Positions 1-64,000 of a DNA stretch of 64,000 bases are shown here, piece by piece. The stretch covers positions 557,364-621,363 of the forward strand of contig CAZNTG010000006.1 of NCBI GenBank assembly GCA_964575955.1. Direction: 5' to 3'. The notes under the pieces are model-generated. The model was not told the origin of the DNA. It saw only the letters and a program-made list of their open reading frames with translations, and ran no database searches. Origin of the DNA: an uncultured Thermoproteaceae archaeon (lineage in GTDB: Archaea > Thermoproteota > Thermoprotei > Thermoproteales > Thermocladiaceae). Position numbers and translations under genes: made by a program. Within the stretch, counting starts at the first letter, position 1. Every line of letters starts with the position of its first letter.

Positions 1-1
1 G

Positions 2-724
2 TATGGTTGGGAAAAACCTCATCCATATCCTGATATTTTGAAGAAGGCTGTATATGGACTACCTGAAATTCATAGAGATGATATTAGAAATGCTCAACTT
101 GTAGCAGTTCCTGGATGTATGGCAACTGCAGGAATACTATCACTACTACCACTAGTCAAGTATGGTATTATTGAGTTGAGTAGAATTGTCATAGATGTTA
201 AGATTGGTAGTAGTGGTGCAGGTGCACATGCACCAAGACTAGACTTACACTCATATAGAACATACGTTGTAAGACCTTACGAAGTTGTTGAACATAGACA
301 TATTGCAGAGATTGAACAAGAATTATCATATGTAGCTAATAGACCTGTACAGGTAGCATTTACACCACATGCAGTAGATATTGTACGTGGTATATTAGCA
401 ACATCGCATAGTTGGGCTATAAAGCCAATATCAGAACCTGAATTATGGAAAATATTTAGAGCTGTATATGGTAACGAGCCATTTATAAGAATAGCTAAAG
501 ATAAGTCAGGACTTCACAGATATCCAGATGTTAAATATGTCATAGGTAGTAACTACTGTGATGTAGGTTTTGAAATAGATAAGAGAACTGGTAGAATTGT
601 AACATTTGCAGCAATAGACAATCTTATGAAAGGTGCAGCAGGACAGGCAGTACAATGTTTTAACATAATGTTAAAAATTGATGAGAAAACAGCACTAGAT
701 ATCACACCACTATTCCCAGTGTAG
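2..724 (+). CDS. argC: N-acetyl-gamma-glutamyl-phosphate / LysW-aminoadipyl-phosphate reductase (ArgC/LysY), 5' truncated by window edge
   Basis: YGLPE, VAVPGC, GSSGAG and IDNLMKGAAGQAVQ motifs; frame is open to the window start. Confidence 0.93.
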   Translation, partial: YGWEKPHPYPDILKKAVYGLPEIHRDDIRNAQLVAVPGCMATAGILSLLPLVKYGIIELSRIVIDVKIGSSGAGAHAPRLDLHSYRTYVVRPYEVVEHRHIAEIEQELSYVANRPVQVAFTPHAVDIVRGILATSHSWAIKPISEPELWKIFRAVYGNEPFIRIAKDKSGLHRYPDVKYVIGSNYCDVGFEIDKRTGRIVTFAAIDNLMKGAAGQAVQCFNIMLKIDEKTALDITPLFPV

Positions 725-766
725 ATCAGACAAAGTTTTTTAGATAGATCAAAAACTCTCCACAGC

Positions 767-1252
767 ATGGGTTGGGGAGGAGGTGGATGGGGAAGAGGTA
801 GAGGAGGCGGTTGGGGTGGTGGCGGAGGATGGGGTGGAGGTTGGGGTAGAGGACGTGGTGGATGGGGTTGGGCACAGCCAATACCTCAAATGCCAACACT
901 ACCTCCACCACCTCCAGGTACTACTCGTGTTGTAGTATCTGTTGAAAATAATGCAGGTCTTGACAGTGTTGTAGGTCCTAGATTTGGTAGATCTCCATAC
1001 TTTGCTATAGTTGATATTTCTAATGGTAGAGTTGCAAATGTGCAAATAATTCCTAATCCCTGTATAGACATGCCTCATGGTGTTGGTGTAGCTGTAGCAC
1101 AGTGGATTTTGAGTATAGGTGCTAGATGCGTAATTGGTGCACACTTCGGACCTAACGTTCTCATGGTTCTACAACAGGCAGGTATTAGAGTATGTAATGT
1201 TCAGCCAGGTATTAGAGTTCAAGATGCGTTGAAAATATGTGGACTACTATGA
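767..1252 (+). CDS. NifB/NifX-family FeMo-cofactor-binding protein with Gly/Trp/Arg-rich N-terminus
   Basis: RFGRSPYF and GPN motifs; lies upstream of two ferredoxin-containing P-loop ATPases, a common archaeal cluster. Confidence 0.8.
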   Translation: MGWGGGGWGRGRGGGWGGGGGWGGGWGRGRGGWGWAQPIPQMPTLPPPPPGTTRVVVSVENNAGLDSVVGPRFGRSPYFAIVDISNGRVANVQIIPNPCIDMPHGVGVAVAQWILSIGARCVIGAHFGPNVLMVLQQAGIRVCNVQPGIRVQDALKICGLL

Positions 1253-1286
1253 TAAACTTTTAGACATATCTAAAACTTGTTAAATT

Positions 1287-2159
1287 GTGATTAGAGAGAT
1301 AGCAGTAGCAAGTGGTAAAGGTGGTACAGGGAAGACATTCATAGCGTCAAACCTGCTATACTACATATCTAAGTATGTAGATGAGAAATGTGTTGGTGTT
1401 GATGCTGATGCAGAAGCACCAGACTTAGCATTAGCACTTGGAGACTACGTTGAGATATATTCTAGAGATGATGTATATGAATCTAAGAAAGCAGTAATAG
1501 ATTATGAAAAATGTAATCTATGTTTAAACTGCTACAACACATGTAGATTCTATGCAATAAACATAGATTCTCAAGGAAGACCAACAATAGTTGAAGAATA
1601 TTGTGAAGGATGTGGTGCATGTAGTCTAGTATGTACTTCAGATGCCATAAATTATAGAGTTGTAAAAACAGGAACTGTAATATTTGGAAAAACTAGACAT
1701 GGACAGAAAGTAGTAACTGCAGATTTAGAAGTTTCAGGTAGAAATACAGGACATCTAGTGTATATTGCTAGAGAAAAAGCAAAATCAATACCTGAATTGA
1801 AATATGTGATAATAGATTCAGCACCTGGAATTGGATGTCCTGTAATATCTAGCATTGTAGGTTCAAACCTACTTATAATATGTGTAGAACCAACAGAACA
1901 ATCATATAATGGTTGTAGAAGATTAATACAGGTAGCACAGATATTGAAAGTAGATTATAGAGTAATTATAAATAAGTATGATATGAATATTGAAATGAGT
2001 AATAGAATTGAGAAAGAGATAGGAAATAATGTAATCGGAAGAATACCATATAGTAGAGATATAGTTAAATCATATGCAGATATGATACCTATAATGGCTA
2101 CAAATTCAAAAATTAGAAAAGATTTAGAAGAAATATTTGAAGAAATTTTGAAACTATGA
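1287..2159 (+). CDS. MinD/ParA-type P-loop ATPase with 2x[4Fe-4S] insert
   Basis: SGKGGTGKT, two CxxCxxCxxxC motifs, DSAPGIGCP. Confidence 0.88.
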   Translation: MIREIAVASGKGGTGKTFIASNLLYYISKYVDEKCVGVDADAEAPDLALALGDYVEIYSRDDVYESKKAVIDYEKCNLCLNCYNTCRFYAINIDSQGRPTIVEEYCEGCGACSLVCTSDAINYRVVKTGTVIFGKTRHGQKVVTADLEVSGRNTGHLVYIAREKAKSIPELKYVIIDSAPGIGCPVISSIVGSNLLIICVEPTEQSYNGCRRLIQVAQILKVDYRVIINKYDMNIEMSNRIEKEIGNNVIGRIPYSRDIVKSYADMIPIMATNSKIRKDLEEIFEEILKL

Positions 2160-3028
2160 TAATAGCAGTTGCAGGAGGTAAAGGTGGTGTTGGAAAGACA
2201 ATAATTGCAAGTAATATAGCAATACTACTATCTAGAATTGGAAAAACTATGATAATTGATGCTGATGTTGATAATCCATGTATTGAAAATACATTAAAAG
2301 TATTAAATATACAAGTATTGAAGATAGAGGAAGTATATAGATTCAAACCTAGAATAATTATTGAAAAATGTGATCTCTGTAAGAAGTGTGTTGATACATG
2401 TCCTGAAAATGCTATAGTGATTATACCACAGATGAGAAATATATTCATAATAGATACACTATGTGCTGGATGTGGATGTTGTAAACTTGTATGTGATAGA
2501 GAAGCCATAGTTGAGGATAGGGAAATTGAAGGTACTGTGAAGATCTGTAAAGCGGGAACTATCGATCTAATTGTTGGAGAATTGAAACCAGGAGAAAAGA
2601 GGAGCTACATTGTCATGACAAAGATAATTGAAGGTTATAGAGATCTATATAGAAATTATGACTATACAATAATTGATGCACCACCTGGAACAGGTGCTGG
2701 AGTATTTTCAATATTGAAAAATAGTGATATTCATATAATAGTTACTGAAGCTACAAGATTAGGTTTTTCAGATTTTATGAAGATAATGAAGTTGAAGATT
2801 AGTAAAAATCTAAATCAGAAAACTATAGTTGTCATTAATAAGTATGATCTCAATGTTGAGATTTCTAGAGAAATTGAAAATGAGGCTAGGAAAATTACAA
2901 ACTACGTAGTCAGGATTCCATACTCTGATAATATTGCTAGAAGTTATATGATTGGAAAACCTATAGTTCTTGAAGATTTACCTGAAAAGAAGTATTTTGA
3001 AGATATTACTAAGATTATACTAAGCTAG
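2156..3028 (+). CDS. MinD/ParA-type P-loop ATPase with 2x[4Fe-4S] insert (paralog)
   Basis: GGKGGVGKT, DADVDNP, ferredoxin motifs; ATGA overlap with the upstream gene. Confidence 0.88.
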   Translation: MIIAVAGGKGGVGKTIIASNIAILLSRIGKTMIIDADVDNPCIENTLKVLNIQVLKIEEVYRFKPRIIIEKCDLCKKCVDTCPENAIVIIPQMRNIFIIDTLCAGCGCCKLVCDREAIVEDREIEGTVKICKAGTIDLIVGELKPGEKRSYIVMTKIIEGYRDLYRNYDYTIIDAPPGTGAGVFSILKNSDIHIIVTEATRLGFSDFMKIMKLKISKNLNQKTIVVINKYDLNVEISREIENEARKITNYVVRIPYSDNIARSYMIGKPIVLEDLPEKKYFEDITKIILS

Positions 3029-3029
3029 C

Positions 3030-3578
3030 TTACTCTTTCTTACCCTCCTTCTTATATCTCTCAATTGCGTCCATTATCATCTTTCTAGCTTCATCAGCAC
3101 TCTTAAATCCTCTAACCTTAGTCCACTTTCCTGGCTCTAGCTCTTTGTAATGTTCGAAGAAGTGCTTTATCTTGTTTAATATTGCTTCTGGTAGATCATT
3201 TACATCCTTAACCTTTGACCATGTTGGGTCAACCTTGTCTATTGGTACTGCAATTATCTTATGATCTACACCTTCCTCATCTTCCATCTCAAGTACTCCA
3301 ATTGGTCTTACTCTAATTACTGATCCAGGTGCTAGTGAGTAGTTACTTATTACGAGTACGTCTGCTGGATCACCATCAGGCATCAATGTCTGTGGTACTG
3401 TACCATAGTTGAATGGGTAGAACATTGCTGTATATAGTACTCTATCAACCATTATTGCTCCAGTATCCTCATCTATTTCATACTTTATGTTTGAGAATGC
3501 TGGTATCTCAATAATTACATATATGTCATCTGGTGGATTCTTACCTGGTGGTAGTTTTTCGAAGAGTGTGCTCATCAT
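3030..3578 (-). CDS. ppa: Inorganic pyrophosphatase (family I)
   Basis: [22 protein letters not shown]. Confidence 0.97.
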
Positions 3579-3699
3579 TATGTAAGTTTCAAAATCATTA
3601 TTAAAGTATTAAGGTTTAGAGATTTTGTACATTTTTAAAACTTGTTTATATATTTTGCAGATATAGTACTTAAATATCTGATATAGTTAGTACATCTCC

Positions 3700-4389
3700 A
3701 TGGTTAAAGGATACTTAAGATGGCTTGGACATGCAGCATTTGAATTAAATATATATGGAAAAACTATACTCATAGATCCATGGATTACTAATCCAAAATC
3801 TCCAATAACTTTAGAAGATTTGAAGAATGTAGATTTCATATTAGTGACTCATGACCATGCTGATCATCTTGGTGAGACTGTAGAGATAGCTAAGAAGACT
3901 AATGCAACTGTTGTTGGAGTATATGAGTTAACACTCTACATCTCTGAGCAAGGTGTTAAGAATACTATACCTCTAAATGTTGGTGGCTCTATAAAACTTA
4001 CAAGTGAGATTGAAGTCTTTGCAGTACCTGCAGTACATAGCTCAGGTAGGGGTGTTCCTGTTGGGTATGTCATAACTACTCCAGACGTAACAATATACCA
4101 TGCTGGTGATACAGGACTCTTCTCAGATATGGAATTGATAGGTAGGTTATTCAATATCGATATAGCTCTACTGCCTATAGGTGGTATATTTACAATGAGT
4201 CCTAGAGAAGCAGCAATAGCTGTAACATTACTAAGACCTAGATATGTAATACCAATGCACTATAATACATTTCCAGAAATTAGACAAGATCCAGAATACT
4301 TCAAAGATCTTGTGGAGAGAGTAGCTCCACATGTTAAAGTATTAATAATAAATCCAGGCGATAAAATCGATATACCTCTAAAAATTTAA
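3700..4389 (+). CDS. Metallo-beta-lactamase-fold hydrolase (UPF0173)
   Basis: WLGHA, THDHADH, YHAGDT, PMHYNTF. Confidence 0.9.
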   Translation: MVKGYLRWLGHAAFELNIYGKTILIDPWITNPKSPITLEDLKNVDFILVTHDHADHLGETVEIAKKTNATVVGVYELTLYISEQGVKNTIPLNVGGSIKLTSEIEVFAVPAVHSSGRGVPVGYVITTPDVTIYHAGDTGLFSDMELIGRLFNIDIALLPIGGIFTMSPREAAIAVTLLRPRYVIPMHYNTFPEIRQDPEYFKDLVERVAPHVKVLIINPGDKIDIPLKI

Positions 4390-4400
4390 CTTAATAAAAT

Positions 4401-5639
4401 TTAGAATAGTGGTATACTCAACTTCTCACTCACTATAAGATCTGTAAGTCTCACAATATTGTCAAGCTCTTCTTTAACAATACTTTCAATCTCATTTCTC
4501 ATCTCACCTGTAATTTCCTGTTTTGGAGTTATTACATCTACACTAACACTTAAAGGCTCATTTATAGGTCTACCAATCTGACTTAGAAGATATACATGAA
4601 CTTCCTCAATATCACGAACTTCTTCATATATCTTATCTGCAATCATGTTTGCAAGTATGTTATATAGTTTTCCAATATGGTTAACAGGATTCTTACCTGC
4701 AGCAGCCTCCATACTCATTGGTCTCATAGGCGTTATCAATCCTCTAACTCTATTACCTCTACCTGTACATCCATCATCACCACACTCTGCAGATGTTCCT
4801 GTTATTGTTAGATAGTATATTCCATGATCAGGATCGTCTGCAGTATTTACATAAACTTCAACATCAAGCTCAGGAACCACCTTACTAGCATAATCTTCTA
4901 TATGTCTCTTAATTTCCTCCTTAAGATTTAGATATTCATCTTTATCACGTACATGTCTACTAATTAATGCACATGCAACTGTCAGTAGTACCTTACTGCC
5001 CTGTCTAAATGCCATAACTTTAACATCTTCACCTGCTGCTGGAATCTTCATCTTAAATTCTCTAGAATTTATCAATCTCTCAACACCGTATACCAATCTC
5101 TCTGTTGGTGTTAGTGGTGCTATACCTACACCAAGACTAGTATCATTTGCATGTGGTACTCTTCTAGTTAAACCCTTCTTAAATAGACCAACTAGATCTA
5201 CACTACCTGAGCCTAATGCACATTCAATAATTACATGATTTTCAGGATCTAGATATCTGAAGTTTTGTTGAATCCACTTCTTAGCTGATGATACTATAAT
5301 CTCCTCAACAGGTACAATATCAATCTCCTTCTTACCATTACGCTCAAGCTCTACTGTCATTGTTACTCTACCAGCAATTATGATCCTTATAGGTCTAATT
5401 ATCTCGCCACCACCAAACTCTGGCTTAGCTTGACCACCAACAACTAGTACTTTATCAACATTGTGGTGAAGTATTGTACCATACTTCTCTCTATAGTATT
5501 TACATAATCCGAGACTTGCAGCTTCAGCAACAGCATCAGCAATATAGTCAGGATGTCCAGTACCTTTCCTCTCTACAAATTCTACATCTCTCTTATATAC
5601 AGGTATTGAGTCTATCTTAGTTATTGATATGGTTGTCAT
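4401..5639 (-). CDS. mat: Archaeal S-adenosylmethionine synthetase
   Basis: ERKGTGHPD, GEDVKVM, GRGNR, AGKNPVNHIGK. Confidence 0.97.
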   Translation of the reverse strand: MTTISITKIDSIPVYKRDVEFVERKGTGHPDYIADAVAEAASLGLCKYYREKYGTILHHNVDKVLVVGGQAKPEFGGGEIIRPIRIIIAGRVTMTVELERNGKKEIDIVPVEEIIVSSAKKWIQQNFRYLDPENHVIIECALGSGSVDLVGLFKKGLTRRVPHANDTSLGVGIAPLTPTERLVYGVERLINSREFKMKIPAAGEDVKVMAFRQGSKVLLTVACALISRHVRDKDEYLNLKEEIKRHIEDYASKVVPELDVEVYVNTADDPDHGIYYLTITGTSAECGDDGCTGRGNRVRGLITPMRPMSMEAAAGKNPVNHIGKLYNILANMIADKIYEEVRDIEEVHVYLLSQIGRPINEPLSVSVDVITPKQEITGEMRNEIESIVKEELDNIVRLTDLIVSEKLSIPLF

Positions 5640-5643
5640 CGCA

Positions 5644-5898
5644 CTACCCTAATACTACATCTGTTGTTGATATGAAGAGTATCTGATTACCTCTAATATA
5701 GACTCTACCATATTTAACAACAGTTTGACTAGTTTTAGGATCTATCTCTTCAGCATCATCAAGAACAACATTCATACAGCTATCATATGCAGTTAATATT
5801 CCTCTTATAGCCTTGTTATTTTTCAACCTTATAATCACATTCTTACCTAGCAGCTTTTGAAATATTTTTAGAGGTTGTATCATCTGAGCTGTGGACAT
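5644..5898 (-). CDS. Sm-like archaeal protein (SmAP)
   Basis: Sm1 (G.L..YD..MNVVL.DAEE) and Sm2 (IRGNQI) motifs; next to mat as in other crenarchaea; start placed at MSTAQ. Confidence 0.92.
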   Translation of the reverse strand: MSTAQMIQPLKIFQKLLGKNVIIRLKNNKAIRGILTAYDSCMNVVLDDAEEIDPKTSQTVVKYGRVYIRGNQILFISTTDVVLG

Positions 5899-6095
5899 TA
5901 CAAATTCAACTATCCTAACCATTATTTAACATTACGCTATTCATCAAGACTTTGAGAGTACTCCATGAGAATGTTTTTTAAGTAGGTATAAAAAGTAGGC
6001 TCAATACGTATATAAGTCCTTAACTCTCAAAGCTTTAAAAACCCAGAGAAAGATTTAAAAAGGGTTGAATAGATAAAAATTATGGGTGGGAGTTC

Positions 6096-6272
6096 ATGAC
6101 AAGAAAAGTAAAGGCTATCGCCCTAATAGTAGCAGGAGCAATATTAACAGCACTACCTGAACCAATAACAACACCAATAGGAATAGCACTGATAAGCAAG
6201 GGGATAAAAATGCTTAAAGGAGCTCTAGAAGAGAGAGAAGTTAAAAAAGAGGATTTAAAAGAGGAAATTTAA
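6096..6272 (+). CDS. Small 58-aa membrane protein (not in ORF track)
   Basis: MTRKVKAIALIVAGAILTALPEPITTPIGIALISKGIKMLKGALEEREVKKEDLKEEI; hydrophobic hairpin, charged tail, GGTGGGAG SD-like sequence, upstream TTTAAA. Confidence 0.7.
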   Translation: MTRKVKAIALIVAGAILTALPEPITTPIGIALISKGIKMLKGALEEREVKKEDLKEEI

Positions 6273-6347
6273 ATTTTTCCAATAATAACATCCATATTCT
6301 CAACATTTACAATATAGCATTAATATTTAACATAGCTTGATATAGAT

Positions 6348-7196
6348 GTGAAAAATGTAGTTAAACTTGGACATACACCAGATCCTGATGATGCATTTCT
6401 AACATATGCAATAGTTAAGAATAAGATAGGTTTAAAAGATGTAGATATAGTAGAGGTAGTACTAGATATAGAAACTTTAAATAAATTAGTAATATTGAAA
6501 AAACTTGAAATATCTGCAATTAGTGTAGCGACATACCTACTAGTTTCTAAAGATTACATAATAATTCCATATGGAGCAAGTGTTGGATATAGTTATGGTC
6601 CAAAATTAATCATAAATAGAAGATATGTAGATAGAGGAAAGATTACTGTAGCTGTTCCTGGTCTCTATACAACAGCTAGAGTATTAACAGAAGCATATCT
6701 AAGAGAAAATGGTAGGGAGTATGAGATAGTTGATGTACAATTCGATAAAATATTAACATTATTAAATAATGATGTTGTTGAATGTGGAGTTTTAATACAT
6801 GAAGAACAGATACTAGATATTGGAGATAGATACATTAAAATTGATCTAGGAGAGTGGTGGTTTAATAAATTTAAACTACCAATACCGTTAGGAATAAATG
6901 TAATTCGTAGAGATGTTGATAATAATATAGTTCAAACAATTGTTGAAGCATTTAGAAAATCTATAGAGTATGCATATAAGAATATTGATGAAGTATTAAC
7001 ATACTCTCTAAACTTCTCAAGAATAAGAGATAGAGATAAAGTACTTAACTTCATAAAAATGTATGTAAATGATAGAGAATTAAACTATAGATCAGATGAG
7101 ATTAAATCTATAGAAAAACTACATGAAATATGTAGAGATTACAGAATAGAACCATTCTATAAACATTATTTAGATATTAAGATTGCAACAATTTAA
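6348..7196 (+). CDS. mqnD: 1,4-dihydroxy-6-naphthoate synthase
   Basis: GHTPDPDDAF, DIETLN, GASVG.SYGP, AVPGLYTTA, LIHE, PIPLG. Confidence 0.92.
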   Translation: MKNVVKLGHTPDPDDAFLTYAIVKNKIGLKDVDIVEVVLDIETLNKLVILKKLEISAISVATYLLVSKDYIIIPYGASVGYSYGPKLIINRRYVDRGKITVAVPGLYTTARVLTEAYLRENGREYEIVDVQFDKILTLLNNDVVECGVLIHEEQILDIGDRYIKIDLGEWWFNKFKLPIPLGINVIRRDVDNNIVQTIVEAFRKSIEYAYKNIDEVLTYSLNFSRIRDRDKVLNFIKMYVNDRELNYRSDEIKSIEKLHEICRDYRIEPFYKHYLDIKIATI

Positions 7197-7946
7197 ATTT
7201 AATAATTTAAGTTCAAAAATGATCGATTCATAGATATCATCAATATCTAGTATGTATATAAGATTTCTTGAGAAGTATGTATATATTAAATCTTTTGGGA
7301 GAGTTTTAGATAGGTAGTGAGAACTTCTACATTCTATATCATCTATCCAATACTTATGTCTTAACATAGTTTCAATATCTTCAACAACTTTTCTAACATT
7401 ACTATAATCTCTATATATTAGTATTGAAAATATGAGTGGTCTTTTAAATATTCTATACCAAACGTCTCCAATATCAACTATTTCATAATATTTTAAATAT
7501 GCTTCAAGTGCCATATCTCCAATTAGTAATGTTGGTCTTCTATTTAATACATGTTCTATATTGTCTTTAGATATCTTTATATTTTCTATATCTATACTCC
7601 TATTTAATATTCTTTTGAATAGTATATCTATAATCTTGATAGATACTGAAGATTCCTCTATTGCATATATCTTATCTATAGCTTCAATATTTATAGGCTC
7701 TTTATAGAATATTCCAACACTTCTTACAGGTCCTCTACATGCAATACATATGTTTGATACTGTATAATCATATTTACATATTTTGCATATGGATGTTATG
7801 GGTATCATACATATGTGAGGCTTAATGTTCTTAACTATGTCTAATGTATCTCTTGGTGTTGTCTCTATTATCTTCACATCTTTCATATCTTTAAAAAATA
7901 TTCTAAATGGTTCACAGTTGAAGTATTTGAATATTTGTACTATCAT
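7170..7946 (-). CDS. mqnA: Chorismate dehydratase (divergent)
   Basis: I...GPVRSV, LLIGD.AL and DIG..W motifs; lies between mqnD and mqnE. Confidence 0.78.
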   Translation of the reverse strand: MIVQIFKYFNCEPFRIFFKDMKDVKIIETTPRDTLDIVKNIKPHICMIPITSICKICKYDYTVSNICIACRGPVRSVGIFYKEPINIEAIDKIYAIEESSVSIKIIDILFKRILNRSIDIENIKISKDNIEHVLNRRPTLLIGDMALEAYLKYYEIVDIGDVWYRIFKRPLIFSILIYRDYSNVRKVVEDIETMLRHKYWIDDIECRSSHYLSKTLPKDLIYTYFSRNLIYILDIDDIYESIIFELKLLNLNCCNLNI

Positions 7947-7948
7947 TA

Positions 7949-9013
7949 CTATAAGACCCTTATAATATTTCCAAATGAATCTCTTAATACAGGTTGTTTT
8001 CCTGTCTCTCTTATTAGTTTAGTTAATTCCTCTATAGATGTTGTCTCTAGTCTACCTGTCTCTCTAAATACTTTCTCATTTATCATTGTTCCAACTAGAT
8101 CATTTGCACCTGACCTGATAGCAATTTGAGCTAGTTTTTTACCAATAGATATCCAGTATGCTGATATATTTCTCACATAGTCTCTCAATATTATTCTTGA
8201 TATCGCTATTACTCTAAGTACATATTCGCTAGAACATTCAGACTTTACTAAACCTCTCCTATACAATTCTGTGTTTTGTGGATTGTATTTTAATGGTATA
8301 AATGTTATTATAGATCTAGTCTTTTCTTGAAATTCTCTAATTTTCAATAGATGTTCAATTATGTGTTCAGGTCTTTCTACATGTCCAAATAGCATTGTTG
8401 CATTTGTAAGTACGTTATGTTTTGAAGCTATATATGCAATATTAAACCACTCCTCTGCAGATATTTTATTTGGAGTTATTATCTTTCTAATATCTCTATT
8501 ATATATTTCTAGACAACCACCACTAAGTATGTCTAATCCAGCATTTCTCAATCTATCAATAACTTCTTCATATGACATTCTCCAAATTTTTGAATAATAA
8601 GCAATTTCACAACATGTTAAACCTTTTATAGTTATTTTAGGAACTCTACTCTTTATTAGTTTAAACATCTTTTCAAAATATTCTATATCTAACTCAGGAT
8701 TTAGACCGCCATTGAGATGAACTTCAGATACTCTATATTTTAAATATGCATCTTCAACAATCTTACAAACTTCTTCAGGAGTTAATGTATATGCATCTTT
8801 ATCATTGAATGATCTAGAGAATGCACATATTGGACATCTTGCAACACATATATTTGTGTAGTTCACAACTACGTTATTTACAAATGATACATAATTTCCA
8901 CAGTATTTAGAACATAGCTTATCTGCAAGTGAGAGTAGTTCATGTAGAGGCAGTTCAGTAAACATGTAGAGATAGTCTCGATAGTTCAACTCTTCAATGC
9001 TTAATCTTGTCAC
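7949..9013 (-). CDS. mqnE: Aminofutalosine synthase, CofH-family radical SAM
   Basis: NYTNICVARCPICAF, NATMLFGHVE, FIPL, AYW, GANDL; start moved to GTG 9013 to avoid overlap with the divergent gene. Confidence 0.82.
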   Translation of the reverse strand: MTRLSIEELNYRDYLYMFTELPLHELLSLADKLCSKYCGNYVSFVNNVVVNYTNICVARCPICAFSRSFNDKDAYTLTPEEVCKIVEDAYLKYRVSEVHLNGGLNPELDIEYFEKMFKLIKSRVPKITIKGLTCCEIAYYSKIWRMSYEEVIDRLRNAGLDILSGGCLEIYNRDIRKIITPNKISAEEWFNIAYIASKHNVLTNATMLFGHVERPEHIIEHLLKIREFQEKTRSIITFIPLKYNPQNTELYRRGLVKSECSSEYVLRVIAISRIILRDYVRNISAYWISIGKKLAQIAIRSGANDLVGTMINEKVFRETGRLETTSIEELTKLIRETGKQPVLRDSFGNIIRVL

Positions 9014-9069
9014 GATCCTCAAGTGTAGACAGATCTGAGCTTTTAAATATGTACGTTCTAATACATATA

Positions 9070-10257
9070 GTGAATGTAGAAGAATTAGAAAGACCGAGAT
9101 ATGATGGAGAAAGTATTGTAAATATACCAAACTCAATATTGAGAATATTTGGAATACCTGTAAGATTTAAATCTCTTAAAAAAGAAATATATTCACAAAT
9201 ACAGACAGAAAAAATACTACTAATACTTATAGATGGATTAAGGCTTGATATAGTTAGAGAAGTACTGTCTGAACATGAAGACTTGAAGAAGCTTTATAAA
9301 AACATGTATATAATAACATCAACATTTCCATCAACAACACCTACAGCATTAGTATCAATAAGCATGGGACAACCTCCAGGAATTCATGGTATTTTGGGAA
9401 CAGTAATCTATGTTAGAGAGGTTGGACTTATAATAAATACATTAAATCTAAGTCCACACTTTAGATCTGAAGAAAGAGATTCACTATTTAGGATGGGTAT
9501 AGATTTAACAAAAATATTACCAACAGAATACACAATATTTGAAGAGTTGTCTGAAAATGGTGTTAGAAGTTTAACATTAATACCTAAAGGATTGAGAAGT
9601 GGTATAAGTAGAATAATTTATAGAGGTTCAGAAATTCAGGAATATGCATATCTGACAGAGGCAATAATAGAAGGTTTGAGATTTCTAGAGATGAATGATA
9701 GAGCACTTGTATACATATACAATCCAGCACCAGATGAGATTGCACATAAGAGAGGTGTAGATTCAGAACACTATAGAGAAACTGTGGTAGAGATGTTTAG
9801 ACTAATTATGAAGTGTATTGAAAAGAGAGTCAGAGTACCTATAACTTTAATATTAACTACAGATCATGGTCTAATTAATACAGATGAGAGAGATTATATA
9901 GAAATGAATAAATTTGAAAAATTAATATCAAGATTAGCAGCACCACCCTATGGTGAATCTAGAGCTTCATTTCTAATAACTAGAGAAGAGTTAGAAAATT
10001 GTGAAGATTTAAACTATATACTTGACAACGGATTTATACTAATTAGGAAGAATGATAAAATGATGATTGATTTATTAGGATGTGATGATATTACAAAAGC
10101 TAAAAATGTTGGAGATTATCTACTAGTATCAACATCATCAAAATGTTTAAGATATAGCTATAATCTACAGGAACGTGAGAGAGAAGTTCTACATGCAATG
10201 CACGGATCTATAACACCTGAAGAGTTAAATATACCTCTCATAATATTGAACTTCTAA
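9070..10257 (+). CDS. Alkaline-phosphatase superfamily / nucleotide pyrophosphatase-phosphodiesterase
   Basis: LIDGL, STFPSTT, DEIAH, TTDHG, HGS; start placed at GTG 9070. Confidence 0.88.
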   Translation: MNVEELERPRYDGESIVNIPNSILRIFGIPVRFKSLKKEIYSQIQTEKILLILIDGLRLDIVREVLSEHEDLKKLYKNMYIITSTFPSTTPTALVSISMGQPPGIHGILGTVIYVREVGLIINTLNLSPHFRSEERDSLFRMGIDLTKILPTEYTIFEELSENGVRSLTLIPKGLRSGISRIIYRGSEIQEYAYLTEAIIEGLRFLEMNDRALVYIYNPAPDEIAHKRGVDSEHYRETVVEMFRLIMKCIEKRVRVPITLILTTDHGLINTDERDYIEMNKFEKLISRLAAPPYGESRASFLITREELENCEDLNYILDNGFILIRKNDKMMIDLLGCDDITKAKNVGDYLLVSTSSKCLRYSYNLQEREREVLHAMHGSITPEELNIPLIILNF

Positions 10258-10258
10258 C

Positions 10259-10915
10259 TCAAATACTACTACTAAACTTACTCCTAATTATATCAACCCA
10301 AACATTATCCTTTATAAAGCTAGGTATATCACATTCTTTAACATTTCCCACTTCTGAACTAACATCATGTCTATAATTATTCGAAATTTCATTTATAGTT
10401 AATCTACTACCTATACTATCAACTACTTTCAATAATGTTGAATTTATACTTTCTAAAACATTTATTAACATATTCATCTTCTCTTCAATTTTATTAAGTA
10501 TAAGTTCAAGTATTTGAGTTGTAGTTTTCATGATATCATCATTGAGAACTCTATCCTTACTCTCAAATTCATTACTATTCTTAATGTATTGTGGTATTGT
10601 GTATGGTAAGTTTATTGATAATGATATTTTAAATGATAATACCTTGCTATATGTCATATTTTTAACATCTACTCTACTAGTACTCTCTCTAGTTCTCTCC
10701 TGTACATACTCTCTATCATCTCTATTACCTTCTCTGTTGTTATTATTATTTCTACTATTTTGATCTTTTAGAAATGCTGATCTATATTTTGATATTGCTT
10801 TATATACTGTATTTATTGAAAGACCTAAAATTTCGGCAATTTCTTTAGGTTTCTTTCCCTGTTCGAAGTATAGTTTACCAACTTCAATTTCTGTCTTGGA
10901 TAGTTTTATAGACAC
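10259..10915 (-). CDS. HTH-domain protein
   Basis: N-terminal KPKEIAEILGLSINTVYK helix-turn-helix followed by low-complexity and coiled segments. Confidence 0.65.
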   Translation of the reverse strand: MSIKLSKTEIEVGKLYFEQGKKPKEIAEILGLSINTVYKAISKYRSAFLKDQNSRNNNNNREGNRDDREYVQERTRESTSRVDVKNMTYSKVLSFKISLSINLPYTIPQYIKNSNEFESKDRVLNDDIMKTTTQILELILNKIEEKMNMLINVLESINSTLLKVVDSIGSRLTINEISNNYRHDVSSEVGNVKECDIPSFIKDNVWVDIIRSKFSSSI

Positions 10916-10975
10916 GTTAGGTAAATTACTTACTAGCTTTATAAGCAGTGTATGGTAAGTAGCTTAGTATATATC

Positions 10976-12208
10976 CTATAATAGTTTTCTAGCTATTGTA
11001 AGTATGTTTCTTGCTAGTTCTCTCTTATGTATATTTTCAAACTTTCTTATTACTCCATTTCTATCTATGAGCAATACTGTATCTTTCTCAGTTTCAAAAC
11101 CTAGACCTTTAGAAACGTCATGTGCTATTACCATGTCTAGATCTAGGTCAAACATCCTTACTAGACTTCTCTTAACTAGATCTCTTTCTTCAACATTCCA
11201 CTCAGCTTTGAATGCAATTTTCAATTTTACATTATCTGCAGCCTCTATTACTTTTGGAGCTTTTCTTAATTTTAATTCAATAGAATCTACAACATCACTA
11301 TCAATCTTTTTATCAAATCTAGTCTCAAGTTCATAGTCTAGTGGTGCTGCTGTAAATATTGCAATATCAATTTTAACATTTCTACATATTTCACGAACTG
11401 TATTATACATATCTCTAGTTGTCTTAACTCTATATATATGTACATTGTATACATCTTTAATTAAATCTTCACACTTCTTTGATATATATCCACATACCAG
11501 GTATACCTCAGCACCTCTACATGATGCTTCTCTAGCAAAGTATATACCTGTAAGTCCACTACTCGGTGTAGATATGTATTTTATAGGATCAATATACTCT
11601 CTTGTAGAACCTGCAGTTATTAAAATTTTCAAATTTTCAAGATCAGGTTGAGCTGATAAATCTATAATTTTCTCAATAACTCTCTCAGGACTTGGAAGTT
11701 TTGCCTTATCTTCAACAATGTCAGGTTCTATAATATGTATATTTGATATTATTTTTAATTCTCTCAATACTTTCCTAGTTATAGCATTATTCCATAATGA
11801 GATATTCATTGCAGGTACAATCAACACTTTCTTATTAAATCCTAGACAGGACAATGCACATAGTGTTACTGGTGTATCACATATTCCAGAAGCTATCTTA
11901 CTCATAGTATTTAATGTACATGGATATATGCAGTATATATTACACCAATCTGCAAATTCTATATGTAATGCTCTCCCTCTTTCACAATTAGGGTAGTATA
12001 CATCATTATTAGAAGCCCATTTAAGTAAGTCTAAAGTTACAAATCTTAACCCACTTCTAGATACTACAAATCTAACATTAGCTCCATGCTTTCTAGCTAT
12101 TCTACATAGATCAACCGCTCTATATGCAGAACAGCTACCTGAAATTCCTATAAGTATGTTCGTATTTGATAATAAATTACTTAACCTCTCAATTTTCTCA
12201 ACATGCAC
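10976..12208 (-). CDS. coaBC: Bifunctional phosphopantothenoylcysteine decarboxylase/ligase
   Basis: GISGS, PAMN, ITAGSTREYIDPIKYIS..SSG, FKAE. Confidence 0.93.
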   Translation of the reverse strand: MHVEKIERLSNLLSNTNILIGISGSCSAYRAVDLCRIARKHGANVRFVVSRSGLRFVTLDLLKWASNNDVYYPNCERGRALHIEFADWCNIYCIYPCTLNTMSKIASGICDTPVTLCALSCLGFNKKVLIVPAMNISLWNNAITRKVLRELKIISNIHIIEPDIVEDKAKLPSPERVIEKIIDLSAQPDLENLKILITAGSTREYIDPIKYISTPSSGLTGIYFAREASCRGAEVYLVCGYISKKCEDLIKDVYNVHIYRVKTTRDMYNTVREICRNVKIDIAIFTAAPLDYELETRFDKKIDSDVVDSIELKLRKAPKVIEAADNVKLKIAFKAEWNVEERDLVKRSLVRMFDLDLDMVIAHDVSKGLGFETEKDTVLLIDRNGVIRKFENIHKRELARNILTIARKLL

Positions 12209-12230
12209 ACTATGTAGTTAGTAATGATGT

Positions 12231-13262
12231 TTATAACATTTTAGGTATTTTAATTCCAGGTCTAACTTTCCAGAATTTATATAACATCTTACCAATTTTA
12301 ACAAGACCTTCATATGTCATTTTCTTAATTTCAGAACTACTCTCTTTACTTATTGGATCGTAGTATGGCTTTTCTATATTTAACAGACCTGCTAGAAAGT
12401 TTGAAAATGCTTTCTCAATAGATTTTTTAGAAGATACACATTCTATCAAGATTATCAACTTTTTAATATATATTGACTGTAATAACATAGATAACATTTT
12501 ACCAACATCATATATAGCATCACAAGATATCATAAATTCTCCAATAAGATCTTCTCTATATATGTCTAATCCAAGTAAGAAAATTAATACTTCAGGATTG
12601 TATCTTTGAACTATTCTAAATGCGTAGTCTAATGTTGGAATTAAAATATCATCTCTAGAACCTGGAGGTATTATTATTGGAAGAACTTTCCATGGATTTT
12701 TCTTAATTCTCCTATATATTTTAGTATCAATATCACTCATACTGCATATTGATATGAAGAATATTTCTCTACCAAGATCTCTCTCATACATAACCTCATC
12801 ATGAATACCAATACCATAATGAACATCTAGAGATACTATACATGTCTTACCATTAAGCTTCTTAGCTATGTATGTTGTTAATGAAAATATGCTACACTTT
12901 CTTAAGAATGTTCTACCTGCCCATAAGTCTGGTGGATATGCGATACTTAGTACAATGTTTGTATCACTATTCAATATTGAGTAAACTTGACTATATATTA
13001 TCGACATGTACTTCTTGAAGTATTGTCTAGATTTTGCAGATATGTATAGATCTTCAGAATGAACTTCAGTGTATAGATTTCTTAATATTTTTAAATCTTG
13101 TTCTTCAACATTTTCAATCTTCTTAATATTTAATTCAACATTTTTAAACGATCTTACCTTAAGTATTGATTCTTCAAACCAGGATATCTTTGGTCTACTA
13201 GATATTATGTATGGTAAGTCTAGATTATCTAAATCTGATGGTAAGACTATACTAATACTCAT
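12231..13262 (-). CDS. Histone-deacetylase/arginase-fold protein, catalytic residues degenerate
   Basis: DVHYGIG and LGLD match HDAC metal ligands, but RPPGHHA is replaced by YPPDLWA and EGGY by ECVS. Confidence 0.6.
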   Translation of the reverse strand: MSISIVLPSDLDNLDLPYIISSRPKISWFEESILKVRSFKNVELNIKKIENVEEQDLKILRNLYTEVHSEDLYISAKSRQYFKKYMSIIYSQVYSILNSDTNIVLSIAYPPDLWAGRTFLRKCSIFSLTTYIAKKLNGKTCIVSLDVHYGIGIHDEVMYERDLGREIFFISICSMSDIDTKIYRRIKKNPWKVLPIIIPPGSRDDILIPTLDYAFRIVQRYNPEVLIFLLGLDIYREDLIGEFMISCDAIYDVGKMLSMLLQSIYIKKLIILIECVSSKKSIEKAFSNFLAGLLNIEKPYYDPISKESSSEIKKMTYEGLVKIGKMLYKFWKVRPGIKIPKML

Positions 13263-14539
13263 AATTTCATACTACATAGTGATGACTCAATCTTACCCTT
13301 ATATATTTCTGTAAGCTTATCTACAAGTCTAGATGTTGTATAGCTTAGTAAGAATTCTCTAGCTCTTTCTCTAGCATTCTTACTCATCTCATCTCTAACA
13401 TCAGGATGGTCTAGTAGATATTCTACACGTTTAGCAGCTCCATCAATATCTTCAGGACCGTTTACGTGAAATCCATCAATTCCATCTCTAACAACCCATC
13501 TCTGACCATATACTGCAGATGTTATTATTGGTACACCACCATACATAAACTCTATCTGTGTTAATCCTAGAGCTTCCATCTTACTCATTATGATGTTTAG
13601 GTAGCTCTCTTTGATTAGCTTAATCTTATCAATATCATCTAACTCACCTGTAATTGTAACATTTGGAAGATCTTTACTTTCTTCAACAACATCTCTCCAC
13701 TGATTACCAGGTCTTCCAGCAATTACGAAATGTACATCTTTTCTATGTTTTAACTTTCTAGCAACTTTAACTACAGCTAGTGGATTTTTCCTCTTCTCAA
13801 CTGTTCCAAGGTATGATACTATTTTAACATTTTCAGGAATACCAAACTTCTTTCTAAAATCTGAAGAATCTATCTCTTCAAGCTTCTTAACTTCATCATC
13901 ATCAACACCTGTAGGGTAGATAAATATCTGATCTTTCTTAGCACCCATCATTATCATATCCATAGCCTCTATAGGTGTTACACATAGTATTAGATCTGCA
14001 ACATTGAAAATTATTGGAAGAATAAGTCTATTCCACGCAATTCTATAAGACCTCTCATATACTCCATAGTATGTTGGATCTGGAGGTTGATAATGACTCA
14101 TATGACAGAAAATGAAATCTCTACAAGAGCCAGATAGTATTGATTCAGTTCTTCTCCACTGAACAAATTTTGCAACATCTTCAGGACCATTCCAAAGTGT
14201 TGAGTGTGTTATTAATGTGTTTATATTAAACTTATCAACAATCTCTATTAAAGCATGTATAAAGTCTTTAAACATTATTCTTCTAGGAGGCCAATTTACT
14301 GAATATGCCTTAACTCTTATAGTTGGAAGTTTTATATATGGGTCAGATTCAAAATAGATATAATTCCTATCTTCAAATTCTCCATCCTTAATTATAGGCT
14401 CATTATCATGATAGTTACTAGTTATCAAATATGCATCACATCCAAGACGTCTAAGCCACTTAACCATTCTCTGAGCTGCAAGTTCCTGTCCTTTTGAGTT
14501 GCTAGTTTGATACATTATTACTCCAATTGATAAATTCAT
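13259..14539 (-). CDS. GT4-family glycosyltransferase
   Basis: YLGTVEKRKN and EALGLTQIEFMYGGVP (EX7E) motifs. Confidence 0.9.
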   Translation of the reverse strand: MNLSIGVIMYQTSNSKGQELAAQRMVKWLRRLGCDAYLITSNYHDNEPIIKDGEFEDRNYIYFESDPYIKLPTIRVKAYSVNWPPRRIMFKDFIHALIEIVDKFNINTLITHSTLWNGPEDVAKFVQWRRTESILSGSCRDFIFCHMSHYQPPDPTYYGVYERSYRIAWNRLILPIIFNVADLILCVTPIEAMDMIMMGAKKDQIFIYPTGVDDDEVKKLEEIDSSDFRKKFGIPENVKIVSYLGTVEKRKNPLAVVKVARKLKHRKDVHFVIAGRPGNQWRDVVEESKDLPNVTITGELDDIDKIKLIKESYLNIIMSKMEALGLTQIEFMYGGVPIITSAVYGQRWVVRDGIDGFHVNGPEDIDGAAKRVEYLLDHPDVRDEMSKNARERAREFLLSYTTSRLVDKLTEIYKGKIESSLCSMKL

Positions 14540-14749
14540 AAATTATCTACAACATTTTAATTATAGGGTTTATATATTCTTACCCATGAATATGTTAATT
14601 ATTATTTTTCATAACTGCAATACAATTCACAAATATGAGACATATGTAAAATATTAGAAACATGTATAACATATCTGTAATCTTGAATAGTCATACTTCA
14701 GACTTAGCTAGCTTATAAATTATCTAAGTCTACTATTGTTAGGTAGCAT

Positions 14750-17035
14750 GTGAAGATTGAAGAATTACCAATATCTGATAAATTGAAGAAGTTGATTATT
14801 GAGGAGAGAGGGATAGTAGAACTATATCCTCCTCAAGCTGATGCTATACGTGCAGGTATTTTAAATGGTGAAAATGTTGTTTTAGCAACATCAACAGCAA
14901 CAGGAAAGACATTTATTGCAGAGTTAGTGCTAGTTCATTCAGTATTATCGAGAAGATGTAAAGGCGTTCTTTTAGTACCACTAAAAGCTTTAGCACATGA
15001 GAAATGTGAAGATTTGAAAATATATGAAAAGCTTGGTATAAAGATTGCTGTAACAACAGGAGATTACGAATCTCAAGATACGTGGCTTGAGAAATATGAC
15101 ATAATTGTAGCTACATATGAAAAATTTGATAGTCTTCTTAGACATAGAGCATCATGGTTGAAAGATGTTGATGTTGTAGTTATAGATGAGATACACTACA
15201 TATCTGATGATAAGAGAGGACCTATAATTGAGTCTATTATTGCAAAGTTGAGAATGTTGAATATGAATCCTCAAATTGTAGCTTTAAGTGCTACAATTGA
15301 TAATGCTGAAGAGATTGCTGAGTGGCTAGATGCTAGACTTGTAAGATCTAGTTGGAGACCTGTAAAACTTAGAGAGGGAGTGTATTATGATGGTACGATA
15401 TATTTTAAAGATGGTGAAAATGTCAGTGTTAGAAAGATTAGAGATCCTGTAACTGACTTAGTGATTGATGTTCTTGAAGATGAAGGTCAAGCATTAGTAT
15501 TTACTAACTCTAGAGCAAACACTGTAAAACTTGCAAATAGTATTGCACAGTTCATAGCTAGTTATAGTAAGAGATTGATAGATGTTGATGAAACTTTGAA
15601 AGTGTGTTCTAAAATTGATGAAGTTTCATCATCTAGACTCATAGCTGAAGAATTGAAGAGAGTTGTTAAGTATGGTGTAGCATTTCATCATGCTGGTCTT
15701 GAACATGATGTTAGGAAGGTTATAGAGAGAGCATTTAGAGATAGAATTTTGAAAGTTGTTATAGCTACAACAACACTTGCAGCAGGTGTTAATCTTCCAG
15801 CTAGGAGAGTAATAATTCATGACTATAGAAGATATGAACCAGGTATAGGGTATGAACCAATACCAGTATCAGAGTATAAGCAGATGGCTGGAAGAGCAGG
15901 AAGACCTAGATTAGACCCATATGGTGAAGCTATTCTGATAGCTAGGAGAGAAGACGAGATTGAGAAATTGATGGATTTCTACATAAATTCAAATCCTGAA
16001 CCTGTAATTTCAAAATTTTACAACGATAAAGCACTATCAACACACATATTAGCAGCAATTGCAGGTAGATATGTTGAAAATATTGAAGATATTTTAAAAT
16101 TTGTAGAATATACACTAGCAGCAAAACAGAAAAATCTAACTAGTGGTATATCATTAAGATTTCTAAAGGATAGAATTGAAAGGATTGTAAAGATGTTAGA
16201 AGATAGTGAATTAATAATTAATAAAGATGGTAAAATTAGACCAACAAAACTTGGATTAACAGCAGCATTAAACTATCTAGATCCAGAAACTGCTAAACTA
16301 TTTATAACAGGTATAAAGAATATAAGAAGTAATGTAGATATAGCATATCTATATGTTGTTATAAAATCTAGTGAAGTTCCAAAATTACGAATTAAGAAGA
16401 ATGAAGTTGAAAAATATATTTCAATATTGAAAGATTGGCATAAGATATTGCCATTTAATGTAGATATGGATGAGTTAGATAGAGATGAGATTAATCCAAT
16501 ATTAGAAGAATTGAAAACTCTATGCATGATACTTGACTGGATATCTGAATATCCTGAAGATACTATAGTAATGAAGTATGAAGTTGGACCTGGAGATTTA
16601 AGAATGTACTCAGATACTCTAGAATGGTTATTGTCAGCTGCAAGTCAGCTAGCTAAGGTATTGGGATTGAAAGATGTTGCAGAGAGATTTGAAATATTGA
16701 GAATTAGAGTTAGATATGGTATCAAGACAGAACTTGTAGAACTTGTACAAATTGAAGGTATTGGTAGAGCTAGAGCAAGGGCACTCTACGATGCAGGATT
16801 TAGAACTGTTGAAGATATAGCAATGTCAGATCCTAGAGAAATCTCTAGAAGAGTTAGAGGTATTGGTGAAAAACTTGCTAAATTGATAGTAGAGTCTGCT
16901 AGAGAATTACTAAAGAGAGGTTATATAAAAATACCAAGAGAGTATATAGATATTCAAATATCTAAAAGTGATAATGTGAAGATTGAGGATAAAACAAAAA
17001 GAAGAACAATACTAGATTACTTCAATGAAATTTAA
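14750..17035 (+). CDS. hel308: Ski2-like helicase Hel308/Hjm
   Basis: TATGKT, DEIH, SAT, FHHAGL, QMAGRAGR, HhH domain; C-terminal RTILDYF resembles a PIP box. Confidence 0.95.
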   Translation: MKIEELPISDKLKKLIIEERGIVELYPPQADAIRAGILNGENVVLATSTATGKTFIAELVLVHSVLSRRCKGVLLVPLKALAHEKCEDLKIYEKLGIKIAVTTGDYESQDTWLEKYDIIVATYEKFDSLLRHRASWLKDVDVVVIDEIHYISDDKRGPIIESIIAKLRMLNMNPQIVALSATIDNAEEIAEWLDARLVRSSWRPVKLREGVYYDGTIYFKDGENVSVRKIRDPVTDLVIDVLEDEGQALVFTNSRANTVKLANSIAQFIASYSKRLIDVDETLKVCSKIDEVSSSRLIAEELKRVVKYGVAFHHAGLEHDVRKVIERAFRDRILKVVIATTTLAAGVNLPARRVIIHDYRRYEPGIGYEPIPVSEYKQMAGRAGRPRLDPYGEAILIARREDEIEKLMDFYINSNPEPVISKFYNDKALSTHILAAIAGRYVENIEDILKFVEYTLAAKQKNLTSGISLRFLKDRIERIVKMLEDSELIINKDGKIRPTKLGLTAALNYLDPETAKLFITGIKNIRSNVDIAYLYVVIKSSEVPKLRIKKNEVEKYISILKDWHKILPFNVDMDELDRDEINPILEELKTLCMILDWISEYPEDTIVMKYEVGPGDLRMYSDTLEWLLSAASQLAKVLGLKDVAERFEILRIRVRYGIKTELVELVQIEGIGRARARALYDAGFRTVEDIAMSDPREISRRVRGIGEKLAKLIVESARELLKRGYIKIPREYIDIQISKSDNVKIEDKTKRRTILDYFNEI

Positions 17036-17789
17036 CATACTTGGACTAGGTGGATGGATATCACATCCTGCCTTAGATACAGTATCCATAGTTGTAGAGA
17101 TTGAAAATTTTAAAATATTGATAGATTGTGGAGAAGCAATATTGAAAAGATTGCATACTGCAGGTCTCAATATTGAAGATATAGATATACTAGTAGTGAC
17201 TCATAGTCATGGAGATCATTCATTAGGATTTCCAAGTATAGTATTGTGGTCTGCATATAGACAGAAGAAGATTAAATTAATAACACTTGAAGACACTTAT
17301 AAAGATCTATTAAAACTTCTTGAAGCAACACATATAGAACATCATAAAGATACTATTGAGTCAATATGTATAAAATCTGCTAAAGAACCTGTAGAAATAT
17401 TCTCAAATGAGAAGGTGAGAATTAAAGTTGTTGAAGTAGATCATACAATACCATGTATAGCAATTAGAGTAGAAGATACTCATGGTAGATCCATTGTCTA
17501 TAGTGGAGATACAAGACCTTGTGAAAGTATTGTAAAGTTAGCAAAGAACTGTGATGTATTGATATATGAAACATCTACAAAAAATTTAAAATGTAGAGAA
17601 CATGGTCATTCAACAGTTGATGATAGTCTTGAAATAGCATTGAAATGTGGATGTAAAATTCTAATACCAATACACTACTACACAACTTTCGACATAGTGT
17701 ATAAAATTCGTGATGATAATGGTGTTAATGTGTTAATACCTACACAATATGTTTGGTATGATGTTGATAAATTGTTAGAATCTATATAG
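17025..17789 (+). CDS. RNase Z-like metallo-beta-lactamase
   Basis: DCGE, THSHGDH, YSGDTRP, GHST, PIH. Confidence 0.82.
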   Translation: MKFNILGLGGWISHPALDTVSIVVEIENFKILIDCGEAILKRLHTAGLNIEDIDILVVTHSHGDHSLGFPSIVLWSAYRQKKIKLITLEDTYKDLLKLLEATHIEHHKDTIESICIKSAKEPVEIFSNEKVRIKVVEVDHTIPCIAIRVEDTHGRSIVYSGDTRPCESIVKLAKNCDVLIYETSTKNLKCREHGHSTVDDSLEIALKCGCKILIPIHYYTTFDIVYKIRDDNGVNVLIPTQYVWYDVDKLLESI

Positions 17790-18687
17790 GTCTTACTGAT
17801 ACATTCATGCTAAATTTTGTAGGTATTTGTCTTCTAACTTCACTAATAACTTTATCAAATACTTGTGTAGGTGTTAACAATATTACTCTATCAATAATGT
17901 TTAATCTCAATAATTTTGAAATTTTCTTAAGAGTTTTTGATAATATTGTTGGCATTATTGTTGCAGATTTTCTAATCTTCTTAACACCTATCTTTGAAAA
18001 ACCTACTAGGAATAAGTCGAAGACTGTGCTATATTCTATATGATTTCTTAAAGCTAGGTAACCTCTATCAACATATTTTCTCCATATTTCATATAGAGTT
18101 TCTTCATATATATTACATCTCATATTTATTCTATATCTAGCATGTTTGTGAAAGTAGTATTCTAAGTCATTTATGTCTAATATATTTAACAACTTATTAT
18201 TCTTCCATGACAATCTATCAATCTCTAGAAAGTATGCATTTAGACCTGTAGATTTAAGTCTACTCCATATATGGTATGCTACTTTATCATTTCTATTTGT
18301 TGTTAATATTAGAGGTAGGTACTTACCATATTGTTCAAGAACTAGATCTACTAAAACGCCATTAACAATAGGTTTAAAATGTACTGAATATCCTACTTTT
18401 GATAAATATTTACCTATTAGGAAATGTATTTGACGTTCTATTTGACCCCAACCTAGCATCTTCTCATACTTTCTAACATTTTCATAATATGTTCTATTTA
18501 GATCGGGTATTACTATCTGTGTGATATATCTTTCTAAAAATTCTCTACTAATCTTCAACTCCTGTATCTCTGATAGTATATTTTGTAGAATTGATCTCGG
18601 TATATCATCAAGCTTTATACTATACTTCTCTTCTAGTACTGTTAATATTGTTGTTAAAGCTTCTTGAATAGATATGTCACTCCTCAT
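17782..18687 (-). CDS. Hypothetical protein, possibly degenerate PD-(D/E)XK fold
   Basis: Long ORF; two segments of type 'YL...GY.V......VDL'; no clear catalytic ExK. Confidence 0.45.
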   Translation of the reverse strand: MRSDISIQEALTTILTVLEEKYSIKLDDIPRSILQNILSEIQELKISREFLERYITQIVIPDLNRTYYENVRKYEKMLGWGQIERQIHFLIGKYLSKVGYSVHFKPIVNGVLVDLVLEQYGKYLPLILTTNRNDKVAYHIWSRLKSTGLNAYFLEIDRLSWKNNKLLNILDINDLEYYFHKHARYRINMRCNIYEETLYEIWRKYVDRGYLALRNHIEYSTVFDLFLVGFSKIGVKKIRKSATIMPTILSKTLKKISKLLRLNIIDRVILLTPTQVFDKVISEVRRQIPTKFSMNVSVRPI

Positions 18688-18735
18688 TGCTACTACTTTC
18701 AGGTTTTCTCATGTAGACATGTTTTAAAAAGATAT

Positions 18736-19254
18736 CTATCTGAAAATTTCAGAAAGTAGGTGTTCCATTATCGGTATAATTATCCTCTCGATAGCAAGTT
18801 CGACAGCATCTGGAGATCCAGGTAGGCAGAATACTGCACATTCATCACATATGTATGCTCCAGCTCTACTCATTATAGCATGAATACCAATTCTCTCTTC
18901 ACTTAACCTTCTGAAGAGTTCTCCAAATCCTGGAAGTTCTCTACATATAGAAGAGACTGCATCTACAGTTCTATCTCTTTTAGAAGGTCCTGTACCTCCA
19001 ATAGTAATTATTATATTTGCGTTAAATGTTTTTGATAATACCTTTATATACGCTCTTACTATATCTTCATCATTTGGAATATATATTGGATTGTAAACTT
19101 TTATATTATTCTTCTTAAATATCTCGTATGCTTTTCTACCACTCTCATCTTCAATATTTGACGATTCTATAAGCATTCTAAATCTAGAATTACTAACTAC
19201 GAGTATTGCAACTCTCGGCTCAACCTTAACAATCTCATGTCTTGGTTTAAACAT
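18736..19254 (-). CDS. moaB: Molybdopterin adenylyltransferase MoaB/MogA family
   Basis: DESG, GGTG...RD.T, LPGFGELFR, SRA, LPGSP. Confidence 0.92.
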   Translation of the reverse strand: MFKPRHEIVKVEPRVAILVVSNSRFRMLIESSNIEDESGRKAYEIFKKNNIKVYNPIYIPNDEDIVRAYIKVLSKTFNANIIITIGGTGPSKRDRTVDAVSSICRELPGFGELFRRLSEERIGIHAIMSRAGAYICDECAVFCLPGSPDAVELAIERIIIPIMEHLLSEIFR

Positions 19255-19312
19255 TTAGATCATTAAGAAATCTCTAGTTATCTTAAAAATTCTGTCAATC
19301 AGCTACTTACTA

Positions 19313-20059
19313 ATGGAAATTCCATGTAGAGTAAATGCAATATTTATGGACTATGATGGAACTATAGCACCTGTCGATGTGTCTAGAGAAGAGTCTAGAG
19401 TATTTCCAGAAGTTGAGAGTGTTCTAGTAGAATTGTCAAAATATATACCACTCGCAATTGTAACAACAAAATCTTTCGCATTTATAAAACCAAGAACAGA
19501 AAAATTTGCACATGCATGGGCATGTTCTAATGGTGTTGAGATAGTATTGAAAGATGGTAGGAGAATAGTTCCCTGTGATGTATATGAAAGAGAGAGATTT
19601 ATGAAAGAAATTGTAACATATGCAAGAGAGAAATTACAAAACTATGATGTTATATTTGAAGAGAAGTGGGCAGGTACAACACTTGTAGGATTGTGTATTG
19701 ATTGGAGAATATCTAAAAATCCACCACCAAGACATATTATTGATGATATTATTTCAAAAGCTTTAGAGAAGGGTTTGAAAGTTATTAAATATGAAGGTCA
19801 CCCATTCATAGACATCTTCAGTGCTGCATATGATAAAGCATTTGCAGTTGAAGCATTGAAGAGACTTATGAATATTGAAGAACCAATAATGTATCTTGGA
19901 GATTCTGAAAATGATAATCCAGCCTTTGAAATAGTTTCAGTTCCTGTAGCAGTAATACATGAGAGAAATAGGAATTCACCACTTAAAGCTAAGTATAGAA
20001 TTGAGCAAAGAGATTTACCAAAACTTCTAAGACAGGTATTGGACTGTGTTAGAAAGTAA
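19313..20059 (+). CDS. HAD-IIB phosphatase (trehalose-phosphatase-like)
   Basis: DYDGT, DKA and GDSEND motifs. Confidence 0.85.
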   Translation: MEIPCRVNAIFMDYDGTIAPVDVSREESRVFPEVESVLVELSKYIPLAIVTTKSFAFIKPRTEKFAHAWACSNGVEIVLKDGRRIVPCDVYERERFMKEIVTYAREKLQNYDVIFEEKWAGTTLVGLCIDWRISKNPPPRHIIDDIISKALEKGLKVIKYEGHPFIDIFSAAYDKAFAVEALKRLMNIEEPIMYLGDSENDNPAFEIVSVPVAVIHERNRNSPLKAKYRIEQRDLPKLLRQVLDCVRK

Positions 20060-21434
20060 GTGCTTTATATAGTGTTGAAACGTCTTTAATATCTTCAATA
20101 TTTTTAACAATATTAACTATCTCATTAATCCTATCTCTAGAGTAGTATTGTTTTGAAAGTTTTATAAATTTATACTTGACATCTTCAAAAGACATAGGAT
20201 TCTTAGGATGTCCTAATGGATAGTCAATTCTACATTCAGCTTCTCTACCATCTTTCAATCTAACTCTAACCTTATTTGGTATTGCTTCAGGATATGTTCT
20301 ATCAATATCAGGATCTACATATATCTTAATCTTCTTCATTAAACTTAATATTTGAGGATCTCTAATCTTCTCAAATTCATAATGCTCAAGCCAGACTTCA
20401 CCATATATGAGTGATGTTGCTACAATCCATGGTAAACTATGATCTGCAGTCTCCTTAGTTTTTGGATCCCACTTCTCTGGATCTTTAACAATAATCTCAT
20501 AACCAACTCTAAATGTTCCAACTTCAATAAAGTCAACATCATCTACTGTGAAATTTCCAAGTTTACTTCTAATAACTTGACAAGCTTCTACAGCAGTTTG
20601 TGAATGTATTTCTACAGGATAGTGTTTTATTATTGTTTCACATACTTTGTATGGTTTTGGTATATTTTCTAGATCTTTTATAGGTTTTTCATCAATTTCA
20701 TTATTTAATAGTTGTTTTATAAAAGCCATCTCACCTCTAAATGGCTTATCAGGACCTGTAATACCTGATTCTGCAAGTATGCATGAATATACTGCATGTT
20801 TTACAGCATCAGCTGTTGCAAATGCTTTCCAATTACTAAGTTCTCCAACTCTAGATTGTCTCATTGCTGCATGTGCACATGCAGCGATAGATAGAGCTTC
20901 ACTAAGCTTCTTCTCATCTAGGTGAAGTAATTTTCCTACTGAGAGAGATGTTGCAATCGTAATATAGTTAACATGATCCCAACCATGAATTCTCAAACTT
21001 CCAAAATCACATAATCTACAGCCAATCTCATATGCAAGTGCTATACTTGTTATGAAAGTTTTACCATCTACATGTTTCATAGATGCTATAGCTAGTAATG
21101 TACCAATCATATCGCTTGGATGTAATGGCTCTTTTGATAGATATGTATCATTAAAATCTAGATATCTAACCATTCCAGTATTTAGAAAACAAGTCCACTC
21201 AATTGGTATTGATGTAGTACTAAACATGTATGGATAACATAGAGCATTACTACATGAAAATTTTTCAACAAGTCTCCTAACTTTAACTATTGGATCTGCA
21301 AAATATGATGGTACTGCAACACCAATACTATCTAATATTCTAAGCTTTATCTCATTAATAGTCTTATCAGGAATATCGTCATATTCTAGCTCAATTGCAT
21401 ACTTTACAAGTATTTTTGTAATATCATCTTTCAT
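20049..21434 (-). CDS. prpD: MmgE/PrpD family protein (2-methylcitrate dehydratase-like)
   Basis: RYLDFNDT, HPSD, GWDHV, LSNWK, TADHSLP, GHPKNP. Confidence 0.9.
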   Translation of the reverse strand: MKDDITKILVKYAIELEYDDIPDKTINEIKLRILDSIGVAVPSYFADPIVKVRRLVEKFSCSNALCYPYMFSTTSIPIEWTCFLNTGMVRYLDFNDTYLSKEPLHPSDMIGTLLAIASMKHVDGKTFITSIALAYEIGCRLCDFGSLRIHGWDHVNYITIATSLSVGKLLHLDEKKLSEALSIAACAHAAMRQSRVGELSNWKAFATADAVKHAVYSCILAESGITGPDKPFRGEMAFIKQLLNNEIDEKPIKDLENIPKPYKVCETIIKHYPVEIHSQTAVEACQVIRSKLGNFTVDDVDFIEVGTFRVGYEIIVKDPEKWDPKTKETADHSLPWIVATSLIYGEVWLEHYEFEKIRDPQILSLMKKIKIYVDPDIDRTYPEAIPNKVRVRLKDGREAECRIDYPLGHPKNPMSFEDVKYKFIKLSKQYYSRDRINEIVNIVKNIEDIKDVSTLYKALTF

Positions 21435-21500
21435 AGGTTGATGTATCTAATTGATAAGAGAGATAAACTTTACCTAGAAGGTTAAAATTTGACATTTAGA

Positions 21501-21869
21501 TTAGCCTGTACTCTCCCGTAGAATATCTCTATACAATCTTAACCATGTATATATACTTTCACCACCTGCAACAACCTTACTCTTCATCAATCTATAAGCA
21601 CTAGTGTACTTCTTAAATACTAGATATGCATAGTATGCATTCAATTTAGCACGAATAACATTAGTCCTGTTACTGGTAGCTTGAAGTAGTGCTATGTGAT
21701 AAGCATATCTCTCCTTCTTATTAGTAGAGGAAGAATCCCAAGCATTTACAAGCTTCTCTAAGAAGTTTATGAACTCGTCAATATGAGAGTCGTATGGCTG
21801 CTTAACATTCTTCTGTAAAATCTCTCTAATATACTCCTTCCAATCTTTCTCTGCACTAGAGGTTGACAT
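21501..21869 (-). CDS. Hypothetical protein
   Basis: 122-aa ORF with genome-typical codon usage and upstream TATA. Confidence 0.65.
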   Translation of the reverse strand: MSTSSAEKDWKEYIREILQKNVKQPYDSHIDEFINFLEKLVNAWDSSSTNKKERYAYHIALLQATSNRTNVIRAKLNAYYAYLVFKKYTSAYRLMKSKVVAGGESIYTWLRLYRDILRESTG

Positions 21870-21925
21870 TGATCAATAATTGAAAGTATAAGCTTAAAAG
21901 CTTTACCATAAACAAGAAACACAAG

Positions 21926-21975
21926 ATGATGAACACCGCCCTCACAGATACCATGAAGAACCACGCAAACACTGA
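21926..21975 (+). ncRNA. C/D-box guide sRNA
   Basis: ATGATGA-ACACCGCCCTCA-CAGA-TACC-ATGAAGA-ACCACGCAAACA-CTGA; two 12-nt guides; TATA-like element about 25 nt upstream. Confidence 0.9.
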
Positions 21976-22024
21976 AAGAAACATGTAGATACTAACTGTA
22001 AAATAGTTAGGAAGACACAAATAC

Positions 22025-22074
22025 TCAGACTAGGCTGAAATCTTCATTTCATCTGCATCGCCTGGGCTCATCAC
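22025..22074 (-). ncRNA. C/D-box guide sRNA (predicted 16S targets near E. coli 880 and 900)
   Basis: GTGATGA-GCCCAGGCGATG-CAGA-TGAA-ATGAAGA-TTTCAGCCTAGT-CTGA; guides complementary to conserved CGCCTGGG and AGGCTGAAA. Confidence 0.92.
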
Positions 22075-22112
22075 TGTTATAGTTAAGTCCGACTTCAAGA
22101 TATATCTCTTTT

Positions 22113-23438
22113 GTGATTGAGAAGAAGATCAATGATATTAGATTAGAAATCTCTAAACTAATAGAGAAGTTTCACATACCATGCCTATCTATTGGAATAC
22201 TATCTAAAGATGTTGAATATTTTCTAAATTTTGGATTTAAAGATTTAGAGAAGTGTAAACCAGTTAATGAATATACACTATTCTGTATAGCATCTATAAC
22301 TAAAATGTTCGCATCATTATTAACATTAAAGATTCAAGAACTTGGAAAATTGAGTATTTATGATAAAATTTCAAAGTATATACAATTAAAATGTCTAGAA
22401 GATGTAACTATTGAAAATCTACTATCACATACATCAGGAATACCAGCAATATGCTATGCTGAAAATGTTATAAATAACATTATTAAAAGAAGATCAACTC
22501 CATATACAGATATTGAAAATGTTATAAATCTATTTAACATAGTTTCAAGATATTATAAACCAGGTGAGAAGTTTCTATATTTAAATGAGGGTTACCTAGT
22601 AGTTGAGAAAATTCTAGAGAAAGTATGTAATGAAGATTTTGAGAAATTAATGAGAAAATACATATTAGATCCATTAGATATGTCTAGAACAGGTTTTAAA
22701 TTAGATAACTTAGAAGATATAGCAACACCATACCTATATAGGAGAGGTAGATATTACAAATATTCAATACCACTATGCATACGTGGAGATGGTGGTTTAA
22801 TAAGTTGTTCGAAAGATATGCTTAAGTTTATATTAATGTTAATAAATCGTGGAAGATTTAGAGATGTTGAGATAATTTCTAAAGAGAGTATTAATGAGTT
22901 TGAGAAAGAGAGAATAAGATTACCATACAATATTCTAGATGAAGATTACTACTGTCTAGGTCTTGTTAAATCAATACTCAAATCTCAAAATTTAGTAATC
23001 TATCATCATAGTGGTTCAATACTTATACATACATCATTTCTAGCATATATACCAGATAGACATGTTGGTGTTATAGTTCTACAGTCAGGTTCTAATTATC
23101 CTCCAATTTTGATTGGTTTAAAAATAATATCGAAAATTTTAGATATTCCTCTAGTATGTATAAAACCTCTATATATAGACTATATCTATAGTAAGCTTGA
23201 AGGTAAGTATATATCTCATAGTGGTATCTACAGTGTTAAAGTTGTTAGGAAAGGCGGATTTTTAACTATAGTTGAAAATTATAGATCTACAATACTTATT
23301 CCTGAAGATATTTCTGATAAATATTGCAGATTTTATACACTCTCCTCGGATTTTAGGAAGATTTATGCAGAATTTGAAATAGAGGATGATACTGTCCTGT
23401 TGAGATTTGAAAGATATTTATTTAAGAAAGTTTACTAA
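22113..23438 (+). CDS. Serine hydrolase, beta-lactamase/Pab87 peptidase family
   Basis: ASITK (SxxK), LLSHTSG, YLN, HSG. Confidence 0.88.
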   Translation: MIEKKINDIRLEISKLIEKFHIPCLSIGILSKDVEYFLNFGFKDLEKCKPVNEYTLFCIASITKMFASLLTLKIQELGKLSIYDKISKYIQLKCLEDVTIENLLSHTSGIPAICYAENVINNIIKRRSTPYTDIENVINLFNIVSRYYKPGEKFLYLNEGYLVVEKILEKVCNEDFEKLMRKYILDPLDMSRTGFKLDNLEDIATPYLYRRGRYYKYSIPLCIRGDGGLISCSKDMLKFILMLINRGRFRDVEIISKESINEFEKERIRLPYNILDEDYYCLGLVKSILKSQNLVIYHHSGSILIHTSFLAYIPDRHVGVIVLQSGSNYPPILIGLKIISKILDIPLVCIKPLYIDYIYSKLEGKYISHSGIYSVKVVRKGGFLTIVENYRSTILIPEDISDKYCRFYTLSSDFRKIYAEFEIEDDTVLLRFERYLFKKVY

Positions 23439-23593
23439 TCACAACATTTCAACCAATATTTAGCACTGTACTCTGCAATCTTCTTATCAGCATATGTTGC
23501 TACTATGTTTCCACATTTCTTACATTTAACATGGTAAAATACTAGCTCTTTACCTTCAACAACTATCTTCTCTTCAACAATTTCAAAGTTCAT
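23435..23593 (-). CDS. Small 52-aa putative zinc-binding protein (not in ORF track)
   Basis: MNFEIVEEKIVVEGKELVFYHVKCKKCGNIVATYADKKIAEYSAKYWLKCCD; CxxCG plus terminal CC. Confidence 0.65.
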   Translation of the reverse strand: MNFEIVEEKIVVEGKELVFYHVKCKKCGNIVATYADKKIAEYSAKYWLKCCD

Positions 23594-23637
23594 GTAGATA
23601 GAATTATGAATATCTGCCTTATAAGACTATTAGCGTA

Positions 23638-23844
23638 ATGACAGAGTATCTAGTAGTTAGATGTCCAAAATGTGGTAAAATTTCAGCTATGAAGTTTGGA
23701 GTTAGAACACATCAATGTCCATACTGTGGATATGTTATGAAGATTGAGGAAGTTGCAATACTTGCTAAAGCAAGGTCAGGTCGTGAAGCTAGAGAGATAA
23801 TTAAGAGATTGACAACTCCTAAAGGATTGAAAGATAGAGAATGA
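23638..23844 (+). CDS. Zinc-ribbon protein (DUF1922-like)
   Basis: YLVVRCPKCG...CPYCG...AREII. Confidence 0.8.
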   Translation: MTEYLVVRCPKCGKISAMKFGVRTHQCPYCGYVMKIEEVAILAKARSGREAREIIKRLTTPKGLKDRE

Positions 23845-23891
23845 TGAAACAAGGGCGCACCTGAATTGATGAAGAATACGACGGGGTCTGA
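23841..23891 (+). ncRNA. C/D-box guide sRNA
   Basis: ATGATGA-AACAAGGGCGCAC-CTGA-ATTG-ATGAAGA-ATACGACGGGGT-CTGA; box C contains the stop codon of the upstream gene. Confidence 0.92.
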
Positions 23892-23892
23892 A

Positions 23893-23941
23893 TCTGCGTA
23901 TAGCCCTCTCATCATATCTCAGTGGCCTATCTAATCTTCAC
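23893..23941 (-). ncRNA. C/D-box guide sRNA
   Basis: GTGAAGA-TTAGATAGGCCA-CTGA-GAT-ATGATGA-GAGGGCTATACG-CAGA. Confidence 0.85.
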
Positions 23942-24064
23942 CAGATTAACATAGTTTGAAACATGTTAAATTAGTTTACCATCAAATTTCATGAAGAAGA
24001 AATCTCTTTCAACACAAATTTCACATAGATCTCCTTAAAGATAAACCACTTCAAAGGAGTTTAC

Positions 24065-25057
24065 ATGAGTTTGAGAAACATAGTAATAATATGTCTAATA
24101 GTGATAGCAGCAATATCTATAGCAGCTATAGGATATGTAGTATATGCAAAAGCTGGTAAGAATATAGAGAATAGTTGTAAAAAAGCGAGAATACTAATAA
24201 ACATAACAGAAAAGACGTTAGAAAAACTTAAACAATATATTCAAAGTAAGAATATAGAAAATAAAGCTATAAATAAAATATTGAACAAAACAGAACAATA
24301 TCTAAATAAAGCTAGAGAATACTTAACATCAGGTAAATGTAGTATAGCAATTAGATATGCTATAAAGGCTCTACATATGTGTAAATTAATATACATATTA
24401 ACGCACCATAGAGTAAATATGAGAGTTAGAGCTATATTACCAATAGTTAATAAGATAATACTGCATAATATCTATAGAAAAATAGTACTAATATCTAGAT
24501 ATGTTAAAGTTAACATAACAGAAATTAGATATAGATTACAGAAAATATCAAGAATTTGCCTACATAGATGTATAAATAGTTCAACATTACATAAAGGCAT
24601 TACATGTCTAGTTAAGTGTTATAGATATAATATGAAGAATTTAAGTAAAGTAATGAAGTATTATAGAGATATAATGTTTACAAAATACATATTAAACATA
24701 TTGAGAATTTTGAAGAAGAGAATTGAAGCTTTAAATATTACAATAATAAGACCGAAGATTGTAGATGGTAGATGTGTGTATGGTAAGATTATTATTAAAG
24801 AAGGTGGTAGAGTTATAATTAGTAGAGATTTACCATGCAATATTACTAAGTGTAATATGTATCTTATGAATATTAGTAAAATTATTGTTACTAGATTAGA
24901 GAAGTTGAAGAGGAGGTTAATTATGTTGAGTAAGGTTATTCCATTAGTTATTAAGAATGCTAATCTTATAAAGATTATTAAGAAGGGTATTGTTGATGTT
25001 ATTAATGTTCTAGATAGTAAGATTAGCTATGTTGAGAAGATTTTAGTTAAGTGTTAG
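24065..25057 (+). CDS. Hypothetical membrane-anchored or secreted, very basic helical protein
   Basis: N-terminal hydrophobic segment; K/R/I-rich; many Cys; GGAG SD. Confidence 0.6.
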   Translation: MSLRNIVIICLIVIAAISIAAIGYVVYAKAGKNIENSCKKARILINITEKTLEKLKQYIQSKNIENKAINKILNKTEQYLNKAREYLTSGKCSIAIRYAIKALHMCKLIYILTHHRVNMRVRAILPIVNKIILHNIYRKIVLISRYVKVNITEIRYRLQKISRICLHRCINSSTLHKGITCLVKCYRYNMKNLSKVMKYYRDIMFTKYILNILRILKKRIEALNITIIRPKIVDGRCVYGKIIIKEGGRVIISRDLPCNITKCNMYLMNISKIIVTRLEKLKRRLIMLSKVIPLVIKNANLIKIIKKGIVDVINVLDSKISYVEKILVKC

Positions 25058-28000
25058 TACTGTTTTTCTTCTTAATCTCTTCAAATAATCCATATTTTCT
25101 TGCTTCTTCAAAAAGTTCATTAAGTACCTGTAGATAGTTTCTCTCTCCTTCTTCTACTTCATCCATTAGTTGTTGTACTATTCTCGTTCTCTCTTCTGAA
25201 ACTAGGTCTCTAAATTTTCCTAAATCTTTTAGTTTTCTCAAAATTTCCTCAATTTCAATTTTCCTCTTCTCTCTCTTCTCTTTTGATCTACCTACTTCGA
25301 GAAGTTCTCTAGCTGTTGAATCACCTGTCAGGTATAGATAAACTTTCAATCCTCTCCTAGTTGGTATTAGGTATTTTGGCTTACCTACAGTTATTGCATA
25401 TCTTCTTCTTAATATGACCTCTACAATTCTAGCATATGTTGATGGTCTTCCAATACCTCTAGCTTTCATTTCAGCAACAACCTCACCTTCAGTTAGTGGC
25501 TTTGTCTTTGGTATTAATACAGGTTTTCTAATGACCTCTTCAATGTGGTATTTTCCTGTTGGTAATTTATTCTCAATTTCAAATAGTTTTAAAATCTTTA
25601 GAAAACCTTCATCAACAACATCAGTAATCTTCTCAACATATATAGTTTCAGATTCTCCAGATATTGGATCTCTAATAGTTATTTCATATTTAGATTTTCT
25701 AATTTTTGCAGGTTTCATTTGACTTGCTATAAATCTTCTAAATATCATATCATACATTGCTAGATGTCTAGGTGTTAATCTTATTGCTAGTTGAATTACA
25801 CCACCAAGTACTAATGCTCTAAGTTCTTCAGCATCTATCGGTCTTGTAGGTCTAATACATTCATGAGCACCAATATGACCACCAATAATCCATTGTCTAG
25901 GCATGAAGAATTGTTCTCCAAAATTCTTAGCTATATACTCTCTAGCAAGTGCTATACCTACTGGAGATACTCTAGTACTGTCAGTTCTGTGGTAAGTTAT
26001 TAATCCTGATTCGAAAAGTTCTTGAGCAATACTCATAGCCTCTTCTACACTTATTCTCAATCTAGTAGCTGCATCTCTAAGTAGAGAGTCTGTTGTGTAT
26101 GGAGGTGGTGGATTTATAGTCTCTTCAAGATCTTCAGCTATTGGACTAATCTCAACTATTGCACGTTTTTCTAATATCGAATTTCTCAATCTATATTTAG
26201 ATTTTGGAATTTCTAAAGTAAGCTCAAGACCATTCTCAAGTCTTATAGATACTACATATACCTTATCTTTTCTAGACTGATCATACCTCTTAATAATCCA
26301 TCCAAGTACAGGAGTTTGAACTCTACCTGCAGATAGCGTCTTGTATGTTCTACCAAATAGAACTTCAGATACTTTCCAAAGCTTTTGACTAAGTCCAAAA
26401 CCTATCCACCTATCTTCAATTCTTCTAATAAGCTGTGCCTGTACCATACTCTTTCTAACATCTCCAACAGGATTCATTATTGCGTCAAGTATAGCCTTCT
26501 TAGTTACTTCATGAAACTCTATACGATATATATTGTTTAGGTAGGGTCTCAATATCAGGTATATATCCCAGGCAATCTTCTCACCTTCAGCATCTGGGTC
26601 GGTACCTATGAGTACTAGATCTACCTCAGTTGCAATATCTCTCAAAGCTGTTATTATTGGTTCAGAACTTATTAGAGATGTGCCACATCTAGGACATTTA
26701 TCAATATCATGACTATAAGTCTCTCCACATCTAGGACACTTCCTGATGATGTTGTAGACTGGTATGAACATACTTCCAATCTTCAAAACTCCAAAGTAGT
26801 CTGTTGGTGTTTGATTTATAATTTTGGATAGTGATTCTCTAACATATTCAACATCTTGTTCAGGAGTTTCAGGTACAAGCTCCCACATATGTCCTTTAGT
26901 TGCAGTTACTAGAAGTAGTAAATTTCCTATAGATGATTCATATATCTGTAAACCACCAACAAATCTAACGCTAGGTCTACCGAAGAAGCTTGCAATTGTT
27001 CTAGCTTTTGTTGGTGATTCAACAACGATTAATGCAGTCTTCAAGAATTCAAGACCAGTCTCTTCAGGTCTTGCCTTACCTGTAATTATGTCATATACTT
27101 TCTTTCTCTCTTCATTAATCTCACTTATCAACTTCTCTAAATCTACCTGTGATATATGTCTAAATTCAAAACCTTCAATCCTATACTTCAACTCTCTTTC
27201 AAGTGCTCTAAATACTTTAAAATCATCAACAACCAATATTGATATACCTTTAGTAACACCACCAACATACATTCTTGAAGTTCTACCACTACCCTGTATG
27301 TACGTTGTCACATCTGGTAGTGTTATTATTAGACCTCTATCATCTCTATCAATTCTAATATCAAGCTTTTCTAAAGTATCTTTAGTAATTTTATTTAGTA
27401 GTTTTGATGCAAATTCTATACTAGCTTTAACAACATTAGCAACATACTTATCAAATCCTGATAACTCTTCTTCTCTACCTTTATCAATAATTTCCAATAT
27501 CTTACTTAACTGTGATTCAGTTATTCCAACGATAGTTCTCAATCTTGATATTAGTTTATCTATTTGAATTCTCTCATCTTTTTCAACAACATTTCTAAGA
27601 ACTAGAAAGAGTGCAATATATCTTCCAGGTCTAAATTCAGATATGTTTAATCTAAATCTAAGTCTTGGAATACCTGCAAATATTACATACTTAACTCTAT
27701 GTGGTAGATCTATACCTCTAACAAGTGCTGATCTTGCAGTTGCGAGACCGATCAATATGTCAATTTCTCCATTTGAAAATGCTTCTAAAATACCCTTCTT
27801 AGGTCTTAGATATGCGTAAGCACGAACTCCAAAATCTTTCAATCTCTTCTCAATGAGCTCAGCAAACTCACGGCCTAGATGTGTAGGTACGTATATTATA
27901 CCACCATCACCAAGCTTCTTAACTAGCGTAATGATAGTCTCTACAAGATCTTTCTCAACTTCAACATATATATCAACAACATTTCTCAAACCTTCAGCAC

Positions 28001-28994
28001 GACCACCACTTTCAAAACCTAGAAATTCTCTAAATAGGAAAAGTCTAGCACTTCTCCTAGCTTTAACAAGAGCTCCAGATGCAATTAAAATTCCTGGAGA
28101 TAGATCTCTAATCTCACTACGAATCTCTTCTTCAAGTCTTCTAATCTCTTCATACCTCTTCCTAATCTCCTCTTCACTTCCTTCAGCTCTTCTAAGTCTT
28201 CTAACTTCTCTAATAATTTCAACAATCTTTAAAGCAATATTTAATACATGTTCAGGAATTCCTAAAAGTAGTAGTAGTCTATCAATATTCTTACTAGAAG
28301 CTTTTAAAATACTATCAACATCATCTACAAATATTAAATCAAATTTAAACTTCTTAAGAATATCTAAATATCTTGGTAAGAACATGTTAGTTACAATCAA
28401 TATATTAAACTTACCACTATCTACAAGACTTAGAACCTTCTGTCTTTCAGATTTTGATAGTAGTGTATTGTATGTAAGTGCTATAATTCTATCTTTCAAA
28501 CCTAACTTCTCTAGGAAGGAAATCAACTTCTTATAAACCTGATCTGCAAGTACAGATGTTGGAAATACCATGAGAACTCTACCCTTTCTGTAATATGCTA
28601 CGTATATTGCAGCAACAATACCGAAAGTTGTTTTTCCACTTCCTGTTGGTGCAATTATTGCAAAACTCTTACCTTTAATTAATCTTCTAGCCCATAAACG
28701 TTGTGCACCCCACATTTTTGCATTTACAGCTTTTTCAAATAATTTCTCAAACTTTTCATACTCTTCATAAAACTTTTCAATTATCTTCAAATTTTTCAAA
28801 TTATTAAGTTCTCTTAAAACATCTATAAGATCTTGAATAGTCTTAATTCTATATAGATACTCGTCAGGTAGACATCTATGACAAGGTAGACCTCTACTAA
28901 GTCTATCAGAAGTTATACTACCACCACAATTTGGACAAGCATTCCTGTACATTACTAATGGCTGTAGTTCTTCAAATATCCTTTCTATACTCAT
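25047..28994 (-). CDS. rgy: Reverse gyrase
   Basis: N-terminal Zn finger, APTGSGKT, DDVD, QGSGRTSR, VESPTKA, ITYHRTDS active-site Tyr. Confidence 0.98.
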   Translation of the reverse strand: MSIERIFEELQPLVMYRNACPNCGGSITSDRLSRGLPCHRCLPDEYLYRIKTIQDLIDVLRELNNLKNLKIIEKFYEEYEKFEKLFEKAVNAKMWGAQRLWARRLIKGKSFAIIAPTGSGKTTFGIVAAIYVAYYRKGRVLMVFPTSVLADQVYKKLISFLEKLGLKDRIIALTYNTLLSKSERQKVLSLVDSGKFNILIVTNMFLPRYLDILKKFKFDLIFVDDVDSILKASSKNIDRLLLLLGIPEHVLNIALKIVEIIREVRRLRRAEGSEEEIRKRYEEIRRLEEEIRSEIRDLSPGILIASGALVKARRSARLFLFREFLGFESGGRAEGLRNVVDIYVEVEKDLVETIITLVKKLGDGGIIYVPTHLGREFAELIEKRLKDFGVRAYAYLRPKKGILEAFSNGEIDILIGLATARSALVRGIDLPHRVKYVIFAGIPRLRFRLNISEFRPGRYIALFLVLRNVVEKDERIQIDKLISRLRTIVGITESQLSKILEIIDKGREEELSGFDKYVANVVKASIEFASKLLNKITKDTLEKLDIRIDRDDRGLIITLPDVTTYIQGSGRTSRMYVGGVTKGISILVVDDFKVFRALERELKYRIEGFEFRHISQVDLEKLISEINEERKKVYDIITGKARPEETGLEFLKTALIVVESPTKARTIASFFGRPSVRFVGGLQIYESSIGNLLLLVTATKGHMWELVPETPEQDVEYVRESLSKIINQTPTDYFGVLKIGSMFIPVYNIIRKCPRCGETYSHDIDKCPRCGTSLISSEPIITALRDIATEVDLVLIGTDPDAEGEKIAWDIYLILRPYLNNIYRIEFHEVTKKAILDAIMNPVGDVRKSMVQAQLIRRIEDRWIGFGLSQKLWKVSEVLFGRTYKTLSAGRVQTPVLGWIIKRYDQSRKDKVYVVSIRLENGLELTLEIPKSKYRLRNSILEKRAIVEISPIAEDLEETINPPPPYTTDSLLRDAATRLRISVEEAMSIAQELFESGLITYHRTDSTRVSPVGIALAREYIAKNFGEQFFMPRQWIIGGHIGAHECIRPTRPIDAEELRALVLGGVIQLAIRLTPRHLAMYDMIFRRFIASQMKPAKIRKSKYEITIRDPISGESETIYVEKITDVVDEGFLKILKLFEIENKLPTGKYHIEEVIRKPVLIPKTKPLTEGEVVAEMKARGIGRPSTYARIVEVILRRRYAITVGKPKYLIPTRRGLKVYLYLTGDSTARELLEVGRSKEKREKRKIEIEEILRKLKDLGKFRDLVSEERTRIVQQLMDEVEEGERNYLQVLNELFEEARKYGLFEEIKKKNSTNT

Positions 28995-29116
28995 TAGATC
29001 TAGTATCTTATCTAGTTAAACCCTATTTATACGGTTTGTCGTTAAGTATATCAAAACTATCGACCTATTAGAGTAGTGGTTATAAGAAGCTAAAATACAA
29101 GTCATATGAAAAGACT

Positions 29117-29470
29117 GTGACATCTGACATGATGATGGATTATAGAATAGCAACAGGAAAGCTTGTAGATAAGCTAATAACTACATACAGAGGATATCTA
29201 GTTGAAAAAGTTTCCTTTAAAGATGGTCTAAGATATAGGCTAAGACTCTCTGTAAGTAGTAAAATACCACTCGATATACATGTTGTAAATAAATTTGATA
29301 AGATATTTATAGAATTATGGCCTATAAATCACGCAACACCACTACTAGTAATTGAAAAGAGTGTATATGATAATATAGAAGACATATACCACGATCTAAA
29401 TCTCATACTATCAACATTGTGGAAAGTTAAGACTAGAAAATGTAGAAAGATATCCAAAATTAAGAAGTAA
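29117..29470 (+). CDS. Hypothetical protein
   Basis: 117-aa ORF filling the gap between rgy and serS. Confidence 0.55.
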   Translation: MTSDMMMDYRIATGKLVDKLITTYRGYLVEKVSFKDGLRYRLRLSVSSKIPLDIHVVNKFDKIFIELWPINHATPLLVIEKSVYDNIEDIYHDLNLILSTLWKVKTRKCRKISKIKK

Positions 29471-29514
29471 CTTAACTATTTTAAATATTTGAAATCTCTA
29501 ACTAGTCGAGAGAC

Positions 29515-30891
29515 ATGTCTTGGTCACTACTTGAAGCATTGTACAACAATCCTGATAGTGTTAGAAAGATGCTTAAAGCGAGAGGTTATGACACATCTCT
29601 AGTTGATGAGTTTTTAAGAATTGATAAGGAGTGGAAAGATCTTAAACGTAGAGTTGATGAGCTCAGACATGAGCATAATGTACTTACAAGAAGTATAAGA
29701 CAGGTTAAGAGTGATGAAGAGAGGAGAAAGCTTATTGAAGAAGCTAGAAGAAAGTTGGAAGAGATTGAAAAGTTTGAAGCTATGTTATCAGAAGTTGAAG
29801 AGAGGAGAAATAGAATTTTAAGATCATTACCTAACTTAATTAAACCTGAAGTATATGAGATATGTACATCTGAAGAGTTAGAGGAAGTACCAATAAGATA
29901 TTGGGGAAAACCTAAAGTATATAGAGGAGATCTTGAAGCATTTTTAAATGAAGTTAGAAAGTTTGGACATGAAGTTGAGTATGAAGTTATAGATTGGAAA
30001 CCTATAGGTCATGCAGATATGCTTGAAAATGTTCTAAAACTTGGAGATACTGAAAAAGCTGGTGAGGTTGCTGGTAGTAGATTCTTCTACATTTTTGATG
30101 ATATTGTGTGGCTAGATATTGCATTAACACTATATGCGATAGATTACCTATCTCAGAAGGGGTTTAGAATTGTTATTCCTCCATACATGCTTAAGTATGA
30201 ATATATCACGTCTGTAATAGATTTTGAAGCTCTTAAAGATGCTATATATAAGATTGAGGAAGAAGATCTATATCTAATTGGTACATCTGAACATCCGATA
30301 GCATGTTACTTAGCGAAGAGAGAGCTATTAGAATCTGACCTACCAATACTCATGGCTGGTATATCTCCATGTTTTAGAAGAGAAGCTAGTGCAGGTAGTA
30401 GAGATTTGAAAGGAATTTTTAGAGTACATCAATTTCATAAAGTTGAACAGTTCGTATTTTGCCTACCTGAAGAGAGTGATAAATGGCAGGAATTTCTCAT
30501 AAAGAATGCAGAAGAGCTATGGCAAGGATTGGAAATACCGTATAGAGTTGTTGTTGTATGTCCAAAAGAGATGGGTAGAACAGCAGCTAAACAATATGAT
30601 CTTGAAGCATGGATGCCAGCACAGGCAAAGTATAGAGAGATGGTTTCATGTAGTAATTGTACAGATTGGCAATCATATAGACTACACATTAGAGTTGTTA
30701 GAAAGGGTATGAAGAGAGAGTATGTACATACACTGAACAGTACAGCAATAGCAACAACAAGAGCAATAACAGCAATATTAGAAAATCATCAAGAACCTGA
30801 TGGAACTGTTAGAATACCTAAAGTACTTAGAAAGTATTTAGAGATATTTCCAAAAGCACCTAAGGACTACATATTCCCTAGAAAGAAATAG
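29515..30891 (+). CDS. serS: Seryl-tRNA synthetase
   Basis: Coiled-coil arm, GTSEH, FRRE, FRVHQFHKVE, SCSNCTDWQ, HTLNST. Confidence 0.98.
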   Translation: MSWSLLEALYNNPDSVRKMLKARGYDTSLVDEFLRIDKEWKDLKRRVDELRHEHNVLTRSIRQVKSDEERRKLIEEARRKLEEIEKFEAMLSEVEERRNRILRSLPNLIKPEVYEICTSEELEEVPIRYWGKPKVYRGDLEAFLNEVRKFGHEVEYEVIDWKPIGHADMLENVLKLGDTEKAGEVAGSRFFYIFDDIVWLDIALTLYAIDYLSQKGFRIVIPPYMLKYEYITSVIDFEALKDAIYKIEEEDLYLIGTSEHPIACYLAKRELLESDLPILMAGISPCFRREASAGSRDLKGIFRVHQFHKVEQFVFCLPEESDKWQEFLIKNAEELWQGLEIPYRVVVVCPKEMGRTAAKQYDLEAWMPAQAKYREMVSCSNCTDWQSYRLHIRVVRKGMKREYVHTLNSTAIATTRAITAILENHQEPDGTVRIPKVLRKYLEIFPKAPKDYIFPRKK

Positions 30892-30906
30892 TTTGAACAT
30901 GTAGTA

Positions 30907-30958
30907 TCAGAATCGGAGTGTGTCTTCACTATAAATCTGCTGCGAGTCGTTTCATCAC
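30907..30958 (-). ncRNA. C/D-box guide sRNA (predicted 16S 5'-domain targets)
   Basis: GTGATGA-AACGACTCGCAG-CAGA-TTTATA-GTGAAGA-CACACTCCGATT-CTGA; D' guide complementary to the TGCGAGTCG of the conserved 16S CATGCGAGTCG. Confidence 0.92.
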
Positions 30959-31010
30959 TAATATCTGTCTCTCTCGATAACTTTTTAAGTCAACTTATAG
31001 GTAGTTAGCT

Positions 31011-31349
31011 GTGCCAAAGAAGAGGAAGAATAGAGGTCGACATAAGGGAGATAAGGGTAAGGAAGGTCATGTATATTGTGAAAATTGTGGTAAGATGGTT
31101 CCAAGATCTAAAGCTGTTAGAATAACAATGACATACTCACCAGTACCTCCAGACCTTGCTAAAGAACTTGAAAAGCAGGGTGCAATAATACCTAAGTATC
31201 AGGTAACTAAGACTCTATGTATAAATTGTGCAATATTCTTCGGAATATTGAAGGTAAGACCAGAAGAAGAGAGAAAGAAGAAAGAACCACTTGGAAAAGT
31301 ATCAACTGCATCACAATCATCAACATCAACAACAGGATCTGGAAAGTAG
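31011..31349 (+). CDS. rps26e: 30S ribosomal protein S26e
   Basis: PKKRKNRGRHKG, CENCG..VPR.KA, CINCAI. Confidence 0.97.
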   Translation: MPKKRKNRGRHKGDKGKEGHVYCENCGKMVPRSKAVRITMTYSPVPPDLAKELEKQGAIIPKYQVTKTLCINCAIFFGILKVRPEEERKKKEPLGKVSTASQSSTSTTGSGK

Positions 31350-31352
31350 AAC

Positions 31353-31907
31353 TTGAGAATATTCATACTAAAGTCTAACACAGCCTGTCTAGAGAATGTA
31401 AATATAAAATCTCCAGCATCTTCAGGAAGGTTTGACGTTGTTCTAGACTTCATACTTGAATGTCTATACACTAGTAGTGAAGCTAGAAGAGACACTAAGA
31501 TATACATAGTACTTGCAGGATGTAGACCTGTAAAGACAATTCTGGTAGATGGTGTAGAAATTCCATATTTTGAAAATGAGAGAGAACTACTAGAATACAT
31601 GTTGAAAAATTCGAAATCTGGAATACATGTACTTGATATAGATTTTGAAAAACTTCTAGACATGTTGATAAGTGAAGGATATAGACTATACTGCCTATAT
31701 GAGTATGGTGTTGATATAGATAGTGTAGATATAGAGTGTAGAGATATTGCATTTATAATTGGAGATCAGGATGGTTTTACACAAGAAGATCTGCAAGTTA
31801 TGAAGAGTAGAAATATAGAATTCATATCTATAGGACCAATACCATACTTAAGCTGGTTTTGCTGTACATTCATACAATACTACCTAGACTCAATATGTAG
31901 ATCATGA
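31353..31907 (+). CDS. trmY: tRNA pseudouridine-54 N1-methyltransferase-like SPOUT protein
   Basis: SSGRFDV, RRD, NER, FIIGDQDG, ISIGP..YL. Confidence 0.78.
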   Translation: MRIFILKSNTACLENVNIKSPASSGRFDVVLDFILECLYTSSEARRDTKIYIVLAGCRPVKTILVDGVEIPYFENERELLEYMLKNSKSGIHVLDIDFEKLLDMLISEGYRLYCLYEYGVDIDSVDIECRDIAFIIGDQDGFTQEDLQVMKSRNIEFISIGPIPYLSWFCCTFIQYYLDSICRS

Positions 31908-31953
31908 TATATCTAGTGAAGATACACGCTGCACTTTACATATCTTAAAGATA

Positions 31954-32724
31954 GTGAATATTGTGACAATAATTCAGAGAAGTATACCTTTTCCACCTAT
32001 AAGAATTGAAAAAATTATAACATATCTAAAATATGTATATGACAAAGATATTGTAAATACTGAAGAATTAAAGAAAAATAATATAGATTTTGGAAGAGGT
32101 AGAGGTGATATAACAAGATTCTTAAATTCTATAAACATAGTAGAACTTGAAGGCAGTAAAGTAAGATTATCAAAAATTGGTAAAATACTTGTAGAAATAT
32201 ACAACAATTCAAAAATAATGTTCAAAATATTACTAAACAACTACCTATACGACAGAGTTATACAGTATAGAATACTCATAGATATCTTAAGAGAAAACTC
32301 TAAAATTGATATAGAAACCCTATATAGAAAAGTTAATGAAAATATAAAACACATATCACCATCAACATGGATTAATAAAGTTGCATATAGAACATTAATA
32401 AACTTCTCAATAGATTTAGAAGTTATTAAAAAAGACGGAAAATACCTAACATATCTAGGACATAGAGATCTCATAAATAACATAATGAAAGACTTCAGCA
32501 CTAAGATAGGAGATGAAATCTATATAGATATCAAAGGTCTTTCAAACAAACTAGGAATTAATCATGAATTTCTTGAAAAATATATCGAGCAACACGTTGA
32601 AAAAGTTAAATGTCCAAACATAGACTTCAAACTTATTAAAGTTAAAGATGTAGATAAGATTATAGATAAGATATGCTCTCTAAGAATTGAACATGTGATG
32701 AAGTTCTCGAGTACTGAAAGATGA
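31954..32724 (+). CDS. Hypothetical protein, probably tandem winged-helix domains
   Basis: wHTH-like 'L..I.IVE.....V.LS.IG' pattern. Confidence 0.55.
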   Translation: MNIVTIIQRSIPFPPIRIEKIITYLKYVYDKDIVNTEELKKNNIDFGRGRGDITRFLNSINIVELEGSKVRLSKIGKILVEIYNNSKIMFKILLNNYLYDRVIQYRILIDILRENSKIDIETLYRKVNENIKHISPSTWINKVAYRTLINFSIDLEVIKKDGKYLTYLGHRDLINNIMKDFSTKIGDEIYIDIKGLSNKLGINHEFLEKYIEQHVEKVKCPNIDFKLIKVKDVDKIIDKICSLRIEHVMKFSSTER

Positions 32725-32743
32725 AGATGGCTCGCATATCTGA
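32695..32743 (+). ncRNA. C/D-box guide sRNA
   Basis: GTGATGA-AGTTCTCGAGTA-CTGA-AAG-ATGAAGA-TGGCTCGCATAT-CTGA; box C' supplies the stop codon of the overlapping ORF. Confidence 0.92.
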
Positions 32744-32745
32744 AA

Positions 32746-32793
32746 TCAGCTTAGCCCAGCTCTTCACTAATCCGACCTTACAAGCTTCATCAC
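32746..32793 (-). ncRNA. C/D-box guide sRNA (predicted tRNA targets)
   Basis: GTGATGA-AGCTTGTAAGGT-CGGA-TTA-GTGAAGA-GCTGGGCTAAG-CTGA; guides complementary to CCTTACAAGC (tRNA-Val UAC anticodon arm-like) and TAGCCCAGC (D-arm-like). Confidence 0.88.
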
Positions 32794-32916
32794 ACACATA
32801 AACACTCAAACCATACTTAAAAGCTTGCTTTAAAATAGGTGTGATATTTCTCAATTTCCTACTTAGTGAGAGATATCGAGGCTTGACTAGTAAGTGATGT
32901 GTCTAGTATTGGTTAA

Positions 32917-33420
32917 CTATGCATACTTATATACTCTTACTCTATCCTTAATTCTAGACTTTTCAGTATACTCAGGATATAGGAAGTATATTAATGCTAT
33001 TAAGTCCCATAATCTCATACTTGCGTATTTCCGTATATCATTTAGTAATCTAAAACCTTCTTCAATTTCCTGAAGTTTAGATATCATCTCCTTAACCTTA
33101 AACATGCCCTTATCTGTAAGTATAATATACTTTATTATTCCTGTATCTTTATCACTCTCTCTGTATCTTTCAATCTCATGCACTTCAACAAGTCCCTCAC
33201 TCACAAGTTCGTTAAGTTCATTAGAAACATCCTTAAAGTATGGACCGTAAGGGCCAGGTTCAGGTTCAGGAATATTTTTCAATAATCGTTTAAATAACAT
33301 CTTAATGATAAATAAAACCTTATGAAGCCTAGTAACTAAACAGGATCCAGCTCTACCATAATCACTAGAGTAGTATGTTACAAATAAGATTAAATCTTTT
33401 AATGTGAGTTCTATCTTCAT
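32917..33420 (-). CDS. Panacea/SocA (DUF4065)-like antitoxin-domain protein
   Basis: TRLHKVLF and GPYGPY motifs, wHTH body, C-terminal YPEYTEKS.I. Confidence 0.7.
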   Translation of the reverse strand: MKIELTLKDLILFVTYYSSDYGRAGSCLVTRLHKVLFIIKMLFKRLLKNIPEPEPGPYGPYFKDVSNELNELVSEGLVEVHEIERYRESDKDTGIIKYIILTDKGMFKVKEMISKLQEIEEGFRLLNDIRKYASMRLWDLIALIYFLYPEYTEKSRIKDRVRVYKYA

Positions 33421-33528
33421 CTACTGTTTCTAATAGCTTATATCGTCCTATAAAGTGTTATTGTTTAACTTTCAATTCCCTAATCTGAGAGGTATGTCCC
33501 ATTAAACTATCTTCATACATTTCCTGTT

Positions 33529-33578
33529 TCAGTTGGGTAGAGGTTTCTTCATTGTTCTGTTGAGGACCACTTCATCAC
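33529..33578 (-). ncRNA. C/D-box guide sRNA (predicted 16S central-domain targets)
   Basis: GTGATGA-AGTGGTCCTCAA-CAGA-ACA-ATGAAGA-AACCTCTACCCAA-CTGA; D' guide complementary to GAGGACCAC. Confidence 0.9.
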
Positions 33579-33616
33579 CATGTTTATAAATTGTTGTTTG
33601 GTAGATAATTATTGCT

Positions 33617-35083
33617 GTGGGTAGTGTTGAGGTTAGGATTTACAATACGTTGAGTAGGAGGATTGAGGTGTTTAAGCCTATTCAGGAGGGTGTTGTTAAG
33701 GGTTATGTTTGTGGTCCGACACCGTATGATTCTATGCATGTTGGTCATGCTAGGACATACTCGTTTTTTGATACGTTTAAGAAGTTTTTGAAGTATGTTG
33801 GTTATAGTGTTATACTTGTTATAAATTTTACAGATATAGATGATAAGATTATTAATAGGGCTAGAGAGGAGTTTGGTAGTGAATCATACTATAGGTGGCA
33901 TGAGATTCCTGAGAGGTATATTAGAGAGTATTTTGAAATTTGTAGAGAGTTAAATATAGAAGATGCTGAGTATTATCCAAAAGTTACTGAACATATTCAA
34001 GATATGATTAATACAATAAAACTTCTAGTAGATAGAGAGTATGCATATGTAGCTCCTGATGGATCTATATACTTCGATATTACTAAAATACCTGAATATG
34101 GAAAATTGTCAGGTCAGGAGATAGATAAGCTCATAGCAGGTGCTAGAGTTGAACCTGAACCAGGAAAGAGAAATCCTCTAGATTTCGCAATTTGGAAATC
34201 TTGGAAACCAGGAGAACCATGGTGGTCATCACCATGGTGTCCAGGAAGACCAGGATGGCATCTTGAGTGTGTTGTAATGTCATCAAAGTATCTTGGAGTA
34301 CCTTTCGACTTTCATGGTGGTGGTCTAGATCTAGTATTTCCACATCATGAAAATGAACTAGCAATAGCAAAAGCACTATATGGAAAATATGAACTAGCTA
34401 GATATTGGATACATGTTGGACTAGTAACTATACGTGGTGAAAAGATGAGTAAATCTTTGAAAAACATAATACCTGTACATGAAGTATTGAAGAAGTATAG
34501 TGGTGAAGCATTAAGACTATACTACTCAATGACACACTATAGAAAACCACTAGACTTCTCATTTGAAGGACTATCAGACACAGAACAACTATTAAAAACA
34601 ATATATGCAGCACATGACTACACAATACAAATATTGAAAGATGCTAAAGATGAAGAAGCAGAACTAGATGAAGAAATTAGAAGAGAAGTAGACAATATTG
34701 AGAAGAGATTCATAAACGCACTTGCAGATGATATGGATACTCCAAGAGCAGTTTCAGAACTTATAAATCTATCAAAATTAATAACATCAAAACTAATATA
34801 CATACCTGAAAAAGTTAGTAAAAAAACAGTACTACACGTCAGAAACAAGTTAATAAGTCTAGGAAATATCCTAGGAATATTATATAGAACAGAAATACCT
34901 AAAATAGTTATAGACACTATAGAACTAATAATTGATGTTAGACAGAACTTAAGAAAGAACAAGATGTATGAAATTGCAGATATGATTAGAAGTAAATTAA
35001 CAGAACTAGGAATTATAGTTACAGATACTAGAGTAAGAACATATTGGACTTTAGATAGATCTAGAATGAAAATACATGGTTGA
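33617..35083 (+). CDS. cysS: Cysteinyl-tRNA synthetase
   Basis: CGPT, HVGH, GRPGWHLEC, FPHHENE, KMSKS. Confidence 0.98.
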   Translation: MGSVEVRIYNTLSRRIEVFKPIQEGVVKGYVCGPTPYDSMHVGHARTYSFFDTFKKFLKYVGYSVILVINFTDIDDKIINRAREEFGSESYYRWHEIPERYIREYFEICRELNIEDAEYYPKVTEHIQDMINTIKLLVDREYAYVAPDGSIYFDITKIPEYGKLSGQEIDKLIAGARVEPEPGKRNPLDFAIWKSWKPGEPWWSSPWCPGRPGWHLECVVMSSKYLGVPFDFHGGGLDLVFPHHENELAIAKALYGKYELARYWIHVGLVTIRGEKMSKSLKNIIPVHEVLKKYSGEALRLYYSMTHYRKPLDFSFEGLSDTEQLLKTIYAAHDYTIQILKDAKDEEAELDEEIRREVDNIEKRFINALADDMDTPRAVSELINLSKLITSKLIYIPEKVSKKTVLHVRNKLISLGNILGILYRTEIPKIVIDTIELIIDVRQNLRKNKMYEIADMIRSKLTELGIIVTDTRVRTYWTLDRSRMKIHG

Positions 35084-36290
35084 ACTACTACCAGTAGTAC
35101 ATAATGGAAAGATTGACAAATATATAGCTACACAGTATGATATAACAGTAATAACATCAGAAAAATTAACAAACACAAAAATATACCTATGGTATATAGA
35201 TAAAGCTATAGATATAACAGATAAAGTTATATCACAAAACTTCAATATAATAGTAAACAACTACACATTCAACCCTGAAAATTGGATAGAAATATTAACA
35301 CTATGCAACTTCTACACAATTGAAGATGTTGAAGATATTGTAAAAATTATAGAGAAAACCTCTAGAAAAGTTTTAGAAAATAAGAAAGTAGTATTATCAT
35401 ATAGTGGTGGTAAAGATAGTACAACAGCATTAATAGTATTGAAAAAGTTGAATAATTATATAAACTTTAAACTAAACATATGCTATACATATATGCCATA
35501 TCTAGAAGATGTTAATAATATAAAATTTATAGAGTATGTAGGTGAGAAGTTAGGTGTTAATATAGAAGTTCTAAGTCCTCCAAAGAGGATAGTATTAAAA
35601 TTCTTAAAGAAATATGGATTACCGTATAGAAGATTTAGATGGTGTACATATCTAAAAGTTAGACCATTAAGAGAATTTTGTAAGAAAAATAGTATAGAGA
35701 TATATGCTGTTGGAGATAGAGCAACTGAATGTGAGAAAAGATGGCAAAGATTGAGTGAATATATACTAAGCCTGAAATTTATATCTAAGAGAGAGTTTAG
35801 ACCAATATACACATTAACACTACTCGACGTTATTAAAATATGTAAGAAGTATGAGACTGTAAATCCTCAATATATTGAAGGATTAACAAGAGTTTCATGT
35901 ATTTTATGTCCATATAAGTCACTACCTGAAATATATATTCAAAATATTGATAATGTTGAAGATCCAGGACTCATAGAGACAATATTGAGAAGAGAATTCT
36001 ACAAATGGTACAGTGATAAAGGTATTGAATATGTAGATTTTAGAGATTATCATCTATGGAGATTTGTACCAAATATAGCTAAGATGTTTATAAAAGTTAG
36101 AGGTATATTAAGAGAAGATGAGCATGAATATATAAGTTTAGAAGATTTTAGGAAGATGTACTCATCAATATGGCTAAATAGAGATCCAGAATTAAAAATT
36201 ATAAAATTTGACGAAATGTTAAATAAATTAAGAAGATTTAAACTAAGAGATCTACTCACCTACGCTCAGAGAGAAACCGTTAAAAACTAA
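35076..36290 (+). CDS. PAPS-reductase-family PP-loop protein
   Basis: SYSGGKDS, RWCT, RVSCILCP. Confidence 0.85.
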   Translation: MVELLPVVHNGKIDKYIATQYDITVITSEKLTNTKIYLWYIDKAIDITDKVISQNFNIIVNNYTFNPENWIEILTLCNFYTIEDVEDIVKIIEKTSRKVLENKKVVLSYSGGKDSTTALIVLKKLNNYINFKLNICYTYMPYLEDVNNIKFIEYVGEKLGVNIEVLSPPKRIVLKFLKKYGLPYRRFRWCTYLKVRPLREFCKKNSIEIYAVGDRATECEKRWQRLSEYILSLKFISKREFRPIYTLTLLDVIKICKKYETVNPQYIEGLTRVSCILCPYKSLPEIYIQNIDNVEDPGLIETILRREFYKWYSDKGIEYVDFRDYHLWRFVPNIAKMFIKVRGILREDEHEYISLEDFRKMYSSIWLNRDPELKIIKFDEMLNKLRRFKLRDLLTYAQRETVKN

Positions 36291-36314
36291 CTTAATTAGA
36301 CTATCATCAAGAGA

Positions 36315-36393
36315 GCCGCCGTAGCTCAGCCTGGGTGAGAGCGCCCGGCTCATAACCGGGAGGTCCCGGGTTCAAATCCCGGCGGCGGCACCA
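36315..36393 (+). tRNA. tRNA-Met(CAT), elongator type, intronless, encoded CCA
   Basis: Cloverleaf GCCGCCG...CCCGG-CTCATAA-CCGGG...GGTTCAAATCC...CGGCGGC-ACCA. Confidence 0.93.
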
Positions 36394-36395
36394 AT

Positions 36396-37499
36396 CTAGA
36401 ATCCCTCTAATATGCTTCTAACATTGTAATTTGATAGTTCAACATCTCCCATAATGTACTTTAACTCTCCTGGATTTACAATTGGTACATGAAATCTATC
36501 TAGATCGTCAAATCCCAATCTTGGACACATTGTATTTATAAATAGTGATTCTCTATATGAACATAGTGTTTCTATATTTACATCATCCATCTCTAATATA
36601 CATGTTGAGTAACGTTGAGATAAGTCTTTGAAAATTCTATATGCAGTTTCAATATTTCTTTGACCTAATTTTTGAGATATTAATATTATAGCATTGTTAA
36701 AATTCTTGAATTCTGTCAATATTTTAAGTTTTGTCAATATTAATCTCCTCAATATTCTCTCTATGTGATCTTTAGGTATTTTATAGAATTTTGATATATC
36801 TATACAATGTAGACAATCTAGAGGGTAATTGTAGAGTATTGGTGTTAGAAAATGAAAATATCCTTCAGAAATTATGACAATATCTCTATTCGATATCTTA
36901 GGCATATAACATCCTGTTAAATATTTAAACTCACAATCAAGTTTTTCTGATATGTATGATGCATAGTCTCTATACTGTGGAGCACATAGAACTACAATAT
37001 CTTTACTATTCTTAATCTTCTCTATAACACTATCAATCTTATGTATATCATTGTTAGAAACTTTGTAGTATATGTATGAGAATACTATCTTACTTTCAAA
37101 ATTTCTATCATATATCTCTAGTATTGATATATTATCAATATTGTAATATCTTAACTTATCGACATTTCTAGATATTGCATTTAGTATATTTGGAGGTATG
37201 AAATGTCCTAAATGTATTATAGTGTCATATCTATACAACATGTCTAGAGTTATGTCACATGGACCCCAGCAAGATCTGCCTGATAAGATGATATTTTTTC
37301 CAAGTTTTTTAGATATGTAATTACATACTTTTCTAGCAATATCTTTCCAACCTAGTGGAATATCTATTAGTATATTTCTCGATTTTTCACACTGTTCAAG
37401 TATTATATCTATATCTTCTATGTATAGAACTCTATCTCCAATTTTCAACTCTAGCATAGATATACATATCAGATCTAGTACATAATTAATATCTATCAA
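36396..37499 (-). CDS. dph2: Diphthamide synthesis protein Dph2
   Basis: GRSCWGPCD, IHLGH, TGC, KLGQ, NTMCPRL (three Fe-S Cys). Confidence 0.82.
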   Translation of the reverse strand: MIDINYVLDLICISMLELKIGDRVLYIEDIDIILEQCEKSRNILIDIPLGWKDIARKVCNYISKKLGKNIILSGRSCWGPCDITLDMLYRYDTIIHLGHFIPPNILNAISRNVDKLRYYNIDNISILEIYDRNFESKIVFSYIYYKVSNNDIHKIDSVIEKIKNSKDIVVLCAPQYRDYASYISEKLDCEFKYLTGCYMPKISNRDIVIISEGYFHFLTPILYNYPLDCLHCIDISKFYKIPKDHIERILRRLILTKLKILTEFKNFNNAIILISQKLGQRNIETAYRIFKDLSQRYSTCILEMDDVNIETLCSYRESLFINTMCPRLGFDDLDRFHVPIVNPGELKYIMGDVELSNYNVRSILEGF

Positions 37500-37505
37500 T
37501 AGGGT

Positions 37506-38567
37506 ATGAGTGAACTTGAATGGGTTGATAAGTACTTTCCTAAAGATGATATTGCTAAATGTGTAGGTACTTACATCGCATTACTAGTATTGAGATTTGA
37601 GAGAAGAAATAATTATGAAAAGATTATAAATATCGATGAACTACTTCAATCAATAAAATTAAACTTAACACTATTACTTGGATCTTCAGCAGCATATAGA
37701 GCATATATTTCAGGAAGAGAATTTATAGAAGAACTTTTTAATAAGATACCTGAAGCTTTACAAGCATCTGTAAGATTTAGAATTTTAGAATATATAGAAT
37801 CTAGACATTATGCAACCATTAGAAAAAACTACCTATACCTTGTTGAAAATGAAATTTCGAAAATATCACCAACATCTAGATATATACTGTATAGAATTTT
37901 AAATGATTTAAAATATGGAAAAATACCTGTAATAGATAGAACATGTGCAGGATCATGCTATGTGTCTCGATTAGACATATCTTCAAGATATGTGAAGGGA
38001 ACTGTAGAAAGTTTAAATGAACTTATAGATGATTTCGCAAAAGTTGGAATAATTAAACCAAACTATCTTAGAATGATAATACCAGCACCATTGCTAGAAG
38101 ATTACTATATTAGAAAACTTCTAGGTAGTAAGACTACGAAAGATTTAATATCTACAATAGATTCAATATTAAAAACATTTGGATACTATCAGGTAGATAT
38201 TGGAAATATAGACTTAGGTAATAGAGAAGTTTTGAAGATTGTATATGAGAAGAAGCTTCAAGATAATACTAAGGTAAAGTTTGAAGTTTACTACTCTAAA
38301 TATCCAATATCTAGAAGTGATATAGATAAGATATTTCAAGAATCTAGAGGTAGTGTTATTAGAATATTAATATATGAGTATGATATTGATGAAGAAGTTA
38401 AGAAGATTTTGAGAGAAGTTGGTATAATACCTATACAGTCATCAGGTAGAGAAATTGATAAGTATGTTGTTGAGAGAATTGTAAACTCTATACTTGACAT
38501 AACATCACTATCATATATAGCACAGTTGAAACATACACTACTAGAGATCTTAGAATTATTATACTAG
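37506..38567 (+). CDS. Hypothetical protein
   Basis: 353-aa ORF; C-terminal alpha/beta region faintly restriction-endonuclease-like. Confidence 0.55.
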   Translation: MSELEWVDKYFPKDDIAKCVGTYIALLVLRFERRNNYEKIINIDELLQSIKLNLTLLLGSSAAYRAYISGREFIEELFNKIPEALQASVRFRILEYIESRHYATIRKNYLYLVENEISKISPTSRYILYRILNDLKYGKIPVIDRTCAGSCYVSRLDISSRYVKGTVESLNELIDDFAKVGIIKPNYLRMIIPAPLLEDYYIRKLLGSKTTKDLISTIDSILKTFGYYQVDIGNIDLGNREVLKIVYEKKLQDNTKVKFEVYYSKYPISRSDIDKIFQESRGSVIRILIYEYDIDEEVKKILREVGIIPIQSSGREIDKYVVERIVNSILDITSLSYIAQLKHTLLEILELLY

Positions 38568-38569
38568 CA

Positions 38570-38630
38570 TGGGGGGAGCAAGGGGATGGGCTCTCTCATA
38601 GACCCTCACACGAGGGTCTCAGAGCCCCAT
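38570..38630 (-). ncRNA. K-turn hairpin sRNA with 3' tail antisense to 16S rRNA (atypical pseudouridylation-guide-like), copy 2
   Basis: GGGCTCT-GA-GACCCTC-gtgt-GAGGGTC-TAT-GA-G-AGAGCCC then ATCCCCTTGCTCCCCCC; TTTTAAA about 20 nt upstream. Confidence 0.75.
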
Positions 38631-38666
38631 TAACATAGTGTTTGTAGGTTTAAAAATGTTTAAAGA

Positions 38667-38727
38667 TGTGGGGATTAGATACCCCATAGCCCCTTCATAG
38701 ACCCATAGACTGGGTCTCTGGGGCTGT
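38667..38727 (-). ncRNA. K-turn hairpin sRNA with 3' tail antisense to 16S rRNA (atypical pseudouridylation-guide-like), copy 1
   Basis: AGCCCC-AGA-GACCCA-gtcta-TGGGTC-TAT-GAA-GGGGCT then GGGGTATCTAATCCCC-ACA; TATTAAAA upstream. Confidence 0.8.
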
Positions 38728-38762
38728 TTATAGATTTTTACAGAACTTTTTAATACTTTGTA

Positions 38763-39035
38763 CTATACCTCACCTTCCTCAGATGGTGCTACCTCTGCAA
38801 CAGCGTAGTTTCTACCTATCCTCTTAATCTTCACTCTAACTCTATCTCCAGGTTTTGTATTTGGTACAAATATTATGAAACCACGTATCCTAGCTATACC
38901 ATCACCTCTACGTGAGAGCTCTACAATCTCCACATCTATGACATCTCCAACATTTACAGGACTTCGCCTAAATCCACCTCTATTTCCAGACCTATATCCT
39001 GATCCTCTTCTACCACCTTTTGAAGACCTATACAT
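38763..39035 (-). CDS. Single-TRAM-domain RNA chaperone with Gly/Arg-rich N-terminus
   Basis: PV.VGD..DVEI...SRRGDGIARI.GFIIFVP.TKPGD. Confidence 0.92.
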   Translation of the reverse strand: MYRSSKGGRRGSGYRSGNRGGFRRSPVNVGDVIDVEIVELSRRGDGIARIRGFIIFVPNTKPGDRVRVKIKRIGRNYAVAEVAPSEEGEV

Positions 39036-39179
39036 TTTTCTCCCGTTCTGAACGATAGTCTCAGAACTCTCTAATATATGTCACATGAGAGATACTCAGT
39101 ATTGATTATTCAAGAAACATACTTAAACCCTAGACTAGAGAGTAAGGTTTATAAAACAATGCTAAAACTCACTTAGCGA

Positions 39180-39275
39180 GGGCCCGTAGCTCAGCCTGGT
39201 TAGAGCGGCGGGCTTTTAACCCGTGTGGGGGAGGAGACCCGTAGGTCCCGGGTTCAAATCCCGGCGGGCCCGCCA
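39180..39275 (+). tRNA. tRNA-Lys(TTT) with 18-nt intron (39219-39236, position 37/38)
   Basis: Cloverleaf after intron removal; BHB with CTTT/GAGG helix, TAA and AGA bulges, CCC/GGG intron stem; encoded CCA. Confidence 0.93.
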
Positions 39276-39312
39276 TAGAAGAAGACAACGAGAACCGATG
39301 TCTCCTCTTCTC

Positions 39313-40731
39313 TTATAATTTCTTGAGTATTAGTTGTGTATGTGTTGATTGTACTCCCTTTACTTCTCTTATTGTTTCTACGATGTTGTTTAGTTCTTGT
39401 TGATCTTTGACTGATATTTTGACTATGATGTCGTATTCTCCTGTTACTTCCATAACTTCTACAACTCCAGGTATTGATGCTATTCTTCTAGCTATGGATG
39501 TTGTGTATATGTTTGATTCACATTTTACCCATACTAATGCTTCTAGATTTTCTGGTGGTTTTAGTAGTACTCTTCTTCCTGTTACTTCTTCAACTAGTTC
39601 TAGTAGGTCTTCATCTCTCCACGATCTTGTACTTGATTTCTCTTTTATCTTTCTAACAATTATTTCAAGTTCTTGATCTGATACTTCAATTCCAAGTCTT
39701 TCAAGTCTTGCTTTTACAGCTTTCTTACCTGTATACTTGTCTATAACCCAGTCACGTGTTCTTCCTATAAGTTCAGGTGGGTATGGTTCGTATGTTTGTG
39801 GATTTGATAATACACCTGCAACATGTACACCTGCCTTATGTGTAAATGCGTTATCTCCAACTACAGGTGCGTGTGGTGGTAATACTATTCCTGTGTATTT
39901 TTCTACAAGTTTTGAAAGTTCTACAATCTTCTTAAGATCTACAGTATCTATATTGTAGTGTACTTTCAATGCTACAGCAACTTCCTGTAGACTAGCAATT
40001 CCACATCTCTCACCAATACCATTAACAGTTACGTGAATTGCAGATGCACCTCCCTCAAATGCTGCTAGACTATTAGCTACAGCCATTCCAAGGTCATTAT
40101 GTGCATGTATGTCAAGTTCTATATTTGGAACTTCACTCTTAATCTTCTTGAAAAGCTCTTTTGCTTTAAATGGTGTTAATATACCTACAGTATCTGCAAT
40201 GCTTACCCTATCAGCACCAGCATCTCTAGCAGTTTTAACAACCTGAATTAGAAAATCTATATCAGTTCTAGAGGCATCTTCAGCAGTAAATCTAACTTTA
40301 ACACCGTGAGATTTTGCAAATTCTACATGTTCAGCAATTATTTGAAGTGCCTCTTCTCTAGTAACCTTATGCTTATACTTTAGATGTATATCACTAACTC
40401 CATAGAAAATTGCTATTCTATCAACTTCACACTCAGCAGCCTTCTCAATATCAGACTTAACAGCACGACAATGACCAATAATCTCAGCTTCAAAACCCTG
40501 CTTCGCAATAAGTTTAACAGCTTTCTCAATGTCAGGTGCGACAGCTGGATGTCCAGCCTCTATCATGTCAATACCAGCCTCATCAAGTTTTCTAGCAATC
40601 TCAAGTTTTTGATCAATAGTGAATGCAACACCTGGAGTCTGCTCACCTTCTCTCAAAGTAGTATCTACTAGGTATACTGGCTTTCTCACACTTGTCCTCT
40701 TATGCCTCGCCATGTGTGCATTATGAGACAA
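39313..40731 (-). CDS. Homocitrate synthase with C-terminal RAM (Lrp/AsnC ligand-binding) domain
   Basis: DTTLREGEQ, RFTAED, HAHND, GIGERCG, HKAGVH; EVTGEYDI RAM domain. Confidence 0.9.
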   Translation of the reverse strand: MSHNAHMARHKRTSVRKPVYLVDTTLREGEQTPGVAFTIDQKLEIARKLDEAGIDMIEAGHPAVAPDIEKAVKLIAKQGFEAEIIGHCRAVKSDIEKAAECEVDRIAIFYGVSDIHLKYKHKVTREEALQIIAEHVEFAKSHGVKVRFTAEDASRTDIDFLIQVVKTARDAGADRVSIADTVGILTPFKAKELFKKIKSEVPNIELDIHAHNDLGMAVANSLAAFEGGASAIHVTVNGIGERCGIASLQEVAVALKVHYNIDTVDLKKIVELSKLVEKYTGIVLPPHAPVVGDNAFTHKAGVHVAGVLSNPQTYEPYPPELIGRTRDWVIDKYTGKKAVKARLERLGIEVSDQELEIIVRKIKEKSSTRSWRDEDLLELVEEVTGRRVLLKPPENLEALVWVKCESNIYTTSIARRIASIPGVVEVMEVTGEYDIIVKISVKDQQELNNIVETIREVKGVQSTHTQLILKKL

Positions 40732-40802
40732 ATTATCTAAATATTAAGTATTGTCGACTTGAACAAAATTTAATAGTTAGAACATAATAGATAGGAAGGA
40801 AC

Positions 40803-41216
40803 ATGCCAGTAGATAGATCTAAAGTAAAACCTGCAGAAGCAGGATCATTAAAGGAGGGAAGCTACGTAGTCATAGATGATGAACCATGTAGAGTAGTTGA
40901 GATTGAGAAAAGTAAGACAGGAAAACATGGATCAGCTAAAGTTAGAATTGTAGGTATTGGAATATTTGATGGAGTTAAGAGAACAATGGTTGTACCATCA
41001 GACGCACAGGTTGAAGTTCCAATAGTTGAAAAATTTACAGCACAGATAATATCAATATCAGGAGATACAATACAGCTTATGGATCTTAGAGACTACTCAA
41101 CATTTGAATTAACGATGAATGAGGTAGAGGAAGAGGTTAAGGGAAAGTTAGAACCTGGAATTCAGGTAGAAGTTTGGGATATTGGTGGACGAAGAAAAAT
41201 AATGAGGACGAGATAG
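40803..41216 (+). CDS. eif5a: Translation factor aIF5A
   Basis: [10 protein letters not shown] hypusine loop. Confidence 0.98.
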
Positions 41217-41222
41217 ACAAGT

Positions 41223-41810
41223 TTATACAAGTGCTGCAGAGTATGGACCACCAACGAAGAGATAATACTTCTCACCACCCTGCAATTCTCTCAATATTCT
41301 ATCAAGTATTAACTTTTCAGGATCTATACCAACACGCTTTCTAATATCTTCAAAACTTTCAAATGGTCTCTTCTTACGTTCTTCAAGTATTAACCATAGA
41401 GTCTTCTTACCAATACCTTTCAAGAGCTCTAGTGAGTGTAGTTTTAATGTTATTGGTCCTGCCTTATTGAAAAACTCTACAAATCTCTTCTCCTGCTTCT
41501 TAATTATCTCTACAAGAACTTTCTCAAGATTTGACTTAGCTTCCTCTGTTAAGTCTGAATATTTCAATCTTCTAACAATCTTATCTATCTTATCTCTCAC
41601 ACCAGGACCAATGTATACTCTCTCAAGTATCTGTACTTCAACTCCTGGCTTTACTGTAAGTTCTAGAAGTGTGAAGTATTGTTCACCTATTGCCTGTACA
41701 TAAGTCTCGTTTCTTGGAAATCCTCTACGAATTACCGTACTTTCTCTCAATACTACATGCTCTGGCGGTAATATGTCTAGTATATATGCATACTCTTCTT
41801 TTCTAGCCAT
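41223..41810 (-). CDS. DUF655 RNA-binding protein
   Basis: EEYAYILD, QAIGE.YFTLLE, LHSLELL.GIGKK; follows rpo4. Confidence 0.92.
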   Translation of the reverse strand: MARKEEYAYILDILPPEHVVLRESTVIRRGFPRNETYVQAIGEQYFTLLELTVKPGVEVQILERVYIGPGVRDKIDKIVRRLKYSDLTEEAKSNLEKVLVEIIKKQEKRFVEFFNKAGPITLKLHSLELLKGIGKKTLWLILEERKKRPFESFEDIRKRVGIDPEKLILDRILRELQGGEKYYLFVGGPYSAALV

Positions 41811-41835
41811 ACCTCACTGCCCAAGATAAGAATTC

Positions 41836-42180
41836 TCATTTCCTCTTTCTATACTTATCTATTATACTCAACATCTCTTGAAGTTCTTCATCACTAAACT
41901 CTCTTTTCTCAAGACCGAGAATAGTTCTTAACTCTTCAACATGTCTAGGCATTATATTCACAATCTGTATAGCTGTCATTCTAGCAATACCAAACTTTGT
42001 AACTAGCTCTTCAACAATCTTCTTAGCATCTTCAGGATTTACCTTAGAGAACTTTCTAAGATATGTCAATACGTCTGAAACCTCAATCTCACTAATACCA
42101 AATTTTGACAATGTCTCTTCAAGCAATTTTAATGCCTCAGGAATAGTTATATCTTCGATACTTATAATCTTCTTTGACAT
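41836..42180 (-). CDS. rpo4: RNA polymerase subunit Rpo4 (RpoF)
   Basis: YL.KFSK, A.QIVNIMP...EELR.IL. Confidence 0.93.
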   Translation of the reverse strand: MSKKIISIEDITIPEALKLLEETLSKFGISEIEVSDVLTYLRKFSKVNPEDAKKIVEELVTKFGIARMTAIQIVNIMPRHVEELRTILGLEKREFSDEELQEMLSIIDKYRKRK

Positions 42181-42264
42181 ATGCTAAATCTACTTCTGAC
42201 TTAAAAATTCTTACTCAATGAAGCATAAGACTTATATTTAAACTAGTCACGATAGGTCAGATCT

Positions 42265-42645
42265 ATGGTTAAGCGTACACATGGATATAGATTTAAGTGT
42301 AGAAAACTTTTAAGTAAATCACCAAGAGAGAGAGGTAGACCAGGACTTAGAAGATGGTTATACACATATGAGATTGGTGAGAAAGTTGTAATTGACATAG
42401 ATCCAACATACATAACAACAGCACCGCACAGAAGATATCAAGGTAAGGTTGGTACAATAATAGGTAAGAGAGGTAGAGCATACCTCATAGAGATATATCT
42501 TGGAAGTAAGAGAAAGATCATAATAACAACACCAGACCACATAAAGCCACTAAATGAGAAGGAGAAACTTATGAAAGTTATTGAACAGCTAGGCATTAAG
42601 GCAAGTCCTGAAATTGTTGATAAGCTAGTACAATCAGCAAGCTAA
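42265..42645 (+). CDS. rpl21e: 50S ribosomal protein L21e
   Basis: GYR..R.LL.K.PRERG, PHRRYQGK.G. Confidence 0.95.
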   Translation: MVKRTHGYRFKCRKLLSKSPRERGRPGLRRWLYTYEIGEKVVIDIDPTYITTAPHRRYQGKVGTIIGKRGRAYLIEIYLGSKRKIIITTPDHIKPLNEKEKLMKVIEQLGIKASPEIVDKLVQSAS

Positions 42646-42700
42646 AAACGACAATAATATAACCCAGAACTGTCTAAGTATTTGTCAGGCGGAGAGAACC

Positions 42701-43357
42701 TTGAATAGAGGAGCAAGATTTGAAGACTATGTTGCGGAACTATTATCAAAACTTGGATTTATAATTCTTGGAAAGAGAATTAGAGTATACGTTGACGGTA
42801 ACGAAGTCGGTGAGGTAGACATTCTTGCACAAGATGCAGCGGGAAATAAATATGCTGTAGAGGTAAAATCAGGAAAGATAGATGTAACAGGAATAAGACA
42901 GGCATATGTAAATGCTAAAATTCTAAATGCAAAACCACTAATAGTTGCAAGAGGATTCTCAAACTCATCAGCAGAAGCACTAGCTAGAGAACTTGGAGTA
43001 GAAACAATAACACTAGACGAGAATGTGCTAATAAGAACAGAAGAACTAATGTTAACATTAGAGATGGTACTGTACAAATTTATGGAGGAAACATTAACAA
43101 TGCTTGAAAAAATTAGAGAGATTGCAGAAAATAGACATATTAGAGAAGCAATACTAAAATGTGATGACTGGTCATGTATGTGTAGAGAACTAGGGCTACA
43201 ATCTGAGGAATGTGGAACAATGATAATGAGAATTAGACAAACATTAAAACTAAACCACTCTGTAAGTTTTATGAAAGTAAAAGCATTAACAAGACTATAC
43301 ACATTTCTAAAAAATTTGACAAATAGTGTGAAAGAAGAAAAGGTATATAACACCTAG
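42701..43357 (+). CDS. PD-(D/E)XK (Mrr/YraN-like) endonuclease
   Basis: G..FE, EVDILA, AVEVKSG, IRQA. Confidence 0.85.
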   Translation: MNRGARFEDYVAELLSKLGFIILGKRIRVYVDGNEVGEVDILAQDAAGNKYAVEVKSGKIDVTGIRQAYVNAKILNAKPLIVARGFSNSSAEALARELGVETITLDENVLIRTEELMLTLEMVLYKFMEETLTMLEKIREIAENRHIREAILKCDDWSCMCRELGLQSEECGTMIMRIRQTLKLNHSVSFMKVKALTRLYTFLKNLTNSVKEEKVYNT

Positions 43358-43374
43358 CACAATACTGTAACCGA

Positions 43375-43444
43375 CCCCGTCGGTCTCACGGGCCTGGACA
43401 GGGCATGTAGCCCTGAATGAAGGGCTCGCGGTCAGACGGGGACA
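43375..43444 (+). ncRNA. Canonical single-hairpin H/ACA guide RNA (predicted target 23S U2593, E. coli numbering)
   Basis: CCCCGTC/GACGGGG lower stem, pocket GTCTCAC / CGGTC, upper stem, K-turn (GGA / AAT-GAA), CAGGGC/GCCCTG, terminal ACA; TATATAA about 25 nt upstream. Confidence 0.9.
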
Positions 43445-43449
43445 AATAT

Positions 43450-44565
43450 CTATAACTCATGTGCCTCTACTTCAGGTAGCTTATCTAAACCTACATCACT
43501 TCTACTACCAAATCTGTCAACTAGATATGTTTTTAATATGTTTGAGATCTTACCTGTAGTTAAGTATTTAATAACCTCATCTGCTAATCCAGGCCCAATT
43601 TCAGCACCATAACCATCAAATCCTGATATGACTATCACCTTTCCTAAGAATGCGACTATGGGTCTACTATCAGGACTTGTATCACAATAACCTGCACTAC
43701 CAATTATATACTTAGCATATTTATATCTTCTCAATAGTCTAGGTAGAATGTCATGTTTAAACCATGACTCGACCTTAGCCTTGTTAGTTGGTTCTTGTGG
43801 TGGTGTATTTCCATTTCCACATACTGCAAATCTCATATTACCAATCTTCAATTTAGATAAATAGCCACATGGTCTAACATAGATCCTATTTACATAGTCA
43901 TACAATATGTAGTTCATACTATTGCTAGATATTAGGAATATACCTGCTTGACATTTATATGGTATTAGTGGAATTTTAATATTATTATCAAATAATAATC
44001 TTCTAGTCCATGCACCACATGTAACTATCACATAGTCAAAATCTGTTATAGATTCATTTCTAGTTATAACCTTGACATTATTAAGATCTTCAATCTTTAT
44101 CTTAGCTTCACATAGTTTAACATCAATATCTCTCCATAATGAGTATACTATCTTATCTATCCTAACGATAATATCGTTATTACATACATATACAACCTCA
44201 TTATCATACACTTTGAAATCGATATCCTGATAGTTATCTAGTCTATATACATCTGCACCTACACCTCTCCACTTTTCTATTAAATTCACAATCTTATATT
44301 CATGATCTTTCAATAGTACTGTGTACGATTTTACTATCTTTATACAATTTTCTAGATTAAATTCCTTAATGACTTTAGCATAGAGTTCTCTAGTTGATTT
44401 TGCTAGTAGTATATCTTCATCATACTTCTGCATTAGAGATTGTATAAGTCCAATCTTTGGATACTTTCTTCTCAGCGAGAATGTTCTAACTTTAAATCCA
44501 CTACTTTTTAACAACCATGCTATGAATGTTCCCACTATTCCACAACCAATTACACATATATTCAT
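43450..44565 (-). CDS. FAD-dependent oxidoreductase (DAO/glycine oxidase family)
   Basis: VIGCGIVG, CGAW, SPDSRP, GFDGYG. Confidence 0.85.
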   Translation of the reverse strand: MNICVIGCGIVGTFIAWLLKSSGFKVRTFSLRRKYPKIGLIQSLMQKYDEDILLAKSTRELYAKVIKEFNLENCIKIVKSYTVLLKDHEYKIVNLIEKWRGVGADVYRLDNYQDIDFKVYDNEVVYVCNNDIIVRIDKIVYSLWRDIDVKLCEAKIKIEDLNNVKVITRNESITDFDYVIVTCGAWTRRLLFDNNIKIPLIPYKCQAGIFLISSNSMNYILYDYVNRIYVRPCGYLSKLKIGNMRFAVCGNGNTPPQEPTNKAKVESWFKHDILPRLLRRYKYAKYIIGSAGYCDTSPDSRPIVAFLGKVIVISGFDGYGAEIGPGLADEVIKYLTTGKISNILKTYLVDRFGSRSDVGLDKLPEVEAHEL

Positions 44566-45411
44566 ACTATGCTAGCTCAAGTATGTTAACTCTTGATTTA
44601 ACACTTACTCTAGATCTTCAACTTGTCTCTTTGACAGTAATCATGTTCTACATATTGTTTCACTGTCAAGTCTTGATCGTTATGGTATTGTCGTGATGTC
44701 TGTAAAACCTATTTTTTAAAAAAGAGGCATGGACTTCGCTATGGCTAGTCCTACACTATCACCAGGAGATACCGCATGGTTACTGACTGCATCAACGTTA
44801 GTAATGTTGATGACTGTTCCTGGATTAGCATTATTCTACTCAGGACTTGTGAGAAAGAAAATGTTATATCAACGATGATGTACTGCTTCTTAGCGTATGG
44901 TATAGTGTCTATAGCTTGGATATTGTACGCATTTTCACTAGCTTTTAGTCCATTTGGACCATTATCAGCATTTATAGGTAATTTGAAATATGCTACTATT
45001 AGTCCATTTACAGGAACAACACCAAGATCACTATGGTGGAACTTCTGGTTTCACACTAACGTACCGACATTCATATACTGTGGTTTCCAATTAACATTTG
45101 CAGCTATAACTGTAGCAATAATATCTTCAGCAATTGTAGAGAGAACTAAGCTAAGTGCATGGATAACATTCTGTATACTATGGCTAACATTTGTATACTG
45201 TCCAGTAGCTCACTGGTTATGGAGTGATGGTTGGCCTAAGACAATTCTACCAAAGCTAGGTCTACCACCTACACTAGACTTCGCTGGTGGTATGGTAGTT
45301 CACATGTCTAGTGGATTTTCAGCTCTAGTACTAGCATACATAGTTGGAAAACGTTTAGGATATGGTAAAGAACCAATGCCACCACACAACATAACTTACG
45401 TACTTCTAGGA

Positions 45412-45560
45412 ATGAGTTCGGGTCTGAATATTCTTGTATATGTTTTGTTTCATCCCCTCATGTTTTCCCTCCCACATCGGTCTTGGAGTTGCATCTCCTT
45501 CGGGAGGGATTCATCCCGTGCGACCCACGCGCACGGTCTAGGTAAAGTTTGAGATAGTGG
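45412..45560 (-). ncRNA. Putative TnpB omega/reRNA scaffold at the right end (boundaries approximate)
   Basis: GC-rich hairpins (CCGTGCG/CGCACGG; GGAG/CTCC) overlapping the tnpB 3' end, the known position of omegaRNAs. Confidence 0.55.
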
Positions 45561-46702
45561 AGAGGTGCACATCTGCCCGTAAACTTCTTGTAGAGATTCA
45601 GTACAGCAACAACATCTCTATGACCAACAAAGCCACAGTTACTGCATTTGACAAGCCTATAACTAACATGTATTAGCTTAGCTCCACATAGCGGGCATGT
45701 ACTACTGGTCTCTCTCGGATCTACCTCTACGTATGGGACACCAAGCTCCTCACATTTACACTTCAATGCGTATAAGAACTTCCTGTAACAGAACCCAGCT
45801 ATCTTCCAGCCTTTCTTACACCTTGTAACATCTTCAAGATATTCAACAACTACTACAGCTAGTTTTTTCTTTGCATACTTCGCTATCTGTTTTCCAAGTT
45901 CCCAACAGCTATCAGTTAAAACATTTCTTGCACGCTTAAACCAGTAGCGTACTCTCTCAAGTACACGCTTGCTAAATCTCCACGACTTTGGATATTGTTT
46001 CTGTAACAAGTGAGCACGATGCCTAAACTTGAGATACTTCTCAAATGGTGCCCTGATAAAGCGTACAGTTGCTATTTCCCTAACTTCATCTACGTAAAGT
46101 AGCGAAATGTTCCACAAATTAACATCAAGTACAACTACATTAACCGGAATGTAAAACTCTACCCTCTTCTTGAGATATATGCAGACCCAGATATTTCCAT
46201 TTTCGTACTTTACAACAAGCTCGTAGTTTTTCCATCCTCCCGAAACAAAGCGAGCAAGATAGTTCTTCCTATGCAAGAGGCGAAGAGTAACTGTTTTTCC
46301 ATTGTGTAGTTTCAGAACAAGTCTAGCATTCTTAAGATCGAGCTCATAATCATACATGTCAAATCTTGCTGATAGCTTCCTCAAAGTTGGTTTTGACCCT
46401 CTGTTAACTTTTGCACCAGCAACGACAGCTCTAGCATACTTATAAATCTGCTTGACGTGATGTGTCCTGAAACCTTGCTGTCTCAGTATGCTATAAAACC
46501 ATTGATGTAGTTGCGACTCTGTAGGTACTTTAGGTAGGTTCCATATAAGGTCAACAATCCACTGAACACGGCCTCTCCAAAGTTTTAGGAACTCTAGCAA
46601 GTCCTCTAGCTTGCCCTTCTCAACAACTGCTCTGCACCTGACCGTACGTACAATCTCCCTCCCTCGGGGAACCGCCCTTACTTGGGCGGTGCTCCCCCTC
46701 AT
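45458..46702 (-). CDS. tnpB: RNA-guided endonuclease TnpB
   Basis: RuvC D (VLDVN), E (VVEYL) and D (HRDVVA) intact; Zn finger CPLCG...CSNCG. Confidence 0.93.
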   Translation of the reverse strand: MRGSTAQVRAVPRGREIVRTVRCRAVVEKGKLEDLLEFLKLWRGRVQWIVDLIWNLPKVPTESQLHQWFYSILRQQGFRTHHVKQIYKYARAVVAGAKVNRGSKPTLRKLSARFDMYDYELDLKNARLVLKLHNGKTVTLRLLHRKNYLARFVSGGWKNYELVVKYENGNIWVCIYLKKRVEFYIPVNVVVLDVNLWNISLLYVDEVREIATVRFIRAPFEKYLKFRHRAHLLQKQYPKSWRFSKRVLERVRYWFKRARNVLTDSCWELGKQIAKYAKKKLAVVVVEYLEDVTRCKKGWKIAGFCYRKFLYALKCKCEELGVPYVEVDPRETSSTCPLCGAKLIHVSYRLVKCSNCGFVGHRDVVAVLNLYKKFTGRCAPLHYLKLYLDRARGSHGMNPSRRRCNSKTDVGGKT

Positions 46703-47378
46703 CGGTGGTCTGAATATGTTTGCATATGTCTGAATATAAATCTATCGGCAAAGTTTCACTCAGAAACCTAATGTTTTGCTCAAGAAGTTTCTTAACCTTG
46801 TGGGAGCGCTTACCATAGATCTTACCTGCAAAGGAAACTACTAGAGTTAAGAAGTCCTCGATTAGCTCTTCTAAGGGCTCCTTTTCTTCCTTGAGTACTT
46901 CTTCTATTCTGACACCGAACTGCTTGAAGAAGAACTCGAGGTATTTAAAGCCAAACCTAGTTAGCCTATCTCTGTACGTGATAAGCATAACATCGACTTT
47001 TCGATTAGCTACGTACTTCAGGAGTTTCTGAAGTCCTTTTCTGTTCTCGTCTAGCCCACTGCCAACGTCCGTTATTATGTCGATTATCTTGTAGCCTTTC
47101 TCATTTGCATATTTCTTTAGTAACTCTACTTGTCGGTCGAGGTCACCCTGCTCTTTTTGTTTATGCGAGCTTACTCGCGCATAGATTACGCATCGAATTT
47201 CTTTCTTCTCTCCTTGCTGCTTGCCTTTAATGTGCTCAACTTCTTCTCGTGGGATTAAGTACCTGCCGGAGGGTGTCTTAATTGCGTGGATCTTGCCTTC
47301 TCTAATCCATCTCCAGAGCGTAATGTACGAGATACCGAGCTCACGACAGACATCCCTAGGAGCAAGCAACTCAGTCAT
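46620..47378 (-). CDS. tnpA: IS607 transposase (MerR-like HTH + serine recombinase)
   Basis: LGISY.TL.RW, YARVSS..Q, DVGSGL, DRLTRFG, FAGKIYG.RS; start placed at MTELL. Confidence 0.95.
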   Translation of the reverse strand: MTELLAPRDVCRELGISYITLWRWIREGKIHAIKTPSGRYLIPREEVEHIKGKQQGEKKEIRCVIYARVSSHKQKEQGDLDRQVELLKKYANEKGYKIIDIITDVGSGLDENRKGLQKLLKYVANRKVDVMLITYRDRLTRFGFKYLEFFFKQFGVRIEEVLKEEKEPLEELIEDFLTLVVSFAGKIYGKRSHKVKKLLEQNIRFLSETLPIDLYSDICKHIQTTDEGEHRPSKGGSPREGDCTYGQVQSSC

Positions 47379-48045
47379 CAAGCATATACACATATATAAA
47401 AGCATATAAAGCTAGCTACGGCGTTACTATGGTTTGGATGGTTTGGATTTAATGCAGGTAGTGCAGTAGCATCAAACGGTCTTGCAGCATCTGCGTGGCT
47501 AGTAACAAACACAGCAACAGCTGCAGCAGCGTTAACATGGTGCTTCTTATCATGGTTAAAAGAAGGAAAAGCATCAAGCCTAGCGTTTGCAAGTGGTGCG
47601 GTAGCTGGACTAGTAGCAATAACGCCAGCAAGCGGATTTGTAGATCCAATATCAGCAATAATTATTGGAGTAATTGCAAGCATAATAAGCTACCACATGG
47701 TAGAATTTAGAATAAAGAAGGGACTTGATGAAAGTCTAGATGCATGGGCTATACATGGAATGTCTGGACTATGGGGTTCAATAGCTACAGGACTCTTCGC
47801 AAATCCAAAGATAAACCCAGGAAGTGTAGGACTAGTGTACGGACTAATATATGGAATGCCTCTCAAAGGTGCTCTACAACTAGCATCACAAATAATAACA
47901 TCACTAGCAGTGTTAGGGTACGTAGTTACTGTAACATTCATAATTGGAAAGATGATAGATAAAGTAATAGGATGGAGAGTATCACCAGAAATAGAATATG
48001 TAGGATTAGACATGTCTGTACATGGAGAAGAAGGATACATAATGA

Positions 48046-48385
<340 letters not shown>

Positions 48386-48483
48386 GAATAAACTAGAAAT
48401 AAACACAATACAAAAACTCGAAATCCTACCCCTAAACTCTGCCTAAGAGATTCTCCAAGGCTCGAACTGTATTGTTGTAAAAT

Positions 48484-48583
48484 TGGCGCCGCCGCCGGGA
48501 TTTGAACCCGGGACCTACGGGTTTCTGTGCGGGTAGCCCCCGCTTAACAGCCCGCCGCTCCAACCAGGCTGAGCTACGGCGGC
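48484..48583 (-). tRNA. tRNA-Asn(GTT) with 22-nt intron (48523-48544, position 37/38)
   Basis: Perfect BHB: CTGT/ACAG helix, TAA and AAA bulges, GCGGG/CCCGC intron stem; encoded CCA. Confidence 0.96.
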
Positions 48584-48637
48584 TGTTTTAGCTTTATATA
48601 GTAGACCTTTTAACCCTTACTCTATATCTCTAGTCTT

Positions 48638-48687
48638 GTGATGAGATTGGTCTTATATGACTAGATGATTTATGGGAACGATGCTGA
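48638..48687 (+). ncRNA. C/D-box guide sRNA (degenerate D'/C')
   Basis: GTGATGA-GATTGGTCTTAT-ATGA-CTAG-ATGATTT-ATGGGAACGATG-CTGA; TTTTAA about 25 nt upstream; D' guide resembles the complement of 23S AAGGCCAATC. Confidence 0.75.
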
Positions 48688-48718
48688 TATTCTTAAATAA
48701 TCTACTAGCATGTTGTGA

Positions 48719-49075
48719 TTGATGAAGATTTGTGTTATGGTTATTGTTGATGAGAGTAGAGATGATTGTGTTAAAATTATTGAAGATATATTTCAAAAAT
48801 TGAAAAATATTAGAGATGTATCTCTACACATATACTTTATCGGTCGTGGAGTTTCTACAGTTATTCCAAAGGTTAAGGAAGTACTACTATCTAACTTGAG
48901 TATACCTGTTAGACTTTACATATTTCAAAATATTGAAGATTTGTTAAAAGCTTTTGACTTAGATTCTCGTGAATGTAGTGAAATGTCTGTTCACCTTGTT
49001 TCAAGTGGAAACTATGAGGAAGTAGTTTTTAAATATTTAAAAGAGAAGGGTATAAGTGAGATGAATATATGCTAG
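48719..49075 (+). CDS. Hypothetical alpha/beta protein
   Basis: 118-aa ORF overlapping the start of the radical SAM gene. Confidence 0.55.
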   Translation: MMKICVMVIVDESRDDCVKIIEDIFQKLKNIRDVSLHIYFIGRGVSTVIPKVKEVLLSNLSIPVRLYIFQNIEDLLKAFDLDSRECSEMSVHLVSSGNYEEVVFKYLKEKGISEMNIC

Positions 49076-50622
49076 ATTTTGTAATCACTGTTGACAGAAC
49101 CTTAATGACAAATCATCATGGTAAGGAGTTTATTGGATTCATGACTACAAGCCCCGCTATTGGTGTACCAGAGTTTTTATGGATGTGGATATGTGCACCA
49201 AAACCTAAAGTTGATAAGTATGGAATGCCTAGAGAAGCACCATATGGATTAAGAAAAATTGAAGCAGCACTAGTAAAAGCGGGATTTAGAGCAGGTATTG
49301 TAGATCCAGACTACATACATAAGTATGTAGATAAGTGTAGAGCAATAATGATCGGTCACCATGACTTTTTCGCATTCTGTGCACCAAGTAATACATGGTG
49401 GGCTGTTACGAAGAGAGAACCTGTAAACAGGAAATACTTTATAAAACTTATGGAAAGTCCTGAAATTAGAAAATTTAAGAAAAGAGGAGGAAAAATCATT
49501 GTTGGAGGACCAGCAGCATGGCAATGGCTTCATGTTGAAGATCTATGGGAGAGATGGTGTGTTGACTGTGTTATTGATGGTGAAGCTGAGAAGATAATAG
49601 TCAAAATTGCTGAGAGAATTCTAAATAATGAACCAATACCGAAGTATGTATTCGTAGGTGCTGACGAAGTTCCAAGTATAGATGAGATACCTACAATAAT
49701 TAGACCAAGCGTTAATGGTCTTATAGAGATAATGCGTGGATGTCCTAGACATTGTAGATTTTGTAGTGTAACATTAAGACCATTAAGATACATACCACTA
49801 AACAAGATTGAAGAAGAGATTAAGGTAAACTATGAAAATGGTGTAAGACATGTACTACTACACTCAGAAGATGTATTACTATATGGTGCTGATGGTGTAA
49901 AACCTAGACCAGAACCACTATTTAAACTACATGAACTATCATTAAAATATGCTGAAAGTCTTGGATGGAGTCATGTAAGTCTTGCAGCTGTAGTATATGC
50001 TGAACATAATGGAAAGATTGTTAGTAAAATTACAGAGATGATATTTAGCAAGACAGGACAGAAATTTATAGGTGTACAAACAGGAATTGAAACAGGAAGT
50101 CCAAGACTTGCAAAGATAATAATGCCAGGAAAAGCAGCACCATACAAAGCTGATAAATGGCCTGAAATTGTTGAAGAAGCATTTGGAATAATGGCAGATG
50201 CAGGTATTGTACCAGCAGCAACAGTAATATTGAACATACCTGAAGAAACACCTGATGACTGTATGAAGACTGTAGAATTGATTGATAGATTGAGAAAATA
50301 TCCAAGTTTAATAGTACCTATGTATCTAGTACCAATGGGAATTTTGAAAGATAAAGCAGCACTACTCTCATTTAAGATAAAGCCTGAACATGTTGAAGTT
50401 ATGTGGAAATGTCTAGAACATTCACTATACTGGGCTCCAAAATTAGCATCAATGTATTTAAGTGATAAGAAGTCTACAATAGTTAGAACTCTAGTACAAC
50501 TATTCATAAAGTTTGTAGAATGGAAGAAGAAGGGTATAGAGAAGAAGATTAGAGAATATCTTGAAATGGCTGCTGAAGGAACATATGAGCATAAGGCAAT
50601 TGTTGAAGAAGCAGTACATTAA
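49069..50622 (+). CDS. B12-binding-domain radical SAM protein
   Basis: APYGLRK.EA, IVGGP, EIMRGCPRHCRFC, GIETGS. Confidence 0.92.
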   Translation: MLDFVITVDRTLMTNHHGKEFIGFMTTSPAIGVPEFLWMWICAPKPKVDKYGMPREAPYGLRKIEAALVKAGFRAGIVDPDYIHKYVDKCRAIMIGHHDFFAFCAPSNTWWAVTKREPVNRKYFIKLMESPEIRKFKKRGGKIIVGGPAAWQWLHVEDLWERWCVDCVIDGEAEKIIVKIAERILNNEPIPKYVFVGADEVPSIDEIPTIIRPSVNGLIEIMRGCPRHCRFCSVTLRPLRYIPLNKIEEEIKVNYENGVRHVLLHSEDVLLYGADGVKPRPEPLFKLHELSLKYAESLGWSHVSLAAVVYAEHNGKIVSKITEMIFSKTGQKFIGVQTGIETGSPRLAKIIMPGKAAPYKADKWPEIVEEAFGIMADAGIVPAATVILNIPEETPDDCMKTVELIDRLRKYPSLIVPMYLVPMGILKDKAALLSFKIKPEHVEVMWKCLEHSLYWAPKLASMYLSDKKSTIVRTLVQLFIKFVEWKKKGIEKKIREYLEMAAEGTYEHKAIVEEAVH

Positions 50623-52169
50623 TAAACATTTCCAAAACCACCACCGCCAGGTGTTTCAATTATAAGTATATCTCCAGGTTCTAGTATAGTCTCAACTTTA
50701 CCAGTACTATACTCCTCTAATACTCCACAAACTCTACGAACTGATACTCTTCCTGAAAGTGCAGGTTCACCACCTCTCCTTCCTAATGGTCTTCTTCTAA
50801 CTCTATCCATTATAACTACCGCTAAAGTTTTCTCAAGTACCTGTATTGCTCTTACAATACCACAACCACCTCTCCACTTACCTAAACCACCACTACCTCT
50901 CCTAATTTCATATTTCAAAATTCTCAATGGATACGTTCTCTCAATAACCTCTATCGGAGTGTTTAATGTATTTGTCATATATACATGAATACCACTCTCA
51001 CCATCATACTCTAAAGATGCACCAGCACCACAGCCAATAGTTTCATAAAATACCCACCCAGTCTCAAGACCATGAAGAACTACATTAGTCATAGTACCTC
51101 CAGATTGTGCTGGTATATCAGAAATTTCACTACTTAAAGCATTTAGAATAGAATCTACTATCCTCTGACTAGTCTCAACATTACCAAGACCTACAGGTGC
51201 AGGCTTTTCAGGATTTACAATAAGTCCAGAATCTGCATCTATATTTAAAATTCTGTAAACACCATCATTCATAGGTATATCATTGAAGAATAGACTTCTA
51301 AATACAAAACTTACAGAAGCTATCGTAACACCTAGAGCAGAATTAAATGGATATTCTAATTGTCTTGAAGAATCTTTAAAAGATATATAGATCTTAGAAC
51401 CACATATCTTAACATTACAACAAATCTTTGCATCAATATCATCAATCTCTACATAATCTTCACCATATGCATTAAGTGATAGATCTCTAATACGAATTTT
51501 AGCAAGATTTTCACTATAGTTAAACATGTACTCTATAGAAGATTTCAACTTATCATATCCATACTTTAGTAATAGTTTCTGAACTTCATCTCTACCAGAT
51601 TTCAAAGATGCTATCTGTGCCATAATGTCTGAATATGTATATCTTCTCATTCTAACTCTATCTAAAATACTTCTAAGAACATCTTTACATAGTGAACCTC
51701 TATCAACAATTTTTACAGGCTCGATAACAATACCTTCATCATATATTGACCTAGCTTTAAGTGATAGACCACCAGGATATTTACCACCAACATCTACATG
51801 ATGAGCCTTATTTACAAGCCATAGTACTAATCTATCATTGTAAAATACTGGCATTAGTAATGCAATATCATTAAGATGTGTACCAATTATGTATGGATCA
51901 TTGGTTATGAATATATCACCATCCTGAATTTCGAGATCTCTAACATATTCTAGAAAGTATTTCATACCAACATACATAGATCCGAGATGAACAGGAATAT
52001 GCTCAGCTTGAGCTACAATTCTACCTTCAGAATCTGCTATTAGACAGCTAAAATCCATTCTATCTCTAATATTTGGAGACATTGCACATCTTCTCAAAAT
52101 TATACCCATCTTCTCTGAAATATATTCAAGACTTCTATACAATATCTCTAGAGTAGTTTTATCAATCAT
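50619..52169 (-). CDS. Hydantoinase B / 5-oxoprolinase subunit
   Basis: SPNIRDRMDFSC, AEHIPVHLGSM, GTHLND, MTNTLNTP.E, TPGGGGFG. Confidence 0.93.
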   Translation of the reverse strand: MIDKTTLEILYRSLEYISEKMGIILRRCAMSPNIRDRMDFSCLIADSEGRIVAQAEHIPVHLGSMYVGMKYFLEYVRDLEIQDGDIFITNDPYIIGTHLNDIALLMPVFYNDRLVLWLVNKAHHVDVGGKYPGGLSLKARSIYDEGIVIEPVKIVDRGSLCKDVLRSILDRVRMRRYTYSDIMAQIASLKSGRDEVQKLLLKYGYDKLKSSIEYMFNYSENLAKIRIRDLSLNAYGEDYVEIDDIDAKICCNVKICGSKIYISFKDSSRQLEYPFNSALGVTIASVSFVFRSLFFNDIPMNDGVYRILNIDADSGLIVNPEKPAPVGLGNVETSQRIVDSILNALSSEISDIPAQSGGTMTNVVLHGLETGWVFYETIGCGAGASLEYDGESGIHVYMTNTLNTPIEVIERTYPLRILKYEIRRGSGGLGKWRGGCGIVRAIQVLEKTLAVVIMDRVRRRPLGRRGGEPALSGRVSVRRVCGVLEEYSTGKVETILEPGDILIIETPGGGGFGNVY

Positions 52170-54223
52170 ATTCTCACCATCTGAATATTTCCATAACAAT
52201 CAACAAATGCTTTCCAACCATCATCAAAAACTGTACAAGTCTTATCAACTATAACTGCAGGACCATAGATAACACATCCAGGTTCAAGCTTATCTCTAGC
52301 CAAGATTGGAGCTCTATGCCAAGAATCTCTAACAAATACATCAACATAATCTAACTTTGCAGATTCAGGAATGGGATTTTCAGCAATGACATCTCTAATA
52401 GGTCTAAATATCTCAACATTTAGCATACCAGTAACTACTACACAAGCTCTAGTAATTTCTATTTGTAAATCTTCGAGAGTATATCCAAAAAGTTTTGAAT
52501 ATTCTATCTCAAACTTTTTCAATATACTATCAACAGTATCTTCAAGATTAATATTTATTGGAATTTCTATATCTTGATCTCTATACCTTAGATATAGTAT
52601 ATATTCAATACATGTATTAACATTCTTAGAAATTCTATAAACCTTACCTACAAGCTCTTCAGATTTCTTAGATAATCTCTCCTTAATTTCTTCAATATCT
52701 AAATCATTTAAAATCCTGTATATAGGTATAGATTCTCTAAATATTATATCCATACATGCAAGTCCAAGAGCTGTAAATACACCAGCACTTTTAGGAATAA
52801 GTATCTTACTAATCTCTAATTCATTAGCAAGTTCACATGCATGTAGTGGTCCTGCACCACCATATGCTACTAGTGTAAATTCTCTAGGATCGTAACCTCT
52901 CTCTACAGTTGCAATCTTTATACCTCTACTCATTTCAAAATTAATTTTTCTAATAGCATTAATAGCAACTTCTTCAATACTCATACCAATATCATCACTA
53001 ATCTTCTTGATAGCTCTATATGCTAATTCTCTACTAATCTTCAAATTTCCAAGCATATACTTGTGATATATTCTATTCAATACAACATTAGCATCAGTTA
53101 TAGTAGGCTTCTCACCACCACGACCATAACATGCAGGTCCTGGATCTGCACCAGCACTTACAGGACCTACACGTAGCATACCTGCCTCATCAACCCATAT
53201 TATAGTTCCACCACCAGCACTAACTTCAACAATATCTACCATGTCAACTATTATGGGTATTCCAGTCCTCTTCTGAACTCTACCACCATGAATTTTAGGA
53301 TTTATCTCATACTCATTAACAATCTCTAAACTCTTGTTAACTATTGGTGAAAATTTTGCAGTAGTACCACCCATGTCAAATGCAACCACATTAGACATAT
53401 CTAACACTTTACACAATTTTAAACATGCAACAACACCTGCAGCAGGTCCTGACTCGAGTAGTATTACAGGTCTTCTTAAACATTCTTCAAAATCTATAAG
53501 ACCACCCCAAGATGCTACTAGGTATAGATCAAAATCTCTAACACTATTTGAAAGTTTATACATAAGTCTATCTATATACTTCGATATTACTGGTCTAAGT
53601 ATTGAACATATTAATGTTGTTGAAAATCTCTCATACTCTTTACATATTGGAACTACTTCATGACTACAGATAACATCGATGTTTAGTCTAGATTTTATAT
53701 AATTCTTAATCTTAATTTCAGATCTTGGATTTACATATGAATTTAATAGACATATAGCAACTATGTCAGGTTTTAAAACCTTCAATTTCTCGATAATGCT
53801 ATCTAGATCTTCATCAGATATATCTTTCTCAACTCTACCATCAGGTAGTGTTCTCTCATCAATCTCAATTATCTCCAAATCAACATTAATTTTTGGTCTT
53901 CTAGGCTTCAATGTGTATAGTTCAGACCTATTTTGACGAGCAATATATAGGATATCTCTAAATCCTCTATTAGTTATGAGACATATCTTTGGAAGATTTA
54001 GCTTTACCTGACCTAGCAATGTGTTTGATGCTAACGTACCTGCATGAACTATAGTTACATCATCTACATTAAACCTATTTAAAATCTCAACAACATTATC
54101 TTCAGGATTTTCAACATTAGTCAAAATTTTCAAGATCTCCAATCTGCCTGAAACTTGATCAAAAAGTACAGCATCGGTAAATGTTCCACCTATATCAACT
54201 CCAATAATAACTCTTGAAGACAC
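52166..54223 (-). CDS. Hydantoinase A / 5-oxoprolinase subunit
   Basis: DIGGTFTD, ESGPAAGV, DMGGTT, SAGADPGPACY, GGAGPLHA. Confidence 0.94.
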   Translation of the reverse strand: MSSRVIIGVDIGGTFTDAVLFDQVSGRLEILKILTNVENPEDNVVEILNRFNVDDVTIVHAGTLASNTLLGQVKLNLPKICLITNRGFRDILYIARQNRSELYTLKPRRPKINVDLEIIEIDERTLPDGRVEKDISDEDLDSIIEKLKVLKPDIVAICLLNSYVNPRSEIKIKNYIKSRLNIDVICSHEVVPICKEYERFSTTLICSILRPVISKYIDRLMYKLSNSVRDFDLYLVASWGGLIDFEECLRRPVILLESGPAAGVVACLKLCKVLDMSNVVAFDMGGTTAKFSPIVNKSLEIVNEYEINPKIHGGRVQKRTGIPIIVDMVDIVEVSAGGGTIIWVDEAGMLRVGPVSAGADPGPACYGRGGEKPTITDANVVLNRIYHKYMLGNLKISRELAYRAIKKISDDIGMSIEEVAINAIRKINFEMSRGIKIATVERGYDPREFTLVAYGGAGPLHACELANELEISKILIPKSAGVFTALGLACMDIIFRESIPIYRILNDLDIEEIKERLSKKSEELVGKVYRISKNVNTCIEYILYLRYRDQDIEIPININLEDTVDSILKKFEIEYSKLFGYTLEDLQIEITRACVVVTGMLNVEIFRPIRDVIAENPIPESAKLDYVDVFVRDSWHRAPILARDKLEPGCVIYGPAVIVDKTCTVFDDGWKAFVDCYGNIQMVRI

Positions 54224-54285
54224 GGTAGTTATATGATATGTAGAGTAAGGGTTTTTAAATTAGGTTAGACAAATCAGCGTTAAGT

Positions 54286-55023
54286 ATGGTAAAGAGACAT
54301 CTAAGAAGATCATGTGCACCATGGTGGTGGCCAATACCTAGAAAGGCAGGTGGAGTATGGACTGTAAGACCAAATCCAGGACCACATCCACTTGAAAAAT
54401 CTCTACCATTAGCAATAATTGTTAGAGATGTATTAAGATATGCTAAAACTCTCAAAGAAGCTAGGAGAATAATAGGTATGGGATATATAAAGGTTGATGG
54501 TAGAGTTAGAAGAGACTATAAATATCCTGTAGGTCTAATGGATGTTATTGAGATAGTACCAACAGGAGAGATCTATAGAATGGTTCCTCATCCAGTCAAG
54601 TTCCTAACACTAATACCAATACCGAAGGAGGAAGCTGGAATAAAACCTTGCAGAGTTGAGAATAAGACAACGATAAAGGGTGGAAATATACAACTAAATC
54701 TTCATGATGGTAGAAATCAGATAGTACCACCTGAAGAGGCTAGTAAATACAGGACATTAGACACTGTCGTATTAACAATACCGAACCAAAGTATTGTAAA
54801 ACACATACCAATACAATTAGGATCACTAGTAGTAGTTATTGATGGTAAGAATGTTGGTAGAGTTGGTAGAATTGTAGAAGTTATTCAAACATTTAAGAGA
54901 AGAAGAGCAACTGTAGCAATAGAGACTGAGAAAGGTGAAATTATTAGAACAATATTGGAATACGTGATGCCTATAGGTGAGGATAATAAGCCAATAATAA
55001 CACTACCACAAGAATGTTTCTAA
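54286..55023 (+). CDS. rps4e: 30S ribosomal protein S4e
   Basis: HLRR..AP..W.I.RK, PGPH, VDGRVRRD..YPVGLMDV, LHDGRN. Confidence 0.97.
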   Translation: MVKRHLRRSCAPWWWPIPRKAGGVWTVRPNPGPHPLEKSLPLAIIVRDVLRYAKTLKEARRIIGMGYIKVDGRVRRDYKYPVGLMDVIEIVPTGEIYRMVPHPVKFLTLIPIPKEEAGIKPCRVENKTTIKGGNIQLNLHDGRNQIVPPEEASKYRTLDTVVLTIPNQSIVKHIPIQLGSLVVVIDGKNVGRVGRIVEVIQTFKRRRATVAIETEKGEIIRTILEYVMPIGEDNKPIITLPQECF

Positions 55024-56195
55024 TATTCAAACTCTACACCTTTAGTAAATTCAATAATCAACTTCCTCTCTCTAACATAAGCCCTAACAGGTTTTGCAAG
55101 CTTTAACATTGTTGGAAGTGGAAATATCTTCTCAACAACACCTCTATCAGTTATAACCTCTATAACAAGCTCATCACCATGAAAATACACATTACCACAA
55201 TCTTGAACACCTGGAGGCATATTCATCTCAAGAATATACTTATCATCTAGTTCTCTAATATCTACAATCTTACCTTGATGATATATCTTTGCAGGATCAT
55301 CATCACCATAGAGTTCATCTGCCAACTTTCTAAGAAGTTCACATCCCTTAACTTCAATATCTAGTTGATATATCTTTCTAACAGGTATTGGGTATATACT
55401 CATTTCAAATCTCTTAACATACTCTTCCTGTCTCTTAGCCCATTCTGGTATTGTAGATATCTTATTCATAATTCCAAGATCAACATTTAGATTAAATACC
55501 TGTGCAAGACCTACAGATTTTATAGCATCATCAACGCTTGAAGTATCTGGATTTGCAATAACTCTAAGACTAGTAATATTTGGATCTGTTATTATTGTTG
55601 AGAGTTTTGTTGTCTCGTTAAAGAATGATTCTTCCTCTTCAACAACTTTACTAATCTTAGATGCAGGACTTAGAACAATAGATAACATTCTCGCTGTAGT
55701 TCTCATAATTGTCATACTAACCTTAATCATTCTTCTATGTATAGAATTTAGTATTGTTGGAAGATATAGAAGTCTAAGAGCCTCAGCTGAGGGTATTGTA
55801 TCTATGATAACTACATTATACCTACCTGACTCGTATAGTTCTAAAGCTTTTAGAAGACCCATACTCTCAGTAACCATGGGTAGCATAGCTAATTCATATG
55901 CTAGAACTTCATCAATACCATACTTTCTCAACCACTCTAAGAAATATTCTGACATATTTCTAAACTTCTTCATAACCTCAAGAACAGGATCTATATAATA
56001 TAGATCTACTCTCTCATTAATCTTAACAACATCTTTACTAACAGGAATATCGAAATATGTAGATATCGTATGTGCAGGATCCGTACTTATCAACGCTACA
56101 CTATAACCAATATCAGACAACTTCAAAGCTGTTGCAGCACTAATAACACTCTTACCAACACCACCCTTACCAGTAAATACTAGTACTCTACGCAC
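55020..56195 (-). CDS. ArsA/Get3-family ATPase with C-terminal HSP20-like extension
   Basis: GKGGVGKS, STDPAH, DTIPS; beta-rich C-terminal domain. Confidence 0.88.
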   Translation of the reverse strand: MRRVLVFTGKGGVGKSVISAATALKLSDIGYSVALISTDPAHTISTYFDIPVSKDVVKINERVDLYYIDPVLEVMKKFRNMSEYFLEWLRKYGIDEVLAYELAMLPMVTESMGLLKALELYESGRYNVVIIDTIPSAEALRLLYLPTILNSIHRRMIKVSMTIMRTTARMLSIVLSPASKISKVVEEEESFFNETTKLSTIITDPNITSLRVIANPDTSSVDDAIKSVGLAQVFNLNVDLGIMNKISTIPEWAKRQEEYVKRFEMSIYPIPVRKIYQLDIEVKGCELLRKLADELYGDDDPAKIYHQGKIVDIRELDDKYILEMNMPPGVQDCGNVYFHGDELVIEVITDRGVVEKIFPLPTMLKLAKPVRAYVRERKLIIEFTKGVEFEY

Positions 56196-56254
56196 ATGTT
56201 AACGATAAGTACCTAACTTAAATATATGCTCTAGACAACACAACTTAGACAAAT

Positions 56255-57127
56255 ATGAAACTTAAACCTAGATGTATACCATGTCAAGTAGAGGTTAGAT
56301 TTAGAGATGTTGTGAAGCTGTTCAAAGATGAGAAATTGAGGTATAGATACATGATGGACATATTAGAAATGTTGTATAGATATGCAAAAGATAATAGAGA
56401 TCCAGCACCTGTAGTAGCAACAAGAATATTTAGATATTTAAAAGTGGAGAGTGGAAATCCTGATCCATATAGAGAAGAGAAGTATAGAGCAAACATTGAA
56501 GGATTGAAAATTTTAGAGAAAGTTGAAGAATTATTACAAAACTATGAAGATATCGATAAGAAGATTGATATAGCATTAAAACTATGTCTTCTAGGTAATA
56601 GTATTGATCTTGGAGTAGCCGGATATAGACCACCAAGCTTAGAAGATCTTATTAGAGAGATAGAAAGTATGAAAGTTGTTGGTCAATTTCCAAAGATAAG
56701 AAATAGAACAATACTATACCTACTAGATAATGCAGGAGAGGCAGCTCTAGATAGAATATTTGCAAGAATTTTAAGAGAGTTAGATAATACAGTTATAGCA
56801 GTCGTTAAAGGTGGATCATTTCAAAATGATGTAACGATTAATGAAGTTCCTGAACTTGGTCTAGATCAAGATTTTGATGAAGTAATAACAACAGGAACAG
56901 ATGCAGCAAGCATATTTCTAGAAGAAGTTGATAGAGAGTTTCTAGAAGTACTAAACATCTCTGACATAGTGGTAGCTAAAGGTATGGCACACTTCGAATA
57001 TATAACAGAAATTGAACATGTTTTAAAGAAACCGATAATATACATGTTTAAAGCTAAATGTGAACCAATAGCTGAAGAAGCTGGAGTAGAGAAGGGTAGT
57101 TATGTAGTACTTAGAAGAAATATCTAG
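56255..57127 (+). CDS. DUF89/ARMT1 damage-control phosphatase
   Basis: CIPC, DPY, GNSID, DNAGE, NDVT, AKGMAHFE, AKC. Confidence 0.92.
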   Translation: MKLKPRCIPCQVEVRFRDVVKLFKDEKLRYRYMMDILEMLYRYAKDNRDPAPVVATRIFRYLKVESGNPDPYREEKYRANIEGLKILEKVEELLQNYEDIDKKIDIALKLCLLGNSIDLGVAGYRPPSLEDLIREIESMKVVGQFPKIRNRTILYLLDNAGEAALDRIFARILRELDNTVIAVVKGGSFQNDVTINEVPELGLDQDFDEVITTGTDAASIFLEEVDREFLEVLNISDIVVAKGMAHFEYITEIEHVLKKPIIYMFKAKCEPIAEEAGVEKGSYVVLRRNI

Positions 57128-57154
57128 AAAGAGTGTAATATAGATAGTTATGTA

Positions 57155-57706
57155 ATGAGTGAAGAAGTTGTTCCAATATATGCAGAGGGAATACATGTAT
57201 TTGACCTGCTTGGAAATGTGTGGCTAGTACTAATTTTCGAATATAGAGATCCAAAAGCATACTACTACAATCTAGTTAAGAAAGGTGGTTCTGAGATAAT
57301 AGAAGAATTAGAAACAATGATGAGTAATATGCAGAAATTTCTAGATGAGGAAATTATAAAGATAAATGGTGAGAGAACAAGACCAGAAGTTAAAGATATA
57401 ATACTTGGATTTAGAGGTAGTTATAATAGACCATATGTAGAATTCTACATACATTTTAAAGGAAAGTTAAAACCAGGAATTAACAGATATGATAACTATT
57501 ATGAAGAAGAGATAGCAGAATATGACTATGAGATATTGTGGATATTTCCTGAAGGTGTTAGAGTAGTAAATTACCAAATAGCAGGTGATGGTAGAATAAT
57601 TGGAACAACAGATAACATACTTGTAGTACATGTTAGAAAAGGTACTAGAGTCGGTAGTCATGAATGGATAGAATTTGAAATACCTGAAAATATGTTAAAA
57701 AGCTAA
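57155..57706 (+). CDS. Hypothetical acidic protein
   Basis: 183-aa ORF with typical codon usage. Confidence 0.65.
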   Translation: MSEEVVPIYAEGIHVFDLLGNVWLVLIFEYRDPKAYYYNLVKKGGSEIIEELETMMSNMQKFLDEEIIKINGERTRPEVKDIILGFRGSYNRPYVEFYIHFKGKLKPGINRYDNYYEEEIAEYDYEILWIFPEGVRVVNYQIAGDGRIIGTTDNILVVHVRKGTRVGSHEWIEFEIPENMLKS

Positions 57707-57751
57707 ACATATTAACACTCACAACATTTAGAATGTAGAAAGTGAATTTTT

Positions 57752-58312
57752 ATGAGTAAGAAGAGTGATAATATATTTAGAAGAATAGATGTAAAGAAGC
57801 TGATACTACTAGCACTACTATTCCTACTAATAGCAGCATTTTGTCCATCATTTGCAAGATTTATACTATTTCTAGTACTTCTCGGACTTTTCATATATCT
57901 ACTAACAAAATCATATCCAGATATCGTAACAATGGTTAAGAGACTATTTATAAATCAGACAACTAGAACTATTAGAAAATATATACAACATGATGTTGTA
58001 GAAGTTAAACCACTACTAGTAGAGGTTGGTAAAGGTAAGACATTGATAAAATTAGGATCTCACTGGATTAGAATTTTAGAAATTGAAGATGAGCTTCCTG
58101 ATAGTATAATGCGAATATTGGAGAGAGATGAACATGTAGTTGTAGTAAAATCTAGAGATCAAAACTACATAATCATTAGAGGTGAAGATGTTGATGAAGT
58201 TGACGATAAATCTAGAGCTATAGAGAACATGCTCGACAAGATCGGAATTACATACAGACTTTTATCTTCAGAAGAAGCAATAAATACCATTCTAAACCTC
58301 TTCAGGATATGA
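57752..58312 (+). CDS. Hypothetical membrane protein (two N-terminal TM helices)
   Basis: Hydrophobic hairpin then soluble domain; ATGA-coupled to the next gene. Confidence 0.65.
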   Translation: MSKKSDNIFRRIDVKKLILLALLFLLIAAFCPSFARFILFLVLLGLFIYLLTKSYPDIVTMVKRLFINQTTRTIRKYIQHDVVEVKPLLVEVGKGKTLIKLGSHWIRILEIEDELPDSIMRILERDEHVVVVKSRDQNYIIIRGEDVDEVDDKSRAIENMLDKIGITYRLLSSEEAINTILNLFRI

Positions 58313-58728
58313 GAACGGAGGAAGTAGTAAAACTACTAAGGAAAATAGTTGAAAGAGGTTACATACCAATAGACGAGTTAAGTAGTAATGAACTTGAAAT
58401 AATTAAACAATTAGAAAAGGAGGGAGTTGTTAAGAAATGTTATACAATATCTCCAGAATATATTCAAGATATAGTAAAACTTTGCAAACCTAGAGTTATA
58501 ACAGTTAGACATAGTGGAAATCGAAACATATTATTAAAAATAATTAAGATATTAATACCAACAGGATTCACAATACTACCAATGTATTTAGCAATAGAGA
58601 GCATTCTACTAGGACCAGACTACCTAGGTGTTGCTATATTCTTCATATTAATAAGTGCTGCATGTCTATATGCAGGATCTATAGTTAGTAGAAAGATCAT
58701 AGAGAGATTAAGATTATTAAAACTGTAG
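58309..58728 (+). CDS. Hypothetical protein, N-terminal wHTH-like with two C-terminal TM helices
   Basis: 'IIKQLEKEGVV' helix; C-terminal hydrophobic hairpin. Confidence 0.6.
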   Translation: MRTEEVVKLLRKIVERGYIPIDELSSNELEIIKQLEKEGVVKKCYTISPEYIQDIVKLCKPRVITVRHSGNRNILLKIIKILIPTGFTILPMYLAIESILLGPDYLGVAIFFILISAACLYAGSIVSRKIIERLRLLKL

Positions 58729-58783
58729 TATTTCAATACTAATATTCAAGAAGAAGACTTATTAGTATGTTCAAAATGGTAAT

Positions 58784-59530
58784 ATGATAATAATGTCTAA
58801 TAAATGTAAAATACTTGAAGTTGAATCACTGAGTAAGAAGTTTGGAAATAAGTATGCTGTTAAGGATTTATCATTTGAAATTTATGAAGGCGAAGTTTAC
58901 TGTCTTGTAGGTCCTAATGGTGCTGGTAAAACAACAACTTTGAGGATGATTGTTGGACTTTTAACACCAACTTCAGGAAGAGTTAAGATTATGGGTATAG
59001 ATGTTCATAAAAATAGGGAGAAAGCTATGAGATATATAACATACGTTCCTGATGTACCTGTGCTATATAGTGAACTTACTGTTGTAGAGACATTACTACT
59101 CTATGCATCTCTTAGAGGAGTTGATAGGCATGTTGCAGAGAGAAGAATTGAAGATTTGATAGAGAAGTTTGAACTTAAGGATTATAGAGATGTTAAAGTT
59201 AGAAGTTTATCAAGAGGAACATTGCAGAAGCTTGTCATTGCAATGTCATTCCTACCTGATCCAAAATTGATAGTTATGGATGAGCCATTTATGGCTTTAG
59301 ATGTACATATGCAGAAAGTATTGAAAGATGAGATTAGAGAGAGATCTAGAATGGGTACATCATTCCTAATATCTAGCCACGTAATACCATGGGTTGAAGA
59401 GATAGCTAGTAGAGTATGCGTTATATATAATGGTATTAAAGTTATTGAAGGATCTATAGAGTATGTTAAAACTAAACTAGGAGGAATAACTCTAGAAGAA
59501 GCATTATTAAGTATCTTAAAAGCTGAGTAG
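58784..59530 (+). CDS. ABC-2-type transporter ATP-binding protein
   Basis: GPNGAGKTT, LSRG, MDEP, SSH. Confidence 0.95.
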   Translation: MIIMSNKCKILEVESLSKKFGNKYAVKDLSFEIYEGEVYCLVGPNGAGKTTTLRMIVGLLTPTSGRVKIMGIDVHKNREKAMRYITYVPDVPVLYSELTVVETLLLYASLRGVDRHVAERRIEDLIEKFELKDYRDVKVRSLSRGTLQKLVIAMSFLPDPKLIVMDEPFMALDVHMQKVLKDEIRERSRMGTSFLISSHVIPWVEEIASRVCVIYNGIKVIEGSIEYVKTKLGGITLEEALLSILKAE

Positions 59531-59532
59531 TT

Positions 59533-61134
59533 ATGAGAGAGATATTTATAGCATTGATATATAAGCTAAAACACATACTTAGAATAGTATGGCCAACAGT
59601 TATAGTCGCATTTACACTACTATTTGTATCACTAATATTTCCAAGATATATAAGAGGTTCTAGTTATGCACAATCTATAAAGCATGTTCATGGAAAATTC
59701 ATAATTCTAAATCCAGCATTAGCATTATGCATAGTTATTGCGTGTGGTGCAATATTTATGAGTATAGATCTGCTTTTTCAAAAAACTAGACTAGGAGCTG
59801 GTTCAAGAAAGAGATATACTATGCGTGGTGTTCTTACTGAGGATGATATATATCTACTGTATCAATCCCCACTATCTGCAAGATCTATAATATTCTTAAC
59901 ACTTATAGTAAATACTATTGTAACGTCTATAGCATTTATACCACTAGCAATCCTGATAGCATTATCATTTACAGACGTGTATGGTATAGAGGTTATTAGA
60001 TATGTAGTATTTTCATACATATTCCTAATACTCGCATACATACATGGATACTCACTATACCTCACATTAATAGCACCTAGAGGAGTTGAGAATGTCAATA
60101 CTTGGAAAACTACATATTTCACACTACTAGCACTTACCTGTCTAGGACCACTCATATTAAAGTATGCACCATATCTCTACTTCATATCTCCATCAGCAAC
60201 ATATGCATTAGCTATAGATTCAATAGCAAGATTTAAATATAGTAATGCTATACCTCTAGCACTAATATACACATTAATACCATTAGTAATTTTAGACAAA
60301 TTATCAAACGTTGATTACAGTATAAAACCTCTAGACTTAATATATGGAACATTATATAGAGTAGAGTATGCAGGTATTAGAATATTCAATATAAGCACAT
60401 TTATAGATAATATAGTTAAAAGACTACCATCAATATATATTGCATATGCTTCAAGTATTGCAATAGGTATACCAATAATATTAAAAATTCTAAACATTCC
60501 AAATAGTATAATTAACATAGTCACAATATCACTATTCTACATTGTCATAATAATGATAGTTATGCTACCTGTAAACCTATCATACATTATTGGAATTATA
60601 TTAGGAATGTGTGGATGGTTTATTAATCAATCAACATATCCAATTGATAAGATATTAACAACAAGTACTATTAAAATACTAAAATACTCACTAATACCTA
60701 TGATAATAGCAATAGTATTGTCAATATTAAATATACTCATTACAGGTAATACATTAATGTATAGAATGTTATTAATGTTTGTAATATTTAGCATAGTATT
60801 ATCAATACCAGCACTTAAACTTATAATTAAACTAGCATTAGCACAAGGTTTGAAGAATTATCTAAAGTCTGGAAATCTACCACTAGCTATAGATTATACA
60901 AACATATCAGCAGCTGAAGAAATGAGAGATAGAATTATAATACTAATACCATTCATAGTCATCATAATCGGCATCTTAATAATGTCTTATGGAATTTCAA
61001 CAATATTAGAAAACATACACACATTCACAATAAATACTCTAATAGGATTTACAATACTCATAATTGGAGTCATAGTATATTCAATACTTTTGATAATTAT
61101 GAAAATTCTAGTAGATAGATTTACTAAAATATAG
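59533..61134 (+). CDS. ABC exporter permease (multi-TM)
   Basis: Many hydrophobic helices; directly follows the ABC ATPase. Confidence 0.78.
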   Translation: MREIFIALIYKLKHILRIVWPTVIVAFTLLFVSLIFPRYIRGSSYAQSIKHVHGKFIILNPALALCIVIACGAIFMSIDLLFQKTRLGAGSRKRYTMRGVLTEDDIYLLYQSPLSARSIIFLTLIVNTIVTSIAFIPLAILIALSFTDVYGIEVIRYVVFSYIFLILAYIHGYSLYLTLIAPRGVENVNTWKTTYFTLLALTCLGPLILKYAPYLYFISPSATYALAIDSIARFKYSNAIPLALIYTLIPLVILDKLSNVDYSIKPLDLIYGTLYRVEYAGIRIFNISTFIDNIVKRLPSIYIAYASSIAIGIPIILKILNIPNSIINIVTISLFYIVIIMIVMLPVNLSYIIGIILGMCGWFINQSTYPIDKILTTSTIKILKYSLIPMIIAIVLSILNILITGNTLMYRMLLMFVIFSIVLSIPALKLIIKLALAQGLKNYLKSGNLPLAIDYTNISAAEEMRDRIIILIPFIVIIIGILIMSYGISTILENIHTFTINTLIGFTILIIGVIVYSILLIIMKILVDRFTKI

Positions 61135-61334
61135 AATCATTACATACATATCTGAGACAAAAGCATTAAAGTTGAGCGTCTGAGAGCATTAATATAGTTA
61201 GGAAGATCGTAGATAGGTTCTATATAAGATATATGGTGTATGATTTGAGTAGTGTTAGAAGTCTAATAGTTAGAGATAGGATTTTTGGATTTAGAAATGT
61301 TAGGTATTATATGCTTATTTTTAAGAAATGTATA

Positions 61335-62954
61335 TTACAGTACTGCTAGTCTTCTCATACCTCTACCACCTCTAGTTCTACCTCTACCCATGCCTACACC
61401 ACCTATAATTCCTCTGAAGTGTATTGGTCTGAGTGGTTTGAAGAATGGTTGATAGGCTTCGCTAAATCCTGGCATTACACATGCAATACATGGAGCACTC
61501 TTCTTTGTACATCCAGCTTTTGCCTCTGTATTTGCTAGTAGTTTTGAAGTATCTTTAATATCTTTATCAATAATCCATCCAACAGCATTCCATGGGCATG
61601 TACTTTCAGGACCTTTACAGCCAACACTAAATGCACAGTATGGTGTTCCATCTGCTGGATATTCTTTCAACAACTTTCTCTTCCAGTATATGAATTTTGG
61701 ACAACCTGTTAATAGTGGTGCTTGTTCTAGAGTTCCATTAGCAACATATGTATATACACAACCTGCTCTATCTCTCAAGAATCTATGTGTTCTAAATACA
61801 AATAGTGGAAACTTCACAAGTCTAACACCTTGTAGATCAACTTCAACATATTCAGGTCTGAAATATCTATCTAGTGGTAAGTATATGTCTAAACTCCTCA
61901 GAAGTTCTGCAAGACTTGAAGATGCTGTTGAAAGCTTCTTCTTCAAGTATATCAATACTAGAGATGCAAGTGTTAGAGATATTGCATTACCATTAGCTGG
62001 ACATCCAGGAACTGCAACTGCAGGTTTTATAGATGCATTCCACGTTAATGGTAATCTATACAGCTCAGTGAGACCACCACCTGTAGTTATGAAATTGTAA
62101 TATGGATCAAGTGCATCTGTATATACTGCAGATTCTGTAGTTATCCAATTCCAAACACTTGCAAGTACTCCACTATGTGCATATTGACTATACTTCAATA
62201 CAAATCCTGGCTGATTCTTTATAGGATCTGGGAAAAATCCCATAGCTCCTGATGGTGAGTGAGATGCTGCACCTTCCATACTGAATGTCGCAACATCAGG
62301 TGCATAGTCTGATGGCATTCCACCATATGATGCACATGTACCAACAGCAACTACAGCTATAGCACCTTTACACAATCTATAGAACTACTCAGTTATTGTT
62401 CTAGGTCCTAGAAGTGCATTCCAACCATTATACTTAGTCTTATAGAATACCTCATCTGTAAGTGCACCTTCAAGAACAAGTATGTATGGTTCTGGCTTAC
62501 CTTCAATAATCTCTTCATTAAACTTCTCAAGAATTTCTAGATAAGTTGCTGGATATATAGGCTCTACAGCTTTACCAAGATACTCAATCTCCTCACCCCA
62601 CTCAGGTCTTACAGTATCGTGAAATGCTAGATCAATTTTAAGTCCTGCAAGTACGTAGAGTAGGTCTGAGTTGAATGGTGGTTTCCACCACTCAATAGAG
62701 TCTCCAACACCAACCTTCTCAAGAGCATATGTCAATACTGAATCTGCAATTGCTGTAGAGTCTAGAAGTGCTATAGTATCACCAGCACAGTCAGCACACT
62801 CAACCCACACAATCTTCGGCATTACTGTTGGATCTTCTCTAATAGCTCTCGCAATAGCTTTGAAGTGAGGACCTGTAAGCTTCAGCATTCCAGCTAGCAA
62901 CATCGCAGATATGCACATCTTTAGAAATTCTCTACGAGTTACTTCAACCATCAT
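61335..62954 (-). pseudogene. [NiFe]-hydrogenase small subunit with Tat signal and one in-frame TAG (62385-62387)
   Basis: TRREFLK, ECADCAGD, LEGA, VGTCASYGG, PGCP, GCKGP, CIAC..PGF; the two track ORFs are in the same frame: ITE*FYRLCKG. Confidence 0.88.
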
Positions 62955-63028
62955 GTATGTAATAATTATAGATTTATAAAGTATTAAATCGAGTAGTTAT
63001 AGTAAGAATCTAAAAGGTTTGTATTATT

Positions 63029-64000
63029 TTAAAAAGACCAATATATTGGATTTATATACTTCTCAACCTTACGATTAGAACCTAAGAACTGTACATGTAC
63101 AGCACATCCTATACATGGGTCAAAACTTCTAATACTTCTAACAACATCAAGACCAGTCCACTCATATGGTGACACTTCCTCAGTAATATATACATGTAGT
63201 GCAGATGCCTCATATGGACCTACAATACAGTTATCAACTACAGCACCTTCAACTCCCTCTATAGGCTCTATATACTTACCTACAAGCTTTGCAAGTTTCT
63301 CAAGATTTGTCTTAGGTGTTGCGTTTCCTGATGTTGGTGCGTGATATTGATAGTTTGCTATCTTACCATCCTTAACAACAATCCAATGACGAACAGCACC
63401 ACGAGGAGCCTCCAACCAACCAACACCAACAGCAAATGTTGGGTATTGTGGATATCTCCATGGCCTTCCTGGAACATTGTACCATGCTGGTTTCTCTCTA
63501 AACACCTCAGTAAGCTTTGTAAGACTCCACCATGCTGCAAATACTGCACATGCTAGTGAGAATGCCCTAGCGTAAAGTCTAAACATTGTTGTAGATGCCT
63601 CATTCCATCACTCAGCTACAAGTTCAGAATCGTAAAGTTCAGGAACTTCACTATACGGTAATCCATATAGTTGTGATGGTACTAGAGATGTAATGCTTGG
63701 TCTACTAGTTAGTATCCCTAGACTATATGCCTCATCTATGAGATCTTGAGCATACTTTAAAGCTTCATTCCAAGATGGTAATACTAGCCTAATCTTACCA
63801 TTACCAGAAGACATCTCAAGACCAGTATATAGACTATGTCTAGAACTATTCAAAGCCTGAACCCACAACTTCGCTATTGGACCTGCCTCAAATGGTACTA
63901 ATGTTCTATCTGGAAGTACCATTCTAGGTTCTGCACACCAGCTATATGGCTCTCCTTCCCAAACCTCTGGAATCTTAGGTAGTGGTCCTGGATTTGGAAT
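63029..64000 (-). pseudogene. [NiFe]-hydrogenase large subunit (3' part) with one in-frame TGA (63608-63610)
   Basis: YSW..EPR, EAGP.A, EAPRGAVRHW, RSFDPCIGCAVH; same-frame ORFs joined by LVAE*WNEASTTM. Confidence 0.88.

Follow-up and report, generated by a model that had tools for sequence, protein, structure and literature searches.

Tandem K-turn hairpins with 3′ tails antisense to 16S rRNA helix 24 in an uncultured archaeon of the Thermoproteales

To our knowledge, Pyrobaculum and S. islandicus are the only reported carriers of atypical H/ACA guides. The H/ACA-like sRNAs of Pyrobaculum (sR203-sR210), which belongs to the same archaeal order as the organism considered here, are K-turn hairpins whose lower stem is truncated and whose ACA box is degenerate or missing (PMC4652768; PMC11077068); they generally have long single-stranded regions at both ends, and in some a base bulges out immediately 3′ of the G.A pairs (PMC4652768). 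For the stem that ends in these pairs (the ‘GA’ stem), the layer counts given are 8–11 for classic guides, 10 for solved RNPs and crystal structures and 8–13 for the Pyrobaculum H/ACA-like RNAs (PMC4652768). In S. islandicus the atypical RNAs are single K-turn hairpins that lack both ACA and an H/ACA lower stem; they have been shown to bind L7Ae and Cbf5-Nop10 and to act as pseudouridylation guides (PMC11077068). The guide of sR148 is a single 3′ segment, whereas that of sR563 is bipartite, with a 5′ and a 3′ part, and directs formation of 16S Psi747 (U747), equated with yeast Psi999; the duplexes total 8–11 bp in sR435 and, in one instance, 6 bp in sR148 (PMC11077068). According to the authors of this 2024 study, distribution beyond the known carriers had yet to be investigated (PMC11077068).

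The window analysed here (a 64,000-nt stretch of contig CAZNTG010000006.1, assembly GCA_964575955.1, positions 557,364–621,363) carries two small units, c1 and c2, arranged in tandem on the minus strand, each a K-turn hairpin followed by a tail antisense to helix 24 of 16S rRNA, and this feature is real and conserved. Like the S. islandicus RNAs, c1 and c2 have a single K-turn hairpin and no H/ACA lower stem, and like sR148 they have a 3′ guide only, in contrast to the Pyrobaculum RNAs with single-stranded regions at both ends; c2 shares with some of the latter additional bases just 3′ of the G.A pairs. However, the predicted duplexes, of 16 bp, are longer than those quoted for sR435 and sR148, and no tandem guide pair directed at one helix is described in the available portion of the S. 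islandicus report.

Structure and conservation of the tandem hairpins

The source assembly has 15 contigs (1.52 Mb, 33% G+C). Together c1 and c2 occupy a 195-base intergenic gap between a plus-strand ORF (37506–38567), to which no Pfam family could be assigned, and a minus-strand ORF with a TRAM domain that starts at 38763; no ORF of at least 40 aa overlaps the c1/c2 interval. Both hairpins, predicted in an initial annotation made from the bare sequence, can be read on the minus strand (Table 1), as can a TATA-like box about 25 nt upstream of each stem, likewise claimed there. In each unit the K-turn consensus is present, with GA preceding the distal stem on the 5′ strand and, on the 3′ strand, a 3-nt bulge and then GA, and at c1/c2 this G.A/K-turn signature is confined to the minus strand. 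Below the K-turn lies a stem of 6–7 bp that corresponds to the upper or ‘GA’ stem of H/ACA RNAs, with 9–11 layers from the stem base to the second G.A pair as counted on c1 and c2 orthologs. The annotated absence of a lower stem and a 5′ guide thus holds for the lower stem of H/ACA type and for the 5′ guide, but not for the segment below the K-turn. The distance from the 3′ GA to the first tail base is exactly 8 nt in six of eight c1 orthologs and in all seven c2 copies of the genus. Folding of both units is more stable than that of any of 200 shuffled sequences (z = −4.0 for c1 and −4.3 for c2), and the hits have 53–58% G+C, compared with 33% for the genome.

Table 1 Features of the tandem units and of four further one-sided K-turn hairpins in the same genome (window positions, unless a contig is named; the rRNA matches of the four further hairpins are to relatives' sequences).
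Feature	Position	Strand	Remarks
c1 TATA-like box ATTAAAAA	38747–38754	−	centre about 25 nt 5′ of the first c1 stem base
c1 K-turn hairpin	38688–38725	−	AGCCCC-A-GA-GACCCA...TGGGTC-TAT-GA-A-GGGGCT (38725 to 38688), then AT and guide; from sequence, covariation and folding
c1 stem below K-turn	38720–38725 with 38688–38693	−	
c1 A.A layer	38719 with 38694	−	
c1 tandem G.A pairs	38717–38718 with 38695–38696	−	
c1 3-nt bulge TAT	38697–38699	−	
c1 distal stem and loop	38700–38716	−	
c1 tail	38667–38687	−	AT, guide and ACA
c1 3′ guide GGGGTATCTAATCCCC / GGGGUAUCUAAUCCCC	38670–38685	−	antisense to 16S GGGGAUUAGAUACCCC, E. coli 783–798
ACA 3′ of c1 guide	38667–38669	−	18 nt from stem base; followed by TCTTT
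c2 TATA-like box TTTTTAAA	38649–38656	−	centre about 25 nt 5′ of c2 stem
c2 K-turn hairpin	38588–38627	−	GGGCTC-T-GA-GACCCTC...GAGGGTC-TAT-GA-GA-GAGCCC (38627 to 38588), guide adjoining; from sequence, folding and paired stems of congeners
c2 stem GGGCTC/GAGCCC	38622–38627 with 38588–38593	−	
c2 5′ T-GA	38619–38621	−	
c2 bulge TAT, then GA	38598–38600, then 38596–38597	−	
c2 extra GA	38594–38595	−	3′ strand
c2 distal stem and loop	38601–38618	−	
c2 3′ guide ATCCCCTTGCTCCCCCC / AUCCCCUUGCUCCCCCC	38571–38587	−	antisense to 16S GGGGGAGCAA(A)GGGGAU, E. coli about 772–788
K-turn hairpin	C3:134872–134918	−	tail antisense to 16S 859–873
K-turn hairpin	C6:530735–530773	−	tail antisense to 23S 2090–2108
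K-turn hairpin	C6:312772–312819	+	tail antisense to 23S 1267–1282, one mismatch
K-turn hairpin	C14:16183–16229	+	tail antisense to 16S 465–476

Both units occur in the same tandem order in all seven genomes of the genus (the window and six congeners), with GA on both strands invariant in the 14 hairpin copies. In the c1 alignment 88.8% of cells are paired, compared with 37–59% in controls with slid partners, and three lower-stem pairs are altered on both sides among congeners. The lower stems of c2 were read directly, as MAFFT was unable to bring all copies into a single register because some carry an extra base 3′ of the G.A pairs; six distinct stems were identified in the seven genomes (GGGCTC, TGACCTC, GACCCC, TGACCCC, TGACCGA and TTGGCCAAG), each fully paired. 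When folded at 80 °C, all 14 hairpins form two stems separated by an asymmetric loop at the K-turn, and in 13 of them the stem adjoining the tail retains at least 6–7 pairs, the exception being the irregular c1 of one congener (G005). The same genome accounts for the only variation in the c1 guide (two base changes), which is identical in the other six. No conserved pairing between 5′ flank and 3′ end was found for either unit. An alternative fold of the window c2 with a lower stem AUGGGG/CCCCAU was dropped as a conserved structure, since the congeners cannot form it.

Orthologs outside the genus were sought with tail patterns (one mismatch allowed) in 62 genomes of the order, most of the extra matches being noise. 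In a second genus, the c2 orthologs of five genomes consist of a K-turn hairpin followed by (G/U)CCCCUUUGCUCCCC, and in one genome of a third genus (G042) a c1 ortholog consists of a hairpin followed by GGGGGUAUCUAAUCCCC; this is the one K-turn hairpin among the 17 c1-type non-16S or uncertain places read, while the c2-type places examined leave out G014 C43 and G061 C92. In a Pyrobaculum-like genus (18 genomes), none of the non-16S places read had a tail match (one mismatch) associated with a K-turn hairpin, a search that shorter guides would escape. In four of the five second-genus c2 orthologs read, a 5′ GGGGA could pair with the UCCCC that ends the guide, after which comes UCA, possibly the vestige of a lower stem and its box. 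The 3′ stem strand of the same four has a 5-nt insertion (TTAAA or similar).

A tandem duplication had been proposed as the origin of the pair. The core GAGACCC...GGGTC-NNN-GA is common to c1 and c2, and descent from one such duplication is plausible on that basis, although the c1 model assigns c2 only 15.5 bits, ranking it under two other hairpins of the same genome. The K-turn bulge varies among genomes, and a comparison of the window with loci L014–L018 and L020 gave identical c1 and c2 bulges within four of the seven genomes (TAT, GAT, AAT and GAT). In a permutation test, four matches are reached in 72 of 5040 pairings, although the genomes are related and not independent, and the shared bulges may hint at homogenisation between tandem copies or at common ancestry.

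In 14 of the 21 orthologous hairpins, a TATA-like hexamer has its centre between −32 and −22 relative to the stem, compared with 8.8% of 5000 random genome positions; six of the eight other members of the K-turn hairpin family of the genome have one at the same spacing. With the usual archaeal distance between TATA box and start, transcription of c1 and c2 would begin at, or a few bases from, the stem. Each unit should therefore have its own promoter and start within a few bases of the stem, which leaves no room for a 5′ guide in either.

Pairing with helix 24 and predicted target uridines

Neither an archaeal SSU model nor 16S motifs identified a 16S gene in the 15 contigs, the sole matches being the c1 and c2 tails themselves; the assembly contains no LSU gene and the six congeners neither 16S nor 23S, and the tails were therefore paired with the 16S of relatives. 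All 12 genes examined contain ...GGGGGAGCAAAGGGGAUUAGAUACCCCUGUAGUCC..., with longer G and C runs in one record. Over 16 nt the c1 tail is perfectly antisense to positions 750–765 of the 16S of a same-family relative (chance expectation of a perfect 16-mer, 1.4e-5) and scores 41 in an ungapped scan of the relative's rRNA, compared with a maximum of 32 for 30 shuffled tails. It complements the entire apical stem-loop of helix 24, and on its own folds into the mirror hairpin. In all six congeners the c2 tail is ATCCCCTTTGCTCCCC, a perfect 16-mer to GGGGAGCAAAGGGGAU of the relatives' 16S. On these relatives' sequences, the claimed antisense relationship to helix 24 and the presence of a U beyond each paired segment (about 789 and 799) were both borne out. 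All 12 genes have U as the junction base, at 799 (E. coli numbering) for c1 and at 789 for c2 of the congeners.

For c2, the junction would be U788 or U789. If the first A of the tail is kept in the stem, U788 becomes the junction, and a 5′ U permits such pairing in two of the seven copies; in four of the five second-genus orthologs read, the guide is shorter by one base and A787 is unpaired as well. The tail of the window c2 has UU where the congeners have UUU, and so lacks one T for an uninterrupted match to GGGGGAGCAA plus GGGGAU. On the relatives' 16S it would pair through 6 bp and 10 bp around a single bulged A, unless the organism's own 16S differs; a variant with GCAAGGGG would fit the TT. 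As the tail is one T short and the scan ungapped, its top match was instead a marginal 23S site (35 versus a shuffle maximum of 33). None of the sequencing runs listed as carrying the locus is an RNA run. Contigs of its two DNA runs were compared with a relative's 16S: among the matches listed, the pieces spanning helix 24 are gapless and none shows a deletion at AAA, but these contigs cannot be assigned to the organism and do not bear on the TT variant.

The two targets overlap by 6 nt (GGGGAU) and jointly span both strands and the loop of helix 24, so that the pairings are mutually exclusive, as already proposed, and require the helix to be unfolded.

A pseudouridine in helix 24 of 18S rRNA is common to yeast, human and Arabidopsis (PMC8351944), and since Psi999 is the sole yeast 18S pseudouridine tabulated between 766 and 1181 in the available part of PMC5699541, the two must be the same. 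In a relative's 16S, the equivalents of U788 and U966 are 183 nt apart, matching the difference between 930 and 747 in S. islandicus and so suggesting that its U747 lies at E. coli U788. The site of sR563 is thus probably E. coli 788, at or next to that predicted for c2. Unlike sR563, with its bipartite guide, c2 has no guide segment on the 5′ side. Yeast snR31 also targets the pseudouridine of the helix-24 loop of small-subunit rRNA (PMC8351944; PMC5699541), although this two-hairpin eukaryotic H/ACA snoRNA with bipartite pockets resembles c2 at its target only.

Class assignment and competing readings

Against the features of the H/ACA-like class, c1 and c2 each have a K-turn hairpin, a GA stem of 9–11 layers (within about 8–13), no H/ACA lower stem, an absent or degenerate ACA, and a guide that adjoins the stem, with an unpaired U of the relatives' 16S at the junction; the atypical architecture known from Pyrobaculum, which had been suggested for the pair, agrees with the descriptions in PMC4652768 and PMC11077068. 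In contrast, the conserved 7–9-bp lower stem and the 5′ pocket strand of a classic H/ACA RNA are missing from both. The classic distance from ACA to upper stem is 14–16 nt; that of c1 is 18 nt in the window and 16–17 nt in congeners. The ACA noted in one copy is indeed found after c1 and never after c2, but only four of the seven c1 copies have it (the window, G006, G003 and G005), the others having ACC (G004) or GCA (G002 and G001). Comparison with the Rfam families of Pyrobaculum, which the initial annotation had suggested, returned nothing at gathering level in the window: the best match on c2 was PyrR207 (RF02805; 17.3 bits against a gathering score of 60, E = 1.2), and on c1 there was no match at E up to 10.

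In our preferred reading, to which we give a probability of about 0.65, c1 and c2 are separately transcribed atypical (‘H/ACA-like’) pseudouridylation guides of about 60–65 nt. Here L7Ae would bind the K-turn, and the 9–11-layer stem would play the part of the H/ACA upper stem and dock on Cbf5-Nop10(-Gar1). The single-stranded 3′ tail, running from the stem base, would pair with nascent 16S before helix 24 folds, and the first unpaired U 3′ of the duplex would thus be presented to Cbf5. On this model c2 would specify U788 or U789 for pseudouridylation, in the helix-24 (790) loop, and c1 would specify U799. That the RNAs are transcribed, assemble into an RNP and act catalytically, and which base each would modify, we infer from sequence comparison.

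Other functions were considered for the same DNA. The plus strand of the two stretches folds about equally well (z = −3.5 for both) and contains exact copies of 16S segments, including the apical hairpin of helix 24, so that it might provide terminator or 3′-UTR hairpins for the ORF at 37506–38567, or a helix-24 mimic titrating a protein that binds this helix. This is very improbable, as the G.A/K-turn signature and, at the right distance, the TATA-like boxes lie on the minus strand, the latter also in orthologs and other family members; those members follow the same polarity logic in other contexts, and no terminator-like site was found on either strand (in a bacterial-type promoter/terminator scan, uninformative for an archaeon). 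We find it scarcely credible that c1 and c2 are degenerate C/D-box 2′-O-methylation guides in which the K-turn is an internal C′/D′ motif and the terminal D box has been lost. With CUGA or CAGA in the 5′ strand and UAUGA in the 3′ strand, the K-turn does look like D′ and C′ boxes, but there is no terminal C box upstream, as transcription should start at the stem, and neither tail is followed by the CUGA that the fifth-nucleotide rule needs. No Rfam C/D family matches the hairpins at E up to 10, SNORD45 (14.7 bits) lying elsewhere, at 38454–38513. C/D guides use 10–12 nt, which those of c1 and c2 exceed.

Some eukaryotic snoRNAs order folding in 18S maturation, and c1 and c2 could likewise be L7Ae-bound K-turn antisense RNAs that act as non-catalytic chaperones or timers of 16S folding, holding helix 24 open, one of its two overlapping halves at a time, and thereby ordering folding of the central domain, a role that could coexist with guiding. 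The duplexes are long and continuous, the overlapping targets admit one RNA at a time and each pairing disrupts the helix, and the c1 tail with its mirror hairpin complements the whole apical stem-loop. Such a continuous one-sided duplex of 16 bp could favour slow release and a stoichiometric rather than a catalytic role, and as it far exceeds the 8–11 bp of the S. islandicus guide, a chaperone-like role is a serious rival or an added function. Also against guiding, none of the eight 16S pseudouridine sites listed for S. islandicus, the one crenarchaeon mapped in full, is equivalent to U799 (Table 1 of PMC11077068). As a sole function, however, we judge chaperoning unlikely: the stem length, the 8-nt spacing from GA to tail and the junction U are the geometry of a Cbf5 guide and would not be needed by a pure chaperone, the c2 site probably coincides with a guided pseudouridine known in another crenarchaeon, and any guide whose target base lies inside a helix has to open it.

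Returning to the guide reading, we tentatively consider one extension, although it is rather doubtful: the 16-bp guide-target helix may replace in trans both the 3′ guide duplex and the missing lower stem, with c1 and c2 forming an ordered, mutually exclusive pair. The rRNA would then complete the RNP scaffold, in c1 placing the ACA-like box near its canonical distance, and each RNA would modify its own U while holding one half of helix 24 open, so that modification would be coupled to folding of the 790 loop.

If they are guides, c1, c2 and their relatives widen the class to an uncultured A+T-rich genus of the Thermoproteales and two neighbouring genera, and represent its most reduced form: transcription would begin at the stem, and the guide is a single 3′ segment of 16 nt. 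The predicted pseudouridine at U788 or U789 would be at a site conserved up to eukaryotes, and that at U799 possibly at a new one. Among the matches listed in the literature searched, no earlier report of such guides was found for this lineage; nor did that literature contain a description of a form without a 5′ region, with a 16-nt guide and with paired genes directed at one helix.

Further K-turn hairpins and protein components in the genome

A descriptor combining a GC-rich K-turn hairpin, a TATA box at about −26 and a 3′ tail identified about a dozen such hairpins in the genome, and could help to annotate guides of this kind in metagenome-assembled genomes. Besides c1 and c2, four are one-sided with tail matches of 12–19 nt to relatives' rRNA (Table 1), one of which (C6:312772) aligns over its full length with Rfam PyrR205 (22.7 bits; gathering score 35.6). 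A U directly 3′ of the duplex is found in four of the six one-sided guides, c1 and c2 included (U frequency 0.161; binomial P = 0.0077), and in five if the 12-layer stem of the fifth opens by 2 bp, into which the complementarity does reach; the sixth, also long, has G at its junction with a relative's 23S. Five hairpins have no significant long rRNA match (C6:244774–244824(+), C6:5097–5138(−), C11:37746–37784(+), C15:23882–23921(−) and C14:311–346(+)); most of them have a TATA-like box at about −26.

Profile scores above the cut-off were obtained in the genome for Cbf5 (426 bits), Nop10 (72.8 bits) and L7Ae (105.7 bits). Gar1 scored 22.6 bits against a cut-off of 29.3, and a Sulfolobus control genome fails this family too.

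Two candidates of the scan are of classic H/ACA type, with a lower stem, a two-sided pocket and ACA. One lies in the window on the plus strand (43375–43444), a single hairpin with lower stem CCCCGTC/GACGGGG (43375–43381 with 43435–43441), pocket strands at 43382–43388 and 43429–43434, a K-turn hairpin at 43389–43428 with a 10-layer stem, and ACA at 43442–43444; Rfam gave no match to it at gathering level. The other, C14:311–346(+), is a K-turn hairpin with lower stem CCCCACC/GGTGGGG and ACA. For neither was a bipartite 16S or 23S target found in relatives under a strict rule that asked for a minimum of 4 + 4 bp and of 10 bp altogether.

In a genome of the third genus of the family (G008, locus L023), a hairpin of c1/c2 type on the minus strand at about 462–511 (GCCTAG-GA-GACCCTC...GAGGGTC-TAT-GA-CTAGGC; 30 bits with the c1 model) is followed by the GC-rich tail TTGCTTTGGGCCCTTCCCC. 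The window also contains three tRNA genes, at 36315–36390 (+), 39180–39272 (+) and 48487–48583 (−), and the lengths of the last two (93 and 97 nt) suggest introns.
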